From Azolla caroliniana (lineage: Eukaryota > Plantae > Polypodiophyta), in assembly GCA_043228905.1 (NCBI GenBank), contig JBHGNT010000013.1:12710001-12774000 (forward strand): a stretch of DNA of 64,000 nucleotides, written 5' to 3'. Of this stretch, positions 1 to 64,000 are shown one piece after another. The notes under the pieces are model-generated. The model saw only the letters and a list, made by a program, of their open reading frames with translations, did not search any database and had not been told where the DNA came from. Made by a program: the position numbers and the translations under genes. Within the stretch, counting starts at the first letter, position 1. Each line of letters begins with the position of its first letter.

Positions 1-900
1 AGAACTTTTGTGGGGAAAGTCCCTTCATCATCGTCGTCTACCCTCTTCATGTTATCGTCTCCCTCTTCTTCGCATGTGTTAGCTTCGGCCTTCACTTCCT
101 CGCCGCCACCTTCCGTCTCTTGGGTCTCACGTTTGCTTTCCGACGCATCTGCCCAAGTCTCTGGAACAAGTGTGGAAAAAGTCTTGACACGGCCATCCGC
201 CATTGATTCGTCCATAGCCACCTCTGACTCGATGTCATTTTTCGTGGCTATCTCCTCAATCATGTCGGCCTCACACTTTTTATCTCCCTTGATCATGCAA
301 GCTTTGCTCATGCTTGCACCTTCATCACATGATGTTTCAGACACGATGCATGTTTCGAAACATTTGTCCTCGCTTGAAGTGGCATTCACCACCCTTGATT
401 CATTGGTTTCATTCCTCATCATTGTTTCTTTGCAAGACGAGAAGGCGTCTTGTTCCACTCCTTCTCCCGTGGTGTTGTCGTACCGAACTTGGGCCTTCGT
501 ATTGGTCGTATCAATACTCCACCTTTGTTGGGAGGTCTCTTCTTCCTTGATAACCATTTTAATCAGTTTTGGTTCCATTATAAGATTCTCTTTGGCTTCG
601 ACTTGCACCTTTAAATTCTCATATACCTGATTTATGAAGGCCTCTATGTTGAGTACTATCGAACCTTCCCTCTTCAAGCTTTCTCCTTTAGATGGTAGTT
701 TGAAGTTGCTTCCTGTCCTCCTTTCACCATTCCTCATGGGTTGTGTTGTTTTTTATGAGAATCTTGTCTTCCTCTTATCGTGTAGTTGACATATTGTTTC
801 CACTTTCGTCCAATCCTCTGTGAGGCCATTTGCACCATCATCATCCTCAAGTCGGATTCCAATGGCCTTCCTTTCCTTCTGATCGATTAACTTCAATGAA

Positions 901-2064
901 AGGATATATCGTTTCTACATCATCCCCAAAATCCACAAGCCCATTGTTGTAGGACGCCCTATTTGCGCCTACAACAATTATGTTTTCGAAAGAGCCTCTA
1001 AAGGGCTACACCATCTACTACATCCTGTCTTATTGTCTAAAAAACAACACCTCAAAGACTCCTTAATACTTGTTAAGGACCTAGCACACCACACCTTCCC
1101 CAAAACTTGCACGTTGTTTTCTTTTGACATAGTGTGACTATATCCCAGTATACCTACCACGGAAGGTCTATTGGTTTTTAAAAAATCTATTTCACATCAT
1201 TTCCCACCACACAAAACCAAAATCATTATGAGTGTTGCCGAACTTATACTTAGAAACAGTTTTCTCTCCTTTAATAATGCTTTTTGGTTACAAATTAAAG
1301 GCACCGCAATGGGTAGTAATTTTGCCGTTGTTTACGCTTGCTTGCTTCTTTCGCAGCTAGAGAACGACAACCTAACTTTCCAAACACCACAACTACTCTA
1401 CTACAAACGCTACATCGATGATGCTATAGGAGTTTGGGAAGGTTCCCCCGATACACTTCACACCTTCTTACACCAATACGGCGTGCCTCTACAACAACAC
1501 ATCCGTATTGAATCAACAACCTCCCCTAAAGAGATCACCATCCTGGAAGTCGTCTTCTTGAAAGGCCCATACTTTAAAGAATTCGGCATCCTCGACACCG
1601 CATGCCACCAAAAACCTTTCAATGCCTACATGTACCTCCCATGGAAATCCTCGCACCCCATAGCACACAAAAAGGGCTTCATCATGGGAGAACTAAAACG
1701 GTATGCTATCCGGGAGAGCTCGGAAAATGGCTACATGGAACTACGCAAAAATTTCTACGACCGCCTAAGAGCTAGGGGCTACCCGTCGAAGTTCCTACTC
1801 AAGTGTTTTTCGACCGTCCCCTACTCCATACGAAACCAACTACTCTCTAACCAACCCAACAAGAAAAAACCTCCACCCATTGTTTTTAAGTTTCGTTACT
1901 CCCCATGTATCAAAAAACTCCAAATCGGAGCGCTCGTGAGAAACAAACTTAAACCCCTTCTAGGACAACCACAATACAGTTCCCTTACACCCCCTCTCAC
2001 GTGTTGGCTAAATGGTAAAAAACTAAGAAACCACCTAGTACACTCATCCTTTCCCCTCACCTAA
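901..2064 (+). pseudogene. Penelope-like element (PLE) reverse transcriptase, 5'-truncated, with one in-frame stop (TGA 1135-1137)
   Basis: One frame reads FYIIPKIHK..GRPI, LKDS, FDIV*LYPSIP, QIKGTAMGS, YKRYIDD, HQKPFNAYMYLPWKSSHP, RGYP and LRNHLVHS. These are the RT core and thumb motifs typical of PLEs. No GIY-YIG domain follows. Confidence 0.88.
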
Positions 2065-2224
2065 TGTTTTATGTACTCTCACCCCTCTTAACCCCCACCT
2101 AAAGTCTTGTGTACACTCTTTTACCTTCCCTTTGTACACACTTTTGTATGTCCCACATACAAAGGACTCTCCTCCCTCTCCCTATAAAAAGAGCAACCTA
2201 GTAGGCTTAGTTTTCATCATTTGT

Positions 2225-2275
2225 ACATCGGGCACTAAAGAGCCCCCATCGAGGCGAAATGCATTTGTCGATTGT
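2225..2275 (+). ncRNA. Degenerate minimal type I hammerhead ribozyme in the PLE 3' region (pLTR)
   Basis: Stem I acatcgggca(2225-2234)/tgtcgattgt(2266-2275); core CTAAAGA 2235-2241 (consensus CUGAnGA); stem II gcccc-catc-gaggc; GAAA 2256-2259; palindromic mini helix III ATGCAT; UH at 2264-2265. Confidence 0.7.
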
Positions 2276-2329
2276 TACCTTATGATAGTAAAACTTTCTT
2301 TCCTTCTATGTGTTGTTCTTATCTAATTT

Positions 2330-2960
2330 TTTGTCTTAAGTTCTTAAGTACTTATTTAATAAATTTTTATTAAGTACTTGTTTAATCACTTTTTTATCAA
2401 TTTTCTTGTCTTAAGTTTTTAAGTATTTATTTAATCATTTTCTATTAAGTACTTGTTTAATAATCATTTTTATTACGTACTTGTTTAACCCCTTTTTTTA
2501 AAGTACTTGTTCAATCATTTTTTGGTTTAACTTTTTGTTTAAACATTTGTTTAAGTATTCTCCTCTCTTAATCATAATCATTCTCTTCTTAGCCATGACC
2601 CCTTTTCTTTAACCATATCCCTCCCTTCTCTTTTAATCATAACCTTGCTTTAAGTGTTTGCCCAAGTGTTTTCTTATCTAAATATTTGTTTAAACATTCA
2701 TTTAAGTACTTTGTTTTAGCAACCCCTTCCCCCTTAATCATAATCCCTTCTTAACCATAATCATTTTTTAATCTCAATCTCTCTTTTCTATTTTTATTTT
2801 TATTTTTTTATAATAATCTTTCTTTTAAGTGTTTGTTTAAGCGTGTGTTTAAACAACTCCCTTTCATCTAAGCGTGTGGTCCTGTTTTAATAATACTCTA
2901 TATTGGTGTTTTAATAATACTTTATTGGTGTCTAATAACTTAAGTTATCCCAATAATCTT
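2330..2960. repeat. T-rich array of degenerate ttaagtacttgtttaa-like motifs, probably part of the PLE insertion (right edge ~3134)
   Basis: Motif copies near 2345, 2370, 2419, 2446, 2473 and 2499, with further degenerate copies. The array lies between the PLE RT and the point where element A gag resumes. Confidence 0.55.
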
Positions 2961-3418
2961 TAATATGTTCTAAAAACTTTGATTAGGTTTAAATACTTTT
3001 GATATCTTCAACAAGCTACACTCCCCTAACCCCCACCCACGCCCTCACTTTTCTATTCTTCTAAAACTATATCACTACTTATGTTTACACATACAAATAA
3101 GATCTAAACTTGAGTCCACCCCAAACAACCCCCGATGAAGTGCCGCACACTTGATCCGAGAGTTATGCAAAGCAACACTCGAACTCAATGAAAGCATGCA
3201 TGGCACTTTGCTGGGTCTTTAATGATGATACCCATTGGTCAAACTCGTATAGGCTGCATCTCTTCGGGTCTTTGTATCTAGCTTCGTTGATAAAAGCCTC
3301 TCGATCTCTCGCCTTGAGCATGATTTCTATGACGGACACGATGCCTTTCATCAATTCTTCTACTTGAGTTCCGCTTGTCGAAGCCATCTTTGCATTTGAT
3401 ATCCTCCCTACCGCCTCT

Positions 3419-3436
3419 TTTACGTCGGGTTCACCA
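3419..3436 (-). promoter_or_regulatory. Primer binding site complementary to the plant tRNA-Trp 3' end
   Basis: The minus strand reads tggtgaacccgacgtaaa, 8 nt inside the LTR end. Plant tRNA-Trp(CCA) ends ...UUCACGUCGGGUUCACCA (recalled sequence). Confidence 0.8.
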
Positions 3437-3444
3437 CTTAATTA

Positions 3445-5289
3445 TGTCATGAAAATCCGTCACTATGTGCGGATCGCGAGGCGAAACCATCGGGGTTCTG
3501 GACTAGAAGGATTTAGTGCAACACGTACAACACAAGCAAAATTCACATATAAGACGAGTAGATGAGAGAAAACATTTGTTTATTGCATAAGAAAATAGAT
3601 TCTTTTATAATTCAAGAATCTTGTTACAACGGGTCGGAGATGAAAATGAGAGATAAAAATTTTAAAGAAAGGAGCCAACAACCATATAAGGAGTGGTCCA
3701 ATATGAATATGAGAGATTATTCTTGAAAGAAAGGAGCCAATAACCATGTAAGGAGTGGTCTGATATCAATATGAGAGAGATTTCTTCCCCCAAGGAATGG
3801 GAGAGAGAAGAAGAAAGGAAAAGAAAAAAAAACTAAAGGGAAAAAATGGGACATATATTGAGCTCTTTGTTGATCCTCCTTCCCAATGTTACTTTGCATG
3901 TCCACTTTTAGTTGCATGGCCTCTATTTTTAGTTGCATGGCCTCTACTTTTAGTTGCATGCCTTTTACTTTTAGTTCCATGGCCTTGGCTTTTAGTTGCA
4001 TGCAACCGTCCGTATAATTCGGCCAAATGACCCAATCATCCATAAAGTTCAGCCCGTGCGCAATCCGTACGTGCATCGCAACCAAACCGTAGATGCGTCC
4101 GCGCGCAAAAGTCCCGACTACGTAGTGTACACATCCACACCGCCATGCATACGTGCGTACGCCCCAAGCGTGCACACGCGCGTACGCCCGAAGCGTCCAC
4201 ACCACACAGTTTAGCCCAACTCACCTTAACATTTTGTGCTCCACACATTGATAAAATGAATATGTCTGGTTTCCCTTATATATCCTGGGTTCCAATGTTG
4301 TGTTATCTATGTAGGGTATCTCACAATTTTGTCTTTTCTTTTTTTTCTTCAAACTTCACACTCACATAACTTGATACTTGTTTATCTGTTACATGCGTAG
4401 TAAAATACGTTACGAAGCTCTTGAAGACATCTATCTTTCCATATGAATACATTATGCTAATCTTAAATAATTGTTTTACTAGTTTTCATATCGTGTGTGA
4501 AAAAACACACGACACTGACAATCGGACGGAACAAGAACTGGCAACTGGACGACGATCGGAACCGAAACCGAAATCGGACAGCGGCTGAATCGGAACCGGC
4601 GAAGGAACCGGGTGGGAAAGAACTAGAACCAAACAGCAATCAAACCGGGCTAGACGGATCGGGCCGGATGCAACCTGACGGATCATGCGGCGAACTAAAG
4701 TAAACTAAAGTAAAGGTTATGTGAACGCATGCAACTAAAGTCAAACTTTTTGTAAAGTAAAGGTCATGTGGATGCACGCAATTGAACTGAAGATGGAAAC
4801 TGGAGTTCCTTCATGCAAGTGCGAGAAGGGAGGAGAAGAATGGTCCTTAGGGGATCGAAGCATCTTTTGGGGGATAAACCCTAATTTTCCTTGCAAAAGC
4901 TATCGCTCACATAAACCCTAATTTTCGTTACAGAATCTATCTCACAAAAACCGAAACCCTAATAGTTTTCTTTATGGAAGCCATATCTCTCGTTTAACCA
5001 TAAGTTTCCTTACGGAAGCCATATCTCTCAAATAGCCCTAATTTTTTTACTTATGAAAGCCATATCTCATAAATTTGAAACATCGAAGCCATATCTCACA
5101 AACCCTAAACTTTTGTAATCCCAATCGTGGGATTGATTGTAATTTTTCTTCTCCTTTGCTAATGAAATTTATTAAACTTTCTCATTTCTATTAATTCTTA
5201 AAGTATAAATGCACGAATTTGATATCCTCTAGTCAAAGGCCCTGGGGTCCTGTCTCAAGTTCACGTATCCTTGTCGTATTTTCGTGACA
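3445..5289 (-). repeat. LTR of element A (~1845 bp) with internal minisatellites
   Basis: 12-bp imperfect inverted termini; about five ~21-bp ttttagttgcatggcctcta repeats at ~3890-4005; aaaccctaa and aagccatatctc repeats at 4875-5110; conserved family U5 motif at 3478-3505. Confidence 0.75.
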
Positions 5290-8200
5290 CCACTCTGATC
5301 CGACTAACCAGCTCACTGGCTCACCAATCTGGCTCAAGCTTATTCAGTCAATCCGGATCCGGTTGAGCTTGGCGCTCAACACTCCCCCTCAAGCTCAACT
5401 TAACGTCGAATCGTGGTGTCAGTGTTCATGGTAGCCGGTCCTTCTACCCAGCTCCTTCTGGCGTCACTTTGCCTTGCTCGTGCTCCTTGTCCAGTCCAGT
5501 CCCTTTTGCTGCAACCTTTCTAGTTCTGCGCACCTGGATCTCCTCGGTCGGCTTGTCTCCTCAACATGCCCATTTCAGCTCTCGTTGTTGCGACTCCAAC
5601 GCTTCTCAACCCATCAGTTCCTTCGTGTTGCCATCGACTTCCGTTGCATCCGTGTCTGTTTGGCCTTTAGTTGAATCTTGAATCGAATCGGTTTCCTTCG
5701 ATTCGTTCTAGCTCTTGTCTGAATCGGTCGCTCCCGATTCGTTCTGGCTCTTGTCCGAGTCAGTGTTCTCCAACCCGTCTTCTGGTTTCAGGCCCTTCAC
5801 CATATCAGACCATGTCCGGGTCTTGGCCTTCTCCTTTCGATCGGCTCAGTCCTTCTTGACTCTGCCACTACTGCCGCTCGTTCTGACTTTTTCGGATGTG
5901 CCGACTTCCTTCATCGACTCGGCTTCCTTTTTCCCTTTGACTCCCCCTTTGTTGGTTCTTTCTTCCTCTCCAGCTCCTTGTCCAGTGCCATCTGTTCCCT
6001 TTCCTTTTCTCCCCCTCAAGTGCGGCACATCGAGATGCTGAATACCGAGCATCTCCAAAAAATGTTGCAACTTGTTCGGTCCTAGTGGCTTGGTGAAGAT
6101 GTCGGCAACCTGCCAAGCCGTGTGAACATACCGAAGTTCAACTTCACCACTCAGGACCCGCTCGCGAACAAAGTGATAATGCACTTCTATGTGCTTTGTC
6201 TAAGCATGGAATACAAGTTCTTGGCGAGCTGAATGCTGCTCATGTTGTCATAGTAGATCAGAATCGGGGTCAGTGCCTCGATCCGGAGGTCAAGCAGTAG
6301 CCGAAGCCAGATGGCTTCACAGGTGGTACTCAGCCTTAGTGCTCGACAAACCCATTGTTGACTACTTTTTGCTGCTCCACGCAACAACCGCGCTACCAAG
6401 AGAAAACATGTAACCGAAGGTGGATCGCCGATCCAATGCATCACCAACCCAATCGGCATCTGTGTATTCGACCAGCTCTTCAGTTATACCATGCCGGTAT
6501 AACAGTCCCCGGTCCTTCGTGCCGCTCACATACCAGAGTATCCGGTGTGCGCACTAAAGGTGCTCGACGGTCGGCTTCTACATGAACTAGCTGATCACTC
6601 CAACTGGGTAACTAATGTTGGGTCGAGTGATTGTCCGGTATAGGAGGCTTCCGACAATTTTTCGGAACCGTTTCTCATCGCAGGCCGATCCAGAGTTTGG
6701 ACGGAGCTTCTGGTTCCGGTCCAGGGGTGTAGAGACAGGTCAGCATTCCGTCATGCCGAACTTGTACAGCATATTCAACACATAGTGTCATTGTGAGAGC
6801 AATATGCCATTGGGGGTTCGGATCACCTCGATCCCAAGAAAATAATGAAGATCCCCCAGGTCCTTCATTTCAAATGCATCCGATAGTTGGGAATATACTC
6901 GGCCAATTTCATTGAGTCCGGTTCCGGTGATGACTAAATCATCAATATAAAGTAGCATGCAAATCGAACCGTCCAGACTTGCCAGATGAACAACGATGAG
7001 TCAGATTTAGAGGTCACAAACCCCATCTTCACAACCAGTGCGTAATCTTCGCATTTCAAGCTCGGGAGGCTTGTTTCAGACCGTAAAGCGACTTCTTAAG
7101 CCGGCACACCGCCGACTTGTTCATCTCCGCCTGAAAACTGGGGGATTGGATCATATAGAGCCGTTCTTCAAGGTCACCTTGAAGAAACGCATTCTTCACG
7201 TCCATCTGGTGAAGATGCCACCGCCTTGCCACAACAACCACCAATACCACACGAACCGTCGTCATCTTCGCTATTAGAGCGAAGGTCTCGTCGTAGTCGA
7301 TTCCGTGGGTCTATGTGTATCCCTTCGCCACTAATCGGGCCTTGTACCGACTGGTATACGAACCGTTGGCATTGTATGTACACCCATTTGCAACCAATTG
7401 GTTTACAGTGTTGAGGGTCAACGAGGTCCCATGTGTCGTTGGCATCAAGTGCCCGCATTTCTTCTTCCATAGCGGCACGCCAATTTGTGTCCTTTGTCAC
7501 TTTTGCGTAGCTCTCTAGCTCACGCACTTCTGCCACTTTGGTCGTGTACGCATAGTGATGCGCCATGTACTCATTGTATCCGTACCACGTAATGGGGTTC
7601 TTCTGGTGGGAAGACCGGCGTAACTTGTCATCCCCCGGTTTGGGGCCCTTCTTGGCCGGTTCAAACTTTGTTCCCGAAGATCCACCTTCATCCTTTCCGG
7701 AGTCGATTCACTCTGATCCGACTCAACGTTGCCGGTTTCGTATTCTGGCATCTTCTTCTTCCCCTTCTCTCTGCGCGTGAACCGTCTCCTCGGTTCCTTG
7801 CACGGGGAGAGCATGGCAGAGTCTCCACTACTCGCCGGTTCTTCATCCGACTAGTCATCTTGACTCAGCCGCTCATTCGGTCCACTGAGCCGGAATGAGA
7901 TCGGACTCTCTTCTAGAGTGCCGAAGTCTTCATCTTCTACCTGGACCTCCTCGGGCTCACTAGCCTCATCTTTTGGAATCGGGTCTTCGTCGGGAGTTGG
8001 AGTACCATGATGCCGTCTCATCAAACTAGACATCTTGGCTTACTCAGACCTGCTTAGTCTGGGGGTTATAGCACTTATACCCCTTCTACTCATGTGAATA
8101 GCCGACTAGGATGCATTTCTCTGACTTCGGATCTAGCTTCTTCCGCTTCTCATCCGGTACATGCACATATGCTATGCTACCGAATATCCGAAGGTGTCTC

Positions 8201-9063
8201 AAATTCTGCTTCTGCCCGAAATACAGTTCATGTGATGACACCTTGTCTCCGATCCGGTTTTGGATGTAGATGGTCGTCCCGACCGCCTCAGCCCATTAGA
8301 ATTGGGGCATGCTCTGTCGCGTCGACAATCGACCGGTTCTTCCTTTCGGCCACACCATTTTGCTCCAACATGTATCTACAGCTAAATTCTTTCCGAATTC
8401 CGTTCTGTTGCAGATAACTGTTGAATTGGCTGGAAAAGTATTCTTTTCCGCCATCCAACTGCAAGCACTTGACCTTCCTCTCCGTTTCCCGTTCAACTAA
8501 GCTTTGCAAGTTCCGGAAACATTCGAATACTTCGCTCTTCCGTTCAATGAGGTAGATCCACATGTGCCGGCTGTAGTCATCGATGAAGGAGACGAAGTAT
8601 CGACTCCTACCAAGACTAACGTTCTGTGCTATTCCCCATACATCCGAATGTATTAGATTGAGCTTGTTACGACTCTGGTTTCGTTCGGCGCGGAATGGAA
8701 GCTAGTGTTGCTTCCCGAGTTGGCAGGCTTCACAAATTTCGGCCTTTTGGCCACTAAATTTCGGCAAACTGAAGACAACTTGTTTCGATTGCAGGTCCTG
8801 AAGCTTCCGGTAGTTGACATGGCCGATCCGCTTGTGCCACAGATCGATGTCCAACTCGACCTTCTACCCTTTGGCAAACATGGCGGTGCCAACATCATTG
8901 GTGTTGAGGATGAACATCCTCCCTTCTCTGCGCCCTTGTGCAATTATCCGGCCTTCTTCCTCAATGAAGCACCCTAGTTGTGTAAACCGCACCTACATCC
9001 CCTAGTCGACCATCTGTCCAACTAACACCAGGTTCTTTGTGATAGTCGGAACGTGTAGTACGT

Positions 9064-9649
9064 TGTCGTAGTGTGAATCACACACTACGTGAAATATGTA
9101 AAACACTATATCCGATTTAGAGTACGTATAATAAATAAAAATAAAATATTAAAAATATTTATTACGTGCATAGGGCAGGATTCGAACCCTGTACATCCAA
9201 GTCGACAAACCCCAGCCTTACCACTATACTAGCATACTATGAATTGTAAAGTTATACTAAACTTTATCCCATGTAAATATTCTAGATATGCATGGTACAA
9301 AAAGTTATTCATGCATGCACACTCGAGTTAAAAGAAAAGATGGGATAGAAAGCTAATCATGCACATGCAGTGTGCATGAAAACTAAAGTTAGGAAAAGCA
9401 TGATGCTTGCATGTGATAAACTTAGACTCTTCCAACACTATATAAGGAAGAGAGAAAGATGTATAGGATAGTTGATTTTTTTTGAAGGATTGATTAATAC
9501 AAAATACTCATGGGATTCACGAGTTTCATATCTTCTTCTCGCAATCTCTTCCTAACTAACATTATCTCATATTCTTCTTCCTCCTAGTCCAAAACCCCAG
9601 CGGTTCCCACCCGACTCACGCAAACAATCCGGCGCCGAAAGGCACGACA
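9064..9649 (+). mobile_element. Solo LTR (586 bp) of the tgtcg...cgaca gypsy family with a 4-bp TSD acgt
   Basis: Termini tgtcgt...acgaca, with acgt at 9060-9063 and 9650-9653. Removing it restores the copia peptide MNVLHV. TATA-like tatataagg at ~9439; family U5 motif ctagtccaaaaccccagcgg at ~9585. Confidence 0.88.
9151..9240 (-). promoter_or_regulatory. tRNA-like Pol III A/B-box module inside the solo LTR
   Basis: Minus strand: A box tagtatagtgg (9221-9231), 32-nt spacer, B box ggttcgaatcc (9178-9188), T5 run at 9151-9155. Confidence 0.65.
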
Positions 9650-11724
9650 ACGTTCATCAGCTTCCCCTTTCGTCTGACATGGCTTAAAGGGACTTCTCCG
9701 ACATGCACAATCGGGTGAGGGGTGTCATCTCCAATTTCGACAATCCCCAGTTGTTCCGGCTTCTCCAAAAAAGAGAACCACTCTTCATGGCTCGTCATGT
9801 GGTTGGACGCACCAGAATCAACGTACCATACTACCTCCGATTTTGAAGTAGACTTCTTCATCGAGTTAGCCTTGTGCTTCATCACAAAGGCTGCCCCTTT
9901 ACCAGTTTTCCCGGTTTTGGATCCTTCTGATCCTTCCGCGTAGTGCGAGCTTTGTCGGTCCTCCCGACCAGTTTTGCCAGATCCGGATCTGTCCAAATCG
10001 GCGTGCTTCTTCCAGCACTCGCGTTCCCTGTGGCCCTTTTTGCCATTGTACTAGCATTCTGTGTCGGCCTTTCCTTGCCGGTTCCCGGCGCCGCTTTGAC
10101 TCCCCCTGCTTGTGGAGGGTTCGAAACTGCTGTCGGCACCACTTTTGTGCCTCCGGTCCTGCTCTTGTCAGTCGCCTCCATTGCGTGCCGACCCACCTCT
10201 TCCACCACGTCCATGGGGTTGATCCGTCTCCGTGTACAGCATCCTGTCATCTGATTGAGTGGTCCTTGACCCACTCGCGTGGTTTTCTTCGACCATCAGC
10301 ATCGATTACAAGTCGAAGAAAGACGGTGGTTTCTCCCGGGTGCAGATCGTTCTCCAGGTTGGCTCGTACCTTTGCGCTAGACCACCGAGGCAGGTTTGTA
10401 CCATCTCTTCTTCGTCCACCGTCACATTGATGAACCCGAGTGCGTCGCAAATCTCCTTTATCTTGCTGGTGTAATCTGTAACCGACATGTCTCTTTGCCG
10501 GATGTTGTTCAACTCTTGCCAGAGCTGCAACTTACGGGTTGTGGTACTCGCGGTGAAAATCTTCCTTAGATTTCCCCAAGCCTCCTTCGGTGTCTTTGCA
10601 TCCTTGATGTAGCCGAGCATCTGATCGTGCACACAAGATGCGAGGCAGTACAATACTCGGCTCGCTCCTTGCTCCCATACCGGGAAGTCATTGTGTGCCG
10701 GCTTCGGCGCTACCTCGTTCGTTCCTTCCATGAAGCTCCAATATCCATGCCCCATCAGGTACTGGTGCATCTTGTATAACCAAGATGCATAGTTGCTCCG
10801 GTCGAGCTTCTCTGTTGGACGTGAACTCGCCATTCCTCTCTCCATATCTTCTCTCTGTATGTTGTTACTGGGTTCTAGGGTTCATCTACGGAAGCAAGTG
10901 TCGGCTGCAGAGGTTCTCAACCCTCGCGCTCTGATACCATGTAAATGTAGACGTGCGGAACCGTTAGACAAAACCGGCTCAGCCAGATAGCAACAGAGAA
11001 TAAGATGAAGGTTTAATGGAATAACTTAACGCACAGAGAATACGCGTGGGAGAGACAGAGAAAGAGAGAGCAGAACATAAACTCAATTCAAAAAACTCTA
11101 AAACTCTGTACATACAACGTGCCAAACAGCACTATTTATACAAGTCCATAAAGGACTGACAAAAGTACTGACAAGTACTTCAATATTCCTACGTGTGACT
11201 GACACTAACTACGAGACAATGATTACCTAGTAGTCTAGGCTACTACTAGGCTTCCGGTTACCGCTCTGATCCGGCTACCCAGCTCACCGATCTGGATCCG
11301 GTTGAGCTTGCCACTCAACAATTATGTATGCGGGTGAGTCATTCAAACAAAAGGATCATATGGTTATGATTGAATAATATATGGTACAAGTGCAGGTGTA
11401 GTGATACAACAGCTACAAAAGGATGTAACATTATTTGCAAAGAGAAACAATAGAACCAACAATCCAAATAATCTAACCTCCAAGAAACCATGTTTTTTTA
11501 CAATGCAATATATATGGGAATAGAGGAAAAAAAACATAAGTTAGGGCTTCACTAGAGCAATAAACACGTTGTCGCAGAAATCCAGGAGTATGTGTCGAAA
11601 CGGGGCGGGACCATCGGGGTCTTGGACTAGAGAGAGATGGAGGAAAGATTGAGCTACACCAATACTAGTTACGCCAGCTGACACACCGACCGGAGCGTTT
11701 CCGAATACACACTTGAGGTAACCG

Positions 11725-11759
<35 letters not shown>

Positions 11760-13199
11760 ACGCGCGCAATGCTCTTACTCAACACATTCCTTGTATACAG
11801 AAAACAAGAAAAGAAAGAAACACAACCGACACCTCCCGAGACATCGTTACGCACAACCTTTTATATATATATATGTATGTGTATATGTACATGAACCATA
11901 CGTGCATTCGCATTCGCTAATGGTTCAATCATTCGCATAAGAAAAACACCCTCAACAAATGATAAATACCATACTTTTGGATTAACTATTTATTATGAGG
12001 TAAATAAGGCTAAAAAATGGGAAAAAACCAAAAACATTAAAAAAATAGGACAAAAAAAAGAAAAACATGTCAAATGTTTGAAGAACATTCACATTCTTTT
12101 TCCAATGTAGGAAAATGAATGTTATGCCAGAAAAACACGAATTTTACGTACTATGACATGAACAACAGATTACAACTATGGCTTCGAGTTGGACCGAGTA
12201 GACCAGATTCCATCAACCGTCTCCAAGAAAACCACAAGTCGGGGAGCTCCTGGGCTCGTCGCGTCAAGAGGCCTTGCAAAGAAGATAGAGCAGAAATCGA
12301 AAAACTCCACAGAGCATATACGAGCTCAAACAGAACCAAACCCTAAACCAAAAATGGAACCCCAAACCCTAACAGACAAATGGTAAGCTAAACAACAGAG
12401 ACAAAACAAAAACCGACAAAACCAAAAATGGGGGACTAACAAAACCGAGGAACCCTTTCATAAGAGAACCCTCCCTCCTTTAATAGCACGAGGGGGGTAC
12501 GTTACAAGTTGTTCAAATATCCCCCTTTCGAGGGGATATTTGCCTCAATATGTGAAGCGATATGTGAAGCGATGATTGATGGGAGTACATTCAACACCCT
12601 CACTTTCACACCGCACTATGTATGCAAGTGCACTTATGACAATTATTAACTGTATCGGCACCCTTTTGCACCCTTCACTTTTCCCCATTTATTTCTATAT
12701 ACATTTCGAAGTGTACATGTGCACATGTTGCACATCGCCGATTTTGCTCGTTCCATCCGGTTTTCTCACTGTTGCCAGAAATCTTCACGACATCCACCCC
12801 CACCAAACCGCACATCCACCGAAATGTGCCAAGAAAAGGAAGAGAAGATGGGAGATTTTGGCGAAGGTATTCAACCGGGTCCTCCGTTGGCCCGACACCT
12901 GTTTGCTACATCGGTTGTTGTCAGTCTCGAACTATCGATCTCCGGAACGACCTTGTCCTCGACCGGGAGCTCATCTACATTGTTATCCTCATCTCTCCAT
13001 TTCAAGCTCATCCAACCTCTCCACCCGAACCACTGGCTCTAGTTGATCCACCATATTCGTCGGTGTTCGTCGAACCATCAGCGCCACCAGATCCTGCGCA
13101 CGTCTTCGTCCGTTTCTTCAGTCAAAGCATATCTCCCGAATGTTTTTGACGACCCGACCATGCTTCCTTCATTCTCCACGTGTGACCTTCGTCCGAAAA

Positions 13200-16100
13200 T
13201 GTTACGGGCATGACCATATAATATCCCGTGGTGAGAATTTACCGTAGTATTCTATACACGTGGATAAGTGTGAGGGTTAAACGAGAGTGTAAAGAAGGGG
13301 AGGATTACTTTTAAATCCTCGGGATTGAGACAACCCATTAGGCCAAGTGTGAACATGGCTGGGGGCCTTGGGTATCATTATAAATAGAGGCCTAGCTACC
13401 CTCATTTCATTATCTTGTTGACTACGTCGAGACTCTGTCTTGTGGTGGGTCAACTCTTGTAGCGAGTGCGCCAGCACCAGGTACGACTCGACGCCATGGC
13501 GGTGGTATGGGATGCCGATCAAGGCTCGAGTCCGTCTCGATCCCTTCACTCGGGGGTGTTTGGGTGGATCCGCACCCTTCTCTCTCTCTCTCCTTTCTTT
13601 CTATCTACCTAGATCTATCCTTATCTAATGCTTACTTTAGTACATGTCTCTAATATTTGGTATCTAAGCCAATGTACTAATGTTTCTTTTGTTGGTTTTA
13701 TCTTCTCGATGGATGGTGATCGATCGTTGTGCGGTTGGCCTTCATGCAGACAAGGATCAACAAGGAACTTCGGTAATCTTTCTTGTTATTTTTTGTCTAT
13801 TTTTTCTTCTCACATCTAATCATGTGTATGGTTAATATGTAGATTATTTTCATTAATTAAATGATGTTGTAGTGGTATTTAATTGGTTATCTAAAACGCT
13901 TACATATGTGCACGAGGTCAATACCTCGTTTGACATATAAATAATATGTGATGAGTGTCGTATGCGTACGAGGTTAATACCTCAATTACGTATTACGTTC
14001 ACGAACATATGTTACGTTTGCGTATGAGGTCAACACCTCGATTTTGTTGTAAATGATATGCGTTTGGTCTCGTATGCATAAAAGGTCAATACCTCAATTG
14101 CGTATTACGTTGAACCCTTATTTTTTGATGTCTCGTGTGCGTAAAGGTATATGCCTCGATTACATATCTCAATTACGTCATTTTTGGCTATTAAATATAA
14201 CGATTTCTTTAATATAGGCATATGTGGTCACGTGTATACGTAATTGATCGTATATATGTGATAATATACATATGTGTATATAAGTTATTACGTGACTTTA
14301 AATCGAATGTTTTCCTTTTCGGGGAAAGGTTCTTGGTGGCTGTCCTCACATTTTTGTGAGAATCGTGTTGTCACCATCCCTTTTTTCAACAATTTTTTAT
14401 TGTTGAAATCCCCGTTGGTGAGTTCGATATTTCATTACGTAAAGAAACGTTAATAGCCATAATGATGTTGAGTACGTAGGGTTTGACCCTCTTCATGTGA
14501 GGTCACTCTTATGACACACGTATCCAACATCCCTCCCTCATTACATGGATACGATGCCACCATGAGATCATTCTTATGAGAGGCATTCGTAATGACGTGA
14601 CCATGTGATGGGCCACGTGGGCCTACTACGAAAAGAGGGCTCATTTCGCTTGACCATTAGGTTACACTTTGGTGTATGCCATCATAATTACGAGACTTGA
14701 GATTAGGTAACGCACCAACATAGTTGTAGTAAATGAGGGCGAAATAAGGACTCTTGACATATATGTTTCTTTTAAAAAAACATATATGGGCAAATGCCTC
14801 GCATGAAACATTAAACATTCAAGAAGAGCAACTTACTTGAGGTCTCGAATGTTTAATGCATTCGTTCTCGAGGTCTCAAGTTCAAATATGACCAAGACCA
14901 TACAACATCATTGATACATATGACTATAACACATGTTTAGACATGAGGTCTAAGTGCAGTTCGGGGTCCTCATAATAGGACTTAAAGAGCCGAAACCACA
15001 TATGTGGGCACTGAAACATAGTTTATTGTTAACATTTTTTTCGTGTATAAACTATTCATGACGCGAACATACATGGTTGAGCCTCGGGGAGCCGCCATGA
15101 AAAAATCGATATAGAGATCAGGGAAAGAAATTAAATTGTCCCCCCCATGGTTTTTAAAACACCTTTGTGTTACCATAGTAACCTGATCTTGAACCTCATC
15201 TCATACGTCTAGAGGGGTATTGACGTGAGATAATGATATCGATTAATGTTCGCCCATGATAGGTTTACATCACGACATGATGTTATGACTATCTCTCTGA
15301 TCTTATCCTATTTCTTTTCCAGAAATAATCATTTAATGGCTCAAAATAACGACCCGATGTCCTCCGCTCAAGCGGAAGGAACTCAAGGGAATCCTCCTGG
15401 ACAAATGTCCATTGAGATGAATTTTTCGCAAATAACCCAATACCTTAGTTTCATCGCTCAACAGATGACCAAACTTCGGCGATCTCAAAGGCTCTCAAGG
15501 CACGTGTCATTAGTCTACAACGTGAGACTAATAGACCTGATGAGGGACAGGGTGAACCATCGTTTTTCGTTAAGCCATTTACGGGAAACAAAAAGGAAAG
15601 AACCGAAGAAGCAATCTGCACGTGGCTGGGCCGATGGGAGTCTCATTTTGAGCTCTATCCCATGCCAGATAGTACGAAGATTGCATATGTCGGCCGAGAA
15701 CTAGCGGGTAAGGCCGCTGCCTGGTGGCATGGGCTCCGTACTTTGGGGAAATTGCCCGATACCTGGACAGATTTTGTCACGGTTTTTAAGGACCAATTTT
15801 TGCAACCTCCCTCTCGAACCAAGGCAGCACAAGCTTTAATGAACCTCTCTAGTCAGAAGTTTTCCTCGCTAGAAGACTATGTCCACCATGCTAGAACCCA
15901 AATCCAAAAATCGGGTCTAGAAGGGGACAATTAGTTAATAGCTTGTTTTGTCAATGTCATCCCCAATTCGGACTATCATTAGATAGTGCACGATAAGGAT
16001 CCAAAATCCTTCGAAGAGGCCGTTAAAATAGTTCTTCGCTATCAACGCACTTTGAAGAAGGACCACAACAAACCCAATGAAGCGCCCGGGACTAAGCAGT

Positions 16101-19100
16101 CGCAATTCGTTGGGAAACGCAAGACACCCAACGAATTCATGGATCGTGATTGTAAGCGACAACATCCTTTTTGCGTATTCTGCAAAAAGAAGGGTCATAC
16201 AAAAGAGCGATGTCGAAAGCTCCAACGGAAAGAGCACGACAACAAAGCTAAAGTTGCAGACCATAAAGGTCAAATTCCTAATGTCCTTCATGTCTATACA
16301 CATCATTTAAGTAATTGTCAATGTTCTTTCCCTCACTATGTATTGGGTCCCAATGATTTGCTACATGCAAACGGGTATATCAATGGATCTCCCGTACAAT
16401 TTTTATTTGATTCAGGAAGCTCACACAACTTTGTGAATGATTGTTTGGTTCAGATATGGGGAATCCAACCCACCGTAAGTGATCACATCTACACGATGCA
16501 CTTGGCTGATGGAAGAGTACAATACATCAACGGGGTGATTCATTCTCTAGGAATTTCTATTGACACTTATATAGAGGAAGTAGACTTCCATGTAATGAAT
16601 CTTTGTACCACCGATGTAATACTGGGTTATCCCTGGTTTTATAATAAAAACTCTTCTTTATCTATTGATTGGGTTCATCATTCAATTACATTTGTACTGA
16701 ACGATTGTACTCATTTTATTCAATGTGTCAAAAAACAATCCCTCTCGATTGTTTCCTCATGTCCATCAATATCCGAGTTGTCTTGTTCTACTCTATTTTA
16801 TTATGTACTTGATTCGGACATTCACGTTTACAATATCCATAATCTCTCGGTTCAATTAACATATTTTGAACAACAACTTGATGAAATCTTAAATGATTTT
16901 CATGATGTTTTTTCGAGTGAACTTCCAGATGGCTTACCTCCTAAACGTAATATAGACCATCGTATAGATATAGTACCTAGTGTTGCACCAATAAGTATAC
17001 CTCCTTATCGCTTAAGTCGATCTAAAGAGGGTGAGGTATCTAAGCAACTCAAGGACTATTTACGAATGGGTTATATACGTTATAGTAAATCTCCATGGGG
17101 TGCACCAGTTCTCTTGGTTAAAAACAAAGAGGGCACATGGCGTATGCATATTAATTACCAACGCTTGAATAAAGTGACGATCAAGATTCGTATCCCTTGC
17201 CCCAGGCTGTCGATCTAATTGACCGTCTCCAGGGAGCTCAGTATTTTACGAAACTTGATCTCTGTACTGGCTACCATCAAATTCGTATAAGTGAGGACGA
17301 TGTTCCTAAAATGGCATTTCGTACGCGCTATGGCCATTATGAGTTTTTGGTTATGCCTTTTGGTTTGACCAATGCTCCAGCTACATTTCAACAAGAAATG
17401 AATGACATTTTCCGTGAACAAATTGGCAAATTTGTCGTTATTTGCTTGGATAATATTTTAGTTTATAGCCATACATTACAAGAACATGCTAAACATGTCT
17501 GCTTTGTTTTACAAACATTGCGTGATAAACAGTTTTATGCGAAGATCTCAAAATGTGAGTTCTTCAAGAAATCAATTACTTACCTTATTGCGAAAATTCC
17601 TTTCGTAATTACTCCCAATTGACGACGCCGTTTACTGATCTTCTAAAAGGTCAAATGCGTAAGTCTACAAAACCTATTGTTTGGAATGCTACACTAGACC
17701 TCACCTTTAAGGAACTCAAGGACCTGGTATGCAAGGCTCCTTCACTTCTTTTACCCGATCCTTCAAAACCTTTTGAGGTTGAAACTGATGCAAGCAATTA
17801 TGTTGTAGGTGTTGTCTTATATCAAGATGGTAAACAAATAGCATTCGAGAGTAAGAAACTTGATTCTGCTCAATGTCAATATACCGTTCAAGAAAAGGAA
17901 TTATTTGCAATTATACATGCGCTCAAAACATGGCTCCATTATCTTTATGGAAATCGCTTTGTGGTAGCTACGGACCACGAGTCCTTGAAATATTTTTGTG
18001 ACCAACAAGACCTAAAAGGTCGTAAGGCACGATGGGCTGATCTCATTCAGGACTTTGATTTTTCCATACGATATCGTAAAGGTTCCGTGAACACTGTCGT
18101 TGATACACTAAGTTGTATCCGTGAAGTTAACATGCTTAGCTTCACTGAAATAACATCAGATCTTTATGATCACCTTCGAGGAAAGTATCTTGATGACAGT
18201 TATTTTGCAAAATATTGGGCAAGAGTTGAGTCTGGAACAGACACCATCACATCCTCGAAGGAATACTTCCACATTGCTAACAATGTGCTCTACCGTAATG
18301 GGAAGGTTTGTGTTCCAGATTTACCCGAGGTCAAAAAGATGATTCTTTTTTAATGCCATGATGCACCCTCAACAGGGCATCCTGGAATACATCGTACACT
18401 CGTTCTCATCTCCACTCAATTTTATTGGCCTAAGATGCGCCCTGACATACATAGCTATGTGACTAAATGTCACGAATGTCAGGTTAACAAAGCCGAACGA
18501 CTTAAAGCCGCAGGACTAACGCATTAGGTCATCAGCTATCATCTCGCTCTTCCCGATGGTGTTGGAATTCATCCAGTCTTTCATGTGAATCGTCTAAAAG
18601 AACTTCTAGGTTCTGGCACAATACAGTTACAATTGAAACTCTGGTTACTTCTGAAGAATTATCTTTTAAACCACATGTACCAGAAAGAATTCTCAATGTT
18701 AAAACAAAGAAATTACATACTAAAGAAATCCGAGAATTTAAAATAAAATGGATGGATAAATCAATAAAAGATGCCACATGGGAACGTGAAAATACTCTCA
18801 GAACTAACTTCCCTAACTTTCCATTGCAAGAGTGCAATGTTTTAAAGAGGGGGAGTATGTTACGGGCATGACCATATAATATCCCGTGGTGAGAATTTAC
18901 CATAGTATTCTATACATGTGGATAAGTGTGAGGGTTAAACGAGAGTGTAAAGAAGGGGAGGATTACTTTTAAATCCTCGGGATTGAGACAACCCATTAGG
19001 CCAAGTGTGAACATGGCTGGGGGCCTTGGGTATCGCTATAAATAGAGGCCTAGCTACCCTCATTTCATTATCTTGTTGACTACGTTGAGACTCTGTCTTA

Positions 19101-19313
19101 TCGTGGGTCAACTCTTGTAGCGAGTGTGCCAGCACTAGGTACGACTCGACGCCACGGAGGTGGTATGGGACGTCGATCGAGGCTCGAGTCCGTCTCGATC
19201 CCTTCGCTTGGGGGTGGTCGGGTGGATCGACACCCTTCTTTCTCTCTCTCCTTTCTTTCTATCTACCTAGATCTATCCTTATCTAATGCTTACTTTAGTA
19301 CATGTCTCTAATA
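13200..19313 (+). mobile_element. Ty3/gypsy chromovirus D, degenerate, with the integrase core deleted
   Basis: 456-bp LTRs at 13200-13655 and 18858-19313; PBS tggtatctaagcc 13658-13670; gag with [14 protein letters not shown]; protease [11 protein letters not shown]; RT ([24 protein letters not shown]); RNase H (ETDAS); integrase HHCC ~18350-18480 joined to a chromodomain (PERIL..FKIKW..DATWE ~18670-18800); PPT 18845-18855; TSD gaaaa/ggaaa. Confidence 0.93.
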
Positions 19314-19729
19314 GGAAACCCAACCACTTTAACTACTTGTCGGATACCATCCTCGGTGCCCCTCATCTATGCCCATTTCGACCCATCCACTTCCTCAGTT
19401 CAGCACCGCCACGGGCCGAACTTCGTCGTCGATCTCCCCCAACCTTATCACTCAGCCCTTACGCGGCCACATTGCACGTCTTTCATTTCGCTCTGCTTTG
19501 TGTACCCTTTCGGCAAGGTACACTGCTTCCCCGACTTCCATGTCGGTGCTCTCCATTACGGTGTCCTCCATAGCCTCTGACATCGCCGCTTCATCCCGAG
19601 GAACACCCTTATTGTCCGACTAGCCCACTTGGCCTCCATTGTCTACTGTGACGCTCTGTCCGCTTCTTTCGGCGCCTTCGTCTACTACGACCTTCTAGCC
19701 TTGCTGCCACCCTCCGTCCTTTGCTGATA

Positions 19730-21722
19730 CGGATGTGTGGGGAAGATAGTGGCCGACCGAGGGGAGTTGGATGCGCACGAAGCAACGGAGCTCTTCGAAC
19801 GACTAGGTGTGAAGCTCTCCCTCACGACTGCCTACAATCCGGAAGCGAATGGGAAGATCGAGTGAGGGCATGGACCTATCTTCAAAGCCATCGTACGGGT
19901 ATGCAACGGTCAAGTCGGGAATTGGCCACAACTATTACCCTATGCCTTGTGGGCCGACAGAACACACACAACTCGGTGACATGGTATATGTCGACAGAGC
20001 TTATGTATGGACAAAAGCCTGTAATGCCCATCGAAAGGACGATCGCCTCATGGGTAGCGATACCGTGGGAGAACGAGATGAGCCGAGAAGAGTTATTAGT
20101 GGTGCAGATAAGGCAACTTGAAAGAAGACCTAAAGATCTAGAAAAAGCGTGAAAGATGATGGAGGCAGCCCGACTAAAGAACAAAGTTCGGTTCGACAAC
20201 ACGCATTGACTTCGTCCCAAGAAGATTGAAGAAGGAGATTGGGTTTTGGTTGACGACAACAGCCTTGACAATCAACACAGTACAACAAGAAAGTTCGTTA
20301 GAAGATGGTTCGGGCCGTATGTGGTGACAAGTGCCAACGATAATGCCACATACCACCTTGCGGACCTAGACGGATCAAGGTTGGCCATACCCATTGCGGG
20401 AAAAAGAGTAAAGATTTTCAAGAAAAGACAAGACGAGGATCCTGACCTCGATCACCTCGACGATGAACATAATAGGACGGATGTAAATGAAGACATGGAG
20501 GAATCTGATTGATCACCGTAGCCGAAATTTCTCTTTCTCTCTTCTTGGCACGTACCGGAGGACGTGCGGTTTGGTGGGGGTGGATGTCGTGAAGATTTTC
20601 GGCAATGGTGTGAAAATCACATAAAACGTACAAAATCAAGTATAAATCACATAAAACAATAATAGTGAAGATAACATTTTAAATAAGTTTAATATCTAAG
20701 TACAAAATGATGGAGGTCTTCAAGAGCTTTCGAATGCACTTTATTACACGAGAAACGGACAACTAGATGTCAAGATATGAGGGTATAAAGTTTGTGAAGG
20801 GAAAAGAGAAAATTGTGAGATATCCCACATAGGCACGACAAATACGGCTCTCATCATATATAAGGTAGAGCAAAAGCTATTATCTTTGTGTCTATGTGTG
20901 AAATATAGAGATTTCAAGGTAACTTGAACTAAGAGTGGAGGTGGCCTAGCTACTCGTAAAGGTTTTTGGCCAACCAAAACCGGACCAGCGATGGAGCCAG
21001 TGATCCGGCGGCAGCCGGGCAAAGTGACCATGGCACACCGGCAACCGGCGGAACCGACATCCGGCGCCGGCCACCGGTAACCGGCGGCATCCGGCGAGGC
21101 GAGGCGACGACCACCGATAACCGGCAACATCCGGCGAGGCGAAAACCACCGGTAACCGGCGACAAGATAAGTAAATATATAAATATATATACATATACAA
21201 GGAGGTCAAGTAAGGATTCGAACCTTGCACCCCCAAGTTAGGAGTCAATTGGCTTACCACTAAGCCAAGATATTTAATTGAAATTATATTTCTAACATCG
21301 TACTTTTACATGTAAATTCTTATGCATGAGAGCTAAAATGAGTGACATGGTTATCATGCACCACATGTAATACACAAGCGCCAAATGGCAAACATGCATC
21401 ATATGCATGGGGGCATCTATAAAAGGATAGATGAAAATGTATTATGGATCCATGTATGAATGAAGAAATTAATGAGAAGAAAATTCATTGATGATATATC
21501 TTGTTTCTTAAATCAAGAGTTAAAATCTTAATCTCAATATCTCTCTCTTGGCCATATCAATCTTTCTCAATCTAAGTCGAGCGTTTAATCTTAATCTCTT
21601 TCTCTCTCTCAATCTATTCTAAATACTTTCTCGCTAAGCTTGGTGCGAACTTCGATCCTTCCGGTCCAGAACCCCGGCGGCTCTGCCTCGCGATCCGCGC
21701 CTAGTGACGGATCTTCACGACA
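19730..21722 (+). mobile_element. 3' fragment of autonomous-type gypsy element E (integrase core and C-terminus, PPT, 3' LTR), same family as A and C
   Basis: YGCVGKIVADRGE..TTAYNPEANGKIE..LPYALWADR..RRWFGPY; PPT ggtttggtgggggtgga; LTR 20585-21722 with perfect 12-bp inverted termini tgtcgtgaagat...atcttcacgaca. Confidence 0.88.
21205..21270 (-). promoter_or_regulatory. tRNA-like Pol III A/B-box module inside the LTR of element E
   Basis: Minus strand: A box tggcttagtgg (21257-21267) within D-arm gctt-agtggt-aagc; 32-nt spacer; B box ggttcgaatcc (21214-21224) within T-arm aagg-ttcgaat-cctt. Confidence 0.7.
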
Positions 21723-22021
21723 CCGGTGTTACCAAACAACCGGAACTAACATGGATAATAATAATAATATTTAAAAAAACGTAGTCATCATACAAAGGCA
21801 AGGAATGAACGGACACCTTGAAAAGGTGTGTAGTGGTTATTTAAAGCCTAGTTAAAGCGCACCACGTGTCACACAGTGCTATTATAGTACACGATGTGCA
21901 TGCACGGGAATCGAGGAAGGCGCCAAGCATGGGAACAAGAAACCCCTGCCTCGTAGAGTCTCTTTCATTTTGCGAACACTGAGCACTGAGCGCACAAAGG
22001 ACAATACAAGTGAGCAGACGA

Positions 22022-24884
22022 ATGCAAGAAGCACAGACAAACAAATCGGGCCTACCTACCACCGCAAAACCAGAAGATGAGATGGAACCTATGGCACTCT
22101 CCGAAACAGCCAAGATGTGGTTCAACCAACCTGGGTTGGAAGCTTCCTGAGGATAGTCGAGGCACCGCCGCACGACGAAGCCGAAGAAGTTGTGTAGAAA
22201 ATTGACACGGAGATCATAACGAAGGAAGCCATCCGCGCGCTAATCGGACTACCATAAGGGGGTATCTACTCGATCGAGAACCCTTCTCCCAAAACACTAA
22301 CCAGGTTTTTTGGCGAGTATTCCCTCGCTAGTAAGACTCACCGAACACAGGGCGGTGAGGACCTCCTGTTCAGAGAAATGGCTCGGGTCCTCCACGAGTA
22401 TGGGTTCGTATACCCCTGACCTCCGGCAATGCCAAAGAACAAAGTCAGTTTCATCATTGCTACGTACACAAGGGTGCAAGTGGATTGGTCGGTAATCATC
22501 GTCGATTGCTTTCAGATGGCGATGGAATCAGTGCAGAACGGCAAGAAACTATGGATGGCGGTGGCTCAGTGGCTAACTCTGTTGGCGCCACTCTGTTGGT
22601 AAGGACAAAGAAGTGGGTTCGAGTAACAGGGACCATGCCCAACAAACCTTCAAAACGGCAGCAACTCCTGGCCAAACACACGCCCGGATGGAAAGAGGGT
22701 AGTACGTCGCACCAAGGGAAAGAACAACCTAGTCGGAAGAGGCAAGCAGAGGCAGAAACATTGGTGGAGCCACCAGTACGGCCGTTGAAAATCAAGTTGC
22801 GCCGACAGGAACAAGAACCAGACCCCTTGGCAACAAAAATCAATATGAGGACCCAAGAGGAGGAGGCGGAGGAAGACCCCGTTGATAACCTCCTACATCG
22901 CCAGAAGCAGAGCGACGCGGAGAAGAAGAGGGACGAATCGGGTCCGGTGAAGGACAACACACCGACACCTCACTCTGAGGAACCAGAGCCAAGGAAGGAG
23001 GCGGAACCGGTTCAACCAAAACCGATGGAAAAGTTACCTATACGGCAAAAAGCAGTAGTGTCGGTGGTCACGAACCGGTGATTGAATTGCCTATCTCACC
23101 GGGCCAGCAGACACAGCAAGAGCAGGAGTTGTCGTTGTAGTCAACAGTCCCAAAAGGGTTTCTAGCGAGAGTAGAGGCCACGCCACAACCAGAACCGGCA
23201 CGACATAAAGGCATCGGCAGTCAATGGCTATGGTGGATCGGCAAGCAGGTGGCCGAGGTTGTGTGCCAAATAGAAATGGAGGAGAGAGCATAGGGGAACC
23301 GGTTGTTCGCTACAACCAAAGAACATGAGAAGGCCCAGTCAAGGATCCGGAGCATGGAAGAAGAAATTGTGCAAACCAAAGCAGAGGCGGCTAAGCAGGT
23401 CACATAAGGACCAAGACTACGAGAACCGATGACTCCGGGGAATGAACAGACCGATCAGGTGCCGCTAATTGGAATAGCACTGGGTGCAAATAAGGCACAG
23501 GAACAAGAACTCATCACTCTCAAAGAGGAATTGGCAGCCCAAGAGGCCTTAAGGGCTAGAGAACGAGACTTGAAGAAGGCGGCGGAGGAAGAACAACGGA
23601 AAACGGTAGAGCACCTCTGAAGAGCTGAAGAAAATTTACGGAAAGGTCATCAAGCATATGACCAATCAAAAGAAGAAAAAGACAAGCTATTGCAAGAAAG
23701 GGAGAAACTCCGACGTTTGGCGGAAGTCGAGATTGAGCAGCTCTAGGAAGAACTCCGGCAACAAAAGGACCAGGAGGACCGGGCCCGACGCCAAATCAAC
23801 CAGAGGCTGAAATAGAACCAGAGAGGATTTTGACAGGTTGCACCGAGATCACAAGCACCTAGAGGCGGAACACAAGAAATTGTTGGCAGAAGGTGACCGG
23901 CAGCAAGAAAAGATGCAGGAACTCTGGGATGAAGTCCACAGGACGGCGGCAGCATTAGCGGAGGAAAGGACCAAGGGAGTCGAAGTGGCAAAGATGCTAG
24001 CAGAAGCGGCAAAAGACAAACTGGAGCTTACCCTCCAGCATCATGAGGAGATGGAACGAGTAAAGATGGCTCTGAACAGAGTTCAGACGACTTATCAAAC
24101 GCAACTGATGCAATATAAGGGACAAGCTGAGGCAACCACGATCCTCATAAAACAATTAAAGGATGAAAAGCAAGCAGCAGAGGAGAAGTCAAAGATGGGA
24201 CTTGACCATATCCGAGATATTGTATTGACATGGAGGGACTGGACGAAGAAGTTAGTCGAAGAAAGTGCAGTACAGTGGTGGTCCAAATGGGCAAAGCTGG
24301 CAGTCGAGTTGCAGGTCTTGCAAGCGGACGCAGAGAACCGGCAAAAGGACGGCGATAACTTCTACAAACTTGACGCGGAAAGAGTTGTGACCATACGGGA
24401 GGAGTTAGCGGATGACTTCCTGTCCTTGGCCGGAGAGCAACTAGTGGCAGTGGGCCGGCTAGTGGAACAGCTGGATGATGACCAGCTGGATACCCAACTC
24501 CAGTTCGAGCGTTACGAACGAGAGCGGCGACAGAAAATGGAGCCTAGAAGAACGGTGGCAATTAACATTAGTGACGAGGAGAAATCGTCGAAGCAAACAC
24601 CGAATGCAGCCGAAACCAAAGAAAGCCAGACAGAAGTCGCTCAAGAGGACCATCCGAAGGTAGTCGACCCAAAAGAACCAGTCCAAGCTGGCCATCAGGA
24701 GCAGGAGGAGCCTAAAACAGATGAGCCGGAGGCGGAAGCCCGGTAGGGACTAGAGTCGGAAGGGATGGAAGCCGGAGAGCAAGAGCAACAGCGACAGCAA
24801 CCACAACAACAAACGGAGCAACTACCCGAGGAACCTCTAGAACCCTTGGACCAAAGCATTTTGGACATTTTGACAGACGAGTGA
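22022..24884 (+). pseudogene. Degenerate ~950-codon retroelement-associated extra ORF: globular N-terminal domain, charged linker and long coiled coil
   Basis: Contiguous frames broken by stops and frameshifts (ORFs 22485-23081, 23429-23620, 23838-24746). N-terminal IITKEAIRALIGLP...VDWSVIIVD; E/K/Q/R-rich heptads. Followed by TATA ctataaaagg (~25164), aataaa, and an LTR-like end gataaca at 25431. Confidence 0.6.
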
Positions 24885-26295
24885 TGAAGGGCTAACCGTG
24901 GGTTCGACGTACAATGTACTATCCCACGAGCGTGCCATGTGTTGGCCGGCCGGCAAGGAAAAGAGGGATGGTTAGAGTCAAGAATGTAAAAGGGATATTT
25001 AATTAGGAATAGGGAGTTGAAATGAATAAGTATGATGAAATTAATTAAGATTATGCTATTTTGAGAAGCGAACGGACGGACCCAGAATCGGTATGCCGAT
25101 TCGGATCCAGACCGGATCGTTGCCGGTTGCCAGTTGGCATCAGTTTGTAACTCAGTCGAAGACCTATAAAAGGACCCAGCAAGAATGTAATAAACGACGC
25201 ATAATTAATAGAAGTGATGTTTTTTATGTATGTTTAAGTGCCTATCTGGTTACCGTCCTGTGCTTAATATAGTTAATCTTACGCGTGTGTTATGACTAAT
25301 TAAGGGTGTCGGTTAGTAATCGGTAAGACCCATTCGCTATTACGGTCTATCCAGATCTTCCCGTACCATCCTTTGGTGAAGTGTTCCATAGGGACACCCT
25401 GTGTTAGGGCTTGTCCAGTCTAAGAGATAACATTGTCGACATACTCGTTCGACTGTCGACCAGTCCTCAATAAGGCCATTCGCTCCGTCATCGGCTTCAA
25501 GCTCGATCCCGATGGCCATCCGCTCCTTCTGGTCGATCGACTTTACGAACAGTAGGACTTTATCCACCCTCACCAATCTTTGTTCCCGCTCCGGGAGCCG
25601 AGCAACCCACTGGTCGTTGCACCCTAATGGCTCTTCACCGATGCAACCCACTGGTCGAAGTCACGTCGACCCCGGCTTTTCAGCCGCCCTCTGTATGCCT
25701 CCTAGAGCGCCTCTTCGAATGCCTCCCACAAACTAGGAGCTCCTCAGAGCTCCTTTACCTCCACATTCATCCGGACGGCTACCACCCAATAGAAGAATTC
25801 TAGCCTCAACGCCTCATAAATATCTCTTACTGCCATTTCCGCGTTATAGGCTTCCAAATAGAATGGAACTTTGTCCCCATTGAAACAGCTGACTCGATCA
25901 ACCATGCTCTCGACAGCTTGTTGCGCCGTTTCTCGTCTCATTGTCACTCGTCCGAACTCCACCACTATTTTCGCCATCATCTCTGTGAAGTCTTTGTCTT
26001 CCAACTCCATCCTCCCTTGTTGTCCTTTCACGTCTGTTTCACTAGAGATGTCGCAAAAATCCACAAGTGTGTCAAAACGGGGCGGGACCACTAGGGTCTT
26101 GGACTAGAGAGAGACGGAGGAGGAAAGACCAAGCTTCACCGGTACCGGTTAGGCTGGTTGAGACACCGATCGGAGCGTTTCCGGATACACACTGGAGGTA
26201 ACCGAACGAGACAGTGAGAGAGACAGACGCACAGACAAAGAGAGAACATGCGCGCAACGCTCTTACTCAACACACATTCCTTGTATACAGAAAAT

Positions 26296-27112
26296 TGTTA
26301 GGAATATGTCCCTCTAGTGGGAGGAGCTAGCTACTCGTAGAGAGCCGGCAGCCGAAGACAGGGAGCAGCCGACTGATCGAATAAGAGCCGACAGTTGAGG
26401 AGTTGACTCAAAGAGAGTTGATTGAGGTATTCAAATCGAATACACAGTACCGAAGACCCCTGAGTTGAACGGGCTTGTAGAGAGGATGAACCAGAAAATC
26501 ATGGAGAGAGTAAGGAGCATGTTGTCGCATGCTAAACTGCCAAAAATATACTGGGTTGAGGCGATGTACACGGATGTTTATCTAATCAACAGGTCTCCCT
26601 CAGTGCCATTGAAAGGTGAAGTCCCACAAAGGGTGTTGACAGGAAAGAATGTCTCCTACCAACACCTGAGGGTGTTCGGATGTCTAGTATATATGCATGT
26701 GGCTAAGGATCGAAGGGCGAAGCTACTTGTATACAGAAAACTATTAGGAATATGTCCCTCCAGTGAGAGGAGTCGCTGCTCGGAGAGAGTCGACAGTCGA
26801 AGACAAGGATCAGTTGATTGATCAAATGAGAGCCGACAGTTGAGGAGTCAACTCAGAGAGAGTTGATCGAGGTCGAAGACACGACCGGATGGTCGATAAC
26901 CAGGCCGCCTAGTCGGACCGACCCGACATCGACAAATGAGTCGGCTGATTAGTAAGACTATTATTAATATTAGATAATAATAGGAATGACAGTAGCAATA
27001 ACTACATTTGTAAATAGCCAATACTTTGTATTAGTATAAATACACCTAGGGCAAACAATGTATGAAGAGAGTGTGCGGAAGAACGTAGAAAAATAGTGAA
27101 GAGTGTGAACGT

Positions 27113-27152
<40 letters not shown>

Positions 27153-30100
27153 GCACCATAGCTGTGTTCAGTGACAACATACGCCAAGAGCCCTGCGAGG
27201 TTGTTTACACTCTGTGTAGAGAGTGTTGTACTCTAATCTCGTCATTGTATATCCATTGTATACAGAAGCTCCATTCTTCATGGTTTTCTCCCGTTTTAGG
27301 GTTTCCACGTTAAATCTGTGTACATTGTTTTCTGTGTATTAGAGTTGTGTATTTCAGCGTATTCCTTTTCTTGTGGATTGACAATTCGTTTCTCAACAAA
27401 CTAGTATCAGAGCTTCAAGTGCAAGCATGGAAGGAGGTGTGAGTGGATTCCTAGGAATGATAGGTCTAAACTCTCAGAACTATGCAGACTTGAAGATAAA
27501 GATGGAGGACCTTCTCATACTCAAAGACTGGTACGAGCCAATCGACAGAGCAGAAATACCCACGGGGGTATTAGAGTCAGAATAGAAATTTCTTAACAGA
27601 AAGGCGGTGGACACCATCCGACAATACGTCGATGTAAGTGTTCTTCGGCATGTGGCGAATGACACAAATGCCTACGGGATGTGGCAGAAGCTATCAAGTC
27701 TATATGAGAGGAAGAACGCCCTCAATAAAACCTCACTGATGAGAAAGATCGTACGGTTGAAATACAAAGACGGTCAGAGCATCGTTGAACACATCAGCAC
27801 ATTCATGGGGTGTGTAAAACAACTTGTTGCAACCAAGTTTCCCCTTGATAATGTCATGCAGGCCATCCTACTAATGTGCACATTACCAGATAGCTGGGAG
27901 AACCCGGTGGTTACTCTCAGCACCTTTTGTCAACAAGAGAACTTGTTTTTCCAAGCTGTGAAGACAAGCATCCTGAATGAGGAAGCGAGAAGGAAGGACA
28001 AGGGTGTCCTAGTCCAGTCGTAGTCAAATTTGACTCAACACATCGGCAAAGGAAGGAACCGGCAAAGGAGTCCACCAAAGAGAGAAAAGTCTCAAGCCAG
28101 GTCAAAGTCCAGAGGAAAGCTCGTGTGCTTTGATTGTGGAAAGCCTGGACATTTCCAGAAGGACTACTGACACCTCAAGAAGGAAAAGAGTGTCAGTAAT
28201 AATGTCGAGCCCAGGAAGATTCCTAAAGAAAAGAACTCTTCAGCCATTGCTACGAGCAATGAAGAACTTCTATTCATTTGGGAACAGACAAGTGCAAATC
28301 TTGCAAGCGAAGAATGCACTTGGGTGATCGACTTCGGAGCATCGTTTCACATAACTCCGTCAAGAGAGTATTTAGAACTCGACTTACATAACTAGTGATC
28401 ATGGTTATCTAAAGATGGGTGACAGTGGGGGGTGCAAGACGTCGAAAGTGTCTGCCTGACGACATCAACAGGGTGTCGGTTGACTCTGAAGGATGTTCGA
28501 CATGTCCCCGATATCAGACTAAACCTGATACCGACTGGAAGACTGGACGACGAAGACTACAATGGTAGTTTTCGAAATGGCAAGTGGAAGTTTTGCCAAG
28601 GAAATCTTATTATAGTGGCCCGAGCACATAAGGAAGGCACATTGTATATGATGCAAGCCCGACTATGCAAGTCGGAAGTGAATGTGGCAGCCGACTCGGC
28701 AGGACAGAATGCACTTGGGTGATCGACTCCGGAGCATCCTTTCACATAACTCCGTCAAGAGAGTATTTCTCGACTTACATAACTAGTGATCATGGTTATC
28801 TAAAGATGGGTGACAGTGGGGAGTGCAAGATAGCCGGAATCGGAAGTGTCTGCCTGACGACGTCAACAGGGTGTCGGCTGACTCTGAAGGATGTTCAACA
28901 TGTCCCCGATATCAGACTAAACTTGATATCGATTGGAAGACTGGACGACGAAGGCTACAATGGTAGTTTTCGGAATGGCAAGTGGAAGTTCTGCCGAGGA
29001 AATCTTATTATAGTGGCCCAAGCACAGAAGGAAGGCGCATTGTATATGATGCAAGCCCGACTATGCAAGTCAGAAGTGAATGTGGCAACCGACTCAACAA
29101 GACAGATATGGCATAAGAGGCTAGCCCACATGAGTGAGAAGGGTTTGCATCAGCTAGACGACCAAAAACTTCTACCAGAGGTAAAGGGAGTGCACCTAGA
29201 GAAGTGCGTCGACTGCTTAGTTGGAAAGTAGAACAGAGCAGCATTCCACACAAGACCACCGAGAAGAAGAGAAGTGCCATTGGAACTGGTACACATAAAT
29301 GTGTGTTATGTAGATGCTCCATCACATCGAGACGGACAGTACTTTGTGACTTTCATCGATGACTATAGTCGAAAGTTGTGAGCTTTTGACTAAGGTCAAA
29401 AGATCAAGTACTGTCATTTTTTAAGGAGTTCCAAGCAAAAGCTAACGGGAGTCAGGTCGGAAGTTGAAGGTTGTCTGAACTGACAATGGTGGTGAATATA
29501 AAGGGTAGTTTGAGGTATACTGCAAGACCCAAGGTATTTGAATCGAATACACAGTACCGAAGATCCCTGAGTTAAACGGGCTTGCAAAGAGGATGAACTA
29601 GAAAATCATGGAGAGAGTAAGGAGCATGTTGTCGCATGCTAAACTGCCAAAAATATACGATGTACACGGTTATTTATCTGATCAACAAGTCTCCCTTAGT
29701 GCCATTGAAAGGTGAAGTCCCACAAAGGGTGTTGACAAGAAAGAATGTCTCCTACCAACACATGAGGGTGTTTGGATGTCTAGTATATATGCATGTGGCT
29801 ACGGATCGAAGGGCGAAGCTACTTGTATATAGAAAACTATTAGGAATATGTCCCTCCGGTGGGAGGAGCCGACTGCTCAGAGAGAGCCGACAGTCGAAGA
29901 CAAGGAGCAGTCAACTGATCAGATGAGAGCCGATAGTTGAGGAGTCGACTCAGAGAGAGTTGATTGAGGTCGAAGACACGATCGGCTAGTCGAGCTGACC
30001 GGATGGTCAATGACCAGGCCGACTAATCGGACCGACCCGACAGTCGACAGATGAGTCGGTTGATTATTAAGAGTCAAGACTATTATTAATATTAGATATA

Positions 30101-30482
30101 ATAGGAATGACAATAGCAGTGGCTACATTTGTAAATAGCCAATATTGTGTATTAGTATAAATACACCTAGGGCAAACAATGTATGAAGAGAGTGTGTGGA
30201 AGAAGGTAGAAAAATAGTGAAGAGTACGAATGTGAGGAGAGAGAGAGTGTGGTGCCATAGCTGTGTTTAGTAACGCCATACGCTAAGAGCCCTACGAGGT
30301 TGTTTACACTCTGTGTAGAGTGTTGTACTCTGATCTCGTCATTGTATATCCACTGTATAGTGAAGCTCCGTTCTCCGTGGTTTTCTCCCGTTTTAGGGTT
30401 TCCACGTTAAATTTGTATACACTGTTTTCTGTGTATTTCAGTGTATTCCTTTTCTTGTGGATTGACGATCCATTTCTCAACA
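26296..30482 (+). mobile_element. Rearranged Ty1/copia element F with three LTR copies, gag-PR-partial INT, and no RT/RNase H
   Basis: LTR fragment 26296-26428; full LTRs 26742-27398 and 29838-30482; PBS tagtatcagagc 27402-27413; gag from 27427; WVIDSGASFH protease; WHKRLAHMSEKG; NGLVERMNQ integrase; TSD aaaat/aaaac inside the LTR of element C. Confidence 0.9.
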
Positions 30483-30535
30483 AAAACTGGAAAAGAAAGA
30501 AATACAACCGACATCGGCCGAGACCGTTACGCACA

Positions 30536-30539
<4 letters not shown>

Positions 30540-30576
<37 letters not shown>
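30540..30576. repeat. (TA)n microsatellite within the element C LTR; others are (GA)n 11728-11758 and 27115-27150, C25 at 42831-42855, and (CT)n(CA)n at ~52993-53035
   Basis: Read directly from the sequence. Confidence 0.9.
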
Positions 30577-30580
<4 letters not shown>

Positions 30581-31831
30581 AACATAATACAGCTCTAAGC
30601 AGACCAAATTGCATCAACCGTCTGCAGGCAAGCCGCCAATCGGGGAGCTCCCGGGCTTGTCGCACCGAGTGGCCTTGCACAAAAGACAATGCAAAAATCA
30701 GAAAACTCCACAGAGCATATGAGCTCGAACGGAACTAAACCCTAAACCAAAAATGAAACCCCAAACCCAAACAAACAAACGGTAAGCTAAACAACAGAGA
30801 GAAAACAAAAACCGACAAAACCAAAACGGGGTACTAACAGAACCGGGGAACCCTTTCATAAGAGACCCCTCCCTCCTTTTATAGCACAAGGAAGGGGGTA
30901 CATTATAAGTCGGTCAAATATCCCCCTTTTGGGGGGATATTTGCCTCGATATGTGAAGCGATATGTGAAGCGATGATTGATGGGAGTACATTCAACACCC
31001 TCACTTTCACACCCCACTATGTATGCAAGTGCACTTATGACACTTATTAATTGTACCGGCACGCACCCATTTGCACCCTTCACCTTTCCCCTTTTATTTC
31101 TATATACATTTCTTAGTGTACATGTGCACATGTTGCACATTGTCGACTTTGGCCGTTCCATCCGGTTTTCTCATTGTCGCCGGAAATCTTCGTGACAACG
31201 AAGCATCAGATTCTAATATTATGCATGTTTAATATTTTACTTTGCATCAGATTAGTGTGTTGCGCAATCAAACGCAGAAAGATGATTCTGCAATCCAAGA
31301 ATGTGACATTTTTCTAACACAGTTTTGACATTGCATATTTTTAAATCGACTTCCGACATTTGTCTGTGGTAAAACCGACAAGCTTGACCAATTTATTCCA
31401 AAGGTTCAATATAATCTCAAAAGGTAATAAGAAACAGTTAGCTGTCATGCATGTATGTACAGCCTTTTCTAGTTAAATAAATCATCCAATTTGCCACAAA
31501 TTGCAACCAAAAACTTGATTATTTGGAACACAATGACAAATTCCTAATTTGCAAGTCTTGCTCAATAATTATAATGATAATAAAAATAAAGCCTGTCCCC
31601 ACAATTAATGCTATTGAGCGGAATGTGGCAGAACTCGCAACATCCCTGATAAGTAGCAAGTCAGCCCTAGTGTAGAAATGCACTGCTATGCAAAGCTATT
31701 ATGCAAAGCCTCTCTCCATTTCAAAATTGGTCATGCACTACCATTCATTTGGGTTGGTTGGTGGGGGGGGGGGGGGGGGACAGGATCCATGGAAGAGAAT
31801 TTTCAACTGGCATCCACTGTAGGATATAGAA

Positions 31832-34800
31832 TCATCGCAATTGCACTGACGAGCATAATAACCCAGATGCATCTGCACCAATCACAGCCAATTCGCATAC
31901 AGGGCAAATAGAACCATCTGTTTCTGGCACAAAATGTGATCCACAATATGGACATAGTATATCCTTACTCCCCCTGTAGATTGGTGTGAATGTCGCCCCA
32001 CATATAATGAAGGGATTTCTTGGGTCATAATTGAGTTGAGCTTCATCCTTTGGGTTTTTCTCACATGCAGCTAAGACTTGGCGAGCTTTTGCAGTAATTT
32101 GCGGTGATGGGTTGAGCTCGAGGAGCCTTCTACAAAATGTACTTGCTGTATTGAAGTTCTTTCCTTTGTAAGCAAGGGCCATGGCAGATTGCAAACTCAG
32201 CTTCAGATGCACATTTTGGATATTGCAGTGTGTGAAGTATGCTGCAAGCTCTTGTTGACGAATTAAATCATCTTTGGTATCCTTCCGCTTCAATTCTATA
32301 CGAATTGCAAGAACATACTCTTTGCAGATCCCCACTAATTCTTTCACTTCATCTACTTCCCTTCGGCTGTCCACTACAAGAAGAGGGATCATGTGGAGTA
32401 TGCCTAGAAAGAGCTTTAATGCCTCCGTAAACTTTCCTTCTGTTGTGACCTTGTAGGCACTCTTTAACTTCTCCTCAAGCAATGAAAGTTTGTATATTAA
32501 GGCAGGGGGGTTTCGAATATTGGGTGATGAACTTTCATTCCATCCCTTCTCTAAAGCCAATGGAACCACAGGTATTGATGCAAATGCAGGCAAGTATGCA
32601 TGACTAGCTGCATGAATATCTTCAAATAAAGGTTTTAGAGGTGTAAAGTTCCTTATTCCCAATTGTCTATTCAATAAACGCATCGCAGCATCAAATGCTC
32701 CTGCAGCAACTAATTCTCCAGCTAATGAAGATTTCTGTGTCCAGACTTGGCTCACAGGAACACCAACAGAAGGGGCAATAAACAAACCAGGTGTGGAAGT
32801 TGTAACAATCTCAGTGGCACTAACATCAGCTGGAAGCTCGAGATCTTCCATTTCCCAACCTCCCTCTTCATCACCACCACCATCTTGAGCTTCATCAGTT
32901 TCAACTATAACTACATCTCCATTCTGGCCTTCAGCTTCCACAAGTTCAACCTCCTCACCCCAAGCATGTGCATCCACATCTTCCTCTTCAATGGTTCCAG
33001 ATTCGCTGAATGCTCCTTCAAAAAGACCTTTACTAACAAGGAGCAAAGGCCAATTGCCATCAAGCAGAACAGGGGATGGTGGTAACAATAGTTCTGATTT
33101 CTCAGGGAGAGAGGGAACATTATCACCAAGCTGTTCTGAAATTCGACTTGCCACATCATCAAGCCCATGGACTGAAGCAGTAGTATATGCAAGAGCTAGT
33201 TGTCCTGCCTCTTCCAAAATTCTTACTCGTTCCTCAACATCACCCAAGTAAAGACTATTGTGATAGCGTCCCATTATGTCATTTCTCATCTCAGCAATTT
33301 TGAGCATTTTCTTCAGCTTCTCCAGGTTGCCAGTAATAAGGTAGATGAAAGACAGTCTTTCAAAATTTTTAGTTTTCTGATAGCTGAATTCCAGGATCTC
33401 GTGATTCCCTTGCCTTAAAGCTTCAACTCCCAGCCTATACCAATGATCTTTCTCATCGATCTCTTTAGCAGATGCTAAGGCAACAGCAATATTCCCAGAT
33501 TCAATAGCCAGATTGAAACGAGTCCTTTCATCCTTCACAAAATGCAGAGCAATGTCTGGATAACCTTTCTGTTGAAGATACGCAATAATGGCTTCTCCAC
33601 ATAGTTGCGAAGACTTAATCATCTGAATAACTTCATTAAATCTTTTCTTTATCAAAGCCAGTTTGAACATGTACTCAGTGGAGTCTATCTGCAGGTCACG
33701 GACTTTCCCATCTCGATCCAAACAGTGGAGGGTACTTCCCAAAACCTTAACTATATATACTGGTACATCTAGAGTCCTAATGATGCCATTGTCCCCATTA
33801 GGAAGACAATATTTGATATGATTCAAAGTTGCATAAATGAAAACGCCCACATTTGTTTCATCCCAACCACCACTCTTTACACGAATTGTTTCATGTAGTG
33901 TGCACTTATGTTCAAGGGTCTTCGTTGCAATTATGATTGCATGCTTGCTTATCAAAGCTACATTTTCCATGTCTGTTGACCAAACCACATACTTGACATA
34001 AGGTGTCTGGATCTCACCTAAGTTGGTCCTTTGCTGTACATCAAAGAGAATGATTCGATCCTCTAAGCGGCACAAGAGGTTACCAGTGCCAGCATAGAAG
34101 AGAGCATCTGTTGATGGTAGAGGTAAGGGGCATTTTTTTGTGACTTCATTTTTTAGATTCTTTAGGACAATCTGATTCGTAGCCTTATCAATGATCGCAA
34201 ACCTATTTCGGCTTATAAATACTGCAGAGACACCAAGGCCTCTTTTTGGTTCTTGACTGTCCTTAACAGCTGTATCTTTGGGTATTACATATAATTCATA
34301 AGAACCACCATCAACGTCTGAGCAAATTAATACAGAATTCTCAGCTGGATTATAACTCATTGATCTAGGACCTTGATTCATGCCTGTTGTGCCTGGCCTT
34401 CTGATAGAGATCAAGGAAGTTTCTTTTGCTACCGCCAAGTCATAACTACGAAGATGTCGCTCCTTCACATAGAATAAAGTTCCCCTGTACACTGTATATG
34501 CCGGCCTCTCTCTTTCCAGTTTAAAGACAATCATGCCACTATCATGACCAGCTGCCAAAAGATTCATCTCAGGATGGGCTGTAAGTATCCAAAAGCGATC
34601 ATGCTCCCTACGGAAAGTTTGTACACCTGTTCGTTTTGACATGTCCCACACTCGAATACTCTTATCCTCAGAGTTTGACACAATGACATCTTGCCGAGCA
34701 TGAAACATTACACAGGATACATTGTTGACATGACCACGCAAAGTATCAACTTCCCAAGCTTTGGTATCTGATGAAAGCCATTACAAAACATAGAAGCATA

Positions 34801-37800
34801 AATGTATTGATATTAGTATACTATGCAAAAATGCTTTAAATCCAACAGAAACTATAATAAAATAAATAAAGCGGTGTGTGCAATGCTACTGCTATAAGAC
34901 ATTCAAATTGTAGGAAACATTTCACGCAGCAAAACCAGTAAACAGTGCATACAATTGCTGAATATAGAAAGATGTAATCAAGTGTGTATCTCTGCCATTA
35001 GAAATGGAAAAGCACATTTTCTTGACTTATGCTTAATTCCAGTAGAATACACATAACATGCAAGAAACCAAAACCAAACACGAAATTCCGAATTCCGAAT
35101 TCCCCATAAAAGAGTTTTTAATCTTCTAATTATATCAATTTTTCCCTGTATAATGAGACAGTTTTCCTCAATTCATAACTCATATCGGTCACTGGGTTAC
35201 CCATCATTTTATGATCACACTGTTTAATGTGCTTCCACCTCATCAGGACTAGAATTCCTCTGTGGATTCTCATCGGCCATCTTCTTTTTTATGACATTTT
35301 AGTCTCCTACTGTACCCATACATGTAATACATAATGCTTTCTGCATTCATTTGTGCGGTTATGTTTTGACTCTTTATATAAATAAAAGAATTCAAGTAAT
35401 TTGAAATCAGTTGATTCATTACAAAAGCCTTAACCATGGAGTTCGAACAGTTACCCATTGTATCATATGAAATCCTAGGTTTGTGCTAGTTAGCTACTAT
35501 ATCATATATATAAAGCAGTAATAGCATACATACTCAAAACATCAGTGTATTCAAGTTTTTTTGAAAGTTTATATCTCAACATTCATCAAATAAAGCAATG
35601 TTAACGTACATGATCCATCACCCCCCACACTGTATTTCCATCACTTCTTCCAACATGCATCAAATAACACAATGTTAAGTAAAATAATCCATCACCCCAC
35701 ACAATAAATTTCTAATGCAGATACAACCATGATCAATAAGCAACATCATTACATTTCTATAGTAAAATTTCTAGCAATGGAGGAAGTACAAACCAGCTTT
35801 TCTTTACTTTAACAGAAAGTGAAGGTGAAGGCAAGATATAATTAACCTTGTACATAATTCAAACCTAAACAATATTATCCTTTGTATGCATAACGGTGAC
35901 ATTTTTTACTTCAACTTTATCATTTCCATGGAAAATTCAAGACATATAAGTAACTGTTTCAAGTAAAGGGTATCACATTTGGTAACACCGGAAAATGCAA
36001 AGTTCTATCAATTCTGCAAAGGATATACTTACCATTCATTCGCCATAGCTTAACCTGACGATCATCAGCACCTGACACGATGAGTGGCAAAGTGGGGTGA
36101 AATGAAGCCCAATTGACACCTCTATCATGTCCCTCAAGTACATACTTGACAACAGCATCACCTCCACCAAAAAGATCAGTATTCATCTGTGTCAATCTCA
36201 ATATATCCTCTGCAGGAGCTACCGTTTTCTTCCTTAGAGCACTGATGTCCCAAACTCTAACTGTCTGATCAAGTGATGCAGACACTATATAGTCTTCCTT
36301 AACATGAAAAGATGCACACATCACATAATGATTGTGACCAGTAAGAACCGAAACGCAAGTGCGAGATTGCCAGTTCCAGATCCTGATTGTCTGATCATCA
36401 CTCGCACTCACTATCCATGGATACTCTTGATGGAATTGGACGGTACGAATGTAGTCAAGATGACCAAGAAGAGTGAAAAGGCATCTTCTCAATTTATAGT
36501 TCCAAACTTTGATCTTGTAATCATCCCCTACAAAAGAGAGAAAGAGAGAACAATGAAGTTTATAGAACTAAGAAAAATCCACTCTGTCTATTAAGTCATG
36601 AATAAATCAGAAGTAATGTCGTGGAGGAGAAACCAATTTTCTTTTATATTTCATTTTGCGATTAGATCAAAGGAAACAGCATTGAAATGTTAGGATTAAG
36701 GAAAATTCTTTCTTCACTCTAAGTTGCAAGCAGACCAAAATAAACTATCCCAATTATAGATCAATTTGAAAATTTTACAGAACTAAGTCATTCCAGATCT
36801 AAAACCCTGTCCATTAACGAGTAAAATATAAAACAAACTAAAATGCACAACATGCGAGCATTTACAGAATTACGCAACTCCTTGTTGTATTTCACAAACA
36901 GAAACATTGCGATTTAAATGGAAATATTTACGCGTATAGGTTCCAAAACTAAAGTGAAACAAACCAAAATGCAAAACTGTTAAGTACTTGAGTATAAACG
37001 CTTTGACGCATTTTATATTATGAATATAACAAAAGCAGCAGCATTGAAAATGCAAATGATAAGGCAGATCTTGATTGCTTCCATGTGATGGATCCATCAA
37101 GGTTGCCAAACTATGAAAAATGAATAAAAGAAACCAAATTCCAGTTTTTGAGATCGTCTACGGAAAACTCTTTCTGCATTTACACATCTTGAATAGAAAC
37201 ATTTAGATCTAAAAAACTTTAAGTCTAGGTTCTTTTACCTGGAAGAATGTAATGCGGATCCACTTATCATACAAAAATGGAAAGAATCAGACCTAGCAAG
37301 CTTATCCATCTAGGTAAATTGAGTAAAAATTCGTGTCAATTAAGAGAGGCAGCGAGGGGCGTACATACTTCTAAAAGAAAAGAGAGGTTGAGATTTATTA
37401 AGTGGAACAAAAATAACAATCTAAATGTACAAACAATCAGCCCTAAAAGCTTATACATCTAGGTTCTTCCACAAGGCTGATCAGAACAAACAAAATCAAT
37501 AATAAAATGCAGTACTCAGAAGAATTATTGAGTGAATTTAATTTGACCTAATGAAAACGGAACTAACCAGACCTGAAAAGTTTATCCGTCTTGGTTCTCG
37601 CAAATAGAAAAAACTAAAGCAAGAAAGACGAACTAGATAGTACAAAAACCATAACGGCTGAGAGAGAGAGAGAGAATGACCAGCATACCTCCAGAAACGA
37701 AGAGAGGTTGAGTTTTATGGAAGTGAACTCCTCTTACAGGGCCTTCGTGTTCATCGAATCTATCAATCAGAGTTCCCATACGATAATCCCATAGTTGAAT

Positions 37801-37896
37801 CACTCCACTGTGAAGACTAGCCAAGATCCATGGTCTTCGAGGATGAAAACTCAGACCTTTCACACGATTACTCTTCGTCTCGAATTTCGTCAGCAT
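31832..37896 (-). CDS. COPA: Coatomer subunit alpha (alpha-COP), 1212 aa; coding exons 37896-37689, 36527-36033, 34767-31832
   Basis: Starts [31 protein letters not shown]; WD40 repeats; C-terminal ELAAYFTHC...[21 protein letters not shown] introns with consistent phases (208+495+2936=3639 nt). A probable 5' UTR intron donor lies at 38518. Confidence 0.97.
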
Positions 37897-38825
37897 GTCG
37901 TATTGCCAAAACAAGAGAAAAAAAAAAAAAGACTAGAGAAAATTTTATCTGTACAGATCTATGAAGCTCCTTCACCGATCTTGCTTCTAGAAGTACGTCC
38001 GGATCAGATCTGAGCGGAGTTGAATAGAAGAAAAGCCAAAGGACTTGACGAAGGAAAAAAAAAAAAAAAAAAACTTTCTTCTTTGAGCCGTAAACCCTAA
38101 AAAAAACCCTAGAAGGGGGCCTTCTTGAACGATCCGATCTGAGGAAAGGAAAACAGGGAAGACAAGGCCCTGCAGGGGAGAGGGAGGTCTGATTGTGAGC
38201 AGATCAGCAGAAAAGGTTTTGAAAGATGGAGGCGAAAACAGCAGGCAGGTGGAAAGAATCAAAACAAACAACACAGAGGATTGATTTACTTCTTCGTTTC
38301 TGTGTTGTGTTATGTTAAGGGGGGGTAAAGTTTTGGGGAGCCTCAGCCGGAAAACAAAAGGAAAGAAGAAAAAAAAATGAACGGAAAATTGTACTCGAGG
38401 AGTCGGCCGGAGCAGACAAACACACACACGATATCTCGATCAGACGAGATATGCTAAGAAGAAGCGGAAGCAGAAGAAGAAGAAGAAGAAGAAGAAGAAT
38501 TGAATGCAAATCACTTACCTCGTCTAGAAGCAAGTCCGAAAGAATGGTTTCAGGTAGGGACTAGGATGGCGGAGAACCTGCCCGATTTTGCATTGGAGGG
38601 GATAGGATATCGTTACCTGACCTGATCATGGATCTGTCCAAGCACTGAACTGTAATAAGACTATGCGTGTCTGTTTTTTGTCTCGAACTTCCTTTCTCAA
38701 CCAAAACCGAGTTGTGCCAAATTTGTTTTGCAGTCCGGTCCACACCATGGATTCGTTTTTGTTGGGATTTTTATAGCCATTTTGCTTCGTGTCATCACAC
38801 TATTACCTTGCAATGCACGAAGTCG

Positions 38826-38965
38826 TGCAACTTGAAGAACGAGGTGAAGTCTCAAATGTCTTGCAACTTGAAGAACAAGGTGAAGTCTCAAATGTCTTGC
38901 AACTTGAAGAACAAGGTGAAGTCTCAAATGTCTTGCAACTTGAAGAGTAAGGTAAAATCTCAAAT
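38826..38965. repeat. 36-bp minisatellite, ~4 copies, upstream of COPA
   Basis: tgcaacttgaagaacaaggtgaagtctcaaatgtct units starting at 38826, 38862, 38898 and 38934. Confidence 0.9.
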
Positions 38966-39949
38966 ATCACGCACTCTATCGAGGCTTTAGTGTGGGCCAA
39001 TGACTCTCAATGAATGTCGATGAAATAATATATTCATATAGCGTAATGATTTGAATGTGATTGGCCAAGACATCACAATAGTTCAAAAGTGAATAAAAGT
39101 GTTGTTCAAGCTTGTTGTGGTCCGGCAATCGATGTGGCCATCAACACACTTTTAATGCTTTTTAAACATGGATCCATTTCCAGGATAATGTCGATATACC
39201 CTCACATGTTTTTTTTACAAAATCATCGTCACATGTTTTACCTCTTCCAAATCACAATATGGTACACCTTTGCTACGAACACGACTATAGAAAGTGAACA
39301 TGATCAATTACATGTTAAATGTTTGTTTTCCCTTGGCATTATCATTATCAAAGGAAGATTTATGTTACCATGGTTGAGAATATATCCTTGCAACAATGTG
39401 TTGCATTAAGCTTTCATGAATTTTGAAATGAATAAGTGTATCTCCACCTGCAAACAATATTATCTTGATAAGACCCATGCAAAGGTTATTTTGAGAATAA
39501 GTGGGAGTATAAAAGTCAAAGTAAACTTTGCATTCTGTCTTACAACCCTTTTGATATTTGTTGTGAAGAAAGAAGGATAAAAATCTCATAGTTGTTAAAA
39601 AATGTGTATTTTGTGTTTAGAATATGTTTTAGAAAGTATTTTATACGTATTCTACATTTTAGATGTGCTATTTGAGATATATCACATACTTAACGTTTCC
39701 AAAAAGGTTTAATAATAATTATTTTTAAATATTTGTCTTTTAAAATAACTTTGAAATCTAAGAAGTATTTAACGTATTTTATTTGCATAATACATATTCT
39801 AAGTATTTATAAAATAGAGAGCAAAATACTTTTAGAATACTTAGCATCCGTATATTGTATGCTAGGTATTCTATAACTTTGATCAGATGGGGATCATATG
39901 CTATGGATTTACCTACGCATATGATGACTTGCAATTTCCTTGATTGCAA

Positions 39950-40600
39950 GATATGTGTTTATTGTTTACACTCACAACTATGGATATATTTTGTCCAATA
40001 TTTCATTGAGAAGGAAGGTGTAACACATGGGAAGACAACACTTTGAGTATCGTAGTGGTAATCGCTCAATGGAAGTATTCCACTTAAAATTTATCGTTCT
40101 TGATGTGATCAATGCTTGGTTGCCTTATGGCACGAAACACTCTCTCTATTTTTATGGGATTCATCATATAGTCATTGGCAATTAATGGTCAGGAAGTTGC
40201 TTTTGGCGATATGTTCACACATTTTAAATGACACATTCTTTATATGCCCAATTGCTAAAGCCATTTGGTTATTATGTTTCAACCTTGGGCATCATTAAAT
40301 AAGAAAATGTTATCACCCTTTTATCGAGGAAGCTAAAGTTTTGTCCCCCCTCTTGTATAAGATTATGTTTTTTATTACCATATACACATATTGTTGTCCA
40401 TTGTACAACTGGAGTATGGGAAATGGGTTCTTGTACGACAGGTACGTAGACTAAATACAAAATTGATTTGGCAATTCATATAATGTCTAGCATATTGTCT
40501 TCAAAGATTCATGGTGGAGAATATGCTTTCATGGCCGCTTTGTCTCCTTTGTGAAACAAAGCATTCACGTGCGTAATTCTTCACTTTCCACTCTAATTAT
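39950..40600 (+). mobile_element. Highly decayed LINE 3' remnant (zf-RVT-like)
   Basis: The peptide FFICPIAKAIW at ~40235-40270 resembles the H-x-F-x-x-C-x-x-A-x-x-IW motif of plant L1 ORF2. Boundaries are uncertain. Confidence 0.35.
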
Positions 40601-43163
40601 GGTTGCTCAACAAACTTAGTTGACACTCATGGTCTACATGTTGCTAAAGTTGCAATTTCTCAAACATTTAACAAATTCACACCATCCATTTCAAATAAGA
40701 TATATTCAGTCACCATAAACGTCATCCAACTTGACAACTTAGAGAGGCTATAGACTAAATTGCATGAGGACACCACAACTCTCTAAAATAATGAAAGAAT
40801 TGTTCATGCATGTTCTCCTCAAACAATCGTAAAATACTCTACTTTATATTTTAGGTGGCCTTATCTAGAAGTTTCTTCAATTGTGATATTGCTTATTGGA
40901 GATGATGAACATGTTTTAGTCATAAAAAGTCATTGTCGTTCATTAGTGTAGTAATTGTCTCTTTTTGTCAACTTTCAAATTTGCTACTTGTTAAACTTAT
41001 CCTTTTCCTTAGTTTACCTTAGCCTAAAGATGTTTTAATTCATTCACTAATATATTTTTTGGATACTAGACTTTAGTTATGCGTTTGATGTAGATTGAAG
41101 ATATTAGCATTATCTATAATAGACATTGTTGTTCCATAGTTCATACATTGTTGAAAGGGGAAATAAGTGATGCGCGCTAGGAGTGAATGGACTTGCACAT
41201 CCTCATGTTGGACACTCTCGTTGAAGATGGTGGAAGACAAGATGAACTCGGAACTAGGAGCAAGGATACCACAAAGATAAAGCCAAAATGCAACCTCCAT
41301 TGATGCATTTTGATGAGTCCCAATAGAGTGTATGTTATTGGGAAGAAGTATGATCGTTGTCCACACAACATGAAGTGAACTTTGCCCTTGCACTCTTCCT
41401 TTTTGGGATGACGTCAAAGAATCTTAGATTCCTTTCCAACACATGCCATACACAATCCAACGGCCTTTTTTGAATTTTCTCTACTCCCTCTCTTTCATAT
41501 TTTCTCCTTTTTTCTCTCACGAGACTTATGTATATTTATCGTCCCACACCTATGAAATAGTTACTCTATATTTGTGTAGTCTTCTTGATGAAAAAACAAC
41601 CATCTGAAGCTCAACGCCATTCTCTTTCTTTCTTTCTTTCTTTCTTTCAATTAATTAACCTTTCTCTCTAAGCCTTTGAAGCCTTTAAAATATATGCTAC
41701 ATGCCTACCCTTGCAAAAGGGTTATGCGGGTTGTCGACCCTGCCCTCATGTGATGAATCTTTTCCATGTTTCTACTCTCATGAACCAACTCTTCTATTGT
41801 TTTCTCGTCTTTCTAGCAAGTGTTATGGGGAGCTCTTATACATACAAGTTATGCCACGATGCGTGTGAAAAGAGAGAAGGTCACACTACATGAATTTACA
41901 AACCCAACAGGCTTGATGAGTGAAATATACATGCATATATATATATATATATATATAGTTTAGACTCTAGAGTGTGCAAGTGTGCATTCTACAATATATA
42001 TTTTATAGTGTGCAATTCTACACGAGTTATTGTATTGTTCTACATTTGGGTGTTTTTTATATAATTGTGGGGGCTACCCTCTCAAGGGGGTTTTACATAA
42101 TTGTGGAGCCTACCCCTCGTGAAGTTCTTTCATTTCTGTGCTTCCTCCTCTATCTAGTAGTATCAAACAAGGAAGCAAGGCTCTTCTTTTTTACATCTTC
42201 TTGTTTCGTCTCTCTGCAGGATCGGCTTCCGGGCACAGCAGAACAGAACAGAGCAGAGCAGAGTACGTATTTTCCCTCTCTCTTTGCTTTTTTTTTTCTC
42301 TATCAAGAATCTGAGAGAGACAGAGAGGTACAGAAGGGGATACGTACAGAGACAGAGAGAGAGAGAGAGAGAAAGTGAGAGAGAGATTCTGTGTCAGATA
42401 GGCATGGCGAATCTTTCTTCTTCACCATCGTCTACATTAGCTCCATGTAACTGTGCATTTTGGCAAGAGTTCGTGATTCCATAGATTCTTGGCAGTGAGC
42501 ATTTTTCTAGTTTTATTTCTTTCATTTTTCTAGTTCCGGACACCAATCTATTTGGACTGGTTGATACATAGTCTTTTATGCAGTCAATGGAATACTGACC
42601 TACGGTTCTCGTTTGTATGATATCTTCTTCTTATCCTTCTTCTAGTAATACAGATCCTTCTTGAAAGAAATCTACATATCTATGTACGTAGGTATCTTTC
42701 GGAATACACACGTATATATGATATCACGAAGGCTGATAGTGGTGGAAATGGGTATATGCTTCATAATCCGATTTTACAAAGAGGAAAGTCCTAGGCCATA
42801 TCCCTGAGTTTTTATTCATTCCTGTAAATGCCCCCCCCCCCCCCCCCCCCCCCCCATATTCGTTATATTTCCCAGAAAGAGAGAAATGTTGGCCTCGTGA
42901 TTACTCAAATAGTGCATATTATAGAGAAACAAAGGCGTTGAATCTACCAAATAACCTCATAAATAGCACATATGACTGCTAAAGAGTGATGGCTGCATTT
43001 GGAGAAATCAAGAAAACTTTGGGACACATGGGCATGGCAATAAATAAAAACTTAAAAGGACATTTCAGAGTATTAACATAACCATTTAGATTTGGAGAAA
43101 AGTTTCGTTGAAAGATAAGAATTTCATATATGTTCTTGCTTTTTGCCAGCCATCAAATTCCCA

Positions 43164-44501
43164 ATGTCATCAATAAAGGAACTTCAACAACAGTTGGAGA
43201 TTCGTGCGTCAGCTCTGAATAAACTACAAAAGGGTATCATTTACTTTAAAATGCATAAAATGAGGTCATTGAGCTGTGCATGTAATTTTGGAGTTTTTCC
43301 ATCTTAATAGATATAGCAAAGAATCATCAAGTAAGACGTCAATATACGATTCAACAGGGGGAAAATGAGATGGTTCAAAAGGTATCATGTGGTTATATGC
43401 TGTTCTTACTATGCATTTCCTTAAAGATAATTATTGGTAGTGGTTCCTATCACATATTTTAAATCTTCCATATGATTTTGACTTTCCGTTTTTTATCCCT
43501 ATTTTCTCATTGTTTCATGATGACTTTATATGATTAGGAGTTAGAGATTCTTGACGATGATACAAACGTCTACAAACTTATTGGCCCTGTGTTAGTGAAG
43601 CAAGACTTGGTTGAAGCAAAGGCAAATGTCAATAAACGCATTGAATATATTAGTGGAGAATTGTATGTTTCTTTTTTCTCTAAGCTTCAAATTTGTACAA
43701 TGCAATCTATCAATTGTTGCATTTTCAAACAATAATGTGAAGGCATGATAAGGATTATTGAGAATTATTATTTGTATTGTGTGTGCCCTTAGACTGTAAA
43801 GTTTGAAATTTGAATCATTGTTATTTGACTCCAGAATTTATACGAATGTATTTGGTAATGATATGTTGCATAGAAGGATTCTTGTTTTCTGTAAACAACA
43901 CTAGATAAGCTCAAGTTAGTTTTGCTTATTGTTCAGCGATTCCTAGCACTCACACTCACACTCACATGTATGACTCGTAGCACTCACACATGCCGCTCTC
44001 TGTGGAGATATTCAACTAAAACCTACAAGTTTTGAAACATATTTAGCTTTGAGATAGTGGAATATGAGGAAACATTATGTCGTGAAACTTTCCTTACCGT
44101 TGAGGTTTTCCATGAGTAAAAAATAGCAAGTATGAACATTTTTGTGTATTTGATCTTCCTATTGATGGCATGCATAGCAACCAAATAAGTAGATAGATGA
44201 TAGGAACCCAATTGGGACCAGATTTTACCCAAGTATTGACTTCGATTGTGGGATGTGAAAACAATTTACAGAAGGCGCTTAGATGCAACACTTAAAGGTC
44301 TAGAAGAGCAGCAGAATACAAAAAAAGATGAGGTATGAGTCTCATAGAAGTTTATTTATTTAAGTACCCTACGTTGAGTTTGTTTTGTCTTTTTTTAACA
44401 ATGTTTCATATGCGTTCATATATATGACTTGAGGATGCAATCAGGTAATTAAATTGCAGCAACGGATTCAAACCCTTCAGCCTGGAAAAGCAAGGGCATG
44501 A
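43164..44501 (+). CDS. PFD6: Prefoldin subunit 6, 127 aa; exons 43164-43233, 43311-43381, 43538-43662, 44272-44332, 44445-44501
   Basis: Spliced translation MSSIKELQQQLEIRASALNKLQKDIAKNHQVRRQYTIQQGENEMVQKELEILDDDTNVYKLIGPVLVKQDLVEAKANVNKRIEYISGELRRLDATLKGLEEQQNTKKDEVIKLQQRIQTLQPGKARA*. All introns are GT-AG and the total is 384 nt. Confidence 0.95.
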
Positions 44502-46789
44502 TATTCTCTTGCAGTGTTTTTGTAACAAGACTTTTTGGGTATCGAAAGGAAGTTGAAGGTAGATGTTAACTTTCTTTTTATGATTAAGAATCATAGGTTT
44601 TGAAGGTGAAAACTAATGTAATATGTCTGATCCTGGGTTTAGTGAAATCATTTTCACTTGAACCAGAGCTACACTCAAAATATATATTATATATCCCAGG
44701 CATTCATCACCAACGGTTGTTTACAACATAAAACAAATTTATTACTGCTAAGTTGTTTGAGAGCACTGTATTTGACCTTTGTTCACTCTCTTGTGGTTGG
44801 CAATGTCTTATGGTATTTATGAAAGGAGCAATCAGTGGTATTACCAAAATTGGACATAGAAAATACTAGCCTTTTTGGTCATGCACAAATCATGATACAT
44901 TGGAGGCAACAATGCATGGGACGATATCATCTCTAAGTGGTTCTCAGAAACTTTATGACATGAATGTATCAATGTGCTTTTAAAAAGCTCAGAATGCAAG
45001 CATTGTAGAAAATCTCTTAACATTTACAGGATTCATCCTATGCCAGAGAATATGAAAACAATTTCCCTATGTTTTGTAAGATCCAAATATTCTAATTTGT
45101 CTTGTTGTCAGAAGGCTAACAATGAATTTAGATGGCGTATTCATGAGTTTCTATTGCAGATCATAACTACGGATTTTGTAAAATGATCATAATATCAAAA
45201 CCTGTTCTTTGGGATGTAAACCCAGATCCTTGTTGCAAAGAACATTCAGTGCTGGAAATGGGAATCCACAACTTTAATATAATATATCAAAATACGAGCT
45301 TTACCACCTCATGCTAGTGCATATATGATATATATTGTAGAATTTCAAATGCGTTTTTTTATAAGTCTCTCCTATGATGCATAAAGTTAATGCTTCCCAC
45401 TATTAATTCAGTATATAATGGGTTATCATTTCCATTTATGATATCTTCTACGCTGTTCATTTGTCTCCATAAAGATGCAGTAGAATTCACTCACATTGTT
45501 GCAAGTCAATCCTCATACATGGTTAAAATGATATTGTTAAGAGTTGATGATGGTTTCTTGTTATCTGCAATATGTGATGTAGTGCATGAAGTGTGAGCCT
45601 CTGAATTTTTGACAAGCTATGATGTCTTAGCACTGATAAAAAGCCTCAAAATTGGCTACACATGCTGGCAGGCCATCACGAAATAAGCAAGCCCTCATGA
45701 TTTTGTTTTTCTCCAAATTGGGTATTCCTGACTTTTATCCAACCTGAGCTCAATATTTTGCTTTTGTGGAGCCTTTGGATCTTACTTGCAGCCAACAAAG
45801 TTAAGACATAGATTTGTGAAGGGTATGCTGTATCAAAAACATGTGTTCCACAACAATTTCCTTGTCAGTAATCTTGTTGGGAATCCCAAGATTTAAGAGT
45901 CCACTTAGAGATGATATCACCCCATACTTAAACCCCATAAAGAACTAGTCTCACCAATGTCTCTAGAAGGTATTCCTTGAGAGCCTTCTCTTGTTGTGCA
46001 TGTTCTCGATGCACTCACTATTTGTACTTCCCACGCAACCCATTCTCATCTATAATCAAAGAAACTCAAGGTCAAATTATTTCTACCACGTCAAGTGGAT
46101 CATTATTGTGATTTGGAGTCATTGATGACAACCCACTACGAGTACATGTGAGGTTTTCTAAGAAAATCATATTGACATATTATCCATCTTCTAACATATG
46201 AGCTTAAGAGTGGCACATAATCTAGAAGTATGAAATGCTTGATCATAGCATTCATCAATAGTCTCTTCGGGGAATTTTTGTTTAGGGAAAAAGTAGAGGA
46301 ATATGGGTCTCATACAATGCATGTTCACTATCAACATGCATCCACATCCATGTATGAAACTCCTAACTTAAATCATAGCTTTGTGTGGATTGATTCATGT
46401 AACTTCTCCAAATGATTGGAATTTTGATTTAATGAATGTGATTGATAGAAGTCTCCTATTAGTCGCAATTGTGTGCACTTCTTCTTGCATGTTCAAGAAT
46501 GAACCGACGAATAGTTTAGCTTTGAAGTTTGGAATGATCACTCCTTGGTAAACTCATTTAAAAAGAAAAGATGCACAAATAACCTTCTAAAATATTTGGG
46601 AAGAGCATGGGAGAAGCTTGTTTCTCTTTCTTTAACAATGGGATAACAAGGCGAAAAATGGCAATGTTTGAGTAAAAACAATTAGGCAGTGGGTGACAAG
46701 AGTGAAAAACCAGGTCAACAAGCAACAATAATGATGACGGCGATAATGTAACTATTCTTTCTAAACAAGCAATTAAAGTGAGTGAGATG

Positions 46790-46810
46790 TTTTAATTAGG
46801 TAATTAGTTC

Positions 46811-46841
<31 letters not shown>

Positions 46842-47130
46842 GCATGCATGCAATTGATTAAGAATGAAACTTAGAGGATTGGCATCGGAGTGAAATATTA
46901 GGACTTTCCGTCCTAATTGTTTTATGCTAATCATAGTTAAATGTAGCAAGTAATAAGGCATGGCTAGATGCTTTAATCAGGTAATTAGTTCCACACACAC
47001 ACACATGCGGTTGATTAAGAATGGGACTTAGAGGATTGGCATCGGAGTGGAATATTAGGAGTTTCGGTCCTAACTTTTTTTCACTAATCATAGTTAAATG
47101 TAGTAAGTACATAACAAGGCAAGGCTATTA
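46790..47130. repeat. ~180-bp tandem duplication containing (CA)n, upstream of the PPR gene
   Basis: ggtaattagttccacacac...cttagaggattggcatcggagtg...ctaatcatagttaaatgtag occurs twice, starting near 46790 and 46970. Confidence 0.85.
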
Positions 47131-47357
47131 TCTATCTATTCTATTATAAAAAAAAAAGGCTCTGTCTCTTCTTTATCCCACGAGCACTCTCGTTTATGTG
47201 TACATATGTGTTAAATCAAGCTCTTCCTCATCATTCACACGTCAAAGGTTCGAATCTTCTGTCTTCCAAAAACACAAACAGAAGATAGAATTATGAGCTC
47301 TTCTTCTTCACCATCACCATCACCATCACCATCCTCATCATCTTCTTCTTCAGCTTC

Positions 47358-50165
47358 ATGGATTCATGGACCCTTCTCAGTCGTTCTGCTACAGCCCACA
47401 CCATAGCCAGGTACGCATTATGCATCGTTATCTGAAGAACGCGCATTCTGCTAGTTTTCCTTTATTTCCCTTAGGTGTCCCTACGTTTTCTTTATTTCCT
47501 CAGATGCCCTTTTTCTCGAACCACCCTCCCCTGAAAGAGAGAAATTGTACGTGCTATAGTTGCACAATTTCATCGGTGGGTGGCTTCGTCTTCTAACTTT
47601 TCTCAATTGTATGTGCTATTTGAGCCATTATACAGTCCATTGTTCCCCTTTCCCCCCTCTCTTTCCTGGCTTGTGATTGGGAAATAACAAAAATCAGGGG
47701 CATTCGGGGAAATAAGGGAAGACTCGAGTGGATGAGGGTGTATTTTAAACATTCCCTGTAATAATATTCAAAGGTTCCCTGAATTCGTATATAATTACAG
47801 AGAGGCCCTAATTCCAGCAACAAACAAAAACAAACAAGTAAACCAAAATGGATTAATAGATAAACAACAGCCTTCCATTAAAGAAAAGTTAAAAGAGCCC
47901 AAATTTCTCAAATCCACAAATAAATTGGTCAATCCCGATGATGTGCGAGATAACCTGCGGTGTCATGATGATCGAGCGACACTTTTGAATGCCATTAAGT
48001 CGTGCCGGAAAGAAAAGAACATATGGAAAGTACGTCAGGTACATGCCAGTGTTCTTAAAAAGAACTTGATTGCGAAGGATGTTGCTGTTGGTACCGCATT
48101 AATTACAACATATGCCAAATGTGGTGCATTGGAAGAAGCACAAGAAGTATTCGAGCAGCTTCGAGCTCATGATGTCGTGTGTTGGAGTGCCTTGATCTCT
48201 GGATATGCCCAAAATGGGCTCGGGAATGAAGCATTGAAATGCTTCAGACATATGAGAGATTCCGGTGTCTGTCCAAATGCAGTCACTTACATTTGCGTTT
48301 TGAAAGCTTGTGGCATTGTTGGCTCTTTAGATGTAGGGGAAGATATCGATGCTGAGGTCAGAAAACAAGGGTTATTAGAGAATGACATCATACTCGGCAA
48401 TGCATTGATTGACATGTATTCCAAATGTGGTGCATTGGAGAAAGCACGAGAAGTGTTCGAGAACCTTTGTGTGCCAGATGTTGTGTCTTGGACTTCCTTG
48501 ATCGCCGGATATGCCCGAAATGGGCTTGGTAATGAAGCATTGAAATGCTTTCGACAGATGAAAATGGCAAAAGTTTGTCCAAATGCAGTTACTTATATCT
48601 GTGTTTTAAAGGCTTGTGGCCTTGTGGGGTCTCTAGAGATTGGAGAAGATATAGATGCTGAGGTCAGAAAGCAAGGGCTATTGCGAAACAATGTTGTGCT
48701 TGGCACTACATTGGTGGACATGTATTCAAAATGTGGTGCAATGGAGAAAGCACGGGAGGTGTTTGAACAGATTCCAGGGCATAATGTTGTGACTTGGAGT
48801 GCTTTAATTGGTGGATATGCCCAAAATGGATTGGGTGAAGAAGCATTAAGATGCTTCAAACAGATGAAAGACGTGGGAGTTCATCCAGATGTGGTAACCT
48901 TTGTATGTGCCTTGAAAGCTTGTAGCATTGTTGGATCTCTAGAGATTGGGGAAGATATATATACTGAGGTTAAAACGCAAGGGTTATTGCACAAAAACAT
49001 TGTGCTTGGCACGGCGTTGGTGGATATGTACTCCAAGTGTGGTGTGATGGAGAAAGCACAACAAGTTTTTGAGGAGCTTCCAGTGCGGGAAGTTGTGACT
49101 TGGAGTGCCCTGATTGCTGGATATGCCCAATGTGGGCTTGGTAATGAAGCGTTGAGATGCTATCGACAGATGCAAGATGCTGGAGTCTCTCCGGATGTTG
49201 TGACCTATATCAGCATTTTGAAAGCATGTAGCATTGTGGGTTCTCTAGAAATTGGGGAAGATATAGGAACTGAGATAAGACAGTCAGGGTTATTGCTGAC
49301 GGATGTTGTGCTTGGCACTGCATTAGTGGACATGTATTCCAAATGTGGCGCGCTCGATAAAACACAGCAAGTGTTTCAACAGATGCCTGTGCGGGAGGTT
49401 GTGACTTGGAGTGTGATGATTTCTGGATATGCCCAGCATGGCCTGGGAGATGAAGCATTGAAATGCTACAAGGAGATGAAAGATGCAGGACTTTGTCCAG
49501 ATGCCATAACATATAGTTGCGTTTTGAAAGCTTGTGGTACTGTGGGTTCTCTACACATTGGAGAAGATATAGTTTTGGAGGCCAAGGAGCAAAGTTTGCT
49601 ACAGAAAAATGTTGTGCTCAACACTGCATTGGTGGACATGTATTCCAAGTGTGGTGCATTACAGAAAGCACGAGAAGTGTTTGAGCAGCTTTCTGTGCAG
49701 GATGTTGTGTCCTGGAATTCTCTTATCGCAGGATATGCCCAGTTAGGTCAAGCTAATGTGGTTTTTGATCTGTATAGAAGAATGAAAACCGAAGATATTG
49801 TGCCAAATTTGATTACCTTCATTGTTTTACTGAATGCATGTAGTCATGCAGGTCTAGTGAAGGAGGGAGAAACCTTATTTGATGAGATGCGCTGTGTATA
49901 TTGCCTCACTCCAACACTAGAACACTATACCTGTATGATTGATCTCTTTGGCCGTGCTGGACACTTTGACAAGTTGAATGTCTTGCTTGACAAGGTTCTT
50001 CAATCGGGGCATCATTCGATTTTCCGAACAATCTTAGGTTCATGTCAAAAATGGGGAGTTGTAAAGCTTGGGAGATGGGCATTTGAACAATCAGTAAAGT
50101 TGGATGAAAATTGTGCGGGTGCATATATTTGTATGCGAAATATATCTGCAGCAGCTGGAATGTAG
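47358..50165 (+). CDS. PLS-class pentatricopeptide repeat protein with E domain and no DYW (putative organellar RNA-editing factor); proposed exons 47358-47410 and 47801-50165 (805 aa)
   Basis: About six 102-aa S-P-L triplets (LVDMYSKCG / VVTWSALI.GYAQ / TYICVLKAC), then LLNACSHAGLV, EHYTCMIDLFGRAG and an E-like tail. The frame is open back to acceptor ttacag(47800), and ATG 47358 with donor gtacgc(47411) matches phase 2. Exon 1 is less certain than the PPR call. Confidence 0.9.
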
Positions 50166-50649
50166 AGGCAATTAAAAGTGAGGCATTGAGAGTGTGATAA
50201 CTATAGCATTGAACTAGGAAGATACCAAAACGTTTCCTTGTTAATGGATTGTGCCAATCCTATACTTAGCATATCTTGTAAATCGCCCGTCCATTGTGGG
50301 AAATTGTGCCTATATATGTTACCAAGAACATACATAGTTTTATGGTGATTTACATTTCAAGCCATCTTGCATTTGTTAATAATGATAGAGAAGCGGAGGT
50401 TTGGGCTGAATGATGCAATCTATATTCATGTGATAGGGGATTGAATTCAGGGAGATGCAAATTATGTCACTTGAGATGTTATTTAGATGTTCGGAGGTTC
50501 AAATGTGTTGTAAATCCTATGCCAGACTATCCATATCCATCTGTGCACTTCAAGATAGAGCTTGAATGGGGATCTGGACAAATGCTGGATAATAAAACTG
50601 TTGAAAGCTGAAGAGACGATTTCATTATTAGGTAGGGGCTCAATATGTG

Positions 50650-52430
50650 AGAGTCATCCCTCAGACTGGAAGATGGTTTAGTGAGCATTCTGACAAGTTT
50701 CCATTGGAAGGTGGAATATGATCAACGAGGATGGGGCTAAGCCCATGGCAAGGGTCGGTCGACCTTGGGTCATCTTCATTTTATGTTTCAGTGGTACTGT
50801 ATGAACTATCAAGGGAATTATTTCTGGAGAACCATTAGGATTAGAAGATATCTATCATTTGGTAAGATTCCCTTTGCGTTTTGTTTCAATCTGCACAAGG
50901 CCTTAAGTTTACAGAAATCCTCGTTTAGGGTTTAGGGTTTGGGGTCAAACCCTAGAGGTTGAAACATCTTGAGGAGTCCATTGAAGGATACAAGACTCTT
51001 AGAAATTAATTTGATAGAACAAGGCAATTCAATACAAGATTTTGCCAACACCTCCAATTGCGACCCGTTTGTGCTTTCCATTGGGGGCTGCTGCTCAAAG
51101 AATTCCAATAACCTATGCCAAGAAACCAAGAAATGGTGAATTACCATTGACACCAAACATTTAATTTGCCTATGACTATTGACCCCACCAAGTCATTTTG
51201 GAGTACAAATATGATTCCATACCAACTTACTAAGGCCTAATCTTTCTTTCCTCTTCCATAATATGAATTGCATGGAAGTTGCTAGTTTTTCAAAAGCTTT
51301 TTTCGATCATGGCAACAATGGGAAATAATATGATATCATAGGAATCATGATAATTTTGAATACTGTAAGTCTGATATGAAACAGTTGTGCTTGTGATTTC
51401 CAATACATAAATTGATTTATTATACATTTGGGTATTCACTCCAGGAGTTTCTCATTAGGCATATCTCTACCAATAGGATAACCTAAATTATAACAAATCA
51501 CACCACATCTCCCTATCTACCAAGATCAAATTGTACACTCTAGTGGTTAGACATTGATTCATGACATAGAGGATCACGGGCATTGCTTCTACCTAGTATC
51601 TGAGGCTTGTCCTTCTCGTTCAACATTGGACAACTTCTATTTTGTGATAGTTTTTCCTTTCCATGACATAGCTTTATTCAGGCATCCCTTGGCATGTCAA
51701 TTGGTAGCGAATTTGATCCGTTGGAGGAATGTCATAAACATATTAGAAAAGTATTCTCACTTGTCGTTAGATATGAGAAATTACATTTTCTAGATGGTCT
51801 CTTTTTCTGTGAGAGACTTGAAGTGCGAGAAGAGTTTAGTCTTTTGATGGTCCAATGGTCTAATTGTTTAAAAGTTTGGACGGAAGTATAACTAGAGGAT
51901 AGAAATGTAAAAAAAAGTAAAAGAGAAGGGCATTTATAGAATTGACCATTGTCATAGCATATACAGATGTAAGGCTCATTCATGAGAAAGTACATGTAAG
52001 AATATGAAGGTAGGATTAACCCTCAATCACCTGGGTTTATATAAACACCATGCAAAAGATCATCAAAAGGGACGGGAGAATATATAATAAAAGCTCACAT
52101 TTCTGATTATTATGTTAATCCTTTCATCTCCTTTGTGCCCGTATGTTCATCAAGTGATTAATAAATCTTTTAACCGAGATGTGCTAATTGTCTTAAGTAG
52201 TCACTCATCTTTTGTAGCACTTGGTGAGATCAATTAGGTATGAAACTTAAATGAAGAACGCATCTCACCCTCCCCCAATGTGTAGAAAGGCATATGAAAT
52301 TTGGAGAACTTAAGTTCTTGGAGAATGAGCATCTATGGGGGCGCTTGCGCGCATGACTACTTGCTTTGGTCATGAGGTACAAGAAGGAGGAATGATCAAC
52401 ATTAACTTTTCGCTTGATAGGTAGTGGAAG
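50650..52430 (-). mobile_element. Decayed L1-like LINE remnant
   Basis: The minus strand at ~51180-51495 gives LGYPIG...IPMISYY...WNHICTPK*LGG, resembling the post-RT region of plant L1 ORF2. Boundaries are uncertain. Confidence 0.5.
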
Positions 52431-52992
52431 AATGTCCTTGTTGAGCGGGCAAGGTCAACCGGATCCGGATTGGAGAATTGGATAGGTACTTGGATCAGTG
52501 TCTGGAACCTAGAGCCAGACCGGAGAACCGGATCATACTCCGGAATAGTGAGAACCGATAGGCCGTTGGTTGGCGCCTACGGTCCGAGCCTAGTACGTAG
52601 GCGTATTCATTGGAGTTAGTGACAATCGCTTGTATGAGCATTGAAGTACATGTTAGTACTTTTAAGGACTTGTATAAAAAGTGTTATGAAGGACATTTGT
52701 ATGTACAAAGTGTTATTATTTTGAATTTTGTTTTTTATGTTGTTTTGCTCTCTTTGTATCTCCCGCTCTCTGTCTGTGTGATTCAAGCTTCCATTAAACT
52801 TGTGTATACTCTTTCTGTTGCTATCCGGGTGAACTTGTTTGTCAACGCTTCCACATATTAACTTTGACATGGTATCAGAGCACGAGGGTTGAGAACCTCT
52901 ACTGCTACCAAATTGATTCAACGCCAGTCTTAAGCCTCCTAGCTACTATTGTATATTCTCTTAACATAATATATATATTTTGTTATCATCAT

Positions 52993-53034
<42 letters not shown>

Positions 53035-53227
53035 TCGCTCTTTCCTTCTCTCGAGAGTTCTACACTTCCCTTAGCACTAATTCTCATCTTTAGTACTAAT
53101 TCCTTCTCTGTGTTAGTACTGTTCCTGATAGTTTGAACCAATTTTGTGTCTCCGTCCTTCTTTTCCTTTATCTTCTTACTTCTCCCTCCCTTCATACTAA
53201 TCTCTTATTCCTCTTTTCTCTCATATA

Positions 53228-56200
53228 ATGGCCACTGTGAGCGCTCAAGAATATCAATCCATTTTTTCGGAGTTGCAATGCTTGAAAGAGAAGTTTCTTG
53301 CATTGGAACAAGAAAATCAACGACTGTTGGGGGAGCTTCAACAAATCTCCTTAGAAAAGCAGCAAACATAATAACAACATGGGGAACTAGCGTTACCGTG
53401 CAACATCTCGAAGCAACCATAGTAACGATGCAACAACAAGTACCTAGTACGCAAGGGGTTCATAAAGAACCCAAGATCGGCCTTCCCATGAAATTCGATG
53501 GAACACGATCGCAGTTTAGAGGATTCCTTAATCAGGTACGATTAGTCATTCAAATGCATCCTTCTCGATATCCCATGGATGCATCACGAGTGGGTTTAGT
53601 AGGCACGTTGTTAAGTGGCTTAGCTTTGGCATGGTTCACTCCGTTGTTAAAAAAGAAATCTCCTTTACTAAACAATTTTGAAGAGTTTTTAAGTGAGTTT
53701 AAAGCCTGTTTTGGAGATACTGATAGCATAAGGATAACAATCAACAAAATCCGACGATTATGTCAAGGTGACTGTCTAGCCTCTGCATACGCTGCAGATT
53801 TCTGCCTACTCGCCTCGATATCCCCTGGGATGACCAAGCACTTATGGAGCAATTTCGTTATGGTCTACGTAACGATGTCAAGGATTTACTCTTGACCTTC
53901 CCCAAAGAACCAAAGTCATTGAAAGAAGCAATTAGTCGCGTGGTGAGATGCGACTACCGTCTTTTCGAACGACGTTCGGAATGTCAGTTCCAGATGCCAA
54001 GGGCAAGATAAGAGCCCACCTATGCCTCAGTGGTAGCAAAACTTTTTCCAAGGGAGTCATATAATGTGTCTCCAGTGAATACTCCAACTCCGATGGAAAT
54101 TGACACTACACGTCGTTGCGGACCATTATCGGAAGAAGAAAAGCAATGATGCCGAGCAAATCGACTATGTCTTTATTGCGGTGGACTAGGGCATATTGCA
54201 GTGAACTGTCCCCATAGGCCAAGAAGACAAGTGAACCAAATAGTTGCTAGTTCTAATTGTACTAAACCTGAGTCTATTTCAATAGGAATATCTGATAGTC
54301 CAAATAGTACTAATAGCCCAAATCTATCGAACAAATTTGATGTCCTTAGTCAGTTATAAGAAGAGTTAAACGACTAAGTCCAACCAAAATAAGAGTTGTT
54401 TGGTTGGACAACCCTAGATCTGTGCAACCCATTAGTGGTTCCATTCCCTCTAAGCAAGTTAGCAATCTGTTCTTAGCCCAAGTAACCGTTAGTGCTAAAA
54501 GTACCTCTCGAGTACATGTCTCGGCACTCCTAGATTCCGGAGCTAATTCTTGCTTTATGGAAAGGAATTTTGCCCAAGTTCATCAGAAATCCCTAAGAAA
54601 ACTCTTGTGCAACCCATTAGTGGTTCCATTCCCTCTAAGCAAGTTAGCAATCTGTTCTTAGCGCAAGTAACCGTTAGTGCTAAAAGTACCTCTCGAGTAC
54701 ATGTCTTGGCACTCCTAGATTCCGGAGCTAATTCTTGCTTTATGGAAAGGAATTTTGCCCAAGCTCATCAGAAATCCCTAAGAAAACTCTTGTGTCCAAC
54801 CTTTGTAGTAGTCATTGATGGTCGTCCCATTGCTTCCAGAAATATCATAGAAGAGTCAGAGCCCGTTAATATTGTCCTAAATAATTTAGCGTGTGTAGTA
54901 TCCTTTAATATAATTAGTATCCTAGAACATCCCATTGTTTTGGGATTACCATGGTTCGAATTACATAACCCAGACATAGATTGGAAAACAAGAGAAATCC
55001 GGTATCGACAAACCCGAGGATCTACTCATAAGATTGCAACCATTTCGCTACATCAGTTGCGTGAGGAAGGACGCAAGGAAGAAATGTTTCTCTTCGCAAT
55101 ATCAGTAAAACCCTCCAACACCACTAAAGTGGAGTCCACTGTTCAACTTCCAAAGAAGTATCGTCATTATGCCGATGTGTTCGATAAAGTACAAGCCAAT
55201 ACGCTTCCTCACCATCGACCATATGATTGCCCCATCAATTTACAACTGGGAAAAGAGCCACCATGGGGACCGATCTACAATTTGTCACCAACCGAGCTAG
55301 AAGTCCTTCAAGCCTATATAGAGGATGGCAAATGGTTTCATTCGACATTCGAAATCTCCAGCTGACGCACCCATTTTCTTTGTCAAGAAAAAGGATGGAT
55401 CACTTCGTCTCGTCGTAGATTACCGTGGCTTGAATAAGGTCACCATCAGTAATAGGTATACACTTCCCCTTATCTCACGTCTTTTAGAACGGATCAATGG
55501 TGCAAGGTTCTTCACAAAGATCGACTTACGAGGAGCATATAACCTCGTACGGATCCAACCAGGAGATGAATGGAAGACCGCGTTTCGCACTAGATATGGG
55601 CACTTCGAGTATAGGATCATGCCATTCAGCTTCACTAATGCGCCAAGAGTCTTCTAGCACATGACAAATGATATATTTCAAGATCACTTGGATGTTTGTT
55701 TGATCATCTGATCTACTGGTTTATTCGAAGACCCAAGAAGAGCATGATTCTCATGTACTGTTAGTACTAAAACGACATCGAGAACATGGTCTTTATGCAA
55801 AGCTAGAACAATGTAGTTTCGAGTGCAACCAGGTAGAATTTCTGGGCTATGTCATTTCCTTGATCTCCATGGATCTAGCTAAGATCAAAACAGTGGTAGA
55901 GTGGCAGACTCCACGTTCCTTGCGACATGTGCAATACTTTTTAGGCTTTGCCAATTTCTACCGCAAGTTTATACAGGATTACTCAAAGCTTGTTCTACCT
56001 CTCACACAACTTACCAGGAAGGGACAATCGTTTGTTTGGTCTGAAGAAGCAGACATGTCTTTTGAGGGTCTTAAGAAGGCATTTACATCAGCTCCTATTC
56101 TGGCTCATGTTGATCCGGAAAAACCATTCATCATCGAAGTAGACGCGTCGGATTTCGCGTTGGGTAGCATTCTGTCATAGCAAGGCGATGATGAAAAGCT

Positions 56201-57690
56201 CCATCCTGTGGCTTTCCACTCACGCAAGTTTGACACCACCGAAATCAACTATGAAATTCACGATAAGGAGCTATTAGCAATAGTGGACTCTTTTACGCAA
56301 TGGAGGCATTTTCTAGAGGGATCTTCTCATCAAGTTACCGTATTTAGTGATCACAAAAACCTTGCCTACTTTCAGAATGCTCGTGTGTTAAATCAATGTC
56401 AAGCTTGGTGGGCCCAATTCCTCACTCGTTTCAACTTCAAAATTACATATCATCCGCGGAAGCAACATGGGAAGGCAGATGCATTATCACGACGCTCGTA
56501 TCTAGCACCACGTCCTGGCAAGCTAGCTTTCAATAACCAAAAGCATGTAATCCTGGGACTAGCATGACTGCAAGCAACACAGGTCTTCGGAATACCCTTG
56601 GATTCCCACGTTATCGATACCATACGTGAGGACTTGAAGATAGATGCTTTCGCCCAAGCCATTCTAGCACAAATTGATCCCTCTTGAGCATCTTGTTCAC
56701 AGTCGCAACAACCAGGTACAGACTATCGACAATTCGAATGTCATGATGGATTACTATTCTTTAAGAAATTCTTGTATGTTCCAAATGGTTCTTGTTGCCT
56801 TCGAGTAGTCCAAAACTGTCATGACACATATACAATTGGGCATTTTGGTAGTACTAAAACATTAGATTTAGTACAACGACCATTCTGGTGGCCCCATATG
56901 TGACAATTTGTCGAAGATTTTGTTTGGACTTGCGATACATGTTGCAGAGCAAAAATGCCAAGGCTTCATCCATATGGTTTATTAGAACCATTACCAATTC
57001 CAAGCAAGCCATGACAATCCATTGCTCTAGATTTTATCACAGATCTTCTAGTCTCTAAGGGATTCGATGCGATCTTAACAATAGTAGATTGATATACGAA
57101 GATGGCCCATTTTCTGCCATGTACTAAGGAAATCTCCAGTGAGGAAACCGCCGAAACTGTCATGCATGAAGTATGTTGACATCATGGCCTTCCCGATAGT
57201 ATCATCAATGACTGTGGACCCTAGTTCGTCTCGAAATTATGGAAGCACATCTTTAAAATGCTCAAGGTCACTTGTAATCTCTCCTCCGTCTTCCACCCAC
57301 AAACATGCGGCCAAGCAGAATGAACAAATCAAACGCTGGAGCAATATCTTCGGTGCTTTCTAAGCTAACATCAAGATGACTAGGCAAATATTCTCCACTT
57401 CGCCGAATTTGCGTATAATAACTCTGTCCACTCATCGACAAAGGTTACACCATTTTATGCTTATACGGGTTGTCACCCCTGGTGGTGTGTATTTGAAACA
57501 CCATAGTTACCCACAAATCCTTGCGGTGGATCGTTTGGAGCGGTTATGCAAGATACAAGCGGATTTATCTACTCATCTACAACAAGCTCAACAAACACAC
57601 AAGGTTTACGCGGATCGTCATCGGCTTCCATCCAGTTTTAACATTGGAGATTGGGTATGGCTACTTCGACGACACATCAAGACTACTCGC
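53228..57690 (+). pseudogene. Ty3/gypsy gag-pol (Tcn1/Tf-like), truncated in the integrase C-terminus
   Basis: gag LPMKFDGTRSQFRGFL, PMEID, CLYCGGLGHIAVNC; protease ALLDSGANSCF; [34 protein letters not shown]; RNase [21 protein letters not shown]; integrase HHCC/core and DWVWL. Many stops. Confidence 0.92.
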
Positions 57691-60600
57691 TCGTCTAATC
57701 ACATGATGAGCCACGAAGAGTGGTTCTCATATCTGGAAAAACCGAAGCAACCAGGAGTTGTCGAAACCAGAGATAACACTCCTCACTCGACCGTGAATGT
57801 CGAAGAAGTTCCCTTGAGTGACGTAGGACAAAAAGGGAAGCTTATGAATGTGCTTCACGTCTCGACAATCACAAAGAACTTGGTGTTGGTCGGTCAGATC
57901 ATTGACCAAGGGATGCAGGTGTAGTTTATGCACCTCGGGTGCTTCATTGAGGAAGAGGGCTAGATCATCGTGCGAGGGCACCGAGGTAGGAGGATGTTTA
58001 TCCTTAACACCAACGACGTCGGCACCACTCTATTCGCAAAAGGACATAAGGTCGAATCGGATATCGACATGTGGCACAAGCGGATCGATCACGTCAACAA
58101 TCAGAGACCTCAAGACCTGCAATCGAAACATGTTGTTTTCGGATTGTCAAAATTCAGTGGCCGGAAGGCCCAAATTTGTGAAACCTGCCAGCTTGGGAAG
58201 CAACACCGGCTTCCGTTCCCCACCGAAAGAAACCATAGTCGTAACAAGCTCGACTTGATACATTTTGATGTATGGGGACCGACACAGAACGTTAGCCTTG
58301 GCGGGAGCCGATATTTCGTCTCCTTCATCGATGACTACAACCGGCACACATGGGTCTACCTCATAGAGAAGAAAAGCAAAGTCTTCGATTGTATCCGGAA
58401 CTTGCGAAGTCTTGTCGAACGGGAAACAGAGCGGAAGGTCAAGTGCCTACGGTCGTATGGCAGGAAAGAATACTTTTCCGTCCAATTCAACAGTTATTTG
58501 CAACAGAAGGGAATTCAATGAGAATTCAGTTGTAGATACATACCAGAACAAAATGGTGTGGCCGAAAGGAAAAACTGGTCGATTGTGGAGGCGGCTTAGG
58601 CAATGTTGGAAGAGAAGAGCATGCCAGAGTTCTATTGGGCTGAAGCGGTCTGGACGGCCATCTACATACAAAACCGGCTCGGGGAAAAGGTGTCAGCACA
58701 AAGCTATATTGTGGGTGGAAGACGAATTTAAGGCACCTTAGGATATTCGGTAGCATCGCATATGTGCATGTGCCGGATGAGAAATAGAGAAAGTTGGACC
58801 CTAAGTCGGAGAAGTGCATTTTGGTCGGTTACTCACATGAGCATAAGGGATATAAGTGCTACAACCCCTAGACTAAGCAAGTACAAGTAAGCGGAAGATG
58901 TTGAATTTGATGAGTCGGCATCATGGTACTCTTTACCGAATCCGACTTCGACCCGATTCCAGCAGATGAGGCTAGTGAGCCGGAAACAATTCGGATAGAA
59001 GAAGAAGAAGAAGACTTTGGTACTCTAGATGAGAGTTCCATCTCATTTCATCTGAGTGGGCCGAATGAATGACTGAGTCAGAACAACCAGTCCAATGATG
59101 AGCTGGCGAGTAGCGAAGACTCAATTGTGCCTTCCCTGCGCAAGGAAACGAGGAGACGGTTCATGCGCAAAGAAAGGGAAGAAGAAGATGTCGGAGTGCA
59201 ACACCGGCAAAGAAGAGTCAGATCAGAGCGAATTTGATTCCGTACTAAACGAAGACGGACCTTCAAAGACGAAGTCCGAGTCGGCCAAGAGGGCCTTGCA
59301 ATTAACGAACAAAAAGTTATGCCGATTGACCCACCAGAAGAACCTCGTAAAAAGGTATGGATATAATGAGTACATGGCGCATCACTATGCGTACATGACG
59401 AAAGTGGCGGAAGTGCGTGAGCCGGAGAGCTACGCAAAAGCGGCAAGGGATGCACATTGGTGTGCCACTATGGAGGAAGAGATGCGAGCACTCGATGCAA
59501 ACAAGATGGGACCTGGTTGACCCTCCCTGACATTGCAAACCAATCGGTTGCAAGTGGGTGTACAAGGTAAAGTATAATGCTGACGGTTCGGTCAATCGGT
59601 ACAAGGACCAGTTAGTGGCCAAGGGGTACGCGCAGACCCTCGGATTTGACTACGACGAGACCTTTGCTCCGGTAGCGAAGATGACGACGGTTCATGTGGT
59701 GCTGGCAGTTGTTGCGACAAGGGGGTGATATCTTCACCAAATGGACGTGAAGAATGTGTTTCTTCAAGGTGACCTTGAAGAACAAGTCTACATGATCCAA
59801 CCCCCCGGTTTTCAATCAGAGATGAACAAGTCGGCAGTGTGTTGACTCAAAAAGTCCCTTTACGGCATGAAGCAAGCCCCCCGTGCTTGGAATTTGAAGA
59901 TCACGCGGCAGTTGTGTAGGATGGGGTTCACGGCCTTGAAGTCGGACTCTTCACATCCGGAAAGGTTCGGACGGTTCGGTCTGTATCTTGCTATATGTGG
60001 ACGATCTAGTCATCACCAGACATGGACTTGCTAAAATCGGCCAAGTGAAGTCGCAATTGTCGGATGCATTCGAAATGAAGGACCTAGGGGACCTTCATTA
60101 CTTCCTCGGGATCGAAGTGATCCATACCCGGTCGACATATTGTTGTCTTAGAGACATTACGTGTTGAATATGCTGTTCAAGTTCGGCATGATGGATTACC
60201 GACCAATCTCCACACCCTTGGACTGGAACCTGAAGCTTCGTTCTGACTCTGGATCGGCCCGCAACAAGAAACGGTTTCGACAAATTGTCGGAAGCCTTAT
60301 TTATTTAACGATCACCCAACCCAACATTAGCGATCTAGTCGACACGATTAGTCAGTTTATGCAAAAGCCAACCGTGGAGCACCTTCAGTGCGTGCACTGA
60401 ATACTGAGGTATGTTAGCGGCACTAAGGACCGAGGATTGTTATACCGACACAGTATAACCAAACAACTAGTCGGATATACGGATCCCAACTGGGCCGGAG
60501 ATGCGTCGGATCGACGGTCCACTTCAGGATTCATGTTCTCTCTAGGTAGCGTGGTTATTGTGTGGAGAAGCAAAAAGCAGTCGACTGTGGCTCTTTCGAG

Positions 60601-61120
60601 CACTGAGGCTGAGTATCGGGAACCGAACAACTAGTCGGATATACGGATCCCAACTGGGCCGGAGATGCGTCGGATCGACGGTCCACTTCAGGATTCATGT
60701 TCTCTCTAGGTAGCGTGGCTATTGTGTGGAGAAGCAAAAAGCAGTCGACTGTGGCTCTTTCGAGCACTGAGGCTGAGTATCGGGGCGCTACCGTTGCCAC
60801 ATGTGAAGCCATTTGGCTTCGGCGGTTGCTACAAGACCTCTGGATTGAAGTACCGACTCCGGTCCCGATCTACTGCAACAACATGAGCAACATGCAGCTG
60901 GCCAAGAACAATGTGTTCCATGCTCGGATGAAGCACATCGAAGTGCATTATCACTTTGTGTGTGAGCGGGTCCTCGATGGTGAAGTCGAGCTCCGGTATG
61001 TTCGGACATATTGACAGGTTGTCCACATCTTCACCAAGGCCCTTGGAACCGACAAGTTGCAACATTTTTCGGAGATGTTTGGTCTTCAACATCTTGGCAT
61101 GCCGCACTCGAGGGGGAGAA
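57691..61120 (+). pseudogene. Ty1/copia pol (protease C-part, integrase, RT, RNase H), same family as element B
   Basis: [57 protein letters not shown] and [10 protein letters not shown], collinear with element B. Confidence 0.93.
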
Positions 61121-62370
61121 CTTGTACTGGTACAGGGAGAACTGGAAAAGAAACCAGAAAACCAGGCAAAGGCACCAGACAAGCAGTCGGAGAGAAGGAA
61201 ACAACTGAAGCAGGGGGAGACAAAAGAATAAGGAAGCCGAGTTGACTGAAAAAGTGGTCACATATGATAAAGTCGGAACAAGCGATGACGACGAGAGAGT
61301 CAAGAAGGACAGAGCCGACCGGAACGAGAAGGTCAAGACGCGGACATGGTCTGACATGGTGAAGGGCCTGAAGGTTGAAGATGAATTGGAGACAACCAAT
61401 TCGGATAAGAGCTGGAATGCATCGAAGGCAGCCAATTCTAAAGAGGAGTTCGATTCGGAGGAGCCGAATCAACAAAAGGCCAAACAGACGAGGAGGTAGC
61501 GAAAGTCGACACCGACACAGAGGGACCGATGAGTCGAGAAGCATCAAAGTCGCAACAACGACGGAGCAGACAAGCCGATCGAGAAGGTCGAGGTGCGGGG
61601 GACTGGAAGGGTTGTGGGAAGTGGAATTGGATGGGTCAAGAAGCGCGAGCAAGGCAGGAAGATGCCAGGAGGAGCCGGAGGAAAGGACCGGTGGACACAC
61701 ATAGTGATCTGACCTCAAGTTGAGCTTGAGGGGGAGTGTTGAGTGGGCAAGCTCAACCGGATCTAGATGGGCTGAATAAGCCAGAGCCGGATCGGTATCC
61801 GGAACGGAGAACTAGATAGGTACCCGGATCGGTGTTCGGAACCTAGAGCCGGACCGGAGAACCGGATCGCACCCCGGAATAGTGAGAACCGGTAGGCCGT
61901 TGGAGCCTACAGTCTGAGCCTAGTACGTAGGCATATTCCTTTGAGTTAGTGGCAGTCGCTCGTATGAGCATTGAAGTACATGTTAGTATTTCTATCAGTC
62001 CTTTTAAGGACTTGTATAAAAAGTGTTATGTAGGACATTTGTATGTATAGAGTGTTATTATTTTGAATTTAGTTTTTTATGTTGTTTTGCTCTCTCTGTC
62101 TCTCCCGCTCTCTATCTGTGTGATTCAAGCTTCCATTAAACTGTGTGTACTCTTTCTGTTGCTATCCGGGTGAACCGGTTTGTCAAAGCTTCCGCATATT
62201 AACTTTGACAGTCTTCACATTGTATACCATCCTTAGCCCTTCTTTGGCTCCATGGTGGAATAGTTTTTCTAGGCCTTCATTATACGAGAGGCTATGTCAA
62301 CATAGAATACTACCCGAGATCACTTTGGCTCCTATAATTACATGAAGACACTAGCTGAGGCATCTACAAA

Positions 62371-62770
62371 TGTTATGGAAAATGTTTTCTACACATGAGG
62401 ATAAGAGTGTGAGGGTTAATTCAAAATATAAAGAATGGATGATTACTTTTAATCATGGGGATTAAGACAACCCTTTAAGGGTCAAGTATGAACTTGCCCA
62501 GGGGTCTTAGGTCTAGCTATAAGTACGATGCTTAGCTAAACTCATTGGAAAATCAATCAATTATGTTGAGATTGTGATCTTGTGGGAATAGATTGTTGTG
62601 GTGAGCATGTTCTAGTGCTAGGTACAACTCGAAGTCACTAATGAGTCACAATGGTATGGGACACCGTTCATGGCTTAGGTTTGTATCAATTCCTTTGCTT
62701 GGGGGTGGTCAGGTGGATCAACACCTTGATTTCTCTCACTACCTCCTTATTTTCTTATCTAATTCCTTAT
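62371..62770 (+). repeat. Diverged LTR related to the chromovirus D LTR
   Basis: tgttatgg...ggataagagtgtgagggttaa...gattacttttaa...gacaaccc...gggggtggtcaggtggatcaacacc, collinear with 18858-19240. Confidence 0.75.
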
Positions 62771-64000
62771 TTTTGTTGTTCCCCTCTTAGAGAAACACCT
62801 TCGATGACTCTTCTTGAGTAATCGGGTGAAGGAATCGTGGTCGTGTAAGAGACTAGGGTAGGGTCGAGTAGGGGGCGTACTTTACACCTCCCTGTGTTGG
62901 ACACACCGAGAATCAGCTACAACCGATTCGTACCCATAGCTTATAAAACGGATAACACAATCACAATAAAACTTAGATGAAACTGGCACATAGATGGAAC
63001 CAACCGTCTATGAAATTGATTACTGAATAGATGATACATTGGTATTACAAGTAAAGTTGGTGCCTCTCACTATAGATCTAAAACTTAGGCACTCTGTCTC
63101 CAATTAGGGATATCTCTCCTTCCTTGCTTTTGCTACTTCCTGCTTTATATTGCCTGCTTTCCTCTTGTTGCGCTTCCATTACTCTTTCATGATCCTCAAC
63201 CTTTATTCACGGATGCATGTATTTCAGTTACCTTCCCCTTCGGCTGATAGTGCTCGACTCTTTTCCTCTTTTCACACTTTACCGACTCGTTTCTTTTCAT
63301 ACTCATTCTTTAAGATTCTTTCCACATCTCGTGCCTTTTGTCCCATGGATAACAACTGGCATGCCTGTGGGACAGTGCCTTGCACATTGAACCCAAAACC
63401 AACCAAAACAATCGAAATCAAGAATATGAAAGAATCGAAAATGCTATGATACACTTATTCCTCCTCCAAAATTGTTGTGAGGCTCTCCACTTGCTCTAGC
63501 TTGTCGATTTACGCTCGGCCAACAATTCTAGCCCTCGGTTTGCCAATCCCGAAACGGCTTCTTGGGCTTCTTGGGCGTTGTCTGGTTGAGTTGCCTTCTC
63601 CTACTTTGACTCTTCTGGGTGGAGCTTGGCTGATAAACCTAGGTGGTGGTTTGCTTCTGGAACCACTCCCTTCTGCTTTGGCCTGTTCGGCCACCGGCTC
63701 TATCTCCGGGTAAAAAGGGCTAAGGGGAGAGAAAACCGTCAAAAACTAAGAAAGAAAGGGGCATAAAGGTTGATACCTTTTATATTCATCAATACATTTT
63801 CCCATGCCCACCAACATCTAGCTCCGAACCAACCCTCATTCTTCTTCTCCTCCCTCTCTTAACTTGATGAACTATGTCTTATTCGCTAACATCTAACATG
63901 GTGAACCCAAAAGTGTGCCTTCATTAAGTTGGGGAGAATATTTCACTACTTAGCATACACTTCATGTCTCACATTTGTTTATAGCATTGGCATTTGTGTA

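Follow-up and report, generated by a model that had tools for sequence, protein, structure and literature searches.

A copia retrotransposon of Azolla caroliniana enclosing a gypsy segment that begins at the predicted gypsy RNA 5' end: a likely fossil of template-switch capture

How did the coding regions of two LTR retrotransposon superfamilies come to lie within one pair of LTRs? The question is raised by a locus of the fern Azolla caroliniana (assembly GCA_043228905.1, contig JBHGNT010000013.1, positions 12,710,001-12,774,000, forward strand), a stretch of 64,000 nt referred to here as the window. A single copia LTR pair, 52439-52869 and 61737-62210, encloses gypsy gag-PR-RT-RH-INT and then copia PR (part)-INT-RT-RH. 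Related gypsy copies from public contigs (L001, L004, L005, L009 and L010) were used as comparison. The features of the element, in window coordinates and with the basis of each assignment, are as follows.

52434..52438, + strand: left target-site duplication (TSD) GTCCT; direct reading, 4/5 positions as in 62211-62215
52439..52869, + strand: copia 5' LTR, TGTTGAG...TTTGACA; direct reading and sequence comparison
52870..52900, + strand: copia primer binding site (PBS) for initiator tRNA-Met and 19-nt copia leader stub; copia B alignment
52901..52906, + strand: 5' junction filler ACTGCT, copia, non-templated or diverged; 3/6 match to copia B, 0/6 to L001
52907..53130, + strand: gypsy R-U5, U3 absent, with self-primer block 52910-52921 and a (CT)n(CA)n microsatellite; L001 and L004 homology
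53133..53144, + strand: putative gypsy self-priming PBS TTGAACCAATTT; 2 nt past the LTR end, pairs with 52910-52921 at 11/12 positions
53228..54374, + strand: gypsy gag (capsid and zinc knuckle), decayed; Pfam, tblastn with L010 gag
54404..57690, + strand: gypsy pol (PR, RT, RNase H, integrase); Pfam, L010 comparison
57684..57696, + strand: 3' junction, nominally 57690/57691; parents briefly alike here (CGTCC)
57691..61721, + strand: copia pol from one codon past the protease DSG (PR remnant, INT, RT, RNase H, 3' untranslated part); Pfam, collinear with copia B
61722..61736, + strand: copia polypurine tract (PPT); direct reading
61737..62210, + strand: copia 3' LTR; direct reading and sequence comparison
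62211..62215, + strand: right TSD GTCTT; direct reading

The copia carrier and the 3' junction

A preliminary description of this locus had proposed that copia LTRs, an iMet PBS, a PPT and a near-perfect TSD bound one unit, and LTR alignment together with direct reading bore this out. Both LTRs start with TGTTGAG and end with TTTGACA. By BLAST, 52463-52869 and 61797-62210 were 87.6% identical with gaps; a MAFFT alignment of the pair gave 91.1% identity over 425 sites (29 transitions, 9 transversions, K2P 0.097), and at this divergence the element is old. The 5' LTR is related to the copia B LTR (71-74% identity), the PBS TGGTATCAGAGC at 52870-52881 is identical to that of copia B and 18 of the next 19 nt match, as had been described. 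This match, which lies on the minus strand of copia B, ends near 52900. The carrier is of the Ty1/copia type, with the order PR-INT-RT-RH, an iMet PBS and a 5-bp TSD, and the outer LTR pair and TSD imply that the unit integrated once.

A switch from gypsy to copia, in frame, at 57690/57691 had also been described and agrees with our Pfam results and with an open frame at 57364-57921 which spans the junction (..HIKTTR|SSNHMMSHEEWF..). Domains up to ~57690 were DUF4939/Ty3_capsid/Retrotrans_gag, zf-CCHC, aspartyl protease, RVT_1, RT_RNaseH and Integrase_H2C2, giving the order RT-RH-INT in the gypsy segment, and those after ~57690 were Pol_BBD (copia protease, profile positions 7-80 of 81), gag_pre-integrs, rve, SH3_retrovirus and RVT_2. 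At the junction gypsy relatives have ..ACTCGTCCATG.. and copia B has ..GGTGCGTCCAAC..; CGTCC is common to both parents, yet the join as seen is no clean crossover. Copia B reads ..VDSGASNHM.. there, which places the join just past the protease DSG site, as claimed earlier, and the catalytic DSG is absent from the copia protease of the window. The in-frame fusion was given no weight because it is expected by chance in 1 of 3 cases and the join may have changed later.

The copia sequence at 57691-61721 is collinear with copia B 9809-5323 (minus strand) and contains a 164-bp tandem duplication inside pol at 60457-60784. Missing from the carrier are 1098 bp corresponding to copia B coordinates 10908-9811, with copia collinear on either side, and BLAST and Pfam found no copia gag of the carrier anywhere in the 64-kb window, again in line with the preliminary description. 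The carrier has thus lost approximately 1.1 kb (its leader, gag and the first part of PR), in whose place, and not as an interruption, stand 4.8 kb of gypsy (R-U5-PBS-gag-PR-RT-RH-INT without the C-terminus).

The gypsy segment and its 5' limit

Similarity to L001 1654-1813 and to L004 from 768 on begins at 52907. This position is the start of a conserved R block in four relatives (L001, L004, L005 and L009), in each of which a conserved TATA box lies 29 nt upstream of the equivalent point. In genomic gypsy copies a U3 of ~280 bp precedes the R point while the window has none, and on this homology 52907-53130 is newly identified here as gypsy R-U5 without U3. The preliminary description had spoken of a gypsy leader after 52900; the sequence is indeed gypsy, but it is more than leader, since 52907-53130 is R-U5 of a gypsy LTR. 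No second gypsy LTR was found in the 64-kb window, where R-U5 of one LTR alone is present, and the earlier claim that paired gypsy LTRs are lacking stands. We also considered 52907 as the start of the gypsy LTR, that is, as a true integration junction. This was rejected, as in L001, L005 and L009 a U3 of ~280 bp, TATA box included, precedes that point and the LTR start is TGTCATGAA, with which the 5' LTR of L009 begins; in L001 a PPT is followed by the LTR.

A search of the gypsy leader found no tRNA-type PBS, TGG being absent from the stretch that links R to the gag ATG, and this led us to read the leader as self-priming. The self-primer block, with which the putative PBS would pair, begins 3 nt downstream of 52907. 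In three relatives the PBS/self-primer duplex is perfect (12 bp in L001, 12 bp in L009 and 11 bp in L005), lengths which were reached in ≤1/2000 shuffles, and between the L001 and L009 duplexes there are three double changes, all compensatory. Since MAFFT had not aligned the PBS block correctly in the window copy and in L004, paired bases were counted with a script. The PBS of a self-priming element anneals to the 5' end of its mRNA (PMC4600332), and such self-priming has been predicted for the plant Tcn1 clade (PMC6317226). The gypsy cargo is predicted to be a Tf1-type self-priming, Tf1/Tcn1-like chromovirus: like Tf1/Sushi-Tcn1 chromoviruses it has a putative PBS complementary to the start of R and located 2 nt after the LTR, and its relatives have SH3_Tf2-1 and a chromodomain in pol.

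With the position of the TATA box 29 nt upstream of 52907 and the self-primer block 3 nt downstream of it, we infer that the gypsy insert starts at the 5' end of gypsy RNA, as predicted from TATA spacing and self-primer pairing. R-U5 without U3 is the form that would be expected of an RNA-derived copy and not of a random deletion remnant. In the preliminary description, a gypsy LTR at 52901-52970 was to have spoken against a transposed hybrid. A gypsy LTR is literally what the comparison points to, but exactly as R-U5 without U3, the form an RNA copy would take.

At its other end, gypsy pol stops inside the SH3-like domain, near the equivalent of residue 1062-1067 in L010 pol (1209 residues), and the integrase is without ~145 C-terminal residues. 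The chromodomain, which is found in relatives L001, L005, L010 and P0065/P0071, has been lost by truncation from the window copy, and neither a chromodomain remnant nor a gypsy 3' LTR was found within the 64-kb window. A 185-bp tandem duplication lies within gypsy pol at 54421-54790. Decay is similar in the two halves: in gypsy (about 1360 codons) stops number about 16 and frameshifts about 6, and in copia (about 1150 codons) about 11 and about 8. Away from the two junctions, gypsy and copia sequence alike run collinear with their relatives, and no further large deletion was seen in the about 8.9 kb retained.

Origin of the hybrid

We consider it rather likely that LTR-mediated retroposition left this element as a fossil, the RNA captured being genomic RNA from a second retrotransposon. 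Cross-superfamily template switching, one of the routes suggested in the preliminary description, is favoured by the point at which the gypsy segment starts, the predicted 5' end of gypsy RNA; LTR capture, suggested beside it, is unneeded as an explanation. A copia virus-like particle would have packaged RNA of the self-priming gypsy element together with copia RNA. Minus-strand synthesis would have run on copia RNA from its 3' end to just beyond the protease DSG codon, where a first switch would have led onto gypsy RNA within the integrase SH3-like domain. The gypsy RNA would then have been copied up to its capped 5' end, and after template run-off a second switch would have returned synthesis to copia RNA at a point 19-25 nt downstream from the PBS. 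The resulting chimera, a cDNA with normal copia LTR ends, would have been integrated once by copia integrase to give the 5-bp TSD. The packaging and the order of the switches are what we infer from the structure of the product, and packaging of gypsy RNA by a copia particle is hypothetical. Replacement of carrier sequence, as opposed to its interruption, is a stated hallmark of template-switch retrocopies, and short similarity and short filler are both junction kinds described for template-switch chimeras (PMC5131818). At this locus there is short parental similarity on the 3' side and, on the 5' side, 6 nt that may be such a filler.

A full gypsy element may instead have inserted in the gag region of a resident copia, followed by two deletions, one from the copia leader and gag through the end of the gypsy U3, and the other running from the gypsy integrase tail through the chromodomain, PPT and 3' LTR and on through the remaining copia gag as far as the protease DSG. 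Nesting with subsequent deletion is common in large plant genomes, a counter-point to capture, and both nesting and illegitimate-recombination deletions are frequent in plants (PMC1950507, PMC13570524). The two deletions together would amount to only about 2.3 kb, and the element is old (LTR K2P 0.097). A further counter-point is the relative L004, in which a gypsy LTR cut within U3 adjoins a copia RT fragment, showing that a truncated gypsy LTR next to copia sequence does occur. Against this origin, a 5' breakpoint within about 3 nt of the RNA start would arise by chance in roughly 1-2% of cases even inside the 441-bp LTR. U3, chromodomain, 3' LTR, inner TSD and copia gag have all gone without trace, yet no other large deletion is present in the about 8.9 kb retained, and three events are needed where one aberrant reverse transcription would do. 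We regard nesting and decay as doubtful. Retrotransposon cDNA capture at chromosome breaks is known in yeast, and a break or deletion in a resident copia could have been repaired with an aberrant gypsy cDNA, primed internally in the integrase region and running off at the RNA 5' end, or by RNA-templated repair, with the same outcome. This would also account for the start at the RNA 5' end and for the replacement of copia sequence, and from one copy it is inseparable from switching in a particle. It seems quite unlikely to us, as it requires an unusual cDNA (normal gypsy cDNA has full LTRs) and a 1.1-kb deletion at the same site, and with both halves decayed alike nothing points to gypsy having come later.

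The genome is repeat-rich and the locus is known from the assembly alone, so that a copia copy might have been joined to a gypsy copy in error. Such an artefact is highly improbable given two separate junctions in the same orientation, neither in sequence common to both families, and a unit flanked by a matching LTR pair with a TSD. It is also very unlikely that the hybrid is the founder or a member of a family retrotransposing as a copia-LTR-bounded unit, packaged by way of the gypsy leader and Gag. The preliminary description had envisaged a working hybrid with gypsy Gag and protease and a copia integrase matching its LTR ends. This is not upheld: one copy is present, both halves carry stops and frameshifts, the gypsy integrase is ~145 residues short and the copia DSG is lost. 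On the capture reading the hybrid probably arrived dead or, at best, non-autonomous.

One copy is known, and inside the 64-kb window there was no second copy of either junction. In collections without the host genome, a protein search with the 186-aa junction ORF gave 108 matches, each to copia protease or to gypsy SH3/chromodomain alone, a 60-aa query centred on the junction gave 4 matches with 0 across it, and an exact look-up of the ORF gave no record. Two junction-specific DNA patterns each had 0 matches in JGI metagenome contigs, among which the host genome is not included. These blanks say little because the host genome lies outside the collections searched.

Relation to known systems and meaning

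LTR-mediated retroposition is a known mechanism, with yeast Ty1 pseudogenes, maize Bs1 and Drosophila and vertebrate cases (Tan et al. 2016, PMC5131818), and the double template switch itself is established. The Azolla element resembles these cases in that a putatively RNA-derived foreign segment replaces an internal region between LTRs, with what may be junction microsimilarity or short filler and with one-piece integration with a TSD. It differs in its cargo, which would be ~4.8 kb of genomic RNA of an LTR retrotransposon of the other superfamily and not a host mRNA, and in a product that holds two pol sets with the cargo apparently copied to the RNA 5' end. Our literature search found no report of LTR-retrotransposon RNA of another superfamily as cargo. 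Complex or recombinant LTR retrotransposons that arose when reverse transcription switched from one co-packaged RNA to another (Sabot and Schulman 2007, PMC1950507) and the hybrid non-autonomous families of sugar beet (PMC13570524) share a reverse-transcription origin, outer LTRs that stem from a single cycle of replication, and TSDs on either side. Those recombinants unite the same or closely related families, joined at homologous R or LTR sequence and with an internal LTR kept, whereas the Azolla element has unrelated partners, non-homologous joins and no full internal LTR. As in nested LTR retrotransposon insertions, one element lies inside another, but the inner LTR pair and inner TSD are absent, host-element sequence is missing and the inner start is at the predicted RNA 5' end.

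In this abundant fern gypsy family, self-primer pairing offers a means of placing transcript 5' ends from sequence only. As this copy is single, old and dead, what it offers is an example and a search image and not a new system. If a hybrid family did exist, it would amount to a recombinant lineage across superfamilies and would attest directly to RNA exchange between copia and gypsy particles in ferns. As a fossil of capture, the element would be a rare physical record that a particle of one LTR superfamily may package and copy the genomic RNA of another, a step which modular retroelement evolution requires and which is seldom caught.

The copia carrier and its gypsy cargo

The hybrid at 52439-62210 is bounded by a pair of copia LTRs, each of which starts with TGTTGAG and ends with TTTGACA, and its terminal features are as follows.

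Terminal features of the hybrid
52439-52869, + strand, 5' LTR (direct-repeat and BLAST searches)
52870-52881, + strand, initiator-tRNA-Met primer binding site (PBS), directly 3' of the 5' LTR
61722-61736, + strand, purine-rich tract (PPT), upstream of the 3' LTR
61737-62210, + strand, 3' LTR (direct-repeat and BLAST searches)

Global alignment of the LTR pair gave 91.1% identity over 425 sites (K2P 0.097; 29 transitions versus 9 transversions). The hybrid is flanked by the pentamers GTCCT (5') and GTCTT (3'). The LTR pair, PBS, PPT and target site duplication of the preliminary description were all found to be correct by repeat and BLAST searches and by direct reading.

Copia B, a related copia element on the minus strand at about 11320-5323, was used as the reference for the layout of a complete copia element; its internal region is 77% identical to the copia part of the hybrid. 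On the 5' side, alignment confirmed the match to copia B described previously, which runs through the PBS and the next 19 nt and then stops, while on the 3' side homology restarts at the codon after the protease DSG. The reported absence of copia gag was also borne out, as 1098 bp of copia B (leader, gag and start of the protease) have no counterpart in the hybrid. Collinearity with the hybrid is broken by an insertion of ~590 bp in copia B itself (window 9064-9650), immediately past the copia B protease region.

Pfam scans of stop-to-stop pieces of the hybrid identified a Ty3-type capsid, zinc knuckle, aspartyl protease, RVT_1, RT_RNaseH and Integrase_H2C2 from 53137 to ~57690, followed from 57691 onward by Pol_BBD (the copia protease barrel, profile positions 7-80/81), gag_pre-integrs, rve, SH3_retrovirus and RVT_2. 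The 3' join lies within one open frame (57364-57921), which together with the Pfam matches confirms the in-frame change from gypsy to copia at 57690/57691. The peptide across the join reads ..HIKTTRSSNHM.. in the window, ..HIKTTRPCEKLDY.. in gypsy relatives, where it continues into an SH3-like domain and chromodomain, and ..VWYVDSGASNHM.. in copia relatives. In L010, a relative of the cargo that is almost intact, gag is 290 aa and pol 1209 aa long; on this scale the gypsy pol of the window ends at about residue 1062-1067, so that the gypsy part lacks the remainder of the SH3-like domain as well as the chromodomain, PPT and 3' LTR. At the 3' junction CGTCC is common to both parents and the join has no clean crossover; the 5' junction contains six bases which match neither parent clearly.

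The 5' boundary of the gypsy segment

Since no second copy of the gypsy part was found within the 64-kb window, relatives were taken from outside it, using protein matches to obtain contigs. L001, a JGI contig with 85% identity, runs from integrase through chromodomain, pol stop and PPT into an LTR which starts TGTCATGAA at 1373 and finishes TTCATGACA at 1813. Its positions 1-944 align to window 56748-57689, and its sequence from 1654, inside the LTR, aligns to window 52907 onward. A second relative, L004 (84% identity), is collinear with window 52907-54603, with homology starting at exactly 52907. In a four-way alignment a TATA box is conserved in L001, L004 and L005, a strongly conserved block starts ~29 nt later, and the window enters precisely at the start of this block. 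The same TATA box and block are present in L009, whose genuine 5' LTR adjoins flanking DNA and includes ~289 bp of U3 upstream of the point equivalent to 52907. By these LTR, TATA box and block alignments, 52907-53130 is the R-U5 part of a gypsy LTR without its U3.

The gypsy U5 contains a (CT)n or (CT)n(CA)n microsatellite (window 52987-53036; L001 ~1745-1800; L004 ~860-915) whose length and motif differ among copies. In L004 1-770 (ENA ERZ1034375 NODE_1694) a copia-like RT fragment with the motif ..EPECYEEAM.. adjoins a gypsy 5' LTR which lacks its first ~180 bp, being truncated within U3. The position of this join differs from those in the window, and it could be due to nesting and deletion or to a short-read assembly chimera.

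Upstream of the gag start codon at 53228, the gypsy leader showed no TGG-type PBS. In its place, 2 nt past the gypsy LTR end, lies a conserved block whose reverse complement matches the first conserved bases of R; the two pair as listed.

Duplexes between the start of R and the block past the LTR
Window, 52910-52921 with 53133-53144: 11/12 paired, including one compensated C-to-T / G-to-A pair
L001, 1658-1669 with 1816-1827: perfect, 12 bp
L009, 2246-2257 with 2406-2417: perfect, 12 bp, three positions changed in both partners compared with L001
L005, 1226-1236 with 1386-1396: perfect, 11 bp, with matched changes
L004: 11/12 paired (10 Watson-Crick and one G-T)

The duplex lengths of L001, L005 and L009 were reached in at most 1/2000 shuffles, and the TATA-to-duplex spacing was 32-34 nt in 4/4 relatives. 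Tf1-type elements prime themselves, the 5' end of their mRNA base-pairing with the PBS (PMC4600332); the cargo family resembles Tf1 in that its PBS is complementary to the start of its own R, and its sequence features identify it as a putative Tf1-type self-priming chromovirus. In non-seed plants, elements of the Tcn1 clade have been predicted to be self-priming (PMC6317226); for this clade Neumann et al. 2019 list no plants other than moss and club-moss. Two independent features, TATA spacing and self-primer pairing, place the predicted 5' end of the gypsy RNA within ~3 nt of 52907, the very position at which the hybrid's gypsy sequence starts.

Coding state and later changes

One reading in the preliminary description was a hybrid with gypsy Gag and protease and a copia integrase matching its LTR ends. 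Nothing supports a working hybrid, as the gypsy integrase is truncated, the copia protease DSG is lost, copia gag is gone and stops are numerous in both halves; little weight can be given to the in-frame join. Searches of protein collections, JGI metagenome contigs and the window yielded no further copy of either junction, the host genome being outside the scope of the search.

Two separate head-to-tail duplications of similar size were observed: the gypsy protease has one of 185 bp (window 54421-54790), and the copia RNase H region has one of 164 bp (60457-60784). As each is 97-99% identical, compared to an LTR K2P of about 0.10, both are much younger than the hybrid. Window 55710-57527 (gypsy RT-RH-INT) aligns in a single frame to the L010 pol over 608 residues with 12 in-frame stops, and decay here is dominated by substitutions, not indels. 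L010 itself (ENA ERZ27227293 k119_137590, 220-5039) has an uninterrupted pol with RT, RNase H, integrase, SH3_Tf2-1 and chromodomain, and the cargo lineage is, or was until recently, active in the plant contributing to that sample.

Origin of the hybrid

The most economical history, and the one we consider probable, needs only one faulty round of reverse transcription, inside a copia particle that had packaged gypsy RNA. The second template switch would have been forced when the enzyme reached the 5' end of the gypsy RNA and left its template; the chimeric product would then have integrated normally. Tan et al. described such a double template switch inside the particle as LTR-mediated retroposition, and reported that most junctions show microsimilarity while some contain a short de novo filler (PMC5131818). 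The hybrid is similar in that its cargo starts at the predicted transcript start without U3, is cut at an arbitrary internal point at its other end, and takes the place of some carrier sequence between two intact carrier LTRs. Weaker support comes from the collinearity of both halves with their relatives outside the two junctions, with no other large deletion, and from their about equal decay (~16 stops and 6 frameshifts in 1360 gypsy codons; ~11 stops and 8 frameshifts in 1150 copia codons).

A nested gypsy element which lost its U3 and 3' end through two deletions (~2.3 kb in total) is a distinctly less likely origin. Such decay is common, and L004 has a gypsy LTR truncated within U3 beside a copia RT fragment, but nesting requires three events, the lost parts left no remnant, and it must be an accident, of ~1-2% probability even within the LTR, that the 5' breakpoint fell at the RNA start. 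If a break in a resident copia had instead taken up an aberrant gypsy cDNA, the boundary would be explained equally well, but the cDNA would have to be an unusual one, and we regard this route as improbable. The two junctions lie outside repeats and within a matched LTR pair, which makes misassembly unlikely.

The double-template-switch mechanism is already established in yeast, plants and animals. In the literature we found no case of a near full-length retrotransposon RNA from another superfamily as captured cargo. Template-switch hybrids have been reported between related families (PMC1950507, PMC13570524), whereas in the window a copia carrier holds gypsy cargo, from another superfamily.
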